Shown one piece after another: positions 1-64,000 of a DNA stretch of 64,000 nt (position 1 is the stretch's first letter; each line of letters begins with the position of its first letter). The position numbers and the translations under genes are program-made. The DNA is from an uncultured Nitrospiraceae bacterium (GTDB taxonomy: Bacteria > Nitrospirota > Nitrospiria > Nitrospirales > UBA2166): assembly GCA_964463965.1 (NCBI GenBank), contig CAYXED010000007.1, positions 4,661 through 68,660 on the forward strand. The letters run 5' to 3'. The notes under the pieces were generated by a model that was given only the letters and a program-made list of their open reading frames with translations, made no database searches and had not been told where the DNA came from.

Positions 1-2906
1 GGAAAGATGCCGTATTTTCTGGACCAGCTGGTGGTGTGATCGCTGTAGCAGAGAATGCAAATACCTATCAAGATGAAGCTGTAATTGGATTTGATATGGG
101 AGGGACTTCAACTGATGTATCCCGTTATGCAGGGGCATTAGAGCAAGACCTTGAAGTAAACTTTAAAGGGTGGAATTTTTATGCTCCAATGCTTCGCATC
201 AAAACGGTTGCAGCTGGAGGAGGATCAATTCTTGCATTTGATAATTATAAACTTACTGTGGGGCCAGATTCTTCAGGCGCTAATCCTGGCCCAGCATGCT
301 ATGGGCATGATGGGCCTGCAGCATTGACTGATGCAAATTTACTTTTAGGTCGTATCCTCCCACGCTACCTGCCGTCTGTATTTGGTAGAGAACAGCGTTC
401 ACCTCTGAATGTTGAGGCTTCACGTGTGCAATTGAGGAAAATCTTATTAAAGGTGAATCAGGTTTTAAATCAATCGATGAGCGAGATTGATCTTGCTTTG
501 GGTTATGTTCGAATCGCAAATGAGGCCATGTGTCGTCCAATTAAAGAGCTTTCGATAACTCAAGGACATGATATTCGGAAACATGTATTGCTCTGTTTTG
601 GCGCTGCTGCAGGGCAACATGCGTGTGGAATAGCACGCATTCTTGGAATATCAAAAATTCGTATTCCTGAAAATTCTGGAGTTTTTTCTGCATATGGAAT
701 TGCAAAGGCATCGCTTCGACGTATATGTGTTGAAACTGTACCTTACCATGCAAATCGTGATGGTTTGCAGCATGCATATAAACGTGCCGTCTGTATTGCA
801 AAAGTTCTTAAAGAGGAAATTTGTGAGCAGCATGATTTGAGTGAATCTGTTACGAAAAATTTTGTACAAAATGTATTTCTTGATGTTCGTGTTTTTGGCA
901 CAGATCACGCAATAACAATTCCTTGGTATGAAAACCCACATGCGCTAAAAAGTGCATTTTTAATACAGTATCAGAATCGTTTTGGGTGTGAGCCTCCTAA
1001 TGGGAAACTTGAGCTTCTTCATCTTCGTGTTGAAGTTTATTTAGACGAACCCTCAGGTGATGCCAAGAGTTTTTTTGCTAATAAGGTCTTCAAACATTTC
1101 AAAGAGGTTGAGAAAACAACGGTATGGTTTGAGTCTTCGAGATCACATGAAGTGCCTGTCTATCACCGTAATTCGCTTGCTTCTGGCTTTGTTGTTTCTG
1201 GACCTGCAGTCATAGTAGAAAGTTACTCCACAACACTTGTTGAACCAGGGTTTGATGCGATGATTGGAGATGATGGGAGTCTTCTATTATCACTCCGTAC
1301 TCAAAAAGAAGAAAAGTTTTCTGGTGACTATGATCCAGTACTTCTTGAGGTTTTCAATCATAGGTTTATGGGTATCGCGGAGCAAATGGGAGATACACTT
1401 GTACGTACAGCAAACTCAATTACTATTAAGGAAAGACGAGATTTTTCATGTGCTATTTTTGATTCAGAAGGAGAGCTTGTTGCAAATGCCCCACATATTC
1501 CTGTCCATTTAGGAGCAATGGGTGAAACAGTACGACACCTTATTAAGAGCATGGACTTTGAAGAAGGGGATGTAGTAGCTAGCAATAATCCTCATATGGG
1601 AGGCTCTCATCTTCCAGACATTACACTTGTTTCTGCAGTATTTCGAAATAACACTCCACAGTTTTATCTTGCTTGCCGAGCACATCACGTTGATATTGGA
1701 GGGGTCGTTCCGGGTTCAATGCCACCCTTCTCAAGGCTTTTGGAGGAGGAAGGTATTGTTATTGATTCTCTTGTATGTGTGAAGAGATATGTTTTTCAAG
1801 AGAAGAGTGTTTTATCAATTTTAAACTCTCCTCCTTATCCTGCAAGAAACATTTCAGAAAGAGTTTCTGATTTTTGTGCGCAAATAGCATCTTTGCGAAA
1901 AGGTAATGAGGAGTTGTCTTCCCTTTGTAACGAATTTAAGACTGATATTGTAGAAGCGTATATGAGTTATATAAGAAAACATGCCGCTAGTGTGACAGGT
2001 GATACCCTCTGTCATCTATTAAATGGTGAAAAGAAAAGATACTTTAGTTTTGCTGATTACATGGATGATGGAACTATTATACGAGTAGGAATCTGTATCC
2101 AAAGAAACCCTTCAGGAGGCTTTGAAGCCGAGCTTGACTTCACTGGGACGAGTGAACAAGTTTCTGGAAACCTGAATGCACCTCCCGCAGTGACTCGTGC
2201 AGCAGTTTTATACGTTTTCAGAACCTTGCACAAGAAAACCATACCATTAAATGATGGATCTCTAGCACCAATTAGGATAAAAATTCCTGAAAAGAGCCTT
2301 CTTATGCCTGCTCCTAATGCAGCTGTTGTTGGAGGAAATGTTGAGACATCACAGCGTATTGTTGATGTTCTTTATGGAGCGTTGAACATTGCTGCAGCAT
2401 CACAAGGAACGATGAACAATATTCTTTTTGCCTCTCCTGATGGTACTGGAGCACAGTATTATGAAACTGTAGCAGGAGGCGCAGGGGCAATTGAGGGTTT
2501 TGATGGAGCTTCTGCAGTTCAAGTACACATGACTAATACTAGAATGACGGACATCGAAGTTATTGAAGAACGTTTTCCCTACATACGTATTGAAAAGTTT
2601 CAGATTAGAAAGAACTCAGGTGGGAAAGGAAAATGGCGAGGTGGAGATGGGGTTGTCAGGTCGTATCGTTTTCTTCAACCTACAGCTCTCACTGTGCTAA
2701 GTGAGCGACGTGTATGCAGGCCCTTTGGTCTCTGTGGGGGTGAGGCTGGAGCCTTAGGCAAAAACCTCATTTTTCGAGCAAATGGTATGACAGAAGATAT
2801 TGGTGGGAAAACTTATGTGGTGCTTGAAGCCAATGATGTTTTGGAGATTAGTACGCCAGGTGGTGGTGGATATGGAAAGGTTTTTCTGGACACGGAGTTT
2901 TTATAA
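1..2906 (+). CDS. Fused hydantoinase/5-oxoprolinase (HyuA-like N-half + HyuB-like C-half), 5' end off the window
   Basis: The frame stays open upstream of the listed ATG back to base 3 (KDAVFSGPAGGV...). GFDMGGTSTDVS is the hydantoinase A ATPase motif. The C-half from DPVLLEVFNHRFMGIAEQMG onward is hydantoinase B/oxoprolinase-like. Confidence 0.8.
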   Translation, partial: KDAVFSGPAGGVIAVAENANTYQDEAVIGFDMGGTSTDVSRYAGALEQDLEVNFKGWNFYAPMLRIKTVAAGGGSILAFDNYKLTVGPDSSGANPGPACYGHDGPAALTDANLLLGRILPRYLPSVFGREQRSPLNVEASRVQLRKILLKVNQVLNQSMSEIDLALGYVRIANEAMCRPIKELSITQGHDIRKHVLLCFGAAAGQHACGIARILGISKIRIPENSGVFSAYGIAKASLRRICVETVPYHANRDGLQHAYKRAVCIAKVLKEEICEQHDLSESVTKNFVQNVFLDVRVFGTDHAITIPWYENPHALKSAFLIQYQNRFGCEPPNGKLELLHLRVEVYLDEPSGDAKSFFANKVFKHFKEVEKTTVWFESSRSHEVPVYHRNSLASGFVVSGPAVIVESYSTTLVEPGFDAMIGDDGSLLLSLRTQKEEKFSGDYDPVLLEVFNHRFMGIAEQMGDTLVRTANSITIKERRDFSCAIFDSEGELVANAPHIPVHLGAMGETVRHLIKSMDFEEGDVVASNNPHMGGSHLPDITLVSAVFRNNTPQFYLACRAHHVDIGGVVPGSMPPFSRLLEEEGIVIDSLVCVKRYVFQEKSVLSILNSPPYPARNISERVSDFCAQIASLRKGNEELSSLCNEFKTDIVEAYMSYIRKHAASVTGDTLCHLLNGEKKRYFSFADYMDDGTIIRVGICIQRNPSGGFEAELDFTGTSEQVSGNLNAPPAVTRAAVLYVFRTLHKKTIPLNDGSLAPIRIKIPEKSLLMPAPNAAVVGGNVETSQRIVDVLYGALNIAAASQGTMNNILFASPDGTGAQYYETVAGGAGAIEGFDGASAVQVHMTNTRMTDIEVIEERFPYIRIEKFQIRKNSGGKGKWRGGDGVVRSYRFLQPTALTVLSERRVCRPFGLCGGEAGALGKNLIFRANGMTEDIGGKTYVVLEANDVLEISTPGGGGYGKVFLDTEFL

Positions 2907-2948
2907 ATAATTAAAATTGGCATGTGTGACGTTCTACATAGACCAACA

Positions 2949-3263
2949 TTATGGCTGATCTTTTTTAGTCGTAGAAGGTGAAGTTGTGCCATTGACCATA
3001 TGTCTTAACTCTTTTCCAACTTTGAAGAACGGGATTTTTTTAGGAGGTACTAGTACTGATTCTCCAGTTTTCGGGTTTCTCCCTTCTTTCATTTTTCGCG
3101 CTCGTAGCTTAAAACTTCCAAAGCCTCGTATTTCAATTTTATCTCCATGAGTCAGTGCCGCCCTCATAGAATCAAAAATTGTATTGACCACAACTTCAAG
3201 TTGCCGTTTTGTCAGTGATGGAATTTGGTTTGTGAGTTTAGCAATTAGTTCAGCTTTTGTCAT
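2949..3263 (-). CDS. ihfB: Integration host factor beta subunit (HU/IHF family)
   Basis: Start moved to ATG 3263 (MTKAELIAKL...) because the longer ORF overlaps sppA. It has the EIRGFGSF and FKVGKELR motifs. Its position downstream of rpsA matches E. coli ihfB. Confidence 0.8.
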   Translation of the reverse strand: MTKAELIAKLTNQIPSLTKRQLEVVVNTIFDSMRAALTHGDKIEIRGFGSFKLRARKMKEGRNPKTGESVLVPPKKIPFFKVGKELRHMVNGTTSPSTTKKDQP

Positions 3264-3357
3264 AGATAGTTTCTCCGAATTGACCCATGTAGCGGTAGGT
3301 TCTTTCCAGATTATTGCTGAAAAAAACCTGTAACGGGGTAAATATAGAAACCCTATA

Positions 3358-4263
3358 TCACAGAGTGAACTCAAACTTGAGGCTAAAATTATTTGGAACA
3401 GTGAACAATGATAAGATGCTTTTCAGTTGTGTTCTCAGCAAGTCTCTCACCGAAAAACGTGGTTCAATCTCAATAATCGACGGCTCACTTGAAATTCCTT
3501 CAAGGTCTGCAGCTAATTGAATTGCATCTTTAAGGGTCCCCAGGTGGTCAACTAAGTTTTGTTCTAATGCTTGTCGCCCAGTGAAGATTCGTCCATCGGC
3601 AAGAGTATGTATCTTCTCAATATCCATCCCGCGTCCATCGGCAACTGCATGAACAAATTGGTTATGAACATCATCCATTACATCTTGCAAGATTTTTCGA
3701 GAGGTATTGTCAAGAGGACGAAAGGGGGAAGCAAGGTCTTTGTGTAGCCCACTTTTTACAACGACACTTTCAACCCCTAATTTGGCAAGCAGCTCCTCAA
3801 CATTTGTCATTTCCATAATGACACCAATGCTTCCAGTAATAGTCCCAGGATTAGCAACAATTTGATTTGAGGCCGAAGCAATATAGTACCCTCCGGAGGC
3901 AGCCATGTTACCCATGGAAGTGACTATTGTTTTTTCTTCCTTATCACGAACTTCCTTTAATGCCGCATATATTTCTTGTGATGGAACAACTGCGCCGCCT
4001 GGACTGTCAATACGAACAACAATCGCTTGGACTGAAGGGTTCTCAGAAAAGAGTTCAATTTGGTCAATGATCTCATTTGGATCAAGGATCACACCTTCAA
4101 TGCGTATTAAAGCAATGCTGTTTTCGCTAGTAATAGGTATTGTTTCTACAAGTAGGGTAATTCCCAAGACTAGTACAAAAAACCCTATGATAACTAGGGC
4201 AAGAGTTCGAAAACCCCTGCCCAATGAAGAAGATTGATTGTATTCGTGATTAGAGTGTTCCAT
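3358..4263 (-). CDS. sppA: Signal peptide peptidase SppA, 36K type (S49)
   Basis: 301 aa with an N-terminal TM helix. SMGNMAASGGYYIA is the serine-nucleophile region, and GSIGV is present. Confidence 0.8.
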   Translation of the reverse strand: MEHSNHEYNQSSSLGRGFRTLALVIIGFFVLVLGITLLVETIPITSENSIALIRIEGVILDPNEIIDQIELFSENPSVQAIVVRIDSPGGAVVPSQEIYAALKEVRDKEEKTIVTSMGNMAASGGYYIASASNQIVANPGTITGSIGVIMEMTNVEELLAKLGVESVVVKSGLHKDLASPFRPLDNTSRKILQDVMDDVHNQFVHAVADGRGMDIEKIHTLADGRIFTGRQALEQNLVDHLGTLKDAIQLAADLEGISSEPSIIEIEPRFSVRDLLRTQLKSILSLFTVPNNFSLKFEFTL

Positions 4264-4268
4264 CAGTG

Positions 4269-5978
4269 TTAATCCGAGCTAGCCTCACTTGGTGAGTTGT
4301 CTGGCGAAGTAGCGGGGGGAGCTTCTGGAACCTCCTGAGTCTGGTTAAATGTTTCAATCTGCTCGCGTTCAAGGTCTTGGCGGTGTTCACGGATACTGAG
4401 TGCAATTTTCCGTTCTTCCGTATCGACTTTGATTAATTTTGCCTCAACAGTAGAGTTAATGACGAATTGATCTTCTATCTTAGTGGATCCATCGAGGTCA
4501 GCTTCACTGACATGTATGAGGCCTTCCACTCCGCCTTCAAGTTCTACGAAAATACCAAAATCGGTAACTTTTGTAATCAATCCTTTTGATGTCTGGCCTA
4601 CGTGGTAGTTTGTTGGAATAAACTCGTCCCATGGATTAGGGGCTAACTGTTTAAATCCTAAAGATAGCCTTTCCTTCTCTCGGTCAATTTTCAGGACCAC
4701 TGCCTCTGTTTTAGCCCCTTTTTTGAAAATTTCTGAAGGATGCTTTACATGTTTTGTCCATGACATGTCTGAGATATGGATAAGACCATCAATGCCTTCC
4801 TCTAGGCCGATGAAGGCACCAAAATCAGTAAGACTTTTGACTTTGCCTGAAATTGTGGTTCCCACTGCATACTTGTTTTCAATAAGGTCCCAAGGGTTTG
4901 GTTCTGTTTGTTTGAGGCCAAGTGATATTTTTCGTCCTCCTTGTTCAACGTGAAGAACTGTGATCTCAATTTGGGTACCAACGGAGAGCACTTTTGAGGG
5001 ATGCCTGATTTCTTGTGTCCAGGACATTTCGGATACGTGAACAAGGCCTTCAATTCCAGGCTCAAGTTCGACAAATGCTCCATAGTCAGCAAGACTTACG
5101 ACTTTCCCTTGGTGGCGACTTCCAATTGGATATTTCTCCGTCACATGAATCCATGGATCTGAGGAACGTTGTTTAAGGCCTAAAGACACCCGAGAGGTTT
5201 CGCGGTCATACTTTAGAACCATTACTTCAATTTTATCTCCAACAACACATACTTCAGCCGGATGAGTAACTCTGCCCCATGACATATCTGTAATATGCAA
5301 AAGACCGTCAATTCCGCCGAGGTCGATAAATGCGCCGTATGCTGTAATGTTTTTGACTGTACCTTCGATGATTTGCCCTTCAGTAAGAGAGGCAAGGGTA
5401 TGTTGTCTTTTAGTAGCACGAGCTTCTTCCAAGACAACTCGACGTGATACTACAATGCTGCCACGTTGGTGATTAAACTTGATGATTTTCATAGGGAAGG
5501 ATTTTCCAATGAGAGCCTCCAGGTCTCTTACCGGATGCAGGTTTACTTGAGAGCCTGGAAGAAAGGCTTTAACGCCAATATCAACCATCATCCCGCCTTT
5601 AATGCGAGAAATAATTCGACTTTCAATTAGGCGTTCCTCTTGATAGGCCTCTTCTAGTTCTTCCCAAACCTTCATTTTATCGGCTTTTTCCTTGGAAAGA
5701 ATTAGATTGCCCTCATGATCTTCTTTTTGCTCAATAAGCACGAGCATTCTATCGCCAACATTGAGGCTTTCGAGTTCCTGATCCGAAAGCTCTTTTATCG
5801 AAACTATCCCATCTGATTTATAACCAATATCGACGAGGATTTTATCTTTTCCAATGCTGACTACTTCGCCATCCATGACTGAACGCTCTTTAAAAGGACG
5901 AAAGGACTCTTCATATAATTCTGCTAAAGATAGTTCAGTGTCCGGTAAAGAGTCTGTTGTGGTTGCTTGTTGTTCCAT
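4269..5978 (-). CDS. rpsA: 30S ribosomal protein S1
   Basis: 569 aa with six tandem S1/OB repeats (recurring G.V..I..FGAF(V/I).L..G.(D/E)GL.H.S pattern). It lies adjacent to cmk. Confidence 0.95.
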   Translation of the reverse strand: MEQQATTTDSLPDTELSLAELYEESFRPFKERSVMDGEVVSIGKDKILVDIGYKSDGIVSIKELSDQELESLNVGDRMLVLIEQKEDHEGNLILSKEKADKMKVWEELEEAYQEERLIESRIISRIKGGMMVDIGVKAFLPGSQVNLHPVRDLEALIGKSFPMKIIKFNHQRGSIVVSRRVVLEEARATKRQHTLASLTEGQIIEGTVKNITAYGAFIDLGGIDGLLHITDMSWGRVTHPAEVCVVGDKIEVMVLKYDRETSRVSLGLKQRSSDPWIHVTEKYPIGSRHQGKVVSLADYGAFVELEPGIEGLVHVSEMSWTQEIRHPSKVLSVGTQIEITVLHVEQGGRKISLGLKQTEPNPWDLIENKYAVGTTISGKVKSLTDFGAFIGLEEGIDGLIHISDMSWTKHVKHPSEIFKKGAKTEAVVLKIDREKERLSLGFKQLAPNPWDEFIPTNYHVGQTSKGLITKVTDFGIFVELEGGVEGLIHVSEADLDGSTKIEDQFVINSTVEAKLIKVDTEERKIALSIREHRQDLEREQIETFNQTQEVPEAPPATSPDNSPSEASSD

Positions 5979-6012
5979 GGTTAAATCACTTGCTCCTAAA
6001 AAAGGTTGAAGG

Positions 6013-6744
6013 TTAGTAAGGCGCCGACGATTTTTCCTCTAGTGTTCCTGGAAACTGAGGATTGGCACGATGGCGTAGTTGGCTCTCTCTAATCAGTTCA
6101 AGTATGGTATCAATAACTTGGGATTCTGATAAGTTAGTTGTATCAATAATTGTTGCATCTGATGCTGCCTCTAATGGGGCAGCACTTCGTATTGTGTCGC
6201 GAGTATCTCGTTCTAGCAGGTCTGTTTGTATTTTTTCACATGAGATAGAAACTTGAGCTCTTTGCATTTCGTGAAACCTTCTCTGAGCCCTAATGGCTGG
6301 AGAAGCGGTAAGAAAAAGTTTGATGTCAGCATCGACAAACACGTGTGTTCCCATATCACGGCCTTCAGCAACTATGCCATTTTTTTCTCCGAAGCTGCGT
6401 TGTAAGGGGAGCAAGAATGCCCGCACGTTAGGATGAGGGGATATTTTTGAGGCTATTGTGCTTATGTGAGGAGTCCTCAATTCGTTAGTCAATAATTCCC
6501 CATCAACTTCAACCGTTTGACCTCCGTCGTTATTTGAGAGAAGAAACTTTGTTTTTTTACAAAGACTTAAAATAGCGTTTTCATCGTCTGGGTTTACCTG
6601 ATTCTTTGAAACGGTCCATGCGACTGCACGATAGAGTGCGCCGCTATTTAAGTATGCAAGCCCAAGATGGTTGGCAAGAGTTTGGGCTACAGTGCTTTTT
6701 CCTGCCCCGGCTGGGCCATCAATAGTTATAGTTAGGCGTTGCAT
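6013..6744 (-). CDS. cmk: Cytidylate kinase
   Basis: P-loop GPAGAGKST. Length and the aroA-cmk-rpsA context fit cmk. Confidence 0.9.
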   Translation of the reverse strand: MQRLTITIDGPAGAGKSTVAQTLANHLGLAYLNSGALYRAVAWTVSKNQVNPDDENAILSLCKKTKFLLSNNDGGQTVEVDGELLTNELRTPHISTIASKISPHPNVRAFLLPLQRSFGEKNGIVAEGRDMGTHVFVDADIKLFLTASPAIRAQRRFHEMQRAQVSISCEKIQTDLLERDTRDTIRSAAPLEAASDATIIDTTNLSESQVIDTILELIRESQLRHRANPQFPGTLEEKSSAPY

Positions 6745-8048
6745 ATCGTCTCAATTTTACATGAAGGCGCAATGCTTTGAAGTTTATCTATAAATGTTGG
6801 AAAAGATGTTTGGATGCAATCAATGTTTGTGACTATAGTAGTTTGTGAGGCATGCAGTCCAGCGATGGCCATGGACATAGCAATTCGATGGTCTCCATAG
6901 CTAGGACATTCTGCTCCTTGAAGGCTGGAGGTGCCTTGAAGGATTAGACCATCTGGCTGTTCATCAACCTCTACTCCAAGACGCATAAGCACTTCTGTCA
7001 TTGTAGCAATTCTATCACTCTCCTTGACGCGGAGTTCTTTCATTCCGCTGATTCGAGTTTTTCCTTTTGCAAATGAGGCGGCAACACATAAGATGGGAAA
7101 CTCATCAATTGCACGCAACATATCATTCGGGTCAACATCAATGCCAGTGAGCGTTGAGGATTTAACGTTTAGATCCCCTGTTAATTCCCCCGAGGTTTCA
7201 TGAACATTTGACGTTTGTATCGAAGCCCCCATTTTACAGAGTATTTCTAGGAGACCAACTCTGGTTGTATTTAGTCCGACGTTACGTATTGTAAGATTTG
7301 ATCCTGGAAGTATCAGTGCTGCTACAAGGAAGAAGGCAGCTGAAGAAAAGTCTCCTGGAACTTTTACATCATGTGAGGTTAAGGTAGACGGTTCGAGAGA
7401 AACTGTTGTAGGGTCTTTTCGAGTAAGGCGGCCACCAAAATATTTTAATAGTTTTTCCGTGTGATCACGAGAGGAGGCAGGCTCATGAAATGTTGTTGTG
7501 CCTTTAGCAAGTAGTCCTGCAATGAGGATCCCAGACTTTACTTGTGCGCTTGAAATTGAAGAGTCATATGAGATTCCTTGCAAGGGAGAGCCTTGAATTG
7601 CAAGTGGAGACAAAGCCCCTTTATTTCGACCGCCTATGGTTGCTCCCATTTGGCGTAATGGATTGACTATTCGACCCATCGGGCGGTTTCGTAGTGAGGT
7701 ATCTCCTGTTAAGATTGAAAAGAAACTTTGTCCAGAGAGTAGTCCTGCAAGTAATCGCATACTGGTTCCAGAGTTGCCGCAGTCAATAATTTGTTGAGGT
7801 TCAGAAAACCCCCATAGGCCTTTCCCAAGTATGCGTAATTCAGATTGAGTAATTTCAATCGGTATTCCAAGTGCTTGAATAGCACGAATTGTATGTAAGC
7901 AGTCTTCTCCGTCACAGTAATCACGAATTATAGAGGTCCCCTCAGCCATCGCGCCAAAAATAACCGCCCGATGGGTAACCGATTTGTCTCCGGGGATTGA
8001 AATTTCTCCGCTTACTGGACCCGAAGGCGTAATAGTAAGTTGCGTCAT
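6732..8048 (-). CDS. aroA: 3-phosphoshikimate 1-carboxyvinyltransferase (EPSP synthase)
   Basis: 438 aa with CGNSGTSMRLLAG and RVKESDR motifs. It overlaps cmk by 13 nt. Confidence 0.95.
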   Translation of the reverse strand: MTQLTITPSGPVSGEISIPGDKSVTHRAVIFGAMAEGTSIIRDYCDGEDCLHTIRAIQALGIPIEITQSELRILGKGLWGFSEPQQIIDCGNSGTSMRLLAGLLSGQSFFSILTGDTSLRNRPMGRIVNPLRQMGATIGGRNKGALSPLAIQGSPLQGISYDSSISSAQVKSGILIAGLLAKGTTTFHEPASSRDHTEKLLKYFGGRLTRKDPTTVSLEPSTLTSHDVKVPGDFSSAAFFLVAALILPGSNLTIRNVGLNTTRVGLLEILCKMGASIQTSNVHETSGELTGDLNVKSSTLTGIDVDPNDMLRAIDEFPILCVAASFAKGKTRISGMKELRVKESDRIATMTEVLMRLGVEVDEQPDGLILQGTSSLQGAECPSYGDHRIAMSMAIAGLHASQTTIVTNIDCIQTSFPTFIDKLQSIAPSCKIETICNA

Positions 8049-8920
8049 CAGTGTAATTGCTCCCGAGTTTTTTTGGCTTTTGCAAAGGTATCTTGAAGGG
8101 CATGTTTATCTTTCTGCTGAAGGAGCGTGATTAATGTGTCTAGTTCATCTTGAAATTTTTTTAGCATTGGAAGCATATTTTCGGCATTATGGAGACAAAT
8201 TTCGCTCCATAGGGATGGCGCGCTTGAGGCAATTCTAGTCATGTCTTTTAAGCTTGATGGGGCGTAAGCATATGGATCTACGCTTGGGAAGAGGGTCTCT
8301 TTAATACGCGTAATAGTATTGAGCATTGTATATGAGACCACATGTGGAAAATGACTTACGGCACCGAAAATCATGTCATGTAAAAATGGGTCCATCGTTG
8401 TTACTTTTGCGCCAATTAATTCCCAAAATTGATGAACCGTATTAAGGGCGTTGGTGCTTGTGTTTTGAGTTGGTGTCAAAATGCAGTGTTTGCCCATAAA
8501 AAGATCTGCACGGCTTGCCAGGGCGCTTGATTTTTCGCTTCCGGCAATTGGGTGTGCTCCAACAAAATGGATATTTGGTGCCACGATGGCATCAATGTTT
8601 TTTACGAGTTGTCCCTTTACGCTTCCTACGTCACTGAGGATTGTATTCTTGGAGGCATAGTTAACAGTTGACGTAACAATTTCTTCAAGGGTTTGAACAG
8701 GAGAAGCAAGAATTATCAAGGATGAGTCTTGAATCGCGTGGCTTAATATAGGTTCCTTTTCATCTATTGCGCCTATTTCTGTCGCATGATTGAGCGCCTT
8801 GATGTCTATGTCTGTTCCGATAACTTTGGAAACAAGGCCTGCTTGTTTGATTGCGAGGCCTATCGAGGCTCCAATTAGACCAGTGCCTACAATTGAAATT
8901 TTTTTAAAATCAGTTTTCAT
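8048..8920 (-). CDS. tyrA: Prephenate/arogenate dehydrogenase
   Basis: 290 aa with an N-terminal Rossmann motif ISIVGTGLIGASIG. It sits between hisC and aroA and overlaps the aroA start by 1 nt. Confidence 0.85.
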   Translation of the reverse strand: MKTDFKKISIVGTGLIGASIGLAIKQAGLVSKVIGTDIDIKALNHATEIGAIDEKEPILSHAIQDSSLIILASPVQTLEEIVTSTVNYASKNTILSDVGSVKGQLVKNIDAIVAPNIHFVGAHPIAGSEKSSALASRADLFMGKHCILTPTQNTSTNALNTVHQFWELIGAKVTTMDPFLHDMIFGAVSHFPHVVSYTMLNTITRIKETLFPSVDPYAYAPSSLKDMTRIASSAPSLWSEICLHNAENMLPMLKKFQDELDTLITLLQQKDKHALQDTFAKAKKTREQLH

Positions 8921-8966
8921 AGGCTCGCAAGATAAGTAGAGGCTGGTTTATATGCATAATTCTCAG

Positions 8967-10076
8967 CTATTTTATTCCGTTTGTATGAACAGGGGAGGGG
9001 TTTTGTATGATGGTGCGTAACGCGAGAATAAATTTTTCATTTTCTTCTGGGAGGCCGATTGTCACACGTAACATTGAGCCATCAATATGCCGTACTATAA
9101 CCCCAAAACGTAAAAGTGCTTCAAAAACTGTTTTCCCATTTTTCTTAGTATCAAAGTATATAAAGTTTGCTTCCGAAGGGATAAAGGGAAGGCTGAGTTC
9201 ATCAAAGGTTTTATACAAAAGCAACTTTCCACGCTGATTGTTGTCGTTACTCGCGTTTATATGATCAATGTCGTTGAGTGCAGCCAGGGCGGCATTTTGG
9301 GCCAATGTGTTTGTGTTGAAAGGCATTCTTACTTTATTCATTGCATCAGCAAGGTTTGATGGGGCAATTGCATATCCAATTCTAAGTCCGGCTAACCCGT
9401 AAATTTTAGAGAACGTACGAAGCACAATGAGTGAATGGCCTTTGGTTTGGAGTGTAATGCTGTCCGGATAGTTTGGGTCTGTTACGTATTCAGCATACGC
9501 TTCATCAAGGACTACAAGAATGTGTTTAGGGATTTTATGTAAAAGCGAGCAAAGTTGTTTGGTATTTACAATAGTACCCGTGGGGTTATTCGGATTACAG
9601 ATGAACAGCACTTTAGTGCGTGGAGTAATAGCCTTGTGCATAGCGGAGAGGTCGTATGCATAATTTGTAAGAGGGAGAGATATGATGTTTCCTAGGCCAG
9701 CTCTTACAGCTTTGTCGTAGATTGAGAAGGAAGGTGTTGCAGTTATAGCGTCATCTCCGGGTGAGATTGAGACTTTTACGAGAAGTGAAATAAGCTCATC
9801 AGAGCCGTTGCCTAGGATGACTTGGCCAATTTCTACTTTATATTTTTGGGCAAGAGCCTTCCTCAAGGCATTTCCTGTGCCATCAGGATACCTGTTGAGT
9901 GAATCTTTCATGTTCTGCATTGTTGCTAGGGCCGAGGGAGAAGGTCCAAGTGCATTTTCGTTTGACGCAAGCTTTGTGGCTGGAACGATGCCAAACTCTC
10001 TCTCAACGTCTTCAGCTAATCTCCCTGGAACGTAGGGGTTGATTGCCGTGATTGCTGGGTGGATGTTAATGCTCAT
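8967..10076 (-). CDS. hisC: Histidinol-phosphate/aromatic aminotransferase (class II)
   Basis: 369 aa with the PLP-lysine block RTFSKIYGLAGLRIGY. Its location between pheA and tyrA suggests an aromatic aminotransferase role. Confidence 0.85.
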   Translation of the reverse strand: MSINIHPAITAINPYVPGRLAEDVEREFGIVPATKLASNENALGPSPSALATMQNMKDSLNRYPDGTGNALRKALAQKYKVEIGQVILGNGSDELISLLVKVSISPGDDAITATPSFSIYDKAVRAGLGNIISLPLTNYAYDLSAMHKAITPRTKVLFICNPNNPTGTIVNTKQLCSLLHKIPKHILVVLDEAYAEYVTDPNYPDSITLQTKGHSLIVLRTFSKIYGLAGLRIGYAIAPSNLADAMNKVRMPFNTNTLAQNAALAALNDIDHINASNDNNQRGKLLLYKTFDELSLPFIPSEANFIYFDTKKNGKTVFEALLRFGVIVRHIDGSMLRVTIGLPEENEKFILALRTIIQNPSPVHTNGIK

Positions 10077-10123
10077 ACGAATCCTAAACGGTTTATTTTG
10101 TTAAGAATATTTTTGTAGAATAA

Positions 10124-11197
10124 CTAGTCATCTGTTGGAAACGAACCAAGGAGTTTCATCCCTAGTGTTTGGCCCTCTAGCTCGCTTAATGCCTTTGCAA
10201 CGCTCTCATCTTCAACGTGCCCTTCAATATCGATAAAAAATACATATTCCCAAGCTTTTTGTTTTGAGGGGCGAGACTCAATACGTGTCAGATTTACAGC
10301 GTGCGTTGAAAAAGGGCGCAATAGGTTACAAAGCCCACCAGGGCAGTCTTTAGCATAGATCATTAGGGATGTTTTGCTTTTTTTTGTTTTCTCAGGGATG
10401 TGGGTTGCTAGTACGAGAAAACGTGTGTGATTATTGATTTTGTCCTCTATATGTTTCCCCAAAATTTCGAGATTGTAGAGGGAAGCTGCCAATTCAGATC
10501 CAACTGCAGCAGCTGTGAAATCATCTATGGCTAGTTCAGCTGCTCGTCCCGTACTAAAGACATCAATTACTGGAGCATTAGGAACATTTTGCTCAATCCA
10601 ATTTCGGCATTGCGCTGCTGCTTGAGGGTGAGAGTAAATTGTTTTTATTGCTTCAAGTGAAGAGGCTTTTGAAAGCAGATTATGGGAGATTTCTTGAGAA
10701 ACCTCCCCATAAATGGTGAGAGTAGAGTCAAAAAACATGTCAAGCGTGTGATTTACGATGCCCTCTGTTGAGTTTTCAATGGGTACAACCCCAAAGTTTG
10801 TTTCACCCCTGGACACCGACTCGAAGACTCCCTTGATACTGGTCATTGGTGTATATTCGGCTGATGAGCCAAGCTTACGCATTGCAGCAAGATGAGTGAA
10901 AGTACCTTTTGGACCAAGGTACGAAACTTTTATGGAGCCCTCAAGGCACAATGATGCCGACATAATTTCCCTGAAAATGTACTCTATGGCTTTGTTTGGG
11001 TAAGGTCCTGCGTTGTTGTTGAATAGTCGTTGGAAGATTCTCTCTTCACGGCCAGCAGTGTGGAGATTAATGTCTGCCCCTTTCTCGCGCTTTATTTCTC
11101 CAATTGCAATGACTGCCTTGGCACGCTCACTTAATAGGGAGAGAATTTGATCGTCTATTTTATCTATGGCTAATCTGTAGGGGTCGAGGGGTGGCAT
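10124..11197 (-). CDS. pheA: Bifunctional chorismate mutase / prephenate dehydratase (P-protein)
   Basis: 357 aa with an N-terminal AroQ chorismate mutase helix region, a PDT domain, and an ACT domain with NLTRIESRPSK. Confidence 0.9.
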   Translation of the reverse strand: MPPLDPYRLAIDKIDDQILSLLSERAKAVIAIGEIKREKGADINLHTAGREERIFQRLFNNNAGPYPNKAIEYIFREIMSASLCLEGSIKVSYLGPKGTFTHLAAMRKLGSSAEYTPMTSIKGVFESVSRGETNFGVVPIENSTEGIVNHTLDMFFDSTLTIYGEVSQEISHNLLSKASSLEAIKTIYSHPQAAAQCRNWIEQNVPNAPVIDVFSTGRAAELAIDDFTAAAVGSELAASLYNLEILGKHIEDKINNHTRFLVLATHIPEKTKKSKTSLMIYAKDCPGGLCNLLRPFSTHAVNLTRIESRPSKQKAWEYVFFIDIEGHVEDESVAKALSELEGQTLGMKLLGSFPTDD

Positions 11198-11466
11198 GCG
11201 GCGTAAATCAATAGAATTTTCAACAAGATACGTCGGTCATGCTACAGGAAGTAGTTGTTTTTTGCAAGTATAATCAATACTTTAGCGCTGTTTTCAAGGT
11301 TGCGTCAATGTATTGTCAGGATATAGGTGGATGATTCCATCAATGCACAATATATAGGCGTATCTGGCATTTTTTTGCATTGACGGTTTTGTAAGACTCT
11401 GGTACCTTCACCGTGGTAAGTGAAGCGTAGATAAGTCTTATAGTTACTAGCTATTCCTCGAGGATA

Positions 11467-12396
11467 ATGAGTCAAGAGGATTCTTATACAGTGGTGGTGT
11501 TTCGTCACCACTCATCTCAGCCAAAGCAATTCTCCATCAAGAAAAAAACCGTTAGGGTTTTGCTGGTTTTGCTATTGCTCCTTCTGGGGGGGCAGTGGGT
11601 TTTCTTTTCGCAATTTCTTGATCAAAGGCAAAAGCTTGATCAACTTGATCAACTCAAAGTAGATCTCGAGATCAGTGAGCGTGAGGCCTCTGCGGCTAAC
11701 TCAGCTATTCAAAAGCTGCGTTTGCAGTTGGCAGATATGAAAGACCTTAGTGACAAGGTAAGGGAGATGTTGGGTCTCCAGCACGACTTTGACGGTGCTG
11801 TGTCTGGGCAGGGCGGTGAGGATGTTCTCGCAACGTTCAGCAAACGTACTTCTCTGGCGGGTCATGAGGAGGGGAAGGATGATGAGCATCGATCTCTTTC
11901 AGATATGCAGCAGGAGCTAAGGTGGTTGCGAAGCGACGCAAAGGTGGAACATCGTGATTTACGGGCCTTGGTTGAAACCGTAGAAGACCGACGAACCCAA
12001 TGGGAGTCAACGCCTGCGATTTGGCCTGTTAAAGGATGGGTAACGTCTGGTTTTGGACCGAGGGTTTCACCATTTACTGGAAGGCCTTCCAATCATCATG
12101 GTATTGATATCAGGGGTGAGATTGGAACGCCTGTTGTTGCGACTGCTTCAGGTACTGTTGTGCGGCGAAAACATGATACTGGATTTGGAAAAGTTGTCAC
12201 GATTGCTCATGGTTACGGCATATCGACACGATATGGGCATTTGCATACGATGGACGTGAAAGTTGGTAAGAGAGTAGATCGTGGTGATGTGATTGGAACA
12301 GTTGGAAATACTGGACTTTCAACTGGCCCCCATCTACATTATGAGGTAATCGTCAATAAAACGCGCGTTGATCCTCGAAAATACATTATTGAGTAG
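11467..12396 (+). CDS. Membrane-anchored M23 (LytM) family peptidase with coiled-coil
   Basis: TM segment VLLVLLLLLLGGQWVFF, followed by a Q/L/E-rich coiled-coil stretch. The C-terminal LytM domain has HHGIDI ... HLHYEV metal ligands. Confidence 0.85.
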   Translation: MSQEDSYTVVVFRHHSSQPKQFSIKKKTVRVLLVLLLLLLGGQWVFFSQFLDQRQKLDQLDQLKVDLEISEREASAANSAIQKLRLQLADMKDLSDKVREMLGLQHDFDGAVSGQGGEDVLATFSKRTSLAGHEEGKDDEHRSLSDMQQELRWLRSDAKVEHRDLRALVETVEDRRTQWESTPAIWPVKGWVTSGFGPRVSPFTGRPSNHHGIDIRGEIGTPVVATASGTVVRRKHDTGFGKVVTIAHGYGISTRYGHLHTMDVKVGKRVDRGDVIGTVGNTGLSTGPHLHYEVIVNKTRVDPRKYIIE

Positions 12397-12426
12397 TAAA
12401 CCTTTTAGTTTCTAGAGACAATTCCT

Positions 12427-12915
12427 ATGTGGGACTTTTGGAAGAGTGGCGAAGACGATGCTCTTGAAGGGGAGAGTGCCCCTCTTACTTTTTTGGGGAA
12501 GGGGGCGGAGCTTAAGGGAACTATTCACGTCGCTGGATCTGCCCGCGTTGACGGGATAATTGAAGGTAAAGTGCATGTTCAAGGCACGTTGGTTGTTGGA
12601 AAGAGTGCGTTGATAAAAGGGGATGTTATCGCTGAGGCTGTTGTAAGTTCCGGAAACATTACCGGAGACGTTATGGCTAGTGAACGTGTAAAACTACTCA
12701 CTCCATGTGTTTTGATGGGGAGTGTTCAAACTCCGCTTCTTTCTATTGAGGAAGGGGTTCTGATTAGTGGTACGTGTGATATGGTAGTTGCCTCCAATGG
12801 CCATCGAGATGTGGATGTGATTGAAGAGGACAAAGAGCCTTTCCACGAGGACCACGCGCATCAAGAGGTGCTTGAACAGCAGACGCCTTATTCCGAAGAA
12901 TACGAAAGATTTTAA
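12427..12915 (+). CDS. Bactofilin (polymer-forming cytoskeletal protein)
   Basis: 162 aa with beta-helix repeats (G.IEG.V.V.G.L.V...A.I.GDV...). The C-terminal tail is acidic and His-containing. Confidence 0.8.
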   Translation: MWDFWKSGEDDALEGESAPLTFLGKGAELKGTIHVAGSARVDGIIEGKVHVQGTLVVGKSALIKGDVIAEAVVSSGNITGDVMASERVKLLTPCVLMGSVQTPLLSIEEGVLISGTCDMVVASNGHRDVDVIEEDKEPFHEDHAHQEVLEQQTPYSEEYERF

Positions 12916-12960
12916 GTAGCTTCTATCTTCTGTATTTTTTCTCGCCAGTAGTGGTTTATA

Positions 12961-14115
12961 TTAAGTGCATGCCTCTCGTCGAAGTGCTTCAACCATGTTG
13001 GTCTCTTCCCATGTAAATCCTTCTTCGTCTCGGCCAAAGTGCCCGTAGGCGGCAGTTGGCTTGTATATTGGTCGACGCAACTTTAAATGCTCAATCATTC
13101 CATTTGGAGTTAGAGGGAAGATCTTTCGTATAGCCTTAACTAGCTTATCAACTGGAACCGTTTCAGTTCCATGTGTATTGGCAAGAACCGATACAGGTTC
13201 GGCGACTCCAATTGCATATGCAACTTGTACTTCACATCGAGAGGCAAGTTCAGCTGCCACAACGTTTTTAGCAATATAGCGAGCCATGTATGATGCGGAT
13301 CGATCAACTTTACTTGGGTCTTTTCCGGAAAACGCACCACCGCCATGACTGCCAACTCCACCGTAGGTGTCTACAATTATTTTTCTACCTGTAAGTCCTG
13401 TATCCCCCATTGGTCCACCAACTACAAACCGTCCTGTCGGATTGATGTGGTATGAAACGGTTTTTTCATCGAAGAGATCACGTGGCATTACCGGGTGAAT
13501 AACGTGCTCGATGATATCGTCTTGGATCTCCTTCAAGGTTACCTCTGGACTGTGTTGAGTTGAAACCACAATCGTTGAAATATTAACTGGACGCCCATTT
13601 TTGTATTCGATAGTGACTTGTGATTTTCCATCGGGCCTGAGGTAGGGAAGAAGGTTTTGCTTGCGAGCTTCGCTGAGCCGACGAGTGATTTTATGTGCAA
13701 GCACTATTGGCATTGGCATCAGTTCCTTAGTTTCGTTTGTGGCGTACCCAAACATTAAGCCCTGGTCACCTGCGCCTCCCACATCGACTCCCTGTGATAT
13801 GTCTGGTGATTGGCTATGAATTGATGTCAGTACTGCGCATGTTTCATAGTCAAAGCCATATTTTGCTTTTGTATAGCCTATTTCTTTGATTGTTTCCCTC
13901 ACAATGTCAGGTACTTCAACGTAGCCTGTCGTAGTTATTTCTCCTGCTACAAATGCCAATCCGGTTGTAACAAGAGCCTCACATGCTACACGACATGTTG
14001 GGTCCTGCGCGATAATTGCGTCTAAAATGGCGTCTGATATTTGATCGGATACTTTGTCGGGGTGTCCTTCTGTTACGGACTCAGAAGTAAAAAGAAAGGA
14101 TTGATTCATAGTCAC
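12961..14115 (-). CDS. metK: S-adenosylmethionine synthetase
   Basis: 384 aa with [17 protein letters not shown] and GGGAFSGKD motifs. Confidence 0.97.
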
Positions 14116-14331
14116 AGCTCCTTCATAAAGGGGAAGAGTTGGTCAGGCTAATCAAGGTAGTAGTGCTGTCCACCCTGCAGATGGTATCGCAGATCATCTA
14201 GTTTCTGTCAAGGAAGGTGTGCGTCTGCTCCTTGACACTCATCTTTCGCGTTGGGTAAGATCAAAACGTATTTTTTGGTAGTAGTAGAATAGATTTTCTG
14301 CGTAATAACAGGTGTTTAGAAGGGGAATGGC

Positions 14332-15765
14332 TTGGCTAATTCTATCACTGAAGAACCGTTGAGCAAAAAGTCTTCAGAACTCCCAGGTTGGAGTCGTTTT
14401 AATTGGGCTGGATTACCAGGCAAAGTTGTAGATACACTGAGTTCGCTTAGACTTGCAATTTCTCTTTTCATTGCCTTAGCCATTCTCTCGACGATTGGAA
14501 CGATAATTCAGCAAGGAGAAACACCAGAATTTTATATTAAGGAATACGGGGAGCCAATGTATGGGTGGTTTCAGACTTTTGGCTTTACCGATGTTTACGC
14601 TCAGACGTGGTTCCGAGCAGTCCTTGGGTTGTTAATTGTTAACTCACTGACTTGTTTTTATAAACGATTTCCGGGGATTTGGCGTTCTATGAGACAGAGC
14701 AATATTGCTGTCCCATCAACATTTATTGAGGGTTTGAAACAACATGTTGAGGTCCCTCTGAAAAGTGACAGTGGCAAAGTCGCTGAGGAGATGATTGATA
14801 TCCTGGGTGGAAGAGGGTATCGAGTTTCCGTGAGTCGAGCCAAGGATAATATATCTGTCTTCGCTACAAAAGGAATTATGGGAAGAGTGGGTGCTCACGT
14901 TGCTCATGTTAGTGCCGCTATCATTGTGCTTGGGGGCTTGATAGGGTCGGTAGCGGGGTTTAGAGACTTTGGAATTGGGCTTCCCGGTGAAACTTATTAT
15001 ATTCCGCAAGGGGATTTTAGCTTAAAAGTAGAAAAATTTTGGATGGATTATTATGAAAACGGTGCAATTAAGTCATACAATAGCACCTTAACTGTGGTGG
15101 ATAAGGGACAGGAAAAATTTACAAAAACAATATCTGTTAACGATCCACTTGTATACAACGACATATGGTTGTATCAATCGTCCTACGGTGACCATTGGGA
15201 TAAGGTTGATAAGGCACGAGTTATGATTACTGAGAAGGGTTCTGAAAATGTAGTTGGTGATGTTATGTTAGATTGGGGAGAGCCTCTGAGGGTTCCCGAC
15301 ATTGACCTTGGACTTCGGGTTACTGGATTTGCCGCTGATTTTGCATTTGATTCTGAGACAAAGCAGGTTTCTTCAAAGACAAGTGAACATAAAAATCCTG
15401 CTGTTCAAATTACTATTACTGAAGGAGATAAGACCTTTAATCCATGGTTTTTTGTTGACTTTCCAGGAATAATTGATATTCCAGACTCTTCTTATGCATT
15501 TGAAATTGTGGGTTATTTACCGTCAAAATATACAGGACTTCAGATGGGGCATAATCCTGGTATAACTATTGTGTGGACTGGTTGTTTATTGATTGTTGTT
15601 GGAATGGCACTTTCTTCTTTCGTGTTTCATCGACGGCTGTGGGTTAACATTCAGAAAGATGGAGATAATTCGAAACTTTATATTGGGGGTAATACCCATA
15701 AGGGACAAATTGATTTTTCACGTGAGTTCGCAACCTTGACAGACCGTATTAGGCATATTGGGTAG
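14332..15765 (+). CDS. resB: Cytochrome c biogenesis protein ResB/Ccs1 (System II)
   Basis: 477 aa with a TTG start. It has N-terminal TM helices, a large periplasmic domain and a C-terminal TM. ccsA follows directly. Confidence 0.8.
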   Translation: MANSITEEPLSKKSSELPGWSRFNWAGLPGKVVDTLSSLRLAISLFIALAILSTIGTIIQQGETPEFYIKEYGEPMYGWFQTFGFTDVYAQTWFRAVLGLLIVNSLTCFYKRFPGIWRSMRQSNIAVPSTFIEGLKQHVEVPLKSDSGKVAEEMIDILGGRGYRVSVSRAKDNISVFATKGIMGRVGAHVAHVSAAIIVLGGLIGSVAGFRDFGIGLPGETYYIPQGDFSLKVEKFWMDYYENGAIKSYNSTLTVVDKGQEKFTKTISVNDPLVYNDIWLYQSSYGDHWDKVDKARVMITEKGSENVVGDVMLDWGEPLRVPDIDLGLRVTGFAADFAFDSETKQVSSKTSEHKNPAVQITITEGDKTFNPWFFVDFPGIIDIPDSSYAFEIVGYLPSKYTGLQMGHNPGITIVWTGCLLIVVGMALSSFVFHRRLWVNIQKDGDNSKLYIGGNTHKGQIDFSREFATLTDRIRHIG

Positions 15766-15802
15766 GACATTAAGAGGCTGTTTTTCTAAATGAGGAGGGA
15801 AT

Positions 15803-16705
15803 ATGTTCACGTCGCTTTTCTTATTTGATTTAACCTTCTGGTTATATTTAGCCGCTGTAGGCTTGTATATAGGTTACGTGGCGCTTGGACGGACTAGCGT
15901 ACAGGTGGCAGGTGCCGGAACTGGAAATCTCTCGACGTCGGACTATTCGGCTCCTGTCGGGCAACTTGCGACCATGATTACTTTCGTAGGTGTGTTTGTA
16001 AATACTCTTGCGCTCGGGACGCGTGCCTACGAAAGGTATCAACTTACTGGAACGTTTGCGCCATGGTCAAATCAATTTGAAGCTATGGCTTTTGTGGCGT
16101 GGTCAATTATCGTTGGCTATCTCATTCTAGAGTTTAAGTATGGGATTAAGGCCATTGGTGCGTTTGTTGTTTCAATTGGGTTTATTGCTATGGGTGCGGC
16201 GTCCTTGCTTCCATACCGATATCAAACAGCTGAGCCGCTTGTTCCGGCGCTAAACAGCTATTGGATTTATATCCATGTCTCCGTTACCCTCACTAGCTAT
16301 GCCGCGTTTGCTATGGCTGCTGGTTTAGGTGTTATGTATCTCTTAAAGGAGAGGGCTGAACTCAATGGCAACACTTCTTCTCTTACCTCTGCCTTCCCAA
16401 GCCTTGAGACCATTGACGAACTTGGATATAAGGCCATTACTATTGGGTTTCCCCTACTTGCATTTGGAATTATTTTAGGAGCTATGTGGGCAAATTATGC
16501 TTGGGGCGGTTACTGGAGTTGGGACCCTAAGGAAACTTGGTCGTTGATCGTTTGGCTAATTTACGGTGCGTATATTCATGCCAGAATGACCAGAGGGTGG
16601 GGCGGTCATCGTGCGGCAATTTATGCGATATTTGGTTTCTTGATGGTAATCTTCTGTTTTTGGGGGGTAAATTTTCTTCTCTCAGGACTTCATGCCTATG
16701 CCTAA
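15803..16705 (+). CDS. ccsA: Cytochrome c-type biogenesis protein CcsA/ResC
   Basis: 300-aa polytopic protein with the Trp-rich haem-handling motif WGGYWSWDPKETW. A GAGGAGGG SD precedes the ATG. Confidence 0.9.
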   Translation: MFTSLFLFDLTFWLYLAAVGLYIGYVALGRTSVQVAGAGTGNLSTSDYSAPVGQLATMITFVGVFVNTLALGTRAYERYQLTGTFAPWSNQFEAMAFVAWSIIVGYLILEFKYGIKAIGAFVVSIGFIAMGAASLLPYRYQTAEPLVPALNSYWIYIHVSVTLTSYAAFAMAAGLGVMYLLKERAELNGNTSSLTSAFPSLETIDELGYKAITIGFPLLAFGIILGAMWANYAWGGYWSWDPKETWSLIVWLIYGAYIHARMTRGWGGHRAAIYAIFGFLMVIFCFWGVNFLLSGLHAYA

Positions 16706-17339
16706 TCTAGATGACTCGGAGGTTGTTTCTGATTCGCCTGTTCCTCAAACGGAGGCTGGCGTGCCTCAGAATACCAAGAGTACTTCAAAGCTCCCAGTAA
16801 TTTTTGGTGTATTGGTTATTTCTGCGATTGCGTTTGGGCTTGTTTGGATGCAGGGTGCAAAATATGAGCCTGTTCTTGTTGGAAAAGCCGCACCTAACTT
16901 TGAATTAAAAGACATCAACGGGAATGCGGTAGAGTTATCAGACTATAAAGGGCAGGTTGTATTTTTAAATTTTTGGGCTACCTGGTGTAAGCCTTGTCAG
17001 GAAGAAATGCCTTCAATGGAGCGACTACATCAGGACCTTGAAGCTAAGTTTTCTGACCGTTTCGTAATGCTAGCAGTCAGTATTGATAAATCTGCTGATG
17101 ACATTCCTGCGTTTATGGCAAAGTATAAACTGACCTTTCCTGTCCTTCATGATCGCTGGGGGAAGGTGGATAGAATTTATAAAATTATGGGTGTTCCAGA
17201 GACTTATATAATTGATCAAGCAGGCAACTTGGTGGAAAAGGTTATTGGGCCACGAGAGTGGGATGTTCCAAAAAATATTCAAAGTGTAATGAATCTTTTG
17301 CAACCTTTTTCGCCGAAATCATCTTTAGGAGACGGATAG
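16692..17339 (+). CDS. resA: Membrane-anchored thiol:disulfide oxidoreductase (ResA/TlpA family)
   Basis: TM anchor plus a thioredoxin fold with the FWATWCKPCQEEMP active site. It overlaps the ccsA end by 14 nt. Confidence 0.85.
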   Translation: MPMPNLDDSEVVSDSPVPQTEAGVPQNTKSTSKLPVIFGVLVISAIAFGLVWMQGAKYEPVLVGKAAPNFELKDINGNAVELSDYKGQVVFLNFWATWCKPCQEEMPSMERLHQDLEAKFSDRFVMLAVSIDKSADDIPAFMAKYKLTFPVLHDRWGKVDRIYKIMGVPETYIIDQAGNLVEKVIGPREWDVPKNIQSVMNLLQPFSPKSSLGDG

Positions 17340-17350
17340 TCGTATATCAG

Positions 17351-17920
17351 ATGTTTCGGAGTAGCTTTTTCTTTCTTTGCCTTTTTCTCCTTGTTCTAGG
17401 GTTAATGTCCTGTGATGAAATACCTGGAGCAATTGTAGAGGCAAAAGAAGATAGGTCTATCGCTTCTGCATCGATACCAGAGAGTCCTCGTGTGGGTTTT
17501 CGCGCACCTTCATTTACTCTTCCGGACATCGACGGGAAAATGGTGAAACTTGAAGATCTTCGAGGAAAGGTAATTCTCCTGAACTTTTGGGCGACATGGT
17601 GTGGACCATGTACTCTTGAAATGCCCTCTATGGAGGAGTTATATCGGGAGTTTAATGATCAAGGTTTTGAAATTTTAGCTTTATCAAGTGACTTTCAGGG
17701 TTCACGTGTGACAAAACCATTTAAAGAGCAGTATGAGCTGACGTTTCCAATATTGCACGACCTTGAACAGGATGTTAATGCTGCCTATCGTATCCGTTCA
17801 ATTCCCGCATCTCTCTTAATTGGAAAAGATGGAGTGATTACCTATCGAGTTCCTGGGGCGAGGGATTGGTATAGTGATAAGGCACGTGGGATGATCCAAC
17901 AACTGTTGGATGCGTCATGA
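17351..17920 (+). CDS. Second TlpA/ResA-family thioredoxin, probable lipoprotein
   Basis: Start placed at ATG 17351 (MFRSSFFFLCLFLLVLGLMSC, lipoprotein-like signal). The active site is FWATWCGPCTLEMP. Confidence 0.8.
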   Translation: MFRSSFFFLCLFLLVLGLMSCDEIPGAIVEAKEDRSIASASIPESPRVGFRAPSFTLPDIDGKMVKLEDLRGKVILLNFWATWCGPCTLEMPSMEELYREFNDQGFEILALSSDFQGSRVTKPFKEQYELTFPILHDLEQDVNAAYRIRSIPASLLIGKDGVITYRVPGARDWYSDKARGMIQQLLDAS

Positions 17921-17942
17921 GTAGAGATCTAACTGTGTAATT

Positions 17943-18704
17943 ATGTTTGAAGCTCAAGTATCTTTCACTATAGCGTTTATTGCGGGCTTTCTTTCTTTCA
18001 TATCTCCCTGCGTTTTGCCATTGGTCCCTTCCTACTTAAGCTATATAACAGGACTTTCTCTTGATCAGTTAACAAGCGAAGACAATCGAAAAAAGCTTCG
18101 CGGTACGATTATGACTAATTCAGTTTTGTTCATTGGAGGCTTCTCTGCCGTTTTTATGGCGTTTGGCGCTTCGGCAAGTTTTGCAGGACAATTATTGTTT
18201 GCATACCATGACTACCTGCAGAAAATTGGTGGAATATTAATCATTATATTTGGCCTTTATGTAATGGGAGTATTTAAATTAAGATTTTTGTCGGTGGAAA
18301 AAAAGATGCACCTTTCTACGCGGCCTGCAGGATATGTCGGCTCAGTGTTAATTGGAATGGTGTTTGGTGCCGCATGGACTCCCTGCGTCGGCCCAATCCT
18401 TGGTTCTATTTTAGCACTTGCGGCGACCAGTGATTCCATGATGACTGGGGTTCAGCTTCTCGGAATATACTCTTTAGGTTTGGGAATTCCTCTTTTTTTA
18501 GCAGCCTTAGGAGTAGATTCATTTTTAAATTACTTTAAAAAAGTAAGGACGTACATGTGGGCGGTCTCAGCTGTAAGTGGAGTATTTTTAGTTTTGGTTG
18601 GTGTTATGATCTATACGAACTCTTTTGCGCAGTTTACTCGCATATTGACTGATTATGGAATTGGTTGGTATGTGGGACCAGATGCAGCGACGGGCTCCTT
18701 TTAG
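17943..18704 (+). CDS. ccdA: Cytochrome c biogenesis thiol-reductant transporter CcdA (DsbD-core family)
   Basis: 253 aa, about 6 TM helices. Conserved cysteines lie in ISPCVLPLVP and WTPCVGPILG. Confidence 0.9.
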   Translation: MFEAQVSFTIAFIAGFLSFISPCVLPLVPSYLSYITGLSLDQLTSEDNRKKLRGTIMTNSVLFIGGFSAVFMAFGASASFAGQLLFAYHDYLQKIGGILIIIFGLYVMGVFKLRFLSVEKKMHLSTRPAGYVGSVLIGMVFGAAWTPCVGPILGSILALAATSDSMMTGVQLLGIYSLGLGIPLFLAALGVDSFLNYFKKVRTYMWAVSAVSGVFLVLVGVMIYTNSFAQFTRILTDYGIGWYVGPDAATGSF

Positions 18705-18796
18705 TCTCCTCCTGAAACATTTTTTTCCTCATCTAGTCCTTCCTTTTGTGTGAAAACTGTCCTTAATCTGAGGCGGATTGTAGAGAAAAGGATAAT

Positions 18797-19561
18797 TTAA
18801 GGTTTTTCGAGGAGTGGAATAAGAATTGGCCATAGGTTCTTTGTAATAATAGTGTATCCTTCTTTTGTAGGATGTATCCCGTCCCTCTGATTCAATGCCG
18901 GTTTTGTAGCTACATCTTTTAGAAAAAATGGCATGAATGGAGTGCCGTGTTTTTCAGCCAAGGTAGAAAATATTTTAGTAAACGATTCTGAATATATAGG
19001 CCCATAGTTTGGCGGAAGTTTCATCCCCGTTAGTAGTACGGTAATCTCATGTTTATGTAGTTGTTCAATGATGTGTGAGAGGTTATTTTTAGTTTCTTCA
19101 ATACGTAGGCCTCGCAAACCATCATTAGCCCCAAGTTCAAGTATTACTACTTTAGGCTGTAATTTTGTGATAGAAGGAAGGCGACGTAGAGCACCAGCTG
19201 TGGTTTCCCCACTAATCCCCATATTAAGTACATGATGCTTATAGCCATTTGCAGTAAGCTTTTTTTGGAGTTGTGCAGGGTATGCTTCATCGATGGTTAC
19301 TCCAAGGCCTGCTGTTAGGCTATTTCCAAACGCAACAATGAGAGCGTTGTTTTGAAGAGAATCTAGGGGTTTCTGAGAAAGGGAAGGCTGTTTGTTGTTC
19401 TCAGAGTTTTCTTGCCTACTGTCACATCCTGTAATTAAGATAAACGTGAGGGTGAAGTAGAGTATGGTGAGCAGTAATTTTTTGGTCTGTTGTGTGTTGT
19501 ATTGATTCACGCTAGGTCCTTGGTGATTTGTGTCTATTATTAGTGTAAAAGACTTATCCAT
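18797..19561 (-). CDS. tesA: SGNH/GDSL arylesterase-lysophospholipase (TesA-like), lipoprotein-type signal
   Basis: Block I VAFGNSLTAG, block III LGANDG, block V RDGIHPT, and signal ...FILITGC. The start is uncertain (alternative in-frame GTG at 19510). The listed start overlaps the divergent ABC gene. Confidence 0.75.
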   Translation of the reverse strand: MDKSFTLIIDTNHQGPSVNQYNTQQTKKLLLTILYFTLTFILITGCDSRQENSENNKQPSLSQKPLDSLQNNALIVAFGNSLTAGLGVTIDEAYPAQLQKKLTANGYKHHVLNMGISGETTAGALRRLPSITKLQPKVVILELGANDGLRGLRIEETKNNLSHIIEQLHKHEITVLLTGMKLPPNYGPIYSESFTKIFSTLAEKHGTPFMPFFLKDVATKPALNQRDGIHPTKEGYTIITKNLWPILIPLLEKP

Positions 19562-20213
19562 GTCTTTGGCAAGTGGAGGACAAAACGTTCAGGTTTTGTC
19601 CAGTATTACCTTCTCAGTTTTAGCAAAGGAGCGATTTGCCATTATAGGCCGATCAGGTAGTGGAAAATCTACCTTGCTCGGTCTTTTAGCTGGTTTAGAT
19701 GCGCCCTCCTCTGGTGAAATTTATATAAATGGCGTGGATCTAGGCAAACTCAATGAAGAAGAACTTGCTAGCTTCAGATTGAAAAATATTGGATATGTAT
19801 TTCAGTCATATCATTTAATTCCGACATTAACTGCAGTTGAAAATATAGCATTGCCCCTGGAATTGTGTGGCAATACAGATGCTTTTGGATATGCACGCGA
19901 ACTTTTGGCTGATGTTGGGCTTATTTCTCGAGCTCATCACTATCCGATTCAATTATCTGGTGGGGAACAGCAAAGAGTTGCACTTGCGAGGGCATTTGCA
20001 AACCGTCCTTCAATTTTGCTTGCAGATGAACCTACAGGCAACCTTGACACTTCATCGAGTCATCAAGTTATTGATTTGTTACTCCGTTTTAATGACGAAT
20101 ATGGCACCACACTTGTCATTGTAACTCATGATACTGCTTTGTCGTCATTGGCTAATCATATACTTACTCTTGATGATGGGTATATGGTTAGTGATGATCA
20201 AGTTGCTAGGTGA
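19530..20213 (+). CDS. ABC transporter ATP-binding protein (YbbA/LolD-like)
   Basis: Walker A GRSGSGKST, signature LSGGEQQRVALARA, Walker B ILLADEPTGNLD. It is divergent from the tesA-like gene, as in the E. coli tesA-ybbA arrangement. Confidence 0.85.
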   Translation: MSIISVKDLSMSLASGGQNVQVLSSITFSVLAKERFAIIGRSGSGKSTLLGLLAGLDAPSSGEIYINGVDLGKLNEEELASFRLKNIGYVFQSYHLIPTLTAVENIALPLELCGNTDAFGYARELLADVGLISRAHHYPIQLSGGEQQRVALARAFANRPSILLADEPTGNLDTSSSHQVIDLLLRFNDEYGTTLVIVTHDTALSSLANHILTLDDGYMVSDDQVAR

Positions 20214-20351
20214 CTTATAGGATTTTAAAATCACTACTTATATACTTCAAATTGCTGTTAGTGTATTTTTATATAATTTCTGTCATAGTTTATGAGGTGC
20301 TATGAGGGGAAGATGTGTTTTGTGTGGAAGGGAATTTAAGGAAAAACACCT

Positions 20352-21200
20352 ATGACTAAAACCCTTGGGATATTAGGGTACCCCATAACGCACACCCTCT
20401 CTCCAATTATGCATAATGCCGCATTTTGTGAGCTTGGTATTGATGCGCAGTATGTGCCCTTTGAGGTGAGACCTGAAAATATTGAAAGTGCTCTTACTGG
20501 ACTTATTGCACTAGGAGTGTCTGGTGTAAATGTTACCATCCCACACAAAGAATCTGTGCTTCCTTTCCTTGATGAGATTGATATAGATGCAAGGCGTATT
20601 GGCGCGGTTAATACCATTTTACTTAAGGAGGGACATTTGGTTGGGTATAATACTGACGCGCAAGGTTTTGGGAACGCTTTTGCCCAAGAAATTGCCAGGC
20701 CCCTTGCTGGGCAGCAGGTAATGCTTTGTGGAGCTGGTGGCGCTGCTCGTGCTGTCTTTATTCAACTTCTTAAGGAAAACGTTAAAGATATAATAATTCT
20801 TTCTCGTACCTTAGCGCGTGCTACAAAGATGCTTGATGACTTACTTGTCGAACATCGTGATGTGAAGACGACACTTTGCTCATTTAAAGATTTTTCAGAA
20901 AATAACTTCTCTCCTGATGTGCTGATTAATGCTACTTCAGTTGGACTTCAACCTAATGATCCGCACTTAGTTCCTATAGATTTTTTTTCTTCGAATATGG
21001 TTGTGTGTGATTTAATCTATAATCCACCTCGTACCCCACTACTCAGCATGGCTGAAGAAGCAGGATCACTTGTGATGAATGGTTTAGGTATGTTGGCTCA
21101 TCAAGGGGCACTCGCATTTAATTTGTGGACTGGAGTACAGGCTCCTATTGATGTTATGCAACGGGCACTTCTTAATGCTTTTGAATCTACTAGGCCTTAA
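20352..21200 (+). CDS. aroE: Shikimate dehydrogenase
   Basis: 282 aa with LGYPITHTLSP and GVNVTIPHKE motifs, plus the GAGGAARA NADP loop. Confidence 0.9.
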   Translation: MTKTLGILGYPITHTLSPIMHNAAFCELGIDAQYVPFEVRPENIESALTGLIALGVSGVNVTIPHKESVLPFLDEIDIDARRIGAVNTILLKEGHLVGYNTDAQGFGNAFAQEIARPLAGQQVMLCGAGGAARAVFIQLLKENVKDIIILSRTLARATKMLDDLLVEHRDVKTTLCSFKDFSENNFSPDVLINATSVGLQPNDPHLVPIDFFSSNMVVCDLIYNPPRTPLLSMAEEAGSLVMNGLGMLAHQGALAFNLWTGVQAPIDVMQRALLNAFESTRP

Positions 21201-21254
21201 TGTATTTAACCGCCTAACCGATACACTTTTACAAGAATATGAATGTAAAGTTAG

Positions 21255-22193
21255 GTGAGCCTAATTCCTCTGATGGAAGACTTTCAAATAGCAGCTCCTG
21301 CAAAGATTAATCTTATTCTTTCTGTTGGGGAACATCGCCCTGATGGCTATCATGACATTTGGTCTGTCATGCAAATGCTTGATTTGCATGATTCTATTAC
21401 CTTTTCATGGGATCAAAATGTAAATTCTTTGATGCTTTCACCTGCAGATTTAAAGACGGCGCCAATTTTTTTCGAGTCTTTTGGAATTCCTATACCAACT
21501 GATGAGGATAATCTTGTGTTGCGTGCTGTGCGTGCGGTTATGCTCGAAGTAGGTCTTTATAGAAAGTTACATATTCAAATTACAAAACGTATTCCAGTGG
21601 CGGCAGGTCTTGGTGGTGGAAGTAGTGATGCTGCAGCAACTATCCAGGCCTTAAATGGCATTTTTGGTCTTGGGTGGGAACTTGATGATTGTGCAAGAGT
21701 AGGTGCATCACTTGGTAGCGATGTCCCCTTTTTTTTCTATGGTCCTACCTCAATTGTTTCTGGGGGAGGCGAAAAAGTTTTTCCCGTTAAAATCACAACA
21801 GCATCTTGGGTGGTTTTAGTTAAGCCTTCTATTGACATTGCGACTGCGTGGGCGTACCGAGAGCTTGACTCATGGAGGTCCTCCAGGGATCAAAAGGGGC
21901 TGTTTGTAAATGATTTAATCTGTCAAGAATTTTTGGCCCTGCCTCGATCTTCAGAAGAATTGTATCCTTATTTTTTGAATTCTTTTCAAGACCTTATGGA
22001 AGCAAAGTTTCCCCTCCTAGAAGCACTTCGAAAAGCCCATCTGAGCTTTGGGGCTGATACTGCTATGCTTTCTGGTAGTGGTTCTAGCGTTTTTGGAGTC
22101 TATCCAACTAAATCACTGGCATTAAAGGCCCGACAGAAGTTTTTTGATGAAAATGACTGTCAAGCTTTTGTCACTCAGATGAAGATTTCTTAA
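21255..22193 (+). CDS. ispE: 4-diphosphocytidyl-2-C-methyl-D-erythritol kinase
   Basis: 312-aa GHMP kinase with APAKINL at the N-terminus and the PVAAGLGGGSSDAAA motif. Confidence 0.85.
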   Translation: MSLIPLMEDFQIAAPAKINLILSVGEHRPDGYHDIWSVMQMLDLHDSITFSWDQNVNSLMLSPADLKTAPIFFESFGIPIPTDEDNLVLRAVRAVMLEVGLYRKLHIQITKRIPVAAGLGGGSSDAAATIQALNGIFGLGWELDDCARVGASLGSDVPFFFYGPTSIVSGGGEKVFPVKITTASWVVLVKPSIDIATAWAYRELDSWRSSRDQKGLFVNDLICQEFLALPRSSEELYPYFLNSFQDLMEAKFPLLEALRKAHLSFGADTAMLSGSGSSVFGVYPTKSLALKARQKFFDENDCQAFVTQMKIS

Positions 22194-22288
22194 AGTATCG
22201 TTAAACAAAAGCTTGTATTGACAAGGGTTTTAATATCAGATACGTTGAGTGGATTTTGAGTTGCATTCCTGTAGGTGGGGATGGGTAA

Positions 22289-23230
22289 TTGAATGATAAT
22301 CTAAAAGTTTTTTCCGGTAATTCTAACCCTGAATTGGCTAGAGAGGTCTGTCAATATTTAGACATTCCATTAGGGCAAGCAGAAGTTTCTAGGTTTAGTG
22401 ATGGTGAGATACAGGTTCGGATTGACGAAAATATTAGAGGTGCTGATGTTTTTTTGATACAGTCTTGCTCAGTTCCGGTTAACCGGCATATCATGGAATT
22501 ATTGATCATGATGGATGCTGCTAAGAGGTCTTCTCCTCGCCGTATTACCGCTGTGATTCCGTATTATGGTTATGCCAGGCAAGATAGAAAGATGCAGTCT
22601 CGAGTTCCTATATCCGCAAAGTTACTTGCTGATCTTATTACAACTGCTGGGGCTGATCGTGTTTTAACAATGGATCTTCATGTAGGCCAGATACAAGGTT
22701 TTTTTAATATTCCAGTTGATCATCTTTATGGGACGCCAGTGATTTTGGACTATGTTGATGCTGCGGGGTATGACGATTTGGTAGTTGTGTCTCCTGATGC
22801 GGGAGGGGTAGAGCGGGCCCGCGCATTTGCCAAACGTAGACAGTTTAATCTTGCAATCATTGATAAGAGGAGAGAAGGGCCAAACCGGGCTGAGGTGATG
22901 AATATTATTGGAAATGTTAAGGGGCACGATGTGCTGTTACTTGATGATATGATAGATACTGCAGGTACTATTGTTCAAGGAGCCGAGGCCTGTGCTCAGC
23001 AGGGTGCCAAGCGAGTGAAGGCAGCATGTACTCATGCCACTCTTTCGGGAGCAGCTCTTGATCGTCTTAATGCAAGTAACTTGGAAGAGGTTATTGTTAC
23101 AAATACAATTCCTCTCCATGAGAAGGCTCAACAATGTTCCAAGCTAAAAGTCCTTTCTGTGGCGGCGTTGTTGGGTGAAGCTGTGGCACGTATTCATGCG
23201 GAGGAATCAGTTAGCTCTCTCTTTGGGTAG
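22289..23230 (+). CDS. prs: Ribose-phosphate pyrophosphokinase
   Basis: 313 aa with a TTG start. It has LKVFSGNSNPELA, DLHVGQIQGFF and the PRPP loop VLLLDDMIDTAGT. Confidence 0.95.
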   Translation: MNDNLKVFSGNSNPELAREVCQYLDIPLGQAEVSRFSDGEIQVRIDENIRGADVFLIQSCSVPVNRHIMELLIMMDAAKRSSPRRITAVIPYYGYARQDRKMQSRVPISAKLLADLITTAGADRVLTMDLHVGQIQGFFNIPVDHLYGTPVILDYVDAAGYDDLVVVSPDAGGVERARAFAKRRQFNLAIIDKRREGPNRAEVMNIIGNVKGHDVLLLDDMIDTAGTIVQGAEACAQQGAKRVKAACTHATLSGAALDRLNASNLEEVIVTNTIPLHEKAQQCSKLKVLSVAALLGEAVARIHAEESVSSLFG

Positions 23231-23285
23231 AGTGTAAGTGCAAGCTTTATATTATTATTAGAACGATATATAGGATATTAGACTG

Positions 23286-23930
23286 ATGAAATGTAATATA
23301 ACATTAACTAGACGCACTGAATTTGGTAAAGGGCCTGCCAGGCAACTACGAAGAGAAGGGAAGGTCCCAGGAGTTCTCTATGGACAGGGGGAGGCTGTTT
23401 CAATTTCTTTAGATCCAATTGAGTTTTCCAAAGTAATGCAGGCGAAGCAGCAAGGCTATGTTCTGATCGCTCTATCTGACAAGCCTGCAAAGGGGAAGAC
23501 TGAGCGTAATGCGATACTGAAAGAGGTGCAATATGATCCCCTAACAGGGGATGTTCTCCATGTTGATTTTTTTGAAGTTGTTATGGATAAGCCAATTAAA
23601 GTTAGTATTCCAATTGTTGTGACAGGAAATATTCCTGTTGGTGTAACTTTAGGGGGAGTCTTGCGTCAGAGAGAACGGTATCTGTCTTTGGAGGGCCTTC
23701 CTGGAGATATTCCGGATACTGTGTCTTTTGACGCCTCAAATTTAGAGATTGGGCAACTTGTTAAGTTAAAGGATCTTCCACTTGAGAAAACCCTTACGCC
23801 TCAGGATGATCCTGAAAAAGTGATTATCACGCTCACTATGAAAAAGAAACTTGTTGAGGCAGAGAAAGAAGAAGGTGAAGCTGAGGAAACTACGGAGGAA
23901 ACTCCTTCTCCGGATGCACCTGCAACTTAG
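23286..23930 (+). CDS. rplY: 50S ribosomal protein L25 / general stress protein Ctc
   Basis: 214 aa of the long Ctc type, with RREGKVPGVLYG and an acidic C-terminal extension. pth follows. Confidence 0.9.
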   Translation: MKCNITLTRRTEFGKGPARQLRREGKVPGVLYGQGEAVSISLDPIEFSKVMQAKQQGYVLIALSDKPAKGKTERNAILKEVQYDPLTGDVLHVDFFEVVMDKPIKVSIPIVVTGNIPVGVTLGGVLRQRERYLSLEGLPGDIPDTVSFDASNLEIGQLVKLKDLPLEKTLTPQDDPEKVIITLTMKKKLVEAEKEEGEAEETTEETPSPDAPAT

Positions 23931-23953
23931 GAGTTTAGTGAGGATACTTTCTT

Positions 23954-24526
23954 ATCACTACACATCTGATCTTAGGACTGGGGAACCCTGGCGAACCTTA
24001 TGTATTTACCCGGCACAATTTTGGGTTTATGGTTATTGATTTGCTTGCGAGTAAACTAAATGTGTCCTTTGATCGTGGTGTAGGTTGTTTAATGGGACTT
24101 ACTAAGCACAAAGACGATCGCGTTATTCTTGTAAAGCCCCAAACCTTTATGAATGATAGCGGTCGTGTCTTGAAAAGACTATATGAGAATTTTAATGTTT
24201 CTACTGATAACTTGCTTGTTGTTCATGATGATTTAGATCTTTCCTCTGGTCGAGTAAAGATTCAGTATGGTGGAGGGGATGGTGGTCATCGTGGAGTTCG
24301 TTCTATCATCAATTGCCTTGCAGATAATCAGTTTACACGGGTGAGAATTGGAGTTGGTCGTCAACCAGATGGGATGACTAGTGCAGATTATGTTCTAGAG
24401 CCTATTTTAAAAGAAGCTCAAAATGATTTCACCCAAGTAGCGGAACATGCGGTGGATGCGGTACGATGTCTTGTGTCTGATGGGCGGGCTCAGGCGATGT
24501 GCCATTTTAACGCGTATAAAGAGTGA
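23954..24526 (+). CDS. pth: Peptidyl-tRNA hydrolase (start codon non-canonical or unresolved)
   Basis: The frame is open from 23942. The conserved N-terminus LILGLGNPGEPYVFTRHNFGF (with the catalytic His) lies upstream of the first ATG/GTG/TTG at 24029. ATC 23954 sits 9 nt after a GAGGA, and CTG 23966 is an alternative. Confidence 0.7.
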   Translation: MTTHLILGLGNPGEPYVFTRHNFGFMVIDLLASKLNVSFDRGVGCLMGLTKHKDDRVILVKPQTFMNDSGRVLKRLYENFNVSTDNLLVVHDDLDLSSGRVKIQYGGGDGGHRGVRSIINCLADNQFTRVRIGVGRQPDGMTSADYVLEPILKEAQNDFTQVAEHAVDAVRCLVSDGRAQAMCHFNAYKE

Positions 24527-24578
24527 ATCCCATATTGTAAGATAAAAGGATTCTTTTCCAAGGGAGTGTGTGTATAAA

Positions 24579-24938
24579 ATGAGTCATGATGAAATGAGAA
24601 CATACGAGTCTGTAGTTATTCTCCGGACTTCGGTCGCTGAAGCTAACCTTGAAAAGTTTATCAGTGATTATACTGCTCGAATTGAGCAGGGAGGCAGTGT
24701 TTTGATCAAGGTGGATAATTGGGGAAAGCGGAAGCTTGCGTATGAGATAAACGGTGAACGAAAAGCTACTTATCTCTGTTTTTCGTTTCGGGGTTTAGGG
24801 GCTGTTGTTCAACCTCTTGAGGCGGCAAACCGGATTGATGATTCGATTTTAAAATCCATGACAATTCGAATTGACGAGGTTGTGGAGCAAGCTGCCGAAG
24901 ATAATACATCGGAGGAACCGGAGAGTGCCGTCGTTTAA
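24579..24938 (+). CDS. rpsF: 30S ribosomal protein S6
   Basis: ...MRTYESVVILR... with an acidic C-tail, in the rpsF-ssb-rpsR context. The start is ambiguous (GTG 24570, ATG 24579, ATG 24594). Confidence 0.9.
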   Translation: MSHDEMRTYESVVILRTSVAEANLEKFISDYTARIEQGGSVLIKVDNWGKRKLAYEINGERKATYLCFSFRGLGAVVQPLEAANRIDDSILKSMTIRIDEVVEQAAEDNTSEEPESAVV

Positions 24939-25329
24939 TAAGGTAATTCTCATGGGCAATCTTACCAGAGACCCTGAGTTGAGGTATACCCCAAAAGGAG
25001 TCTCAGTTTCGGAGTTTGGCCTTGCCGTTAGCAGGCGATTTCGCCAAGGGGATGAGTCGCGGGATGAAGTTTGCTTTGTTGATATTGTGGTTTTTGGAAA
25101 GCAAGCAGAGCATTGCAGCCAGTATCTGACAAAGGGTAATGGTGTCATTATCGACGGTCGCCTAAACCAACGGCGCTGGGAGACCGCTGAAGGACAAAAG
25201 AGAAATAAGCATGAGATAGTTGCTATGAATGTTACTTTTATGCCAAAAAGACAGGAATCTGTTGTTGGCCGAGATGTCGAGGATGAGTATGGGTACTCGG
25301 CTACAGAGTCTCCTGATAGCGAAGCATAA
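24925..25329 (+). CDS. ssb: Single-stranded DNA-binding protein (OB fold), non-canonical C-terminus
   Basis: GTG 24925 lies 9 nt after GGAGG and overlaps the rpsF stop. The N-terminus (M)PSFNKVILMGNLTRDPELRYTPKG is typical of SSB. The tail ends ...ATESPDSEA rather than D-D-D-(I/L)-P-F. Confidence 0.8.
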   Translation: MPSFNKVILMGNLTRDPELRYTPKGVSVSEFGLAVSRRFRQGDESRDEVCFVDIVVFGKQAEHCSQYLTKGNGVIIDGRLNQRRWETAEGQKRNKHEIVAMNVTFMPKRQESVVGRDVEDEYGYSATESPDSEA

Positions 25330-25367
25330 AAGCTTAAAATAACTAACCTATTGAAGGAGAAGTTCTA

Positions 25368-25595
25368 TTGGAGCGAGCAAGGTTTAGTAGAAGTAGAATC
25401 TGTAGGTTCTGCCATGAAAAAATGTTAATAGATTATAAGGATATCTCCATGTTAAAGGTTTTTCTCACTGAACGTGGAAGAATTATCCCTAGGAGAGTTT
25501 CTGGGAATTGTATGCGTCATCAAAGAGCATTGACTCTCGAAATAAAGCGTGCGAGGAATATTGCGCTTCTCTCGTTTGCGGAAGAGCAGCGTTGA
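25368..25595 (+). CDS. rpsR: 30S ribosomal protein S18
   Basis: 75 aa with a TTG start 8 nt after GAAGGAG. It has the IDYKD...L..F.TERG.I.PRR..G motif. Confidence 0.9.
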
Positions 25596-25613
25596 TGGGT
25601 TTTTTTTCCTGCC

Positions 25614-26150
25614 GTGAACTATCTTATTCGCGATATACCTGAAGGACCTGCAAGTGCTTTTAATGAATCTTTCTCGGAGTCACCAGAGTCATTAGGTTTT
25701 TTTGAGAATGAACTTCATGTTACCAGTAATGTTGATGGAAAATTTTCACTTTGGAGAGAAAGAGAGATTCTCATGTTCAGTGGAGATTTTTCTACAACAG
25801 TCAACCTTCAATGTTGCAGATGCCTTGTGCTAGTTGAACAACCCCTGCATAACGCAATGGAGCTTAGGTGTTTCCCCACGAGTGATCCTTTGGTTGATTT
25901 GTCGCCGACCGGTGAGGTCTTTCCTGATGATACTGTTTACAGCTACTTGGGGGATTCAGTCAACCTTAAACCAATTATTCGTGAGCAGGTAGTACTTTCA
26001 GTGCCTCCATATATTTATTGTCGTCCTCACTGTAAGGGTTTATGTGTAAAGTGCGGACAGGATTTGAATATTGACTTGTGTGCGTGTTTTACTATTCAAA
26101 CTGATCCTCGATTTGAAAAACTTGGATCCCTGAAGCGGAGATTGGGATAA
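25614..26150 (+). CDS. yceD: YceD/DUF177 family protein
   Basis: 178 aa immediately upstream of rpmF. The C-terminal Cys cluster is CRPHCKGLCVKCGQDLN. Confidence 0.8.
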   Translation: MNYLIRDIPEGPASAFNESFSESPESLGFFENELHVTSNVDGKFSLWREREILMFSGDFSTTVNLQCCRCLVLVEQPLHNAMELRCFPTSDPLVDLSPTGEVFPDDTVYSYLGDSVNLKPIIREQVVLSVPPYIYCRPHCKGLCVKCGQDLNIDLCACFTIQTDPRFEKLGSLKRRLG

Positions 26151-26155
26151 ATCAA

Positions 26156-26338
26156 ATGGCTAATCCAAAACATCGACACACTAAAATGAGGAGGGATAAG
26201 CGTCGTACCCATGATAGGCTTCGTCTCCCCTCCTTTTCAAATTGCCCACAATGTCATGAACCGAAGATGCCTCACTACGCATGTCTAGCTTGTGGCACTT
26301 ATAAGGGGAATGAGGTTATTGCGACCAAAGAGTCGTAA
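26156..26338 (+). CDS. rpmF: 50S ribosomal protein L32
   Basis: 60 aa, MANPKHRHTKMRRDKRR..., with a CPQC...CLACG zinc ribbon. Confidence 0.95.
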   Translation: MANPKHRHTKMRRDKRRTHDRLRLPSFSNCPQCHEPKMPHYACLACGTYKGNEVIATKES

Positions 26339-26368
26339 CTCCTTTTCCTTTTCCTTACGTCTAGTAAC

Positions 26369-27370
26369 ATGAAAATTGCAGTTGATGCTATGGGGGGGGA
26401 CCGGGCACCGCTCCAGGTAGTTGAGGGGGCATGCCTCGCCTCCAAAGAGCTTGCCGTTCATCTCATTCTTGTTGGAAATGAAGACCTACTTTATCAGCAC
26501 TTAGAAACTGTTGCTGGGAAAATACCTGCTAATATAACAGTTAAGCATTCTACTCAACGAGTAGAAATGCATGATCCTCCCTCATCTGTAGCACGCAAAA
26601 AACGTGATTCTTCGATATGGGTTGCGACGGAGCTTGTGCGTACTGGTGAGGCTGAAGCCCTGATTAGTGCTGGAAATACAGGAGCAACGATGGTTTCTGC
26701 CTTCTTCCTTTTGGGAGCATTGAAAGGTATTGAGAGGCCAGCCATAGCTGCAACTCTTCCGACCTTAAAAGGGCAAGCAATTTTGCTTGATGTTGGTGCA
26801 ACCGTTGACTGTTTGCCGGCGCAACTCTATCAATTCGCCGTCATGGGGCATGAGTATGCAAAGCAGGTTCTTGGAAAATTAGAGCCTAAGGTGGGTCTTT
26901 TGAGTATTGGAGAAGAAGATGGAAAAGGCAATGAGCTGACTCGTGAAGCCTTTACTTTGATGAAAAATAGTTCGTTGAATTTTATTGGAAATGTTGAAGG
27001 GCGTGATGTATATACTGGGTTAGTTGATGTAATTGTTTGTGATGGTTTTATTGGGAATGTCGCATTGAAAATTAGTGAAGGTGTTGCGGAGACCATGACG
27101 AAAATGTTAGTCAGGAATATTAGCGCCTCTCATTTAGGGAAACTTGGTTACTTTTTACTCCGACCAGCATTTCATGCTTTTAAAAAACAAATTGATTATG
27201 CAGAGTTTGGGGGTGCCCCGTTGCTTGGAGTAAATGGAACAGCGGTGATTTGCCACGGAAGGTCATCCCCAAAGGCGATTTGCAGCGCGGTACGTCTTGC
27301 ATCTGTTTTAGTTGACCAAAAATTTAATACTCAAATACAAAATACAATATCTTGCAGTGAGAAATTTTAA
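26369..27370 (+). CDS. plsX: Phosphate acyltransferase PlsX
   Basis: 333 aa with MKIAVDAMGGD at the N-terminus, in the rpmF-plsX-fabH context. Confidence 0.95.
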   Translation: MKIAVDAMGGDRAPLQVVEGACLASKELAVHLILVGNEDLLYQHLETVAGKIPANITVKHSTQRVEMHDPPSSVARKKRDSSIWVATELVRTGEAEALISAGNTGATMVSAFFLLGALKGIERPAIAATLPTLKGQAILLDVGATVDCLPAQLYQFAVMGHEYAKQVLGKLEPKVGLLSIGEEDGKGNELTREAFTLMKNSSLNFIGNVEGRDVYTGLVDVIVCDGFIGNVALKISEGVAETMTKMLVRNISASHLGKLGYFLLRPAFHAFKKQIDYAEFGGAPLLGVNGTAVICHGRSSPKAICSAVRLASVLVDQKFNTQIQNTISCSEKF

Positions 27371-27397
27371 ACTTAATGTGTCTGTGTGGGCCTTTTA

Positions 27398-28375
27398 ATG
27401 CGGGCTAAAATTATAGGTACTGGTTCATATGTCCCTTCTAAGTCGATCGCTAATGCCGATCTCGAACGGCTTATTGATACTTCAGACGAATGGATTCAGG
27501 AACGTACAGGTATAAAAACCCGACACGTGGCTTCTTCAGGTCAGGGAAGCTCCTCTCTGGGTATAAAAGCTGCTAGAAGTGCTTTGGAGTCCTCTGGCCT
27601 TATTGCAGAAGACTTAGATCTTATTATAGTTGCTACATGTACGCCGGATATGCCTTTTCCCTCAACTGCGTGCTTAATTCAGGCGGCACTTGGGGCCTCA
27701 AAAGCCGCTGCCTTTGATGTCTCTGCAGCTTGTTCGGGATTTTTATTTATTCTTTCAATTGCAGATCACTATATTAGAAGCAAAACTTATCATAATGTTT
27801 TAGTGGTTGGGACAGAAGTAATGTCTTCGGTTACTGATTGGAGTGACCGTACAACCTGTATTCTTTTTGGAGATGCTGCTGGCGCTGCTGTTTTACAAGC
27901 CACTACGGATGAAAAAGGTATTCTTTCGAACCATCTTCATTCTGATGGGAAACAGTGGGATTTAATCTGCGTGCCTGGAGGGGGGTCGAAACAACCACTA
28001 TCAGAGTCTGTTCTAAATGAGCGACTTAATTTTGTTAAAATGAGGGGAAGTGCTACTTTTAAACTCGCTGTTAGATTAATGGAGCAATCTGTTCATGAAG
28101 TTTTGACAACAAACAATTTGAAGGTAGATGATATTGATTTATTTATTCCACACCAGGCAAATTCAAGAATAATAGCAGCGACTGCTGAGCGATTACAGCT
28201 ACCTCTGGACAAAGTAGTTATGAATATTTCTAAGTATGGAAACACATCGGCGGCCTCTATACCGCTAGCACTTGACGAAATGGTAAAGGGGAAAAAAATT
28301 ATAGACGGCTCAAATGTTCTTTTGGCTGCCTTTGGGAGTGGCTTGACATGGGCATCAACCTTCATTCGATGGTGA
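27398..28375 (+). CDS. fabH: 3-oxoacyl-ACP synthase III
   Basis: Start at ATG 27398 (MRAKIIGTGSYVP). The triad context is SAACSGF / IPHQANSRI / GNTSAASIP. Confidence 0.93.
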   Translation: MRAKIIGTGSYVPSKSIANADLERLIDTSDEWIQERTGIKTRHVASSGQGSSSLGIKAARSALESSGLIAEDLDLIIVATCTPDMPFPSTACLIQAALGASKAAAFDVSAACSGFLFILSIADHYIRSKTYHNVLVVGTEVMSSVTDWSDRTTCILFGDAAGAAVLQATTDEKGILSNHLHSDGKQWDLICVPGGGSKQPLSESVLNERLNFVKMRGSATFKLAVRLMEQSVHEVLTTNNLKVDDIDLFIPHQANSRIIAATAERLQLPLDKVVMNISKYGNTSAASIPLALDEMVKGKKIIDGSNVLLAAFGSGLTWASTFIRW

Positions 28376-28387
28376 TAGGTAAAAGCT

Positions 28388-29200
28388 ATGAAAAAACACG
28401 ACGATCTTAAAGGGAAATGGGCATTGATTTTAGGTGCTTCAAGTGGTTTTGGGGCAGCTTGCGCACTTGAACTTGCTTCTGAAGGGGTGAATATTATTGG
28501 AGTACATTTGGATCGTAAAGCAACACTAGCTCAAGTAGACTCTCTTGTAACTAAAATTCAAGAAAAAGGTTGTGAGGCCATTTTTTTTAACGTTAATGCT
28601 GCAGATGAGGAAAAAAGAGGAGAGATTATCAGTGCCATCACTGAAAAAATTTCTTCAAATGATGGAGAGCCACAGCTTCGAGTTTTACTCCATTCCCTTG
28701 CTTTTGGAACATTGAAGGATTTTATTCCTTCAACGGAAAAGACAGCAGTAACAAAAGCACAGGTTGATATGACCGTTGATGTTATGGCAAATAGTTTAGT
28801 TTATTGGGTGCAGGATCTTGTAAGGAAAGACCTTCTAGGTAAAGGAGGCCGTATTTTTGCCTTAACTAGTGCCGGAGGGGCAAAAGTATGGCCAAGTTAT
28901 GGCGCTGTTTCTGCCGCGAAAGCCGCATTAGAGTCTCATATTAGGCAGCTTGCTTTAGAACTTGCTCCTCTCGAGATTACAGCTAACGCTATTATGGCAG
29001 GGGTCACTGATACGCCTGCTTTGAGGAAGATTCCCGGCTCCTCTGAAATGCTTGAAAAAGCATTACAAAAAAACCCTTCTCGGAGGCTAACCTTACCTGA
29101 AGATGTAGCAAAAGTAATTAATGTTTTAAGTCAACGAAAGACAGATTGGATGACTGGCAATGTCATAGCAGTTGATGGAGGGGAGTTTATTGTTGGATAG
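28388..29200 (+). CDS. SDR-family enoyl-ACP reductase, FabL-like
   Basis: 270 aa with GASSGFG dinucleotide loop. The catalytic spacing is Y-x6-K (YGAVSAAK), as in FabI/FabL, not the Y-x3-K of classical SDRs. By eye it aligns with B. subtilis FabL over the C-terminal half. It is inserted between fabH and fabD. Confidence 0.65.
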   Translation: MKKHDDLKGKWALILGASSGFGAACALELASEGVNIIGVHLDRKATLAQVDSLVTKIQEKGCEAIFFNVNAADEEKRGEIISAITEKISSNDGEPQLRVLLHSLAFGTLKDFIPSTEKTAVTKAQVDMTVDVMANSLVYWVQDLVRKDLLGKGGRIFALTSAGGAKVWPSYGAVSAAKAALESHIRQLALELAPLEITANAIMAGVTDTPALRKIPGSSEMLEKALQKNPSRRLTLPEDVAKVINVLSQRKTDWMTGNVIAVDGGEFIVG

Positions 29201-30155
29201 TGGTTCTCTACCAAGGTCACCTCGTATTGCTTTTTTATTTCCGGGACAAGGCTCACAATCACTTGGGATGGGAAAACTATTTTTTGAAACTGATACTGAG
29301 GTTGTTGATTTATTTAAATCCGCAAGTGCTGTTTTAGGGTTTGATATTTCTGATCTTTGTTTTAATGGACCTGATGATCAATTAAATCTCACTGAAAATA
29401 CCCAACCTGCAATACTTACTGTTAGTATCGCGATATTACATTCTCTCACGAGAAGAGGAATTGCCCCAGCAGTAGTTGCTGGACATAGTCTTGGTGAATG
29501 GAGTGCGGTCGTTGCAGCTGGTGGCATGGATTTTTTAGATGCAGTTCAACTGGTTAAAAAACGTGGACGTTATATGCAAGAGGCAGCTCATAGCGGGCAT
29601 GGTGTCGTTGCCGCTGTATTGGGTGTTCCTAAAGATTTAATCCTTAAATCCTGTATAGAGGCCTCATCTTATGGAATAGTTTGTCCAGCAAACTTTAATA
29701 CTTCTCGCCAAGTGGTTATTGCAGGAGAAACAGTTGCAGTTGAGGCTGCAATACGTTTAATTCAGGAACAGCATAAAGGACGTATTGTTCGGTTACCAAT
29801 TAGCGTTCCAGTGCATACGCCTCTTATGGCAGAAGCGGCAAATCGACTTGAAGTCGATCTTAGCTCCGTTGCTTTACAAGATTTAGAAGTACCCTTAATC
29901 GCCAATGTCAATGCCCAATCTATTCGTTTGAGTGGGGATGTGCGGCATTCGCTTCTTGCACAACTACCCTCTGCCGTGTTATGGGAAGAGTCAATGAAAA
30001 CGTTGATTTCTCTTGGAGTGGACTTTGTTATTGAAATTGGCCCAGGAAGTATATTATCACGTCTGATGAAAACTATAGATTCACATGTGCAAACGTTTGC
30101 TGTAAATGATCCAGAAAGTTTAAATTTAACAGTTGATGCAATTTTTCAGTCTTGA
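29172..30155 (+). CDS. fabD: Malonyl-CoA:ACP transacylase
   Basis: It has the FLFPGQGSQ and GHSLGEWSA motifs. The start is uncertain (TTG 29172, ATG 29175, TTG 29190/29193 after GGAGGGG). Confidence 0.92.
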   Translation: MMEGSLLLDSGSLPRSPRIAFLFPGQGSQSLGMGKLFFETDTEVVDLFKSASAVLGFDISDLCFNGPDDQLNLTENTQPAILTVSIAILHSLTRRGIAPAVVAGHSLGEWSAVVAAGGMDFLDAVQLVKKRGRYMQEAAHSGHGVVAAVLGVPKDLILKSCIEASSYGIVCPANFNTSRQVVIAGETVAVEAAIRLIQEQHKGRIVRLPISVPVHTPLMAEAANRLEVDLSSVALQDLEVPLIANVNAQSIRLSGDVRHSLLAQLPSAVLWEESMKTLISLGVDFVIEIGPGSILSRLMKTIDSHVQTFAVNDPESLNLTVDAIFQS

Positions 30156-30167
30156 TAAGGAGTTGCA

Positions 30168-30908
30168 ATGCTTCAGGGTCAAATTGCATTAGTTACAGGT
30201 GGAGCACAAGGTATTGGGAAAGCTATTGCGGCTAAACTGCTTGCCAATGGAGCTTTCGTTGTTCTTGCAGATCTTAATGGGGATCTGGCAGGATCAACTG
30301 CTGATGAAATTTCTCAACCAGGTAATCAGGCCGTTGGTGTCACTCTTGATGTTGCTAAGCATGATTCTGTTAAATCTACTATAAATGAAATTGTTGTAAA
30401 ATTTGGTAGAATTGATATCTTGATCAACAATGCTGGTATTACAAAAGATGGTTTACTGCTGCGCCTGCATGAAGATGCTTGGGAGCAGGTTTTGGCCGTG
30501 AACCTGACAGGAGCCTTCCACTGTACAAAGGCAGTTTTGCCTAGTATGGTTAAGAAGCGATCTGGGCGTGTTGTCAATATTGCATCAATTGTGGGTGCAA
30601 TGGGCAATATAGGGCAGGCGAATTATGCAGCTTCAAAGGGAGGGTTAATATCATTTACAAAAGTGGTAGCACGTGAATATGCAAGTCGGGGTATAACCTC
30701 AAATGCTATTGCACCTGGTTTTATTGATACAGCAATGACAAAGTCAATGCCCTCTGAAGCACAAGACTCTCTGATTAAACAAATACCAGCTCAGCGCTTA
30801 GGTACTCCCGAAGATATTGCTTATGCTGTTTCCTTTTTAGTTTCGAAGGAGGCGAACTATATTAATGGACAAGTCCTCCATGTAAATGGTGGGATGTTGA
30901 TGGTATGA
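30168..30908 (+). CDS. fabG: 3-oxoacyl-ACP reductase
   Basis: 246 aa with TGGAQGIGKA, NNAGIT and YAASKGG (Y-x3-K). AAGGAG SD. Confidence 0.93.
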   Translation: MLQGQIALVTGGAQGIGKAIAAKLLANGAFVVLADLNGDLAGSTADEISQPGNQAVGVTLDVAKHDSVKSTINEIVVKFGRIDILINNAGITKDGLLLRLHEDAWEQVLAVNLTGAFHCTKAVLPSMVKKRSGRVVNIASIVGAMGNIGQANYAASKGGLISFTKVVAREYASRGITSNAIAPGFIDTAMTKSMPSEAQDSLIKQIPAQRLGTPEDIAYAVSFLVSKEANYINGQVLHVNGGMLMV

Positions 30909-30952
30909 TCCACGTAAGTTTAATATGTATTTAATAAAAGGAGGAGATTCAC

Positions 30953-31201
30953 ATGTCAGCTGATATGACTGATGATACAAGTAGTCGTGTACGAAAGATT
31001 ATTGTAGAACGCTTAGGGGTTGACGAGGATGATGTTACTCCAGAAGCAGCTTTTGTTGATGATCTTGGTGCTGACTCTTTGGATACAGTTGAATTAGTTA
31101 TGGCGTTTGAAGAAGCTTTTGACGTTCAGATTCCCGATGAAGCTGCTGAAAAAATATTAACAGTCCAAAACGCAGTGGATTATATTAAGCAAAGACTATA
31201 A
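30953..31201 (+). CDS. acpP: Acyl carrier protein
   Basis: 82 aa with the [13 protein letters not shown] phosphopantetheine-serine motif and a strong AAAGGAGGAG SD. Confidence 0.95.
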
Positions 31202-31288
31202 TGCCTCGTCAATAGTTTAATTTTTCAGTGAGCTTACCTGATGTCTGATGCTAGGCGGGTGTCAGTAAGGTTAAGGTGAGGCTATAGG

Positions 31289-32566
31289 ATGAGCACCCTG
31301 CAAGACATGTTGGATTCAAATATTCAACCTAAACGTAGAGTTGTAGTTACAGGAATTGGTCTTGTTACACCTCTTGGCATAGGTCTTGAAGAAAACTGGC
31401 AAGCACTCTGTAAGGGAAAATCTGGTGTAAGAAAAATTACTAGGTTTGATGCTACGGAATTTCCATCGCAAATTGCAGCTGAAGTTCCTGATTTTGTTCC
31501 TACCGACTATGTTGATAAAAAAGATGTTAAAAAAATGGATACCTTTATTCAATATGCTATTGCAGCAAGTCGTATGGCAATTGCTGATGCCAATTTTTCA
31601 ATTTCAGACCAGAATGCGCATCGTGTTGGCGTTGTGATTGGATCAGGTATTGGTGGAATTCAAGGGATAGAACAAACAGCACTCTTGCTACAAGAAAAAG
31701 GCCCCACCCGTGTCACACCGTTTTTTATTCCTATGGTCATCATAAATATGGCATCAGGGTTTGTTTCTATTCTTTTGGGAGCAAAGGGGCCTAATTCTGG
31801 TACGGTTACAGCGTGTGCAACTGGAACTCATAGTATTGGAGACGCCTACCGCATGATCCAATATGATCGAGCAGATGCTATCATTGCTGGCGGAACCGAA
31901 GCCGCAGTTACTCCACTAACTCTCGCAGGGTTTGCTGCTGCCAAGGCTCTTTCAAAGCGAAATCATGATCCGGAAGCCGCCAGTCGACCTTTTGATAGAG
32001 ATCGAGATGGATTTGTTGTTGGTGAAGGGGGTGGGGTCCTATTTCTTGAAGAAAGGGATCATGCGATTAAGCGCAATGCGCGAATTTATGCAGAACTTGT
32101 CGGTTATGGTATGACAGCTGATGCCTATCATATTACAGCTCCTCCAAGTGATGCAGATGGAGCTGTGCGATGTATGGAGTTGACACTTAAGGATGCTGCT
32201 TTGTCTGCTCCTGATGTTGGGTATATCAATGCTCATGCAACTTCTACAATGGCGGATGGGCTTGAGGCACTTGCAATTCGAAAAGTATTTGGTGAGTTAT
32301 CCTCCCAGATCCCCGTAAGTTCAACAAAATCAATGACCGGCCACCTTCTTGGAGCTGCAGGAGGAGTTGAGGCCGCATTTGCTATCTTGGCAATTAACAG
32401 AGAAGTCTTGCCACCAACCATTAACCTTGATAATCCTGAAGACAATATTCAACTAAATCATGTTCATACTGCCGGTAAAGTCTCGAAAATTGATGCAGTG
32501 CTCTCAAATTCGTTTGGTTTTGGAGGCACGAATGGGTCTTTGCTATTTAAGCGGCATGAGCTCTAG
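31289..32566 (+). CDS. fabF: 3-oxoacyl-ACP synthase II
   Basis: 425 aa with active-site Cys in VTACATGTHS, plus NAHATST and TGHLLGAAG. Confidence 0.95.
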   Translation: MSTLQDMLDSNIQPKRRVVVTGIGLVTPLGIGLEENWQALCKGKSGVRKITRFDATEFPSQIAAEVPDFVPTDYVDKKDVKKMDTFIQYAIAASRMAIADANFSISDQNAHRVGVVIGSGIGGIQGIEQTALLLQEKGPTRVTPFFIPMVIINMASGFVSILLGAKGPNSGTVTACATGTHSIGDAYRMIQYDRADAIIAGGTEAAVTPLTLAGFAAAKALSKRNHDPEAASRPFDRDRDGFVVGEGGGVLFLEERDHAIKRNARIYAELVGYGMTADAYHITAPPSDADGAVRCMELTLKDAALSAPDVGYINAHATSTMADGLEALAIRKVFGELSSQIPVSSTKSMTGHLLGAAGGVEAAFAILAINREVLPPTINLDNPEDNIQLNHVHTAGKVSKIDAVLSNSFGFGGTNGSLLFKRHEL

Positions 32567-33284
32567 TATAAAATTTTCACAGATGCTTCATCGTGAACTC
32601 TCGAGCTTGCAATCAGAGCTATCATATTCTTTCAAAAATGAGGGATTTCTTCGACAAGCTCTTACCCATGCATCTTCAGTAAATGAAAAAGCCCCATTAT
32701 TTTCTCATAATGAAAGGCTTGAGTTTTTTGGAGACTCTGCTTTAGGTTTTGTTATTACCAAATATCTTTTTAACCGATTCCCAGATGCTACAGAGGGGGA
32801 TCTTTCAAAAATGAAGGCATCTCTGGTGAGCAAACCAACGCTTTTTCGAGTAGCAAAAAAAATATCATTGGGCTCATTTATTATTCTTGGAAGAGGGGAA
32901 GATCTAAATGGAGGAAGAGAAAAGCCGTCTCTTCTTGCTGATACTTTGGAGGCACTTATTGCTGCTGTATATTTTGATGGGGATTTTGAGTCTATGCAAC
33001 GTGTAGTATTGGCTCTTTATAGCGAGGAGCTAAACCTGCTTGATTGTGGCCTTGAATCTGAAGACTATAAAAGTCAGTTGCAGGTATTCTGTCAGAAAAA
33101 ATTTTCTTTAATCCCCACCTATCACCTTCGAGATTTATCTGGTCCTGATCACCGTTTAAAGTTTGAAGTTGAAGTATATCTTAAAGAGAAAAGAAGGGGG
33201 GTCGGGGTTGGGATGACAAAGAAGGAAGCTGAACGGCAAGCCGCAAAAGAAGCGCTAGAGCATCTTCGTAGAGAAAAAATATAG
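32556..33284 (+). CDS. rnc: Ribonuclease III
   Basis: Start taken at ATG 32556 (11-nt overlap with fabF); the alternative is 32583. It has the signature NERLEFFGDSAL and a C-terminal dsRBD (GMTKKEAERQAAKEAL). Confidence 0.9.
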   Translation: MSSSIKFSQMLHRELSSLQSELSYSFKNEGFLRQALTHASSVNEKAPLFSHNERLEFFGDSALGFVITKYLFNRFPDATEGDLSKMKASLVSKPTLFRVAKKISLGSFIILGRGEDLNGGREKPSLLADTLEALIAAVYFDGDFESMQRVVLALYSEELNLLDCGLESEDYKSQLQVFCQKKFSLIPTYHLRDLSGPDHRLKFEVEVYLKEKRRGVGVGMTKKEAERQAAKEALEHLRREKI

Positions 33285-33305
33285 CCGAAGCTGGGAGGGT
33301 TTGAC

Positions 33306-33866
33306 ATGTTTTTTCGTTTCCTAGGCATGAGTGCTGGCGCATTTATTGTTTTTGGTATTATCAGTTTTGCTGAGGTGCATGCAGATACTGACGTGCCTCG
33401 AGCCATAATTGATACAAAGTTTGGCTCAATTGAGCTGACTTTTTTTCCAAATAAAGCACCCAAGCATGTTGAAAATTTTTTGAAGTTATCTCGAGAAGGA
33501 TTCTATGATGGGACTATCTTTCATCGCATAATCCCTGGGTTTATGATTCAAGGAGGTGATCCAAATACGAAGGGTGATGATGTAGCTAGTTATGGATTAG
33601 GTGGTCCAGGCTATAATTTAAAAGAAGAATTTAACAATCGTCCCCATGGAAGAGGCATTTTGTCTATGGCTCGCGGAGGTGATCCAAATAGTGCTGGATC
33701 TCAGTTTTTCATTGTGGTTTCCCCTTCAAGTTTTCTAAATGGTAAGTATACGGTATTTGGGAAAGTTGTTAAGGGTATGGACGTAGTTGATTTAATTGTT
33801 TCTCAAGAGAGAAACTCTCGAGATTTACCAAACGAACGCATTGAGATGACGGTGACGATTCGTTAA
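33306..33866 (+). CDS. Periplasmic peptidyl-prolyl cis-trans isomerase (cyclophilin type)
   Basis: Signal peptide, then FHRIIPGFMIQGGDP and SMARGGDPNSAGSQFFI. Confidence 0.9.
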   Translation: MFFRFLGMSAGAFIVFGIISFAEVHADTDVPRAIIDTKFGSIELTFFPNKAPKHVENFLKLSREGFYDGTIFHRIIPGFMIQGGDPNTKGDDVASYGLGGPGYNLKEEFNNRPHGRGILSMARGGDPNSAGSQFFIVVSPSSFLNGKYTVFGKVVKGMDVVDLIVSQERNSRDLPNERIEMTVTIR

Positions 33867-33886
33867 TAGTCTTTTGTAGTTGTTTT

Positions 33887-35056
33887 TTATTGCAATGGAA
33901 GAGATGGTGTAAGCAATTGCTGTAAGGTTTCCAGTGGAATTGCTTCGGCACGATGATTATCACGACCAATGACAGTTGTGGCGAGAGTGAGGGCATTAAA
34001 AATTGCCTCTTCTGTAGCCTCGACCACGGCAGAAAAAAGAGGGTTTAAGTGAGTATCAGAAATAATGGTCATGGAATAAGTGGGCTTATCAGGGTAGTGT
34101 GGGATGATATTTCCTGTTGAAAATGAAAGGACAAAGTCCCCACTACCGTGGCGCCCAATCGTCCCGGTTCTAGCCAATCCTAACGTTGCCCGTTTTGAAA
34201 CTCGTTTTAGTTGGCGACTTGTTAGAGGCGCATCAGTAGCAACAATGATGATAATAGAACCTTCTCGTGTTTGAGGTAGACTATTAACCTTTGAAAAGTG
34301 ATGTCCAATACGTTTTCCACGAATGGTAAGTTGAGTTCGGCGCCCATGATTCGCGTTTACGAGTACTCCTACAGTATATCCACCGTCTTTAGTTGATAAT
34401 AGGCGTGAGGATGTACCAATTCCACCTTTAAAACCGTAACTTCGCATACCCGTACCCGCCCCAACTGATCCTTGTTCTACAATTCCAGATTTTGCAATTG
34501 CTAAGGCATGCTCGACATGTTTTTCAGTGACATGGCGGCCTTGAGCGTCATTTAGATAGCTGTCATCACATTCTGCAACCACAGGTGTCAGAGTGTCGTC
34601 TGTAATGCCAATCTTGGGATATTGTTTGATCATCCAATTGATTATACCGTTAGCAACAATTGGAGCATTTAGCGTATTTGTTAACGCTATTGGATACTCA
34701 AGAAATCCAGCTTCTTCAATCCATGATAAGCCGGTCATCTCGCCAGTACCATTAAAAACAAATCCTGCCGCAGGGACTTTCTTGTTCCAAATATCTTCTC
34801 TAGGGATAATCACAGTCACGCCCGTTCGGACGGGGCCCTTTCCTGGTACGAGAGACCCGTGCCCTTCGTGGATAGTGGTGTGGCCTACCAGGACACCTGG
34901 CACATCTGTTATAGCGTTAAATTTTCCAGGAGAAAGTGTGCCTATGAAGACTCCAATGTCCCGAAGAGTATGACGGGGCTCTATTCCTGCCTGCGCGTAG
35001 ATCGTAATACAGGAGAGAATAACTGTTGTAAAAACCAGTGTTTTGGGGTAGCTCAA
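33887..35056 (-). CDS. DmpA/P1-family aminopeptidase (peptidase S58), secreted
   Basis: 389 aa with a signal peptide. It has NAITDVPGVLVGHTT at the N-terminus and a G-rich self-processing region GAGTGMRSYGFKGGIGTSS. Confidence 0.7.
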   Translation of the reverse strand: MSYPKTLVFTTVILSCITIYAQAGIEPRHTLRDIGVFIGTLSPGKFNAITDVPGVLVGHTTIHEGHGSLVPGKGPVRTGVTVIIPREDIWNKKVPAAGFVFNGTGEMTGLSWIEEAGFLEYPIALTNTLNAPIVANGIINWMIKQYPKIGITDDTLTPVVAECDDSYLNDAQGRHVTEKHVEHALAIAKSGIVEQGSVGAGTGMRSYGFKGGIGTSSRLLSTKDGGYTVGVLVNANHGRRTQLTIRGKRIGHHFSKVNSLPQTREGSIIIIVATDAPLTSRQLKRVSKRATLGLARTGTIGRHGSGDFVLSFSTGNIIPHYPDKPTYSMTIISDTHLNPLFSAVVEATEEAIFNALTLATTVIGRDNHRAEAIPLETLQQLLTPSLPLQ

Positions 35057-35079
35057 CGGAGAAAAGCTCGTCTCGCTGC

Positions 35080-35448
35080 TTAGTTCGACGCTGGTGCTGG
35101 AGCAGCTTTCATGGAGTTTATCAATTGCGCAAAAGCTTCTGCGTCATTCATTGCCATATCAGCAAGGACTTTCCTGTTAAGTGTTAGGTTTGCAGTTTTA
35201 AGTTGCGATATAAGCTCGCTATAAGTTAATCCATGAGCCCGTGTTGCAGCGTTAATACGTGCAATCCACAAACGACGAAAAGTCCTCTTTTTTACTTTTC
35301 GCCCTCGGTACGCAAACCTGAGTGCTCTATCAACTGCTTCGGTTGCTTGACGGTAGAGGCGGCTTCGGCTTCCAAAATAGCCTTTCGCCAATTTAAGACG
35401 TTTTTTTCTACGTAAATGTGTTTTTGGACCCCCTTTTGCCCTAGGCAT
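35080..35448 (-). CDS. rplT: 50S ribosomal protein L20
   Basis: 122 aa, MPRAKGGPKTHLRRKKRLKLAKGY..., in the infC-rpmI-rplT operon. Confidence 0.97.
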   Translation of the reverse strand: MPRAKGGPKTHLRRKKRLKLAKGYFGSRSRLYRQATEAVDRALRFAYRGRKVKKRTFRRLWIARINAATRAHGLTYSELISQLKTANLTLNRKVLADMAMNDAEAFAQLINSMKAAPAPASN

Positions 35449-35499
35449 TGTATAACTCCTTATAATTCTTAGTTAAGTGATTGCGTGAAATATTTGTAA

Positions 35500-35703
35500 C
35501 TATTGATGTGGCAACAAGCGTCCCATCATTCTGTTAACGCTAGAGTCAACCGCTGCTGGCCCTTTAAGATTTCGTTTTTGGTCACGAGACTTTGTAGTTA
35601 GAATATGACGAAGTGATGCTTTTCGCCGTATATATTTCCCTGATGCGGTAACTTTAACGCGTTTTGCAGTGCCACGATGTGTTTTTAGTTTAAATCCAGC
35701 CAT
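35500..35703 (-). CDS. rpmI: 50S ribosomal protein L35
   Basis: 67 aa, basic, ...KLKTHRGTAKRVKVTASGK... Confidence 0.95.
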   Translation of the reverse strand: MAGFKLKTHRGTAKRVKVTASGKYIRRKASLRHILTTKSRDQKRNLKGPAAVDSSVNRMMGRLLPHQ

Positions 35704-35720
35704 TATTCTTCCTCATAGGG

Positions 35721-36233
35721 TTACGATGTTTTTGGTGACAAGAGCATTACCATAAATCGACCTTCGATTCGATAGGGTTGCTCCACTTGTCCATGATCAG
35801 CCGTGCCTTCTACAACCTTTTCCATTAGGAGTTTTCCTCGGTCCGCATGTTCCATTTCACGTCCCCTAAATACAAGAATAACCTTTGTTTTATGGCCATG
35901 AGCTAGAAATGAATTTATATGTTTAATTTTTGTTTCTAGGTCATGTATGCCAGTTCTAAGACGTATCTTGGCCTCTTTTACCTGAGTGGACTTTTGGTTC
36001 GAGCGGCTCGCATGTTGTTTTTTGTTTGCTTCATACTTGTACTTGCCATAATCCATAATTCGGCAAACGGGAGGCTGAGCTTGAGGTGCGACCTCTACCA
36101 AATCATACCCAGTCTCAAATGCTTGTCGAATTGCCTCGGAAGTTTGAAGGATTCCCAGTTGTTCACCTTCTGATCCTATAACGCGAACCTCAGGCGTCCG
36201 GATACGTTGATTAACACGAAGTTTCTGAACGAT
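35721..36233 (-). CDS. infC: Translation initiation factor IF-3 (ATC start)
   Basis: The listed ORF (TTG 36101) lacks the N-domain. The frame is open upstream and encodes VQKLRVNQRIRTPEVRVIGSEGEQLGILQTSEAIRQAFETGYDLVEV. An in-frame ATC at 36233 sits 6 nt after AAGGAGG and 22 nt after the thrS stop. Confidence 0.85.
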   Translation of the reverse strand: MVQKLRVNQRIRTPEVRVIGSEGEQLGILQTSEAIRQAFETGYDLVEVAPQAQPPVCRIMDYGKYKYEANKKQHASRSNQKSTQVKEAKIRLRTGIHDLETKIKHINSFLAHGHKTKVILVFRGREMEHADRGKLLMEKVVEGTADHGQVEQPYRIEGRFMVMLLSPKTS

Positions 36234-36255
36234 AAAGCACCTCCTTGGGTTATTG

Positions 36256-38199
36256 CTATGTTGATTCTGGCGTCATGGATGCCAAAGGCTTTTCCAGGGC
36301 CTCTTCCTGTAGCATATCAATAAATTGACTCAGAGTCATTGATCCTATGGGACCTTCTTTTCTTTTGCGAATGGAGATTGTGTCTGCTTCTACCTCTCGG
36401 TCTCCAATGATAAGCATATATGGTATTTTCGAAGTTTGGGCTTCCCTTATCTTGAGGTTCATTTTTTCTGACCGTGAGTCAAGTTCAGCTCTAAAGCCAT
36501 GTTCACGTAGCTGCGTAAGAAGTGTAGTGGCATAGGGGACTTGGGTATCTCCAAGGGTGAGAATTCTCACTTGAATTGGCGCCAGCCATGTGGGGAAAGC
36601 ACCAGCAAAGTGTTCAACTAGAATTCCCATGAATCGCTCAATGGAACCTAGTACTGCTCTGTGAATCATGATTGGTTGATGGGATTTGCCATCAGAACCG
36701 GTGTATGACAAGCCAAAGCGATGTGGGAGGTTAAAGTCTAATTGAATTGTTGAACATTGCCACGCTCTTCCCAAGACATCTCGTATTTTAATATCAATTT
36801 TTGGTCCATAAAAAACGCCCTCTCCAGGGTCAGTAGTATACGAGACATTAAGGTTTTGCAAGGCAGACTCTAGGGATGTAGTAGCATGTTCCCAGTCTTT
36901 ATCAGACCCCACAGCATGTTCTGGGCGAGTAGAGAGATAAGTCTCAAATTTGTCAAAACCAAAACGCTGCAATGTTGAAAATGTAAACTCTATAATATTA
37001 CTTACTTCGGTAGCTAATTGATCTGGGCGGCAAAAAATGTGTGCGTCGTCTTGTGTAAAGCCACGCACTCTGAGGAGCCCATGGAGAACCCCAGAGCGTT
37101 CATGCCGATAAACGGTGCCAAGTTCTGCCCATCGTAGTGGTAGATCGCGATAACTTCTTAGGCGCGATTTATATATTACGATGTGAAATGGGCAGTTCAT
37201 CGGTTTTAGTTGATAAGGATTGCCTTCGATTTGCATTGCCGTAAACATGTTTTCTTGATAAAAATCCAAGTGCCCACTTTGTTTCCATAGGTCCAGTCTC
37301 GCAACATGTGGGGAGTAAACGAGCTCGTAACCACGTGTAATATGTTGTTCTCGCCAAAAGGTCTCAATTAGGTGCCTAACCATCGCTCCTTTCGGATGCC
37401 ATAAAATTAGTCCTGGTCCTGTTTCATCACTAACAGAAAACAGTTCAAGTTCTTTCCCAATTTTTCGATGGTCCCGACGTTTTGCTTCTTCTAAGAGATG
37501 CAGGTGCGTGTCAAGTTCTTTTTTCGTTGGAAAGGAAATTCCATATATGCGCTGAAGCATGACATTGTGTTCGTCACCACGCCAATAGGCTCCTGCACCT
37601 GATAAAACCTTAAATGCGCCGATCATTCCGGTTGAAGGTACATGTGGGCCCCGGCAAAGATCAACAAAGTTTCCTTGACGGTACATTGATATTGATTCAT
37701 CAGGGATGCTTTCAATAATTTCAACTTTGTATGATTCGCCGCGATCTTTAAAGAAGGGAATAGCATCCTTATTCGAAGATTCCATGCGTTCGAGTGGGTA
37801 ATTTGCTTGCATGATAGAATGAACTTCTTCTTCAATTTTTTCTAAGTCATCAGGGGTAAATGGGCGTTCAAACCCAAAGTCATAGTAAAAGCCAGCATCA
37901 ATTGGAGGGCCAATAGCTAGTTTTGCGCTTGGGAAGACTGTTTTTACAGCCTGCGCGAGAATGTGAGCGCTTGTATGCCAATAAACGTCTTTTCCCATCG
38001 GAGTGTCGAAAGTTAGAGGGGTTATTGCAACATCTGTTGTTAATGTAGTAGAGAGGTCAACAACAACGCCATTAATATCTGCTGCTAAAAGCGCACGGTT
38101 TCCGGAGTGTGGGTAGTCTTTTAAAGCCTCAGAAACGGTAGTTCCCTGCTCGTAAGAACGTTCAGAATTATCTGGATAAGTTACTTTAATCATGACCAT
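36256..38199 (-). CDS. thrS: Threonyl-tRNA synthetase
   Basis: 647 aa with a TGS domain N-terminus (MIKVTYPDNS), a class II core (FRGEDHNV... / RVRGFTQDDAHIF) and an anticodon-binding C-domain. Confidence 0.97.
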   Translation of the reverse strand: MVMIKVTYPDNSERSYEQGTTVSEALKDYPHSGNRALLAADINGVVVDLSTTLTTDVAITPLTFDTPMGKDVYWHTSAHILAQAVKTVFPSAKLAIGPPIDAGFYYDFGFERPFTPDDLEKIEEEVHSIMQANYPLERMESSNKDAIPFFKDRGESYKVEIIESIPDESISMYRQGNFVDLCRGPHVPSTGMIGAFKVLSGAGAYWRGDEHNVMLQRIYGISFPTKKELDTHLHLLEEAKRRDHRKIGKELELFSVSDETGPGLILWHPKGAMVRHLIETFWREQHITRGYELVYSPHVARLDLWKQSGHLDFYQENMFTAMQIEGNPYQLKPMNCPFHIVIYKSRLRSYRDLPLRWAELGTVYRHERSGVLHGLLRVRGFTQDDAHIFCRPDQLATEVSNIIEFTFSTLQRFGFDKFETYLSTRPEHAVGSDKDWEHATTSLESALQNLNVSYTTDPGEGVFYGPKIDIKIRDVLGRAWQCSTIQLDFNLPHRFGLSYTGSDGKSHQPIMIHRAVLGSIERFMGILVEHFAGAFPTWLAPIQVRILTLGDTQVPYATTLLTQLREHGFRAELDSRSEKMNLKIREAQTSKIPYMLIIGDREVEADTISIRKRKEGPIGSMTLSQFIDMLQEEALEKPLASMTPEST

Positions 38200-38235
38200 A
38201 AGTTGGGTTAGATGGGTGAGTTGCTGGAGTGACAG

Positions 38236-38310
38236 TGGTAGGCGCGGGCGGTTTTGAACCGCCGACCTCTACCGTGTCAAGGTAGCGCTCTCCCCCTGAG
38301 CTACGCGCCT
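38236..38310 (-). tRNA. tRNA-Val (anticodon GAC), CCA encoded
   Basis: The reverse complement folds by eye. The acceptor is AGGCGCG/CGCGCCU. The D arm is GCUC-AGGGGGA-GAGC. The anticodon arm is CUACC-UUGACAC-GGUAG. The T arm is GGCGG-UUCAAAA-CCGCC. It ends with discriminator A and CCA. Total 75 nt. Confidence 0.9.
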
Positions 38311-38378
38311 AAACCATTATGCTGTCGAGAAGAGCGATTCAAAATATTGAGTAGACATATCGTAAAAAATCTCGGTGA

Positions 38379-38407
38379 AATATAGCAGTCTGGCACTCAA
38401 GGGTCAA
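38379..38407 (-). promoter_or_regulatory. Sigma70-like promoter upstream of tRNA-Val/thrS operon
   Basis: On the minus strand: TTGACC (38407-38402), 17-nt spacer, TATATT (38384-38379). It lies about 60-70 nt upstream of the tRNA 5' end. Confidence 0.45.
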
Positions 38408-38466
38408 GGAAATTTGGGCTTTGAAGGGGGAGTATAGGAAAGGGTTTTCATTTAAAAATCGTTGTA

Positions 38467-38757
38467 TTACGATTTTTTTCGAATCGGCATGTCAATTGTT
38501 TTTGGGCGGTTGATTTTGAGGTCATGGATTTTTTTCCGAAGAGTATTTCGGTTAATTCCAAGAGTTTGTGCGGCCTGTACCTGATTCCAGTTCATCTCGA
38601 TTAGGATTTGCGTAATTAGAGGGCGCTCTACCGCTCGAATTACTAATGGATGAAGATTCTTTGCATCACTTCTCGTCATGCGGATAGCAAAGTCGCGTAC
38701 TTTATTGCCGAGTGATTCCTCGAGCGCGTGGCTATGTTTTGGTTTTCTCGGAGACAC
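38467..38757 (-). CDS. fis: Fis-family DNA-binding protein (HTH_8)
   Basis: 96 aa with a GTG start. The C-terminal HTH is NWNQVQAAQTLGINRNTLRKKI. Confidence 0.75.
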   Translation of the reverse strand: MSPRKPKHSHALEESLGNKVRDFAIRMTRSDAKNLHPLVIRAVERPLITQILIEMNWNQVQAAQTLGINRNTLRKKIHDLKINRPKTIDMPIRKKS

Positions 38758-38805
38758 AAGCGCATACTCCTTTCATCTCTTAAAAATGTCAAGAGGGAAA
38801 ATTGT

Positions 38806-40485
38806 TTATTTTTTAGTAGTTTGTTTTTTAATAAGAGCATCTTTTATTGCGATAAGTTCTGAAGAGCGCAGCAATAAATGTATTCCAAGGTACCCAGTAA
38901 TGCTTAATAGTACTGCCGATGCAAGAAGAAGTGCCTTTGCTGACCATGTTGCGTTGTCGGTCCAAATGGTATGGTCTGCAGCCCACTGACAAATAAATAT
39001 AACTGCAGAACATCCGAGAGTCGTGCGAAATAGTGAGGCAACAAGGCTGCCCCAGTTGAGAGGGCCTATTCGTTTTGTAAGTATGAATATGAGAATAGTA
39101 ACGTTGATTGTTGTGGCAAGTGATGTTGCTAACGCTAATCCCCCATGTTTAAGAGGACCAATCAATAGTAGTGAAAAAGTAAGGTTACATAATAATGCGA
39201 CTACTGCTATGCGAACTGGTGTGAGTGTGTCTTGTAATGCATAAAATGCAGATACTATAATTCGAATTGCTCCAAACGCCCACAAGCCAAGTGCATAAAA
39301 TAGTACTGCTTGCGCAGTGCCGTGTGTGGCTTCTGATGTGAACTCTCCATGTTCAAAAAATAGCTGAATAAGCGGAGTTCGGAGCATAATGAGGCCTATT
39401 GTGGCTGGAAGCATAAGAAAAAATACATGTCGCAGCCCAAACTCTATGCGCCTACTCAGTTCGTCACGTGTGCCGTCAATACTCAGTCCACTTAGTGAAG
39501 GCAGTATGGCGGTAGCCAAGGCTATTCCAACTAAACCTAGAGGAAAGTGTATCAACCTCATCCCATAGAATAAAAATGTAATGCTTCCTGTGGCTAAGAA
39601 CGACGCGAGAATTGTATTGATAAGTAAATTTATTTGTGTAACTCCGAGGCCGAAAATTGTTGGGAGAATTAATCTCCCAATTTTTTTTACTGCAGTATGC
39701 TGAAGGTCCCAGTGAAACGAGAGAGAAAAGTTGTGTTTGGTAAGACTTGGAAGTTGAAATAGGAATTGAGCAGCGCCACCAAGTGTTACTCCTATAGCAA
39801 TCGCATAAATTGGATTTGAAAGTTGGGGAGCGAGTAGAAAGGCAGATGCGATGATGGTTAGGTTAAAGATCACTGGGGCAAAGGCAGGAGCACCGAAGCT
39901 TCGTATAGTGTTGAGTATCCCCATTGCTAGGGCAGAAAGACCTATGAAAATTAAGTAAGGAAACATTATGCGAGTTAATTCTATAGTTAGAGTCCGCTTC
40001 TCCGGGTTGTCGGCAAAGCCCATGGCCATGATATCTACAATGATAGGGGCTCCTAGAACGCCCAAAATACAGACTGTAGTCAGTATTAAGAGAAATGTAG
40101 TGAATGCTGTGTTTGCTAGGTCTTTTACTATCTTATGTGGGTGACGTTTTACATACTCGCTAAAGACTGGAATGAATGCGGCAGACATGGAGCCTTCTGC
40201 AAAGAGTTCACGAAGCATATTTGGAATGCGGTAGGCAACAAAAAAAGCATCAGCCGCGAGGCTCGCTCCAAATAGTCGTGCTAGGACAATGTCACGGATA
40301 AAGCCTAGGATTCGGCTGAGGAAAGTGGCACCACTGATTAGAGCGGATGCACGTAGTATCTTTCCTTCCTCTGGAGAATGGCTAGGGGGTGGCGTATTTG
40401 TTGAGGTTTTTTTTAACAATGGTTGTCGTATGGTTTTTTGTGAGAAAGTATGGAAAACTATCTCATGTGTAGAGGCTCTATTCAA
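38806..40485 (-). CDS. murJ: Lipid II flippase MurJ (MviN)
   Basis: 559-aa polytopic protein with SRILGFIRDIVLARLFGA and FFVAYRIPNMLRELFAEGSMSAAFIPVF motifs. The N-terminal extent is uncertain. Confidence 0.9.
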   Translation of the reverse strand: MNRASTHEIVFHTFSQKTIRQPLLKKTSTNTPPPSHSPEEGKILRASALISGATFLSRILGFIRDIVLARLFGASLAADAFFVAYRIPNMLRELFAEGSMSAAFIPVFSEYVKRHPHKIVKDLANTAFTTFLLILTTVCILGVLGAPIIVDIMAMGFADNPEKRTLTIELTRIMFPYLIFIGLSALAMGILNTIRSFGAPAFAPVIFNLTIIASAFLLAPQLSNPIYAIAIGVTLGGAAQFLFQLPSLTKHNFSLSFHWDLQHTAVKKIGRLILPTIFGLGVTQINLLINTILASFLATGSITFLFYGMRLIHFPLGLVGIALATAILPSLSGLSIDGTRDELSRRIEFGLRHVFFLMLPATIGLIMLRTPLIQLFFEHGEFTSEATHGTAQAVLFYALGLWAFGAIRIIVSAFYALQDTLTPVRIAVVALLCNLTFSLLLIGPLKHGGLALATSLATTINVTILIFILTKRIGPLNWGSLVASLFRTTLGCSAVIFICQWAADHTIWTDNATWSAKALLLASAVLLSITGYLGIHLLLRSSELIAIKDALIKKQTTKK

Positions 40486-40591
40486 GTCCTCGAAGAAATC
40501 TTTGCTTTAAATGTAGAAACCTCCTCCAGCTAATGGCTATCATCTAGGGTCCTCTTGACAAGAGCGTGCTTTCTTTCAACACTGTTGAGTA

Positions 40592-41074
40592 ATGAAACCA
40601 ATAACTGTCAGCTTTTTTCTTTTAACTACTCTTCTGCTTATTTTCGGATTCGGCTGCATAGGAGACTTGCAGGAGGAACATAAAAATCAAGAAAATCTTG
40701 TTTCTGTTGCTCTTCCAAATGGAACGAAGTTTCTCGTTGAAATTGCAAATACTGATCAGCTTAGAGAACAGGGTCTTATGCATCGTGATCACTTGCCACC
40801 AGATCGGGGTATGTTGTTTGTTTTTGAACGCGAGCAAATCTGGGCGTTTTGGATGAAAAACACCCTAATCCCTCTTGATGTTATTTGGATGGATTCCAAT
40901 GGAAGGATTGTTGATGTTGCAGAGAATATGCAACCATGCAAAACGGCACCATGCCCACTTTATTACCCTACACACGTATCATTATTTGCTTTAGAGATTT
41001 CTGCAGGACGGTATGCTGAAGAAGGCCTTCAAGTTGGCATGAAACTAGTTTTTCCTCAGCTGCAGAATCTTTAA
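40592..41074 (+). CDS. DUF192 domain protein (secreted/lipoprotein-like)
   Basis: 160 aa with signal ...LLIFGFGC. It has the DUF192 pattern GLMHRDHLPPDRGMLFVF....FWMKNTLIPLDVIWMD..GRIV. Confidence 0.75.
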   Translation: MKPITVSFFLLTTLLLIFGFGCIGDLQEEHKNQENLVSVALPNGTKFLVEIANTDQLREQGLMHRDHLPPDRGMLFVFEREQIWAFWMKNTLIPLDVIWMDSNGRIVDVAENMQPCKTAPCPLYYPTHVSLFALEISAGRYAEEGLQVGMKLVFPQLQNL

Positions 41075-41126
41075 GTAGCACCATTTTTAATGTAGATTCT
41101 TATATAAAACATATTTGAGGAAAATC

Positions 41127-41606
41127 ATGAGTGAAAAAGTCGTTTCACTTGAAAAGTTAAAGGCTTTAATAGGACCTTTGCGACGAAATAGTAAAAAAAT
41201 TGTTTTTACGAATGGTTGCTTTGATTTGCTTCATGTTGGACATGTGCGTTCTCTAGAAGCCGCGCGTGCTTTAGGGGATCTCCTTGTTGTTGGATTGAAT
41301 AGTGATAACTCAGTTGCTCGTTTAAAAGGACCGGATAGGCCCATCGTTGAAGAAAATCATCGTAGTGAGGTATTGGCAGCTCTTGCTTGTGTTGACTACA
41401 TTGTAGCCTTTTCTGAAGATGATCCTCTGAAGCTTATCACTGCCGTGAAGCCAGACTTTTTAGTGAAAAGTGCTGATTGGGACCCCAAGATGATTATTGG
41501 CCGAGATGTTGTTGAAGCGAGAGGAGGTATTGTCACATCTACCCCTGAAGTTGGCGGTATATCTACTACCATATTGATCCAACGTATACAAAATTTGCTT
41601 CAATGA
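41127..41606 (+). CDS. D-glycero-beta-D-manno-heptose-1-phosphate adenylyltransferase (RfaE domain II-like cytidylyltransferase)
   Basis: It has FTNGCFDLLHVGHV (HxGH motif) and a stand-alone ~160-aa size. ATG 41127 follows GAGGA. Confidence 0.75.
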   Translation: MSEKVVSLEKLKALIGPLRRNSKKIVFTNGCFDLLHVGHVRSLEAARALGDLLVVGLNSDNSVARLKGPDRPIVEENHRSEVLAALACVDYIVAFSEDDPLKLITAVKPDFLVKSADWDPKMIIGRDVVEARGGIVTSTPEVGGISTTILIQRIQNLLQ

Positions 41607-44600
41607 GGATACTTTCATCTGAGGCAAACGTATTCAACCATTTTGACGGTCTTCTGCAGAAAGTTATCTCTCTCCTTAATGCTTCCTCCCAGGCTCCCAC
41701 GATTACTGGCTATACCAGTGCTGCAAAGTCACTTTTTTTGCTTCGCTTGGCGCAGCAGACTTTACGTACGACACTAATTGTCACACGTACAGAGGCAGAA
41801 GCAGACGCCGCTTTTGAGGATCTTTTGTTTTTTAAAGGCTTTTTTCAGGGACCTACTCCTCCGCTACATCGTTTTCCCGATTGGGATCTTTCGCCTTATC
41901 AAGTTGCTATACCTTCAATTGACCATGTAGCACTTCGTATGCAAACTCTTAATCAACTGTCTCTAGGCCATCCTGTAGTGGTTGTGGCGAGTATTGCAAG
42001 CTTGGTAAGAAAAATTTTACCTCAAAACATATTTCGGAAAAGTTGCCTGGATTTAGCTTCTGGAAAATCCCTTGCACGTGAGACTTTAGTAAAGCACTGT
42101 TTATGTTCAGGTTATCGGAATGTGTCAATCGTGCAGGATCCTGGAGAGTTCAGTGTTCGTGGGGGTCTTGTTGATATTTTTTCTACCGCGCACGATTTTC
42201 CTCTTCGTTTAGAATTTCTGGGAGATACACTCGAGTCAATTCGACCTTTTGATATTGATTCACAGATTTCAGGGCATGAGCAAAAAAGTGCTTTGCTTTT
42301 GCCTGCCAGAGAATACATTCTTAATGAATTTTATGAAGAAGCCTTTCAAGTCGGGATTGATTGGATGGCACCTACCCACTATCCCTCGATGGCAACATTA
42401 AGTGATTATTGTTCTGATCCTCCCATCATTGTTCTCGATGAACCCAAGGAACTTTTACAAGAAAGTAAATATTTAGAGCATAATGCCAAAGAAAACTGGA
42501 GTGAAGAATTTCCTTCTCCAGAAGAGTGGTATGCCTCATTTGAATCACTGACTACTGAAAGAGACGGTAAGGCTTTTATTGTTACAGAGCAAATTCCTCA
42601 TGCATATGCGTTTTCGACGCATGATAAAAATAATTCACCTGTGTGCATCGATTTAGCTTGTCGTTCACTTGAGAGTTTTGGTCTTGGTGTACAAGGAGCG
42701 TCTTTCTCAGCTCTTATTGAGACTATTGAAGAGCTTCGATCTCGTGGGTTAGTTTTTGTTATTGCGCGTAGTAATGGACAAGCCAATCGCTTAATCACAT
42801 TATTTGGCGAGCATAATTTACCTACTAAACTTTGGACTTCAGATGATCTGAACCTTTTTCGATCTTCAAATAAGACAAACCCAATTTATGTTTCACATGG
42901 CGTTTTATCTAGTGGTTTTTTTATTGCTGGCTTTGGGGCAATGATTCGTGAAGAAGATTTATTTGCTAAATCGACCCCTTACCGGCCGCAACGGCACTCA
43001 AAAAATACACATTTTCTCCCATCCGTGGAAGACATGAAAATTGGGGATCTTGTGGTATATGTTCAACACGGGATTGGTCGTTTTGCAGGACTTGGGCGGC
43101 TTGAAATTTCAGATTATGAACAAGAGTTTTTTAAGGTGGAATATGCCGGAAATGATATTGTTTATGTGCCTCTTGATCGAATGAATCAAGTTCAGCGTTA
43201 TCAAACTCAAGAAGGACGTGTGCCTCGTCTGGATAGTCTTCGAGGTACACGTTGGAATCAAACTAAATCACGTGTTAAGAAAAGTATTGAAGATATGGCA
43301 GAGGAACTGCTTGATCTTTACTCAAGACGTGAACTAGTTGACGGTTTTCAATATGGGGAAGATACCCTACTTTCTCATGAGTTTGATGCGGCATTTGAGT
43401 ATGAGGCAACGACGGATCAATTGAGAGCGATAGATGACGTAAAACAAAACATGGAATCTTCTCGTCCTATGGATCGTTTGGTCTGTGGGGATGTAGGTTA
43501 TGGAAAGACGGAGGTTGCTATGCGCGCTGCATTTAAGGCGGTTTTGGATAACCGTCAGGTAGCGATTTTGGTTCCAACAACCTTGCTTGCCAATCAACAC
43601 TTTCAGAACTTTTCTCGCCGCTTTGCGCCATTTGCAGTAACAATTGGTATTCTCAGCCGCTTTCAGTCCTCTAAGGAGCAGAGCAGCACTCTTGCTTCAG
43701 TGAAGGCTGGTGGCATTGATATTTTAATTGGAACTCACCGCCTCTTACAGAAAGATGTAAACTTTAAAAATCTTGGTTTAGTTATAATTGATGAAGAACA
43801 ATGGTTTGGAGTTAGGCATAAGGAGCGACTCAAGCAGCTTCGCCATGCAGTTGATGTACTGACGCTAACCGCTACACCTATCCCACGGACTCTTCAGCTC
43901 TCAATGTCGGCATTACGTGATCTTTCTGTTATTGATACTCCACCGCCTGGAAGACTTGCTATCAAGACTCAAGTGTTACGTACAGATGATCGCGTTGTGC
44001 GAGAAGCAATTCACTGGGAATTGAGGCGGGGAGGGCAGGTTTTTTTTGTACACAATAAAGTTGCATCGATCGAGCAAATTGGACTTTGGATAACCAAATT
44101 AGTTCCTGAGGCAAAAATTGGCATTGCGCATGGACAAATGGATACGCGTGCTCTCGAGTCTGTTATGCTGCAATTTTTAGAGAAAGATATTACTGTGCTT
44201 ATTGCAACTGCGATTATTCAATCAGGCTTAGATATCCCCTCGGCAAATACCATAATTGTAAACCGTGCAGACCAGTTTGGCCTTGCACAGCTATATCAGT
44301 TGCGTGGCCGGGTTGGGCGTGGTGGTCAGCAGGCATATGCCTATATGTTGGTTCCTAATGAGGCAGTTATTTCCAGTGATGCAAAGCGGCGTTTGCAAGC
44401 AATTGAAGAATTTTGTGAAATGGGGTCTGGGTTTCGAATTGCAGCCAGAGATCTTGAGATTCGAGGTGCAGGAAATTTACTCGGTAAACAACAGTCAGGG
44501 CAGATTGAAGCAGTTGGTTTTGAGTTATATGTCCAAATGCTGGAACAGGCCGTACGAGAGCGTCGAGGGGAAACTGTTCAGGAACCCTTAGATCCTCAAA

Positions 44601-45046
44601 TTAAGCTTCCAGTCTCGGCATATATTGGAGATGACTACGTTGAGGACCCCCATCAACGTTTGTCATTATATAAACGATTGTCGTCCTGTGGGACAATAAG
44701 TGATCTCGCGTTGCTTTATGGGGAAACTCTTGACAGGTATGGCCCAATTCCAGAATCATTTGAGCATTTGTTTCAGGTTATGGAAATAAAAATTTTGGCG
44801 AAAGCATTGGGGTTAGAACGGTGTGAAGTCACCTCATACGACATGAACTTTCATTTTGCAACTAATCAAGCACCTGTCACAGATGGGGTGCCAAATCTTA
44901 TTAAAAAGTATGGGAATAAAGTCAGGTTTTCTTCTCCACAATCAATTGAAATTATTCTTTCTACTTCTGTGTGGAGTGAAATGTTTAATTGTTTAAGAGA
45001 TGTACTAAATATTCTTCAAGGTTCTGCCACACCCTCTTTGCAATAA
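41603..45046 (+). CDS. mfd: Transcription-repair coupling factor
   Basis: 1147 aa with a UvrB-homology N-region and a CarD/TRCF RNAP-interaction domain ([14 protein letters not shown]). SF2 helicase motifs are [11 protein letters not shown] and [10 protein letters not shown]. The start overlaps the upstream stop (ATGA). Confidence 0.95.
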
Positions 45047-45059
45047 TGGAGCTATAAAC

Positions 45060-45938
45060 ATGAGATTTTTCTTTCTGGCACTTAGCATATTCTTTTGTAT
45101 GACAGGTTTTTTATTGCCAAGTGGGGTGTTTTCTGAAGAATTGCTTGGGGAGGTTATTAAATTTAAACACAAAACTAAACTAACTACGGATATATTGAGA
45201 GTCAATGTAGTTGTCAACGATATAGGCTCTGAGGACCCTCGGCCGGTGGCGCTCTGGCTTTCGGATGATCCTATTTTTGAACCAGGAGATCGGTTTCTTG
45301 TTGAAGAGGTAATTAGTGATTATGAGCGTGCTCCTGGAATGATTGGGATGCCTGTTCGAACAAAATTGAAATTTTCACGCGCAGAAGAATTAGAGGGCAA
45401 GTTTGCAATTATTACTATTGGGACTGTGCGGGAAATTTTTGAGAAAGAAGGCACTGGGGTGGCTATTGTTCGAAAAATTGGACAACCCGATTGCATTTCT
45501 GATCTTTTTTTGCGTGAAGACGAACCCAATGATGATTTCGGGCAAGAAGATAATCTTGGTTCGCTCAAGCGTGATTACTGTGTTTTACTTGCAGGAACAA
45601 TGTTTTCAGATGCTTCTTCAGGACCTCTCCGTGACATTGATCGCTACCGTGTGCGTGTAAAAGAATCTTTGCGTGTTCAGGCTTTTTTAAACCATGGAGA
45701 GCAGTCTGACTTTGATTTGTCAGTTGCTATGGTTGACACTGAAGAGATTCTCGCAGTTTGTGAAAGTATCGCTTTACCAGAAGACTGTGTTTTTGAAGTT
45801 GAGGTCATTGATGAACCTGTAAACATTGAACTTATTGTTATTGCTGCCTCAGGAGTAGGTCCCTATAGTCTGACGTTAAAAGGCACCGCTCTTTTAGAAG
45901 AAGAAAGTCAGCTGCAGACATTTCAGCAGGGAAAATAG
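45060..45938 (+). CDS. Secreted hypothetical protein with C-terminal pre-peptidase (PPC)-like domain
   Basis: Signal peptide MRFFFLALSIFFCMTGFLLP. The C-half pattern DIDRYRVRVKESLRVQAFL....DFDLSV...D resembles bacterial PPC domains. The N-half is unrecognised. Confidence 0.5.
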   Translation: MRFFFLALSIFFCMTGFLLPSGVFSEELLGEVIKFKHKTKLTTDILRVNVVVNDIGSEDPRPVALWLSDDPIFEPGDRFLVEEVISDYERAPGMIGMPVRTKLKFSRAEELEGKFAIITIGTVREIFEKEGTGVAIVRKIGQPDCISDLFLREDEPNDDFGQEDNLGSLKRDYCVLLAGTMFSDASSGPLRDIDRYRVRVKESLRVQAFLNHGEQSDFDLSVAMVDTEEILAVCESIALPEDCVFEVEVIDEPVNIELIVIAASGVGPYSLTLKGTALLEEESQLQTFQQGK

Positions 45939-45999
45939 TTTCAGAAAAATGAAAATTATTTTTTTCCAGTTATGCTCTTTGATAATTTAAGGAGGAGTT

Positions 46000-46317
46000 A
46001 TGGTATTTAATTTTAAAATTTATTTATTTTCCAATCTTCTTTTAATTTTACTTGCTATTGGGGCTAATGTAGCAAGTGCTCAAAATCTAGTAACTGGAAC
46101 TATTAAACATATAGATGGTCCGCTAATGACGGTGGAAGAGGCTAGTGGCTCTGTTGTTGAGCTAAAAGTATCTCTTTCGACAGTAGTTGAAGGCGAAGGG
46201 GTGATGGGATATGGTGATCTGACTTCAGGGCAAGTAGTTACGATTGATGTCGTCAAATCCAGGCGAGGAGATGCTTTGATAGCAAAAAAAATTAATGTTG
46301 TAAAAGCCAAAATGTAG
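46000..46317 (+). CDS. Small secreted hypothetical protein (beta-rich)
   Basis: 105 aa with signal peptide ...ANVASA|QN. The G/V-rich beta-strand pattern shows no recognisable motif. Confidence 0.5.
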   Translation: MVFNFKIYLFSNLLLILLAIGANVASAQNLVTGTIKHIDGPLMTVEEASGSVVELKVSLSTVVEGEGVMGYGDLTSGQVVTIDVVKSRRGDALIAKKINVVKAKM

Positions 46318-46513
46318 GATGTGATAGATCAGAGTGTGCATTATTATGGGCATTTACACCGACTTTGTATATACGAAATTTTTTAAAATTAGATATAAGG
46401 TTTCCCATTTAATTACGACAGTTACTCGAAAGTGTTGCATGCATTGGCATAGATATGTAGACCTATTCTAATTGGTAGCATACCCTAGGGTCCTCCTACT
46501 TTAGTTCTCGTGT

Positions 46514-46582
46514 GAGAACGTGTTTGAGCTCTACGCCTTGCTCTATGGAGCATCTCCCTCCTAAACACGTTCTCTCATTTTT
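46514..46582 (+). terminator. Long-loop hairpin plus T5 tract (intrinsic-terminator-like, + strand)
   Basis: GAGAACGTGTTTG (46514-46526) pairs with TAAACACGTTCTC (46562-46574): 12 Watson-Crick pairs plus one G-U. It is followed by TCATTTTTA. An upstream GTTCTC (46504-46509) can pair with the same GAGAAC instead. Confidence 0.4.
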
Positions 46583-46639
46583 ACTGTAGAGACCTGAGTA
46601 TTCTGTGGAGAGGAGTTTTCTATTTAATTTAAACAGTAT

Positions 46640-47698
46640 CTAGGATAATTTTCTACGGGTCTTGACTGCATTGGCTAGGGTATGCAGGAGTATTTCAGTT
46701 GTTTCCCAGCCAATGCATGCATCTGTAATACTTTGCCCATAGGTTGGTGGAGTTCCTTCAACAAGGTCTTGGCGGCCTTCAAGAAGGTGACTTTCAAGCA
46801 TTACTCCAAAAATTTCGCTATTACCGGAGCTTATTTGCTGTGAAACGTCTAAGCATACATCTTGTTGCTTGTCATGCTGTTTGTTGCTATTAGAGTGGCT
46901 AAAATCAATCATTACCTTCAGGGGGAGGGAGGCTTTAGTAAGCATTCCCGTCACTTCTTTAACATGACTTGCATTATAGTTTGGCTTTTTCCCACCTCGG
47001 AGGATAATGTGACAATCAGGGTTTCCTGCAGTTGAGACGATGGCAGATCTTCCCTCCTTAGTAACTGAGAGGAAATGATGAGGCACACTGGCTGCTCGAA
47101 TCGCGTCAATGGCAACCTTTACCGTTCCATCTGTGGCATTTTTAAAGCCAACTGGACAGGAGAGACCTGAGGCGAGCTCTCGGTGGACTTGCGATTCCGT
47201 AGTTCTTGCGCCAATGGCACCCCAACTCATGACATCTCCAACATACTGTGGAGTTATCATGTCGAGAAATTCTCCAGCCGTAGGAAGGCCCATTTCATTG
47301 AGGTCGAGAAGAAGATTGCGAGCAATTCTCAAGCCGTCGTTAATACGAAAACTGTTATCAAGGTAAGGGTCGTTAATTAAGCCTTTCCAGCCAATGGTTG
47401 TACGAGGTTTTTCAAAGTAAACTCGCATGACAATTTCTAGGGAATCTTTGAAGAGTTTCCTCATGTCATATAGTTTTTCTCCATATTCCCTGGCGGCTTT
47501 ATCGTCATGAATGGAGCAGGGTCCAGCAATAACTAAAATGCGGTCATCTTTGTCTTTAAGAAAATTATGAATTGTCTGCCGAGCTTCAAATGCTGTTTTA
47601 GCCGCAGTTTTTGTCAGTGGAAATTTTTCAAGTAGGGTGTTTGGGGGCAGTAATTCTTTAATTTCCTTAATGTGTATGTCGTCGGTCTGATATTCCAT
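46640..47698 (-). CDS. aroG: 3-deoxy-7-phosphoheptulonate (DAHP) synthase, class I (AroG/F/H type)
   Basis: 352 aa with VIAGPCSIHD and EKPRTTIGWKGLINDP motifs. The isozyme (feedback specificity) is not assignable. Confidence 0.9.
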   Translation of the reverse strand: MEYQTDDIHIKEIKELLPPNTLLEKFPLTKTAAKTAFEARQTIHNFLKDKDDRILVIAGPCSIHDDKAAREYGEKLYDMRKLFKDSLEIVMRVYFEKPRTTIGWKGLINDPYLDNSFRINDGLRIARNLLLDLNEMGLPTAGEFLDMITPQYVGDVMSWGAIGARTTESQVHRELASGLSCPVGFKNATDGTVKVAIDAIRAASVPHHFLSVTKEGRSAIVSTAGNPDCHIILRGGKKPNYNASHVKEVTGMLTKASLPLKVMIDFSHSNSNKQHDKQQDVCLDVSQQISSGNSEIFGVMLESHLLEGRQDLVEGTPPTYGQSITDACIGWETTEILLHTLANAVKTRRKLS

Positions 47699-47822
47699 AT
47701 ATTGCTACCCTTTTCACTAAAAACTAGTCTGATGAGACCAAAATGTCCTAAAAGTACATTTGTGACGCATAATACTTGATCTGACGACTTTTTGACTATA
47801 CTATATTCCCCTGGGATAAGAT

Positions 47823-48125
47823 ATGCCTATGATGCTCCGTCAAAAACCTGTTGTGCTGTTGCTTACCCTCATCGTAACAGTGTTTTTTCTTTCCACGCCG
47901 CTCCTTGTTACCGGGCATAATCATTTTTCAGGCCATGATCATTCGGCATCTCACGCTACTCTTGAATGTCTATGGACGTGTGCGGCGTCTTCATTTGCTG
48001 TGCAGGAAATTTTCCTTTCACCAGAAGTGTCACTCCCAGTGTTTTTTGGAGGCACGCGTTCAGAAATTTTATATTCTCGAAATCTTACTTCAATTGCCCA
48101 GCCTCGCGCACCACCGCTTATCTAG
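47823..48125 (+). CDS. Small membrane-anchored His/Cys-rich protein (hypothetical)
   Basis: 100 aa with hydrophobic anchor VVLLLTLIVTVFFLSTPLLV, then GHNHFSGHDHSASHATLECLWTC. It is the first gene of a + strand array. Overlapping alternative-frame ORFs look spurious. Confidence 0.5.
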   Translation: MPMMLRQKPVVLLLTLIVTVFFLSTPLLVTGHNHFSGHDHSASHATLECLWTCAASSFAVQEIFLSPEVSLPVFFGGTRSEILYSRNLTSIAQPRAPPLI

Positions 48126-48237
48126 ATACAGTAATTCCTAATAAAATTTTGCTGTTTTCGTGTTGTGCCTTGTCATGTTTTGTTGATGGCATGACTGCAT
48201 TTCTTTAACCCTTTGAATAAGGTGAGGTTTTAGTGAC

Positions 48238-48975
48238 ATGAAGATTTTCAGACAATTTGGAATAATAGTTTTTGCAACAATGCTAGTAGCATATGCTGTG
48301 CATATTCATTCGATGTCGAAAATGGATGCAAGTTTATCTTTTGCACAGCATGATCCAAGTACTCATGATGTTCCTGCAAGTACGGGTGGTACTACTTCAG
48401 ACAGCGACCATGATCATATTTCCGCTGCTTCAACTGTATTTAAAGGGGCAATTTTTCATATCACACAGCCTGGATTACCGACTAACAGTCAACGATTGAT
48501 TGAGTTAAATACAGTCCCCTCGGGGCCATGGGTTTTTCAAGGAAATTGGAAACTTAAACTTGGTCCACTTACTGATGGAGATCGATCGGTTGAGAAGTTT
48601 AAAGCAAATTTCTCCATGATTAGGATTGAGGAACCTAATAAACCATTGGCTTCTGCTGGGACTGACCGTAGTTGGCATGCGATGCAAATTGAGATGACTC
48701 AGGGTAGTGTGATTAATATGGGTGGCGAAAAGCTACATGTGATTGGAATGGCAACTATTGGTGGTGATGGGCACAAGCATTTTATGCCAGAACCTATTGA
48801 ACTGATTTTGTCTGGTGGAGGCATGAAGAATCCTTCCAGGCTTGATATTTGGTTTGATGTGAGTCCTATACAAGTGACAAATATGTTCTTTACTGAGGGA
48901 GATGTTTCAAGTCCTAGAAATGCACGAGAGCATTTTGGAGGGGTGATTTTTGGAACTGTTGATACTGAGAAGTAA
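48238..48975 (+). CDS. Anchored/secreted hypothetical protein with N-terminal His cluster
   Basis: 245 aa with anchor FGIIVFATMLVAYAV, then HDPSTHD...SDSDHDH. The remainder has no motif I recognise. Confidence 0.55.
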   Translation: MKIFRQFGIIVFATMLVAYAVHIHSMSKMDASLSFAQHDPSTHDVPASTGGTTSDSDHDHISAASTVFKGAIFHITQPGLPTNSQRLIELNTVPSGPWVFQGNWKLKLGPLTDGDRSVEKFKANFSMIRIEEPNKPLASAGTDRSWHAMQIEMTQGSVINMGGEKLHVIGMATIGGDGHKHFMPEPIELILSGGGMKNPSRLDIWFDVSPIQVTNMFFTEGDVSSPRNAREHFGGVIFGTVDTEK

Positions 48976-48982
48976 TAGGCAG

Positions 48983-50047
48983 GTGCTCTCTCTAAACCGA
49001 GTTTCTCTAAGCCCTTGGCAGGGGGGAATTCTGAAAAAAAATCTCCTTCTAGGAGCGCTACTGGCTATATTTTTTGCCTTGAATACCCCTGTTTTTGCTA
49101 GTTGTGGGGCCGCTAATTGTTTTCTTGTGACAGGGACTCAGGAAGGACTTTCCCCCAAAGGACAATTTATTGCAGATATTTCATTTCGCCATGTTGCTCT
49201 TGATCGGGGTCAACGAGGAACAGAAAGGATTGATCAGGTATTTACACCAAAGGTAAATTTTGAAGGGAACCTTTTGGAACCCAATCATCATCGAGAAGTT
49301 AAGACGCTGAATAATCTTGCCCAACTCGATCTTAGCTATGGTGTAACTACTGATTTAACTATTCAGCTGGCCGTTCCATTTTTTAATCAACGTGTGCATG
49401 AGCACTTTGATGGGTTAAGTACTTCGAATCCTGACGGCACGTTTTTTAGATCAGATGGGACGGATGGATTTGGAGATGTTAGGGTCATTGGAAAATATAA
49501 CCTATTAACAACAACAAAGCATCTTGTTATTGGAGGGCTTGGAGTAAAGTTACCGACAGGTGAATCTAACCTTCGGGACTCATTTGGGGCTATTAACGAG
49601 CCAACTTTGATGCCTGGAACAGGGTCTTTAGATGCTCTTGCTAGTGTTTTTTATGCGTATCAGATATTTCCTCATGAGCTGGAAGCTTTTTTTTCTGGCT
49701 CGTATCAGTTTAATTCGGAGAATAGTCGCGAGTATCTTTTTGGAAATACTACCTTGCTTAATGGGGGCATAGGATATCAAGCATTGCCGTATTTATATCT
49801 TAGTGGGCAAATAAATGCGCGTATTCAGCCACATGATCAATTTATTGGACAACATGTTGATGGAACGGGAGGAGAGTGGGTTAACTTGACTCCTGGAGTC
49901 CGTTTACAACCTAACTCCACAACTCAGTTATATGCCTTTGGGCAGATTCCCGTTTATCAGCGTGTTAATGAAAGTAATCTTGTGCCAAGTTGGGGGATTC
50001 TTTTTGGCTTTTCAAAAACCTTTGGATTGTTGTCTGGAGAATCATGA
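48983..50047 (+). CDS. Outer-membrane beta-barrel protein (MetA-pathway/transporter-like family)
   Basis: Signal peptide ...ALNTPVFA|SCGAANC. It has alternating beta-strand pattern, a DGFGDVRVIGKYNL...GVKLPTG block and a C-terminal aromatic-rich strand. The start is uncertain (TTG 48950 or GTG 48983). Confidence 0.55.
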   Translation: MLSLNRVSLSPWQGGILKKNLLLGALLAIFFALNTPVFASCGAANCFLVTGTQEGLSPKGQFIADISFRHVALDRGQRGTERIDQVFTPKVNFEGNLLEPNHHREVKTLNNLAQLDLSYGVTTDLTIQLAVPFFNQRVHEHFDGLSTSNPDGTFFRSDGTDGFGDVRVIGKYNLLTTTKHLVIGGLGVKLPTGESNLRDSFGAINEPTLMPGTGSLDALASVFYAYQIFPHELEAFFSGSYQFNSENSREYLFGNTTLLNGGIGYQALPYLYLSGQINARIQPHDQFIGQHVDGTGGEWVNLTPGVRLQPNSTTQLYAFGQIPVYQRVNESNLVPSWGILFGFSKTFGLLSGES

Positions 50048-50574
50048 TTCACTGTACCCCTTTTCTAATCCTGCGCGGCGTGTTTAGGGCTGTTTTTTTT
50101 GTAGTTATCTTTGCAGCTATGGCTACTCGTCCAGATCCACTTGATGTTGGGGAACTAGCCCCTGAATTTACTTTACCGAATATTTTGGACCAGGAAATTT
50201 CACTTGCCGAGGCTAAAGGAAAAGTAACATTGGTAATGTTTTGGGCGTCATGGTGTCATCCATGTATGAAAGAAATGCCTGATGTTCAAAGTTCGTTTGA
50301 ACAGTATAATGAAGACGGCTTCCAAGTGATTGCAGTAAATTTCGGTGAGAGTGAGTCCAAGGTAAGAGAAGTAATTAAACGTTTTAATATTACATTTCCT
50401 GTTGTTATGGATCGACGAGGAAATGTTGCAGCTGATTACCGCGTATTAGGCCTCCCATTAAGCTTTTTCGTTAATCAAAATGGCACCATTGGCGAGCGTG
50501 TTTTCGGACGTACTATGACTCAAGAAGATATACATAAGACGGTTATTCACTATCTGAGTAAGACTCACGGCTAA
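50044..50574 (+). CDS. TlpA-family periplasmic thioredoxin (third paralogue in window)
   Basis: ATG 50044 overlaps the upstream stop (ATGA). It has a TM anchor and FWASWCHPCMKEMP active site. Confidence 0.8.
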   Translation: MIHCTPFLILRGVFRAVFFVVIFAAMATRPDPLDVGELAPEFTLPNILDQEISLAEAKGKVTLVMFWASWCHPCMKEMPDVQSSFEQYNEDGFQVIAVNFGESESKVREVIKRFNITFPVVMDRRGNVAADYRVLGLPLSFFVNQNGTIGERVFGRTMTQEDIHKTVIHYLSKTHG

Positions 50575-50596
50575 AAAACTCCGTGAAGGTTTGACT

Positions 50597-51976
50597 ATGA
50601 ATTTTTGTTCAATAAAAAAACTATATTTCTTGCCTGCTATTTTTCTATGTTTTTACTTTGCTAGTTGTGGCGGAGATCTTGAACATGTTCCCAATCCTTT
50701 TGAAGAATCTGAAGGAAGCTCTGGAACTGAAAAAATTGTTGTCATAGGGGCAGGGGTTTCAGCAACAAACTCTGACGCGACTGGAGGCCTTCTTGTTCCT
50801 TTTAAACCCGTAACGCTAGATGAATATGAGCTATTTGATGGGGCTACAGCTCTCAAGTCTGAAGATCCTATAGAGATTCCTTTTGCTGGAATGCATGCAC
50901 TTGCGGTGGGTGGGTTTGTTTATACAAATAATCCTGAGCAGGGGACCCTTACTGTATTTTCTACAGCTACAGGAGCATTAGAGGGTATCGTACGTGTTGG
51001 TTCTTCTCCTGGGGCCTTGCTCTTTGACCCAAATCAACAATTTCTCTTTGTTCTGAATCAGGGTGGAATAGGCGACTCCCGGAAAGATTCAATTTCCATC
51101 GTTGATGTCAATCCAACGACTACTACATTTTTGCAATCTATTGCCAAAGTGGCAGTTGAAGATGATCCGTATGATATTACATTGAGCACACAGCGTAATC
51201 GCGCCTTTGTAAGTAATAGACGTTCTGGAACTGTTTCTGTTATTGATCTTGATTCAAGTAATCTTGATACCTTTTTGTCAGTGACCCAATCGATAGAACT
51301 TGGACCCTCTCCTGGGCAACTCGAATATTCACCAATTTCTGGGCATCTTTATGTGATCCTGAACTTTCCAACGGCTGCAGATAGTATTGCAATTCTTGAT
51401 GCAGATGCCCTTGGAAAAGCAGAGGTTTTGTCAGGAATTCCCCGAGGTATAGATTCAGATGAACTTTCTCAAGTAAGGTTCATTCGCGTGAGTAATGACG
51501 GAAGTTTTCTTTGGGTAGCTTTTTCTGATGGTATTGCTGCTATCGATGCAAGGACAAATTCTGTTCTGTCAAAACTCACTATTTCAGAATTTTTACCAAA
51601 CAGAATTATTGAAGCAAATAATGCTCTATTATTTGTTTCCGGATTAGAAGGGAGCGGGGAGGTTCTGCTAATTGATGCTTCTGTGCCATTTGCTCTACAA
51701 GAAGTTTCTAGAGTTTCACTTGGACTCAATTCTCAAGCTCAAAATTTTGTTATGAACACTGACCAAACTCGTGTATATGTGTTGAATTCATTATCCAAGG
51801 AAAAGGGGAGTGTTTCAGTCATTGATGTTGCTACACGCGAGCTCTTGGATACAATTCAGGTTGATGGTTTAGACCCACATACAATTGTTCTCGTTTCCAG
51901 TGCTGATCTTGATGTCAGAGAGGGGATGGATGATTTGGGGGACCATGGGCATGATCCCGGACATCACACGCCATAG
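50597..51976 (+). CDS. YVTN-repeat beta-propeller lipoprotein with His-rich C-terminus
   Basis: Lipobox FASC. It has repeated ~40-aa units (G.L.V......L...I.VG..P..(L/I)....(N/R)..(F/Y)V.N...(G/D).(V/I)S(V/I)(I/V)D). The C-terminal tail is DDLGDHGHDPGHHTP. Confidence 0.7.
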   Translation: MNFCSIKKLYFLPAIFLCFYFASCGGDLEHVPNPFEESEGSSGTEKIVVIGAGVSATNSDATGGLLVPFKPVTLDEYELFDGATALKSEDPIEIPFAGMHALAVGGFVYTNNPEQGTLTVFSTATGALEGIVRVGSSPGALLFDPNQQFLFVLNQGGIGDSRKDSISIVDVNPTTTTFLQSIAKVAVEDDPYDITLSTQRNRAFVSNRRSGTVSVIDLDSSNLDTFLSVTQSIELGPSPGQLEYSPISGHLYVILNFPTAADSIAILDADALGKAEVLSGIPRGIDSDELSQVRFIRVSNDGSFLWVAFSDGIAAIDARTNSVLSKLTISEFLPNRIIEANNALLFVSGLEGSGEVLLIDASVPFALQEVSRVSLGLNSQAQNFVMNTDQTRVYVLNSLSKEKGSVSVIDVATRELLDTIQVDGLDPHTIVLVSSADLDVREGMDDLGDHGHDPGHHTP

Positions 51977-52038
51977 GCGTCCATTTTCCTCAAGACTAAA
52001 CCCTATTATTTTCGGCCCTTAATCGATTATTTTTTGAC

Positions 52039-54573
52039 GTGACGCCGCGTTTATTTTTTGCGATCCTGTTTTTTTTCTCTGGGGTTGCAGCTTTAATCTA
52101 TGAAATACTCTGGTTTCGTTATTTTAACCTCCTGTTTGGAAATGTGGTATATGCAACGGCCTTAGTGCTTGGAGGGTTTTTTGCCGGTTTAGCTATTGGC
52201 AATCACTATATTGGCAAATATGTCGATCAGCGACAGTCTGTTCTTTCTTTCTATGCATTTCTCGAAATTGGTATTGCAGCTGCAGCTTTCCCTGCCCCAT
52301 TTTTACTTGATTGGTTAAAGTCTTTACCGTTTTCCTCTTCAACTACTACAGGGTTATTTACTTTAGCAATTCTTTCGGTGTGTACGATTCTCCCTTCTGC
52401 AATTCTTATGGGTGGTACTCTTCCTGCACTGGGGAGGGAAATAGCAACTAAAACAAGAGATGCTGTGGCATTTTCTGGCGGACGTCTCTACGCAATTAAC
52501 ACTTTTGGGGCAGCTATCGGAGCGTTTTTAACGGGAGCATTTTTGCCGCTATACATTGGAGTATGGAATACCTATATTCTTGCAATTTTTATTAATTGCA
52601 CAGTTGCTGTTTTGGTGTTTTTTTGGCTTCAAAAGAGCACCTCAAGTACCTTAATAAGTGCTGTGAATTCTCAGGGACTTCAGTCTCAAAATAAGCCTAA
52701 CTATTATTATTCAGATAATACGTATTCGCTTGTTTTTGTACTTTCATTTTTCTCAGGGCTTTTGACTTTAGCACTTCAAGTAATCTGGACTCGGATGTTT
52801 GCACTTGTTTTTCATAATTCAGTATTTAGTTTTACTACTATCGTCGTAACATTTTTGCTAGGTCTTGCCATTGGAACATTTTTTGCAGCAAAACTCATCA
52901 ATGAAGTTGAATGGGTGCAAAATAATCCTTGGAAGCTTGTTACCTGGACACTTTCTCTCGCAGGGTTGTTAATTAGTCTATCTGGTCCACTATTTATTCT
53001 TCTTACTGGGCTTGAACGTGAACCGCATGGGGATGTAACTGCTTGGCCATTACTTTGGGCAGCAAGTACTACTACCATTGTTACAGCACTTCCAATTATT
53101 GTAGCTGGCATGATTCTCCCTTTACTGTGGCACCTTTATGCTCCAAAACTGTTAACTGGGGGAGAAGGTTCAAATGTTGGAAGGCGTCTTGGGCGAGTAG
53201 TGGCAATAAATCTTCTTGGGTCCATTATCGGAGCATTAATGTCGGGATTTCTTCTTATTCCACTCGTTGGGTTGTGGCAAAGTTTATTTTTTATAGCACT
53301 TTCCTACGCACTGCTTTCAATTTTTGTAATATTTTGGACATCTCGAGAAGGCTTTTCTGAGGGAAATCATTTTACCTTCTCTCATCGTGTTATTTCGTGG
53401 GCTGTGGCAATTTTTCTACTAACTGGAGCCTTTCTTATCCCTAAATCCCTTGGTTCACTACAGCTATTACGTGATGGTGAAAAACTTGCTTACCATAAAG
53501 AGGGAAAGAGCGCATCTGTGGCGGTAGTGAAACAAAAAAATAATCATTTAAAACTCAAGGTAAATAATACTTATGGTCTTGGTGGCTCTGCAGGGGAAAT
53601 TCAAGAAAGGCGTATGGGACACTTGCCTCTGCTATTGCATGGAGATCCTAAAGCCGTTGCTTTCATTGGAGTTGCAACAGGAATTACTCTGAGTGCAGTA
53701 AATCTTACGAACATTGGAGAAAAAATTCAACGGGTACTTGCTATCGAGTTGTTACCAGAAGTGCTTGAAGCGGCCAATATATTTAAGAAATATACAGGAG
53801 ATGTTCTTTCTGATACCCGCCTTGAAGTTCGTATTGGTGATGGTAGGCATATTTTAAGTACCTCAGACGAATATTTTGATGTAATTACTTTAGATCTTGT
53901 CACTCCTTGGCACGCGAATGCTGGATCTCTTTATACGAGAGAGTTTTATAGTGAAGTACGTAATAGGCTAATGCCTAAGGGTGTTTTCTCTCAGTGGCTT
54001 CCCTTATATCAGTTGGGACCAGAAGAGTTTAAAATTATTGCAAATACTTTTCAAAAGGTATTCCCACATGTTCAAGTATGGCGGGGGTCAAGCAATCCCC
54101 GTTATCCGATGCTTGCCTTGATTGGGTCAAATGCGAAAATTGATCTTGAAAAAAATATTTTAGGTAAAACTCATGATGTAACTTCTAAATATACCAAAGA
54201 CCCTTACTTAGTGGATTTGCCAAGTATGTTTCTCTTATATGCAGGTGATCAAGATTCCCTTCATGGATTGGTGAAAAATGCTCCAATTAATTCTGATAAT
54301 TACCCACTTATTGAGTACCTTGCACCGATCAGTCACATTTCTAAGCAGCAGTTTTTGGGAGACACCTTAATTCAATTTTTTGACGATCTTTTAGCAGAAT
54401 CTAAGACAAGAAAGAGCCAATACTATGACGCTTCGCTTGCGGGAAACTTGCTTTTACAAGCAAACTGGGAAAAACGAAAGAAAAATTATCAAAAAAGGAC
54501 AGAGTTTCTTGATCGCGCGCGTCTTTTACTCCCCAATAGTGGCTATCTCCATAAACTAGTTATTGGATTATGA
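52039..54573 (+). CDS. Polytopic membrane protein fused to spermidine-synthase-like (SpeE-fold) domain
   Basis: 844 aa with a GTG start and ~450 aa of TM helices. This is followed by a SAM/aminopropyltransferase-like region (AFIGVATGITLSA ... FDVITLDLVTPW ... LMPKGVFSQW). Confidence 0.65.
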   Translation: MTPRLFFAILFFFSGVAALIYEILWFRYFNLLFGNVVYATALVLGGFFAGLAIGNHYIGKYVDQRQSVLSFYAFLEIGIAAAAFPAPFLLDWLKSLPFSSSTTTGLFTLAILSVCTILPSAILMGGTLPALGREIATKTRDAVAFSGGRLYAINTFGAAIGAFLTGAFLPLYIGVWNTYILAIFINCTVAVLVFFWLQKSTSSTLISAVNSQGLQSQNKPNYYYSDNTYSLVFVLSFFSGLLTLALQVIWTRMFALVFHNSVFSFTTIVVTFLLGLAIGTFFAAKLINEVEWVQNNPWKLVTWTLSLAGLLISLSGPLFILLTGLEREPHGDVTAWPLLWAASTTTIVTALPIIVAGMILPLLWHLYAPKLLTGGEGSNVGRRLGRVVAINLLGSIIGALMSGFLLIPLVGLWQSLFFIALSYALLSIFVIFWTSREGFSEGNHFTFSHRVISWAVAIFLLTGAFLIPKSLGSLQLLRDGEKLAYHKEGKSASVAVVKQKNNHLKLKVNNTYGLGGSAGEIQERRMGHLPLLLHGDPKAVAFIGVATGITLSAVNLTNIGEKIQRVLAIELLPEVLEAANIFKKYTGDVLSDTRLEVRIGDGRHILSTSDEYFDVITLDLVTPWHANAGSLYTREFYSEVRNRLMPKGVFSQWLPLYQLGPEEFKIIANTFQKVFPHVQVWRGSSNPRYPMLALIGSNAKIDLEKNILGKTHDVTSKYTKDPYLVDLPSMFLLYAGDQDSLHGLVKNAPINSDNYPLIEYLAPISHISKQQFLGDTLIQFFDDLLAESKTRKSQYYDASLAGNLLLQANWEKRKKNYQKRTEFLDRARLLLPNSGYLHKLVIGL

Positions 54574-54636
54574 ATATTTACGCGTAATATTTGTTAGAAT
54601 ACTTGCTTAGTTCCGACTGAAAGGAAAAGAGTAGAT

Positions 54637-55068
54637 TTGAAGAAAACTGCTACTTTTGTTGTCAGTATTTTTCTTGCTACGGCTGTTTTTTTCTCTGGTT
54701 GCATGGCGTCTTATGAAACTAGAGAAATGCTTGTTACTGCTTACTCATCAGATCCTTATAGTACCAATTGGAAACGACACCCAGTCTTTTTTTGGAGAAC
54801 AATTATTGCAAGTGGTCCCAATGCAGGTAAACCGAAAAAAGTAGGTATCACCTCTAGTGGTGTAAAAGCTAGGGTAGGGACAATTGCTGCTGACACAAAA
54901 TACTATCCCTATGGAACTATTATGGTAATTCCTGGCTATGGAAAAGGTGTTGTTGAAGATATCGGAGGAGCGATTAAAGGCCCTAATAGGCTAGATGTAT
55001 ATTTTTCTACTAAAAAAAAAGCACTGAAATGGGGGAAGCAGACGTTAAAAGTTAAGATTAAAAAATAG
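54637..55068 (+). CDS. 3D-domain lipoprotein (MltA-type 3D fold)
   Basis: 143 aa with a TTG start and lipobox FFSGC. The 3D-domain pattern is VGTIAADTKYYPYGTIMVIPGYGKGVVEDIGGAIKGPNRLDVYF. Confidence 0.7.
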   Translation: MKKTATFVVSIFLATAVFFSGCMASYETREMLVTAYSSDPYSTNWKRHPVFFWRTIIASGPNAGKPKKVGITSSGVKARVGTIAADTKYYPYGTIMVIPGYGKGVVEDIGGAIKGPNRLDVYFSTKKKALKWGKQTLKVKIKK

Positions 55069-55120
55069 GAGTACGTGTTATTAGGGCAACTTGACCAATA
55101 CTTAATAGGAGGATTGGATT

Positions 55121-57166
55121 GTGCCGAAATATACGACTCAAGACATTCGAAATATTTCACTTCTCGGACAAGGCGCTGCGGGAAAGACTACTTTGATCGA
55201 AGCGCTTTTACATCAAACTGGAGCAATATCTGTTCCCGGCATCATTGAAAAGAAGAATACTGTATGCGATTTTGACCCTGAGGAGAAGGAGCATCAGCAT
55301 TCTTTAAACTCTGCACTTGTCAGCTGTGATCATGCTGGACATCATATTAATCTGATTGATACTCCTGGCATGATTGAGTTTTCTGGCCATGCGTTAGCCT
55401 CTCTTGCGGCTGTCGAGACAGCAGCAGTTGTTGTTACGGCACAACATGGAGTCGATGTAATTGCACGGCGAATTATGGAACGTGCTTCAGAAAGAAAACT
55501 ATGTCGGCTTATTATTGTTAATAAGATTGATCTATTGGAAACAAATTTAGAAGAGGTGGTAAGTCAAATTCAAGAATCATTTGGAAAAGAATGTTTGCCT
55601 ATTAATCTCCCTAGTAAGGGAGGTACAGATGTTGTTGATGTATTTACTAATGCTGAGGGAGATGTTGATTTTGGCTCTGTTTCGGATGCGCATACTGCAA
55701 TCGTAGAACAAGTAGTCGAAATGGATGAGGATCTTATGGCTGTATATCTTGATAAGGGAGAAGTGAGCCCTGAGCAGTTGCATGTACCTTTTACAAATGC
55801 TTTGAAGGAAGGCCATCTTGTCCCAATTTGCTTTGTTTCTGGGAGACATGGCACAGGTGTTCCAGAGCTACTTGAAGTTTTTTCTACTATGATGCCAAAT
55901 CCAATTGAAGGGAATGCACAAGAGTTTTTGCGACAACTTGACGATGGCATGGAGCCTTTTGAAATTTCACCAGATCCTTCTAAATCAATTCTTGCTCATG
56001 TCTTTAAGGTGACCGCTGATCCATTTATAGGCAAACTGGGGGTATTTCGAATTTTTCAAGGAACTGTAAAAAAAGAGACTCAACTGCATATTGCTACTGA
56101 GAAGAAAACCTTTAAAGTCGGGCATCTCTTCAAGCTTCGTGGAAAAGATCATCTGGAGATTGATGCAGGAATTCCAGGTGATATTTGTGCAGTTGCAAAA
56201 ATAGATGAAATTAGATTCGATGCTGTTTTGAGGGAAAATATTGATGGGGGGGCTATCACTTTAAAGCCCATAGAGTTTCCTCAGCCAATGAATGGTTTTG
56301 CAATTGAAGCAAAAACGCGTGGGGATGAGCAGAAGATTGGAAAGGCATTAGTTGGGATGGAGGCTGAAGATCCCTGTTTTATAGTTGAACGCAATACATT
56401 AACAAGTGAGACTGTTATTTATGGACTTGGTGATATGCATCTTCGTGTGATTTTAACAAAAATGAAGAACAGGTATGGAGTTGAAGTTGCAACTCATCCA
56501 CCCAAAATTGCCTATAGAGAGACAATTACGGGTAACGGAGAGGGCCATCATCGTCATAAAAAACAGACAGGAGGTGCAGGTCAGTTTGGTGAAGTATTTT
56601 TACGAATTTCTCCGTTGGAGAGAGGAAATGGTTTCGAATTTGTAAATGATACTTTTGGCGGTTCAATTCCTCGGCAATTTGTTCCTGCAGTGGAGAAGGG
56701 TGTTAGACAGGTTATGGAGCATGGTGCTATTGCAGGTTACGCCCTACAAGATATTAAGGTAAGTGTATATGATGGCAAACATCATCCTGTGGATAGCAAG
56801 GAAGTAGCATTTGTGATGGCTGCTAAAAAAGCTTTTATTGATGCTATTCAAAAATCAAAACCTGTTATTCTTGAACCCATTGTACATATGGATATTATTG
56901 TTCCCGAAGGTAATATGGGTGATATTGCTGGAGATTTGTCTAGTAAGCGAGGCCGTTTACAAGGGTCTGATACTTTGCCTGGATCTATGCTTCATATCAG
57001 TGCTCAAGCACCATTGGCAGAATTAGGGCAATATCAATCTCAGTTAAAAGCTGTTACTGCAGGACAAGGCTCATACACAATGCAATTAAGTCATTATGAG
57101 GCAGTTCCTGCAAATATTCAGCAACAGATTGTTGAACAATATAAACCTAAGGCAGAAGATGATTAA
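55121..57166 (+). CDS. Elongation factor G paralogue with degenerate GTPase motifs
   Basis: 681 aa with a GTG start and five-domain EF-G architecture (...GDMHLRV..., HRHKKQTGGAGQFG, GAIAGYALQDIKVSVYDGKHHPVDS). G1 is GQGAAGKTT, G3 is DTPGM (not DTPGH), and G4 is NKID. Confidence 0.8.
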   Translation: MPKYTTQDIRNISLLGQGAAGKTTLIEALLHQTGAISVPGIIEKKNTVCDFDPEEKEHQHSLNSALVSCDHAGHHINLIDTPGMIEFSGHALASLAAVETAAVVVTAQHGVDVIARRIMERASERKLCRLIIVNKIDLLETNLEEVVSQIQESFGKECLPINLPSKGGTDVVDVFTNAEGDVDFGSVSDAHTAIVEQVVEMDEDLMAVYLDKGEVSPEQLHVPFTNALKEGHLVPICFVSGRHGTGVPELLEVFSTMMPNPIEGNAQEFLRQLDDGMEPFEISPDPSKSILAHVFKVTADPFIGKLGVFRIFQGTVKKETQLHIATEKKTFKVGHLFKLRGKDHLEIDAGIPGDICAVAKIDEIRFDAVLRENIDGGAITLKPIEFPQPMNGFAIEAKTRGDEQKIGKALVGMEAEDPCFIVERNTLTSETVIYGLGDMHLRVILTKMKNRYGVEVATHPPKIAYRETITGNGEGHHRHKKQTGGAGQFGEVFLRISPLERGNGFEFVNDTFGGSIPRQFVPAVEKGVRQVMEHGAIAGYALQDIKVSVYDGKHHPVDSKEVAFVMAAKKAFIDAIQKSKPVILEPIVHMDIIVPEGNMGDIAGDLSSKRGRLQGSDTLPGSMLHISAQAPLAELGQYQSQLKAVTAGQGSYTMQLSHYEAVPANIQQQIVEQYKPKAEDD

Positions 57167-57173
57167 AGAAGAG

Positions 57174-57472
57174 GATAATTGAAGGCAATAAGAAGCCCGG
57201 AAGCAGATCCGAAAATCCTAATGCGGCTCCGGCGCCCGCGCTTCCGGGCCGGTGGCGCTGGGAATACGTCCCAGGTTTCACCGAAGAAAAAGGTGTGCGG
57301 CTAGGACATTGCCACCTCACTCGCCGCAGGGTTACTACACTCACTTCCCATTGGATCACCTCCTTCCATTCGGCGATGCATTGCATCACGCCGGCCCAGA
57401 CCTTGCGTGAACCCACGGGCTGACCCGCCGTCGACCAACGCGTGGTTCGCCTTCCTCAGTCTGGAAGACTCG
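57174..57472. other. GC-rich, hairpin-dense non-coding island (candidate structured RNA or foreign remnant)
   Basis: There is an abrupt compositional shift relative to the flanks and no credible CDS. Several perfect inverted repeats are present (see findings). AAGAAGAG occurs at both borders. Confidence 0.5.
57195..57249 (-). terminator. 10-bp GC hairpin followed (minus strand) by U-rich tail
   Basis: GCCCGGAAGC (57195-57204) pairs with GCTTCCGGGC (57240-57249). On the minus strand the stem is followed by TTCTTATTGCCTTC. On the plus strand no T tract follows. Confidence 0.3.
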
Positions 57473-57639
57473 AAGAAGAGTGATTCTTCTGAATTTATTG
57501 TAACATAGTGCTTGTAATCTCACTAAAATATTTAATAATTTCTATCAATGTCTTTAATCAAAACTAATATTTTTATGCGATTTGTTTTTTGGCTATTATT
57601 CGACAATATTCTCCCTAATTGCTAGGGTACTGGAAGCGT

Positions 57640-59376
57640 ATGAGTGACAAGCCCAAAAAAACATTTCCTGGAAATAAAAATAAAATTTCCTCTCAGGATG
57701 AAAGTACTGATGAGAATGTATTTTCTCTACTTGATGAGTGTCTAGCTTCGATTTCTGAGGACTCACCCCATCAGGAACAGTTGTATAAGATTCGCCATCA
57801 CCTTTTACAGGAAGGTGCAAAATACGACCATCAAAAAACAGAACTTAAAAAACTTGAGACGGTTGTTGAAAAACTCACTGCTCCTGCCAATCGCATTGGA
57901 ACACTTCTTGATATACATACAGACGGTCTTGTCCAAATTTTTGTAGGAGGAAGCGAGTTTTATACTAATCTTGATCCTCGCTTATCAAGCACTGAATTGA
58001 AGCGTGGTGCTCAGGTATTGATTAATGAGTCGTATGCCGTAATTAAAACCTTAGGATATGATCGAAGTGGTCCAATTGTAAAAATTGGTGATGTATTGAA
58101 GGATGGTCGTTTGCGGATTGATCAAGAACCTGGACGTCCAGGAGTTTTTTTAGGTAGAGGATCTGATTTGGAAGGATTGCATCTAAAGCCTGGTGACGAA
58201 ATTCGACTTGATCCCAGTCACAGGCTTGCAATTGAGTATGTCTCATCATCTAAATCACAGCAGCATTTGCTCGATGAGCCTCCAAGTGTGTCATGGGAAG
58301 AAATAGGTGGTCAGGAAGAAGCAATTTCATCAATTCGACGAGCAATAGAGCATCCCCTTTTACACGCGGGTATATTTTCACAATACGATTTTTCCCAACC
58401 AAAAGGCTTTCTTCTTTATGGACCACCTGGATGTGGCAAAACACTTATTGGACAGGCGACAGCAAATAGTTTGGCCCAATTATTAAAAGACCCTCCAACT
58501 GAGAACTTTGTACACGAAGGCTCTTTCACTAATGCAATTTCATCTGGGGCTTTTCTCCATATTAAAGGGCCTGAAATTTTGAATATGTGGGTAGGGGAGT
58601 CTGAGCGAATTATTCGAGGCCTTTTTCAACAAGCACGCGAACGACGAAAGGCAGGAGCTTTACCATTCCTTTTTATTGATGAAGCAGAGTCAATTCTTGG
58701 AACTCGCCGAGCTATGCGATCATATAATATTTCAAATACTCTTGTTCCAATGTTTTGTGCAGAGTTAGATGGGATTGAGTCGCTTCATGATGTTGTGGTG
58801 ATTTTGGCATCGAACAGACCTGATCTTATTGACCCTGCTATTCTTCGCCCAGGGCGAATTGATCGGAAAATTAAAGTTCGACGGCCAAGTAGAAGGGAAG
58901 CGGAAAACATTCTGAGAATTTATTTACCATCCACTCTTCCCTTTGATAAAAGACTTTTAAAAACCCTAAACAATGACTCAGATTGTGTTAGGGATACTTT
59001 GATTGATGATATTCTAGGAAAAGTTTATTCTCGCGATAAAAAATCTCGTGTTCTTTCGATACGTTTACGTAATGGGAAGCGTGAAATTCTTTACCGTGAT
59101 GATGTGATAAGTGGCGCAATTTTAGCGTCCATAGTTTGTCGAATAAAAGAGCTTGCAATTAAAAGAACGATTGTAGATTCGTCTGCTGGAATTTTGCGCG
59201 ATGATGTTTCACTTGCCGTCGAAAATGAGTATGCCGAAGGAGGAATTCTTCCCCCTGATGACTCCGCGGAAGAGTGGCTTAAACTTCTTGATCATCATCC
59301 TGATCAAGTTGTGGGAATTTCCCCGCTTCGAAACTTTGGGATGGAGCAGGAATTACTAGTCAAAAATATCGTCTAA
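57640..59376 (+). CDS. mpa: Proteasome-associated AAA ATPase Mpa/ARC
   Basis: It has an N-terminal coiled coil and a double OB region. Walker A is GPPGCGKT, Walker B is FLFIDEAES, and the second region of homology is ASNRPDLIDPAILRPGRIDRKI. The start is ATG 57640 (alternative TTG 57619). Confidence 0.85.
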   Translation: MSDKPKKTFPGNKNKISSQDESTDENVFSLLDECLASISEDSPHQEQLYKIRHHLLQEGAKYDHQKTELKKLETVVEKLTAPANRIGTLLDIHTDGLVQIFVGGSEFYTNLDPRLSSTELKRGAQVLINESYAVIKTLGYDRSGPIVKIGDVLKDGRLRIDQEPGRPGVFLGRGSDLEGLHLKPGDEIRLDPSHRLAIEYVSSSKSQQHLLDEPPSVSWEEIGGQEEAISSIRRAIEHPLLHAGIFSQYDFSQPKGFLLYGPPGCGKTLIGQATANSLAQLLKDPPTENFVHEGSFTNAISSGAFLHIKGPEILNMWVGESERIIRGLFQQARERRKAGALPFLFIDEAESILGTRRAMRSYNISNTLVPMFCAELDGIESLHDVVVILASNRPDLIDPAILRPGRIDRKIKVRRPSRREAENILRIYLPSTLPFDKRLLKTLNNDSDCVRDTLIDDILGKVYSRDKKSRVLSIRLRNGKREILYRDDVISGAILASIVCRIKELAIKRTIVDSSAGILRDDVSLAVENEYAEGGILPPDDSAEEWLKLLDHHPDQVVGISPLRNFGMEQELLVKNIV

Positions 59377-59445
59377 TGAAGACTGCTGAGCGTTCTATTT
59401 CTTTTTTACCCACTAACTTTAATTTCTTTTAGGGGTTTAGTTTAC

Positions 59446-60951
59446 ATGGTTCCTATATTTGGTATCGAAACTGAATATGGGATTACCCGTGATGGGTTAT
59501 CCCATCTTGATCCTGTCGTAGAATCTATGGAGCTAGTACGTTCATATGTTCCTTCCCCCTTCAAGCAGTCTTGGGATTATGCAGGAGAGGACCCTCACAT
59601 AGATCAACGGGGCTTTAGGGTATCAAGTCTTCAGCAGGATTCTGAGGAAGCTGAGTTTGCAAAGTATGATTCAGAAAGACCTTTTTCTTTTCGAGAAATG
59701 AAAAGCGACCTAGTTCTTACAAATGGTGCACGGTACTATAATGATCACACGCATCCAGAGTATTCAACACCTGAATGCCGTTCAGTAATGGATCTTGTCG
59801 CACATGATCGTGCCGGCGAGAGAATACTCCTAGCTTCAGCAAAGCAACGGAATCAACTTCTTAACTCATCACCAGTTAAACTTTATAAGAATAATACAGA
59901 TTATCATGGGCATTCATATGGTTGTCACGAAAATTATCTTATTTCTCGAACCATTAACTTTGAAAAACTTGCTGCTTTGCTTATGGCATTTCTAGTTACA
60001 CGGCAAATTATTATAGGTGCTGGAAAGACTGGGATTGAAGCCCAAGACCATACCATACACAATGGGATTTTTCAGGTTTCGCAACGAGCTGATTTCATGG
60101 AAACTTTGTATAGTGTTGATACCATGCATGACAGGCCAATTCTAAATACACGAGATGAGCCTCATGCAAATAGAGAAAAGTTTCGGCGTTTGCATCTCAT
60201 ATCTGGGGATTCAAACATGGCAGAGTACGCGACAGCATTAAAAGTAGGTATTACTCGTGTAATCTTGGAAATGATTAATAAAGGTGTTTGTCCACTCATC
60301 GACTTACAGGATCCTGTTCGTGCTATGAAAGAGATATCTCAAGACACAATGCTTGAGCTTCTTTTGCCATGTAAAAACATGAATCCTCTTTCTGCTATTG
60401 ATGTGCAACGACGCTATCTTGATGTTGCTCTTAAAGAGATTTCTGGATGTGATGAGGAAACTGATTGGATACTTTGCGAGTGGGGTAATGTGCTTGATTT
60501 GCTTGTAAATGACCGCACTGCTTTAGTTGGCTCACTAGATTGGGTTACCAAATATTGGTTGCTTGAAACATTTATCGAGAGCGAAAAGATTGATTGGACA
60601 GATCCATGGTTAGTAAGTCTTGATCTCGAATATCATAATATTGATCCTAAACAAGGACTTTTTTTATCGCTTGAAAATACAGGAAATACTCGTCGAATAT
60701 GTACCGATGATCAAATTCACGCAGCAATGAATACTGGGCCATTAGATACACGTGCTGGTATTCGAGGTCTATGTATCTCAAAATTTAGTGATAAAGTTGA
60801 AGCTGTTCAATGGGAAAGAATATTTTTTAAAGGGGAAGGTTCCTCGAAAAATGTCTTAGAGATGGGAGACCTCTTTGACCTAGATGATATAAAAAAGTTA
60901 CGTGCTGCCGTCATGGAGACGTCAAGCCCATCTGTTCTTTGTGATTACTAG
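59446..60951 (+). CDS. dop: Pup deamidase/depupylase Dop
   Basis: 501 aa with FGIETEYG, WDYAGEDP...RGF, LTNGARYYNDHTHPEYSTPEC, GCHENYL and NTRDEPHA..EKFRRLHLISGDSNMAE. By eye it aligns with M. tuberculosis Dop better than with PafA. Confidence 0.8.
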   Translation: MVPIFGIETEYGITRDGLSHLDPVVESMELVRSYVPSPFKQSWDYAGEDPHIDQRGFRVSSLQQDSEEAEFAKYDSERPFSFREMKSDLVLTNGARYYNDHTHPEYSTPECRSVMDLVAHDRAGERILLASAKQRNQLLNSSPVKLYKNNTDYHGHSYGCHENYLISRTINFEKLAALLMAFLVTRQIIIGAGKTGIEAQDHTIHNGIFQVSQRADFMETLYSVDTMHDRPILNTRDEPHANREKFRRLHLISGDSNMAEYATALKVGITRVILEMINKGVCPLIDLQDPVRAMKEISQDTMLELLLPCKNMNPLSAIDVQRRYLDVALKEISGCDEETDWILCEWGNVLDLLVNDRTALVGSLDWVTKYWLLETFIESEKIDWTDPWLVSLDLEYHNIDPKQGLFLSLENTGNTRRICTDDQIHAAMNTGPLDTRAGIRGLCISKFSDKVEAVQWERIFFKGEGSSKNVLEMGDLFDLDDIKKLRAAVMETSSPSVLCDY

Positions 60952-60978
60952 GCCTATCCTTATCAGAAGGAGATGACA

Positions 60979-61212
60979 ATGTATAATAAATATCCATTTT
61001 ATGGTGACCCTGGAAAGGGAAGTCATTATTTGTTTGCCATGGAACGACGTGAGCATCCCATTGACCCTGGGCCTCGTCCCATATCTCCAAAAGATGATGT
61101 TGGCCCAAAAAAACCAGACTCTACCTCTCCGGAGAAAGACGAACTTCTAAAACGTATGCGAAAAGTAGATCCGAAACAAGCAGAGCGATACCGTCAGAGA
61201 ACGGGGGAATGA
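60979..61212 (+). CDS. pup: Prokaryotic ubiquitin-like protein, UBact-type (C-terminal ...RQRTGE)
   Basis: This small ORF lies between dop and prcB, and its stop overlaps the prcB start (ATGA). The C-terminus is DELLKRMRKVDPKQAERYRQRTGE. In-frame ATGs are at 60973, 60979 (AAGGAG 6 nt upstream) and 61039. Confidence 0.8.
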   Translation: MYNKYPFYGDPGKGSHYLFAMERREHPIDPGPRPISPKDDVGPKKPDSTSPEKDELLKRMRKVDPKQAERYRQRTGE

Positions 61213-62006
61213 CTATGTTGCGGCAAGGGGATTTTTTCCAGTTATTAAAGTCTAGTGGGCATAATTTTGCTACTTATTCCAAAAGTCTGGACACTTTTTC
61301 TCATAAAACAGACCTCCCTCTAACTACTGGGACTACTGTATTAGCTGTGAAATACTCTGAGGGTGTTATTGTTGCTGGAGACCGTCGAGCAACTGCGGGT
61401 AACATGGTAATGTATGATCGAACTGATAAAGTCATTGATATTGATCGTTACACCATTATGGCTATAGCTGGAGTTCCAGCTACAGCTTTTGAAATGGCTC
61501 GCATCCTTGAGCATTCCTTTAAATATTATCGGCGAAGTCAACTACAAGACCTTTCCTTTGAGGGTAAACTTCGTGCGTTAAGTAATCTATTAAAGGAAAA
61601 TGTTCCTGCAGCCTTGGCTGGGACTGGTGCAGTGGCACCAATTTTTGCTGGTTATGATAAGGAAAGAGAAGCTACGAAAATATATTTTTATGATATTCTT
61701 GGGGCAGAGTTTGAGGGCGTTGAGCATGCAATGTCAGGTTCAGGGTCATCAACAATTAAAGGGATTTTGCACTATATTAATCGTTGGGGAGGTACTCCCA
61801 TCAATAAATTTTCTGAAGATGAAGCGGTTACTCTCGTTTTACGCCTTTTGACAAGTGCAGCTGAGTTTGATGCTGCAACTGGGGGAGTTGACCATAATGC
61901 GGGTCTTTATCCACTAGTAAAAAAAATTACGAAAGAAGGAATTTCCATTATTGATGATAGTAACTTGAAGTCAATTTTTGAACAGCGGGTACTTCAAAAT
62001 GTATGA
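61209..62006 (+). CDS. prcB: 20S proteasome beta subunit
   Basis: 265 aa with a propeptide, then ...LTTG|TTVLAVKYSEGVIVAGDRRAT (N-terminal catalytic Thr context). Confidence 0.85.
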   Translation: MTMLRQGDFFQLLKSSGHNFATYSKSLDTFSHKTDLPLTTGTTVLAVKYSEGVIVAGDRRATAGNMVMYDRTDKVIDIDRYTIMAIAGVPATAFEMARILEHSFKYYRRSQLQDLSFEGKLRALSNLLKENVPAALAGTGAVAPIFAGYDKEREATKIYFYDILGAEFEGVEHAMSGSGSSTIKGILHYINRWGGTPINKFSEDEAVTLVLRLLTSAAEFDAATGGVDHNAGLYPLVKKITKEGISIIDDSNLKSIFEQRVLQNV

Positions 62007-62799
62007 AGAACCTTATCGCTGGGTTGAGGCAATTGAAAATCGACGCCAATACCTTAGTGATCAGTTAAAAAAAGGAACCCCTATTGTTTCACTGTCCTGT
62101 GGTGATGGAATTCTTGTTCTGACGTTTAATAGAGGAACTTTAAAACTATATGAAATTTATGATCGTATTGCTTTTGGTGGTATAGGGCATCCTGCCGATC
62201 TTGAAAAACTTCGTTTTCAGTTACTAGATTTAGCTCATGTTGAAGGTTTTAAGCGATCACCATCAGATGTTACTGGCTCACGTTTGGTAAAGTATGGAAT
62301 TGCCCCTGTTGTTAAAGATGCCTTTGAGGAAGTTTTTAAGGCACCATACATTAGCAAGGTTCTTATTTGTGAATTGAAGAGCCGTCCTGATTCTGATCAC
62401 TTTGTGCGTTTAGGTTATGATGGTGCGTTTGATGAGTCGAGTGAGCTTGCAATTGCTGCTGCTACCCCTGAAATTGAATCCACAATGGAACGGTATCTTA
62501 AGGGATCGCTTAAGGAAATCACTTTAGACCTAAACTCTGTTTTTTTATCAGCGCTCTTTACTTGGGCAGTGGGAGGGCTTTGCCAGACGGAGGATGCTTC
62601 TCAGAGTAACTTATCTGATCCTTCAAAGTATCCAGATGAGAAAAATATTATTGAATACCTTGAAATGTCCTTGCGGGATATGTCTCTTGAGTGTGTTTTT
62701 CTGAACCGAACTGCTTCTCAGGCCTCCCAATACCGAGAAATTTATCGTGATGAACTTGTGACTCTTCTTCCAAAATCTCTACAATATTTAATCAAATAA
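61999..62799 (+). CDS. prcA: 20S proteasome alpha subunit
   Basis: ATG 61999 overlaps the prcB stop (ATGTATGA). LYEIYDRIAFGGIGH and DVTGSRLV align by eye with actinobacterial PrcA (ELYDRVGFAAAGK, DVTGRQLA). Confidence 0.8.
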   Translation: MYEEPYRWVEAIENRRQYLSDQLKKGTPIVSLSCGDGILVLTFNRGTLKLYEIYDRIAFGGIGHPADLEKLRFQLLDLAHVEGFKRSPSDVTGSRLVKYGIAPVVKDAFEEVFKAPYISKVLICELKSRPDSDHFVRLGYDGAFDESSELAIAAATPEIESTMERYLKGSLKEITLDLNSVFLSALFTWAVGGLCQTEDASQSNLSDPSKYPDEKNIIEYLEMSLRDMSLECVFLNRTASQASQYREIYRDELVTLLPKSLQYLIK

Positions 62800-62819
62800 C
62801 ATGTAAATTATTTAAGAAA

Positions 62820-64000
62820 ATGCTAAATCGTATTTTTGGACTTGAGACTGAATATGGCCTCTTGATTAATACTGAGGATCCAACTCAGTCCCCATCATGG
62901 TTAGCGCGACGTATTATTGACCACATTTTTTACACTAAACGACATGGAGTCCTTGACCAACACCATAGAGGCTACGATGAACCGCCTGGGAATGGGGGGT
63001 TTCTTCGTAATGCTGGGCGTTTATATGTTGATATGGGGCACATCGAGTTTGCTACTCCAGAGTGCCACACTCTTGCCGATCTACTTGCAGTTGATCGTGC
63101 AGGTGATCAACTGATTCAGCAAGCACTTAATGACCTTGGTCTTCAAGAAACGGTTTCATTTATCAAAAATAATATTGATCACGAGACTGATGCTACCTTT
63201 GGTTCTCATGAAAATTATTTGGTAACACAAAAATTTCCTTTTCATCTCCAAGGACTTGATTTGCTTATTCCATTTTTAGTTACTAGACAAATTTTCACAG
63301 GTGCAGGGCGGGTGGGTTTGACTGATACTCCAGATGGTTGGTTTCCACTTGAGTCATTTGAAGAGGAACACTCCCCACTTCATACAAAGCTTGACCCAAA
63401 TGCCTTTTTTTTCCAAATATCACAACGATCAGATCATATTGTAAACGATTTTTTTGAATGGGTTCAACACAATCGAGCAATTGTAAACACTAGAGATGAG
63501 CCTCTAGCTGATCCAAATAAATTTAGAAGGATTCATCTTTTACTTGGAGATTCAAATCTCGCGGAGTTTGCAACTGCCTTAAAGATTGGAACAACTGGTC
63601 TTGTATTACAGCTTATTGAAGATGGATATGCGCCGCAAGGTTTAGAACTTGATGACCCTGTCCAGGCATTGAGAGCTATTTCGAGAGATCAGAAGCGAGA
63701 GTGGCTTGTAACATCTCGTGCCGGACAAGTATTTTCGGCATTTGATATTCAGGAAGAGTATTTATGTGCTGCCGAAAAGCAATATTCGGGCCAGGATGAT
63801 GAAACTAATTGGGTACTGCAAGAATGGCGTTTGGTATTATCTGACTTAAGAAACGGTTATGATAAAGTTGTAGGACGTGTTGATTGGGCCTCCAAGTTGT
63901 GGTTATTAGAGTCTTTCTGTTTGGCCGAAAATATTTTGTGGGATGATCCTTGGCTGCGCAGTCTGGACTTAGAATATCATAATATTAATCAAAACTCTGG
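62820..64000 (+). CDS. pafA: Pup--protein ligase PafA, 3' end off the window
   Basis: Not in the ORF track because no stop falls within the window. The frame is open from ATG 62820 to 64000. It has MLNRIFGLETEYG, FLRNAGRLYVDMGHIEFATPEC, GSHENYL and NTRDEPLADPNKFRRIHLLLGDSNLAEF. Confidence 0.85.
   Translation, partial: MLNRIFGLETEYGLLINTEDPTQSPSWLARRIIDHIFYTKRHGVLDQHHRGYDEPPGNGGFLRNAGRLYVDMGHIEFATPECHTLADLLAVDRAGDQLIQQALNDLGLQETVSFIKNNIDHETDATFGSHENYLVTQKFPFHLQGLDLLIPFLVTRQIFTGAGRVGLTDTPDGWFPLESFEEEHSPLHTKLDPNAFFFQISQRSDHIVNDFFEWVQHNRAIVNTRDEPLADPNKFRRIHLLLGDSNLAEFATALKIGTTGLVLQLIEDGYAPQGLELDDPVQALRAISRDQKREWLVTSRAGQVFSAFDIQEEYLCAAEKQYSGQDDETNWVLQEWRLVLSDLRNGYDKVVGRVDWASKLWLLESFCLAENILWDDPWLRSLDLEYHNINQNS

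Follow-up and report, generated by a model that had tools for sequence, protein, structure and literature searches.

The window, which is the whole 64-kb stretch of DNA that was analysed, contains seven consecutive plus-strand genes (g1 to g7), flanked by aroG (DAHP_synth_1; 46640-47698), which is divergent from g1, and by an EF-G gene (55121-57166) located 52 nt past g7. According to the ORF calls, the intergenic spacings from g1 to g7 are 112, 7, -4, 22, 62 and 63 nt, the negative value reflecting a 4-nt ATGA overlap of the g4 start with the g3 stop. The gene set, spacings and His/Cys motifs listed in a sequence-only reading of this DNA were all reproduced from the ORFs and translations (Table 1), and the motifs exceed what chance would give, since they are kept across orthologues. 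The start of g3 is uncertain, with a longer TTG ORF beginning at 48950. Profile searches against Pfam and NCBIfam returned no match for g1, g2 and g3. By its domain calls (AhpC-TSA/Redoxin; ResA subfamily, 137 bits), g4 is a membrane-anchored TlpA/ResA-like thiol-disulfide oxidoreductase. Meanwhile, g5 matched the YVTN repeat TIGR02276 and Lactonase, and g6 corresponds to NF037959, a fused MFS/spermidine synthase (113 bits; cutoff 40).

Table 1. Coordinates of the genes and sequence features at the locus (positions within the window).
Feature	Position	Strand	Description
g1, leader candidate	47823..48125	+	100 aa; N-in hydrophobic segment at about aa 9-29
g1 His cluster	47913..47954	+	GHNHFSGHDHSASH; aa 31-44
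g1 CxxxC	47967..47981	+	CLWTC; aa 49-53; putative ligand-sensing motif
g1 RAPP	48105..48116	+	aa 95-98; putative ribosome-arrest motif, 2 codons from the stop
Spacer hairpin and U-rich run	48172..48195	+	between g1 and g2, in the 112-nt spacer
g2	48238..48975	+	245 aa, anchored or secreted; HDPSTHD and DSDHDH
g3, outer-membrane barrel	48983..50047	+	GTG start; ...VFA/SCGAANC at the predicted cleavage site
g3 mature N-terminal Cys pair	49103..49120	+	CGAANC
g4, TlpA/ResA-like oxidoreductase	50044..50574	+	WASWCHPC; WCHPC at 50251-50265
g5, YVTN beta-propeller lipoprotein	50597..51976	+	lipobox FASCGG; ends DHGHDPGHHTP
g5 C-terminal His tail	51941-51973	+	
g6, fused polytopic membrane/SpeE-like protein	52039..54573	+	844 aa
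g7, 3D-domain lipoprotein	54637..55068	+	lipobox FFSGC; PF06725

Members of the g1 family are confined to Nitrospirota and carry no Pfam domain; g1 itself gives no match to DUF2946 (PF11162). In alignment A5, which covers 27 diverged relatives, the mean column identity is 33%, the majority consensus reads HxxxHx5Hx3HxSLxCxWxC, and the only invariant columns are C49, C53, R95, P97 and P98. The distance from the Cys motif to RxPP is 41-43 aa in 46/46 family members that carry both motifs (41 aa in g1), with RAPP, RGPP and RPPP as variants, and g1 is the sole R[AG]PP-bearing ORF of the window. An ORF resembling a leader lies immediately 5' of the barrel gene in 35/53 loci, versus 9/301 control genes (Fisher p ~1e-26). 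Published rules define CutF-like proteins by a length below 150 aa, an export signal, a Cys/His motif and PP within the last 15 residues, together with a same-strand gene at most 1000 nt downstream (PMC9973294); g1 shows every one of these features. Ribosome arrest at RAPP/RGPP is documented (PMC12992588, PMC9426467). Proteomes avoid RAPP/RGPP, yet small exported proteins are enriched in these motifs at their C-termini, and the genes downstream of those proteins include metal and thioredoxin genes (PMC12992588).

By analogy with these peptides, g1 is probably a regulatory nascent peptide of the CutF/CruR class rather than a structural protein. The earlier assignment of protein 1 as a metal-handling component was consequently not borne out, the class of regulatory peptides being its best reading (PMC9973294, PMC9426467, PMC12992588). 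On that view, g1 would be a stable membrane-anchored metallochaperone, and its C-terminal RxPP a structural or interaction motif that plays no role in translation. The His cluster and CxxxC would indeed make a plausible Cu/Zn site, and type A g1 paralogues carry a second hydrophobic segment, as small membrane proteins do. However, only the two Cys, the Arg and the two Pro residues are kept at fixed spacing while the residues between them are free, which is the pattern expected of a nascent-chain device; together with the strong counter-selection of RAPP and RGPP in ordinary proteins and the precedents of CruR and CutF, this makes a metallochaperone improbable.

Among the described systems closest to g1 are CutF, from the Rhodobacter capsulatus cutFOG operon (Ozturk et al. 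2023, PMC9973294; bioRxiv 10.1101/2025.02.05.636593), and CruR (Bp2923, DUF2946) of Bordetella pertussis (Roy et al. 2022, PMC9426467). Like g1, CutF is small, exported and encoded by the first gene of an operon, where it heads transition-metal genes, and its CxxxC sits 45 aa ahead of a Pro-rich C-terminal stalling tail (PMC9973294), compared with 41 aa in g1. The tail of CutF is of the PPP type instead of RAPP. CutF has a multicopper oxidase as cargo, with the SD of that gene buried in a stem-loop, whereas g1 precedes a barrel/TlpA/propeller module where no conserved stem-loop masking the SD was detected, and the g1 family, unlike CutF, is confined to Nitrospirota and lacks a Pfam domain. CruR shares with g1 the C-terminal RAPP near the stop, the conserved distance between Cys motif and RAPP (45 aa from its CXXC; PMC9426467), an N-in/C-out export segment and a long gap to the next gene (162 nt vs 112 nt); AhpC_TSA-type genes have also been noted in CruR-type operons, as at the g1 locus. 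It differs in having CXXC and a PF11162 match, where g1 has CxxxC and none, and in acting on a TonB-dependent transporter via Rho-dependent termination; the g1-g2 spacer is U-rich and C-poor and therefore presents no evident rut site. The R-A-P-P core near the C-terminus is also found in ApdA, ApdP and the Streptomyces lividans set (PMC10951233, PMC12992588), which are likewise small membrane or secreted proteins encoded 5' of regulated genes. ApdA and ApdP monitor Sec/YidC activity, whereas the Cys/His motif of g1 would imply the sensing of a ligand.

The g1-g2 spacer contains a hairpin (-12.4 kcal/mol) followed by a U-rich run, which we treat as a lead for a possible attenuator or pause element. 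Comparable hairpins are present in L003 and L012 and absent from L011 and L013, and across the family they occur in 11/50 cases versus 12/150 control windows. A constrained-folding test gave inconsistent outcomes for the window and L003, the alignment fold found no conserved RNA element that could couple arrest to g2 translation, and an Rfam search returned no matches.

The barrel encoded by g3 has 446 homologues, many of which match PF13557 (Phenol_MetA_deg), as do 13/20 aligned members; the window barrel itself falls below the PF13557 threshold. From this kinship through its homologues and from a similar mature length, g3 is predicted to be a divergent relative of the COG4313/PF13557-type outer-membrane barrels, whose known channels (Pput2725, SphA, TcpY) are implicated in the uptake of hydrophobic molecules, not metals; in the solved structure of Pput2725, the lumen is occluded by the N-terminal segment (PMC4493636). 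In contrast to these channels, members of the g3 subfamily carry CGxxNC without variation at the mature N-terminus, invariant HHxE and HEH motifs, and TlpA and leader peptide partners. Within 20 aligned sequences of about 50% identity, C41, C46, H103, E105 and H139-E140-H141 are all invariant. The barrel could be a conventional COG4313 channel whose substrate is a hydrophobic or organosulfur compound, with TlpA reducing the compound or the channel and the His/Cys residues being incidental, given its relation to PF13557 and the implied part of COG4313 members in the uptake of hydrophobic molecules such as trichlorophenol and sphingosine (PMC4493636). We consider this very unlikely: no hydrophobic-substrate or catabolic genes are linked to the barrel in any locus examined, Cys/His-motif leader peptides precede it, and the module is located in metal islands.

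TlpA accompanies the barrel more constantly than any other partner. The two genes are adjacent in 43/63 non-redundant loci that span several phyla (Nitrospirota, Nitrospinota, Gammaproteobacteria, Acidobacteriota and others) and frequently overlap; about one third of barrel loci have no TlpA nearby, and the Cys pair is retained there. Reductases of the TlpA/ResA type reduce Cys pairs, which afterwards bind copper: TlpA, whose substrates in Bradyrhizobium are ScoI and CoxB, and ResA/CcmG are membrane-anchored periplasmic proteins with a thioredoxin fold and WCxPC, as is g4. Nevertheless, g4 is an equivalog of neither, scoring 59 bits with the TlpA model (cutoff 230) and 137 with ResA (cutoff 170), and the genes next to it include none for Sco, CoxB or cytochrome c maturation.

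The g5 propeller and the g6 fusion are conserved cargo in Nitrospirota. All g5 orthologues (12/12) are lipoproteins with an HxH-type C-terminal tail; in L018, L022, L024, L033 and L086, the place of g5 is taken by another kind of lipoprotein, about 370 aa long and with GGHHG at its end, and a g5 paralogue was found within a HupE/UreJ operon. The g6 alignment retains GxATG, E570, D601, D619 and H625 without exception, and g6-type genes have TlpA on one side and the barrel or propeller on the other in L018, L020, L022, L033, L056 and L086; no evidence links the SpeE-like fusion to metals.

The earlier proposal that these genes form a conserved unit stands, with synteny and motifs retained in relatives. 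Distant Nitrospirota share g1-like genes, the barrel (~50% identical), TlpA, the His-tailed propeller lipoprotein and the MFS/SpeE fusion, in an order that is shuffled among loci. On Candidatus Manganitrophus plasmids, the module is inside a heavy-metal island, with HMA P-type ATPase, CzcD, NikR_C, ChrB_C, HupE/UreJ and RND genes as neighbours, and in a Nitrospinales genome it adjoins a CzcCBA-like RND system. In other loci, the chromosomal setting differs from case to case, which marks the module out as an autonomous unit.

On balance, we read the locus as a leader-peptide-controlled envelope operon in which g1 would act as a sensor of the CutF/CruR class over the barrel/TlpA/propeller/fusion cargo; in marine Nitrospirota that resemble nitrite oxidisers, this conserved gene set probably handles a metal, for instance copper. 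The idea of metal handling, already put forward in the sequence-only reading, is supported in part. It gains from the conserved unit, the kept His/Cys motifs and the metal-island context; what it loses is the role given to g1 and the membership of g2 and g7. Likewise, its view that no described system has this composition applies to the cargo set, whereas g1 looks like a member of a recently described leader class, which means that the system is undescribed only in part. During translation and export, once the ribosome has arrived at RAPP, about 44-66 residues would separate the His cluster and CxxxC of g1 from the peptidyl-transferase centre. The emerging chain could then bind a ligand, copper or some other thiophilic metal being the likeliest, and this binding would alter the duration of ribosome arrest on R-A-P|P, which in turn would set the expression level of the genes downstream. 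The regulated cargo would include the COG4313-like barrel with its invariant N-terminal Cys pair, HHxE and HEH; the TlpA/ResA-type reductase would plausibly keep either this Cys pair or a bound metal site in the reduced state; the His-tailed propeller lipoprotein is a candidate periplasmic metal shuttle; and the fused membrane/SpeE-like g6 would be Nitrospirota cargo to which the proposal assigns no role. The metal may be Cu, Zn or Ni, and transport could serve either import or detoxification.

A thiol-redox system is a less probable alternative: the Cys pair of g1 would report how oxidising the periplasm is, a disulfide in the emerging g1 would release the arrest, and the operon would supply TlpA for Cys-containing envelope proteins. 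The invariant residues of g1 include the Cys pair and not His, which agrees with this alternative, as does the constancy of TlpA beside the barrel, and RAPP peptides with paired Cys precede DsbA and thioredoxin genes (PMC12992588). The conserved His-rich stretches on the propeller tails and g2, the conserved HHxE and HEH motifs of the barrel, the Manganitrophus heavy-metal island and the association of copper genes with Cys-type CutF-like proteins all argue against it.

The remaining two genes, g7 and g2, are found only in the clade of the window. A single seven-component system that includes g7 would agree with the co-directional genes, the short spacings and the whole seven-gene block kept in TARA and UBA relatives; these relatives also keep aroG and EF-G, however, and synteny there is therefore uninformative. 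All distant loci lack g7, and in L013 it comes directly after TlpA, with EF-G also present and both g5 and g6 missing. This arrangement places g7 with EF-G, outside the module, so that both are neighbours only, and a seven-component system is the most improbable of the readings considered. The inclusion of protein 2 as a general module part fails in a similar manner, as g2 is confined to that clade, with 5 clusters in a set of 5.8 billion proteins. It combines a disordered His/Asp linker with an all-beta domain (AF2 model, pLDDT 81) that has no significant fold match in the PDB, and D57-H58-D59-H60 is invariant among 6 sequences. We read g2 as a clade-specific His/Asp-rich accessory.

Proteins involved in the block are encoded by seven co-directional genes, g1 to g7, and our ORF list reproduced both their arrangement and every motif quoted in the sequence-only reading, together with the small spacings between successive genes (112, 7, -4, 22, 62 and 63 nt, with the EF-G gene a further 52 nt on). 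The same boundaries were found in separate gene calls on two public contigs of identical sequence. The closest relatives of the g3 barrel are encoded by marine Nitrospirales MAGs of UBA2166, NP85 and OFTM238 (80% identity), which assigns the window to a marine Nitrospirales group. Loci carrying barrel homologues are denoted by L numbers, and the coordinates of the features discussed are summarized below.

Coordinates of genes and other features in the window and in loci with barrel homologues.
Sequence	Position	Strand	Feature
Window	45060-45938	+	exported hypothetical protein, between mfd and aroG
Window	46000-46317	+	exported hypothetical protein, between mfd and aroG
Window	46640-47698		aroG, divergent
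Window	47823-48125	+	g1, candidate leader
Window	48172-48195		hairpin and U-run
Window	48238-48975	+	g2, 245-aa His/Asp protein
Window	48983-50047	+	g3, outer-membrane barrel
Window	50044-50574	+	g4, TlpA/ResA-like protein
Window	50597-51976	+	g5, YVTN propeller lipoprotein
Window	52039-54573	+	g6, MFS/SpeE fusion
Window	54637-55068	+	g7, 3D-domain lipoprotein
Window	55121-57166		EF-G
Window	57619-59376	+	proteasome-ATPase-like AAA protein
L003	4110-4415	-	second g1-like protein
L003	6109-6759	+	g2 paralogue (P0127)
L005	11321-14430	-	operon ending in propeller paralogue
L012	1081-1386	-	second g1-like protein
L031	7413-7859		His/Cys-rich protein upstream of barrel
L038	7394-7855		His/Cys-rich protein upstream of barrel
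L068	7526-7858		Acidobacteriota counterpart upstream of barrel
L073	7385-7918		Acidobacteriota counterpart upstream of barrel
L086	20740-21047	+	canonical SpeE

The barrel served as the synteny probe: it gave 446 homologues and 75 genomic loci, in which ORFs were called and searched with the window proteins. Close relatives, in which g2 is about 50% identical, retain aroG, all seven genes and EF-G, and their synteny is uninformative because unrelated neighbours are kept as well. Of 63 non-redundant loci, 43 have a TlpA-like gene no more than 7 kb from the barrel, usually as the next gene and often overlapping it, and loci with both genes span Nitrospirota, Nitrospinota, Gammaproteobacteria, Acidobacteriota and others. 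The typical order in distant Nitrospirota is g1A-g1B-barrel-propeller-(MFS/SpeE)-TlpA, permuted in L018, L020, L022, L026, L028, L033, L056 and L072. In loci without a detected g5 homologue, its position is taken by another lipoprotein, about 370 aa long and with GGHHG at the end. The chromosomal surroundings are unrelated between genomes, so that the module, from the leader gene(s) to TlpA or g6, appears as an autonomous unit. Two genes are confined to the window's clade, namely g2, with 5 clusters in 5.8 billion proteins and only faint relatives in a full HMM search, and g7, which in L013 directly follows TlpA, accompanied by EF-G and without g5 or g6. A single seven-gene system was rejected because g7 tracks EF-G. 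What survives of that proposal is the leader-to-TlpA/g6 unit recurring in distant Nitrospirota, with g2 as a clade-specific addition; synteny around g2, the anchor suggested for this comparison, preserves the whole block in close relatives, but g2 itself is absent beyond the clade.

Nascent-peptide metal sensors such as CutF and CruR were described only between 2022 and 2025, mostly in Proteobacteria, and the genes known downstream of them encode TonB receptors, RND pumps, PCuAC/YcnI and multicopper oxidases. In Bordetella, the DUF2946 protein CruR senses copper via a CXXC motif, which precedes a RAPP arrest motif at the C-terminus by 45 residues, and regulates the downstream genes by way of Rho-dependent termination (PMC9426467), while in CutF of Rhodobacter a CxxxC motif is placed 45 residues ahead of a Pro-rich stalling motif, and cutO's ribosome-binding site is unmasked (PMC9973294). 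RAPP and RGPP are sequences that proteomes otherwise avoid; small exported proteins encoded upstream of metal-homeostasis and thioredoxin genes are enriched in them at the C-terminus (PMC12992588). The g1 protein agrees with every sequence item of the published CutF-like rule set (PMC9973294): it has 100 aa, with RAPP at residues 95-98, an N-terminus (MPMMLRQKP followed by a 20-residue hydrophobic stretch) recognized by inspection as an export segment, a conserved His cluster and CxxxC, and a distance of 112 nt to g2.

An iterated profile search of the barrel loci yielded 50 distinct g1-like proteins, all of about 100 aa and sharing a hydrophobic segment at the N-terminus, a His-rich region, CxxxC and R[AGP]PP, the last located 1-7 residues from the stop in most members. 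Only C49, C53, R95, P97 and P98 are invariant (alignment of 27 sequences, 33% mean column identity), and the CxxxC-to-RxPP distance is 41-43 residues in 46/46 members with both motifs, while the intervening sequence varies freely. As in CruR, a RAPP-type tail near the C-terminus thus stands at a conserved distance from the Cys pair (41-43 versus 45 residues), whereas the Cys motif is CxxxC in all members carrying one rather than the CXXC of CruR. Within the 64-kb window, g1 is the only R[AG]PP-containing ORF in any frame. Neither g1 nor 10 relatives matched PF11162 (DUF2946) at E up to 1-10, and no precomputed Pfam domain falls on the 35 clusters of the family, every one of which is from Nitrospirota and carries a hypothetical annotation; g1 is therefore filed as a new family within a known class rather than as a DUF2946 member. 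Judged by residues and spacing, the g1 pattern is the signature of CutF/CruR-type nascent-peptide sensors, and arrest and a ligand are predicted for it. The alternative that RxPP is a C-terminal sorting signal was rejected, since type B members of the family have no C-terminal hydrophobic helix.

A second g1-like protein of 101 aa (HHKFDTDADGTHHHASDTCTW...KARAPP), without CxxxC, is encoded in L003 and L012, from TARA and NP85 relatives. Its gene heads a minus-strand cluster in which a 438-aa protein without annotation precedes ZnuA, ZnuC and ZnuB, and the protein may serve a Zn/Mn uptake system as its RAPP leader; the window lacks a counterpart.

A search between g1 and g2 for a conserved RNA element by which arrest would be turned into expression found none. 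In the minimum free energy fold of the window, the RAPP-coding CCUCGC pairs with the g2 Shine-Dalgarno sequence, but with a z-score of only -0.7 the fold is not better than shuffles; an alignment fold of four orthologues gave no shared structure, and constrained folding with a stalled ribosome had an inconsistent outcome. The hairpin and U-run in this interval recur in L003 and L012 and are absent from L011 and L013. Terminator-like hairpins 3' of g1-family genes are only mildly enriched (11/50 versus 12/150 controls), Rfam gave no match downstream of g1, and promoter and terminator consensus scans remained at background level.

The association of leader and cargo extends across phyla. A leader-like ORF, counted when a small ORF immediately upstream combined an export-like segment with Cys/His residues and had PP among its last 15 residues, precedes the barrel in 35/53 loci, compared with 9/301 control genes from the same loci (Fisher p ~1e-26); the true fraction is higher, because g2 intervenes in the window's clade and the filter, being crude, missed a few cases. 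Leader tails outside Nitrospirota differ (DRPPRAL, DPPPRFI, PPDPPPR), which indicates that different leader families converge on the same barrel cargo. In Nitrospinaceae (L031, L038, L041, L051 and L074), the gene immediately upstream of the barrel encodes a different His/Cys-rich protein, of about 110-165 aa and with the motif HC.LLGH.....CPH; Acidobacteriota (L068 and L073) have counterparts. These proteins have no Pfam match, end in DRPPRAL, DPPPRFI or PPDHPPRxxC, and resemble separate leader families whose tails are of the PPPR type.

Searches of Pfam and NCBIfam returned no match for g1, g2 or g3, even at E 10. The PF13557 (Phenol_MetA_deg) profile matches 13 of 20 aligned barrel homologues at about 50% identity (best E 2e-14) and not the window barrel itself at E up to 10; by sequence relationship, the barrel family is placed as a probable divergent branch of PF13557/COG4313. 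Its invariant residues are C41 and C46 (CGxxNC, at the mature N-terminus), H103, E105 and H139-E140-H141, and a PDB search with the barrel profile gave no significant match. In the single COG4313 channel with a solved structure, the segment before the first strand occludes the barrel lumen (PMC4493636), and the Cys pair would sit in this plug if the same arrangement holds here. The g4 product is a TlpA/ResA-like protein of the thioredoxin fold (AhpC-TSA, E 6.5e-28; Redoxin, E 1.3e-21) with WCHPC and an N-terminal hydrophobic segment as anchor, and falls below the equivalog cutoffs for ResA (137 versus 170 bits) and TlpA (58.9 versus 230). TlpA is known to act on ScoI and CoxB, an analogy for reduction of the barrel Cys pair; the tight and frequent barrel-TlpA coupling suggests that TlpA has this pair, or a metal site formed by it, as its client.

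The g5 lipoprotein has a lipobox and the YVTN repeat TIGR02276 (47.2 bits, cutoff 27.85), the YVTN surface-layer protein 1L0Q ranks as its best relative in the PDB (E 5e-11), and 12/12 orthologues are lipoproteins with an HxH-type tail at the end. YVTN-type propellers, for g5, were the only hits of the PDB sequence searches with the barrel profile, the g2 profile and g5. The confidently modelled all-beta domain of g2 has no significant PDB match; an invariant DHDH lies within a disordered linker. Relatives also contain a 216-aa g2 paralogue about 3 kb upstream of aroG, and the wider family of secreted proteins of about 180 aa has in common an R..HTHHI motif, of which g2 carries a degenerate form (RSWHAMQI). 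The g6 protein is a fused MFS/spermidine synthase (NF037959, 113.3 bits, cutoff 40) that keeps SpeE-like nucleotide-binding and catalytic-type residues, and no mechanistic link of g6 to metals was found. In the Nitrospirota contig L086, where the module genes are barrel, 366-aa lipoprotein, MFS/SpeE and TlpA, a canonical SpeE (Spermine_synt_N and Spermine_synth) lies about 5.5 kb downstream of TlpA, so that the fused protein coexists with an ordinary spermidine synthase. A profile search identified g7 as a 3D-domain lipoprotein. Across relatives, the Cys pair and RxPP of g1, the barrel Cys pair, the g2 DHDH and the g5 His tail are all kept.

The module carried by Ca. Manganitrophus plasmids consists of two leaders, barrel, propeller and TlpA, and lies among genes for an HMA P-type ATPase, CzcD, NikR_C, ChrB_C, HupE/UreJ and an RND pump. 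In one genome of Nitrospinales, leader, barrel and TlpA stand together, and a cytochrome c and a CzcCBA-like system come next. In L005, from a Ca. Manganitrophus plasmid, a propeller-lipoprotein paralogue is the last gene of a DUF2231-HupE_UreJ_2-DUF6488 operon. The mature part of its DUF6488 protein starts with GSDHSHEP. The plasmid and Nitrospinales contexts support metal handling without separating import from detoxification, since importers and exporters are both nearby.

We infer that the locus is a CutF/CruR-type leader-controlled metal operon with undescribed, widely distributed cargo, in which arrest, ligand, co-transcription and every protein function are predicted. The sequence-only reading had proposed an undescribed metal-handling system: the conserved module, its motifs and its metal-gene contexts agree with metal handling as the presumed role, but g7 falls outside the module, and novelty holds for the cargo, whereas g1 belongs to a known class. 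Tentatively, and with considerable doubt, barrel and TlpA, joined in Nitrospirota by the His-tailed propeller and MFS/SpeE, might form an unrecognized TonB-independent outer-membrane route for a thiophilic metal (copper), gated by the reducible plug Cys pair and switched on or off by lineage-specific nascent-peptide sensors whose tails are R[AGP]PP in Nitrospirota and (D/V)PPPR or DRPPR in Nitrospinota, Acidobacteriota and others. The sensor class is extended to Nitrospirota by a family outside Pfam with an unusually clean C, C, R, P, P signature at fixed spacing, to tandem pairs, as two sensors are often present, and to a new, phylogenetically widespread cargo, the Cys-pair COG4313-type barrel coupled to TlpA. 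If this cargo moves copper, marine nitrifier-related and manganese-oxidizing lineages, in which trace-metal supply is ecologically important, would have a new pathway for metal at the outer membrane, and a large branch of PF13557 that is now an orphan would gain a function.

Beyond the block, the AAA protein just 3' of EF-G carries Prot_ATP_ID_OB_N and AAA domains (precomputed Pfam). The two exported hypothetical proteins between mfd and aroG have no Pfam match and are kept only in near-identical contigs; the second has a sub-threshold match to ExtJ (NCBIfam, E 0.0018, 18.6 bits, cutoff 52.5). GC skew is positive in 30/32 2-kb windows of the 64,000-nt stretch, the cumulative skew climbs almost steadily, and the genes examined within 41.6-59.4 kb lie on the plus strand, aroG excepted; skew and gene strand are consistent with a leading-strand segment.
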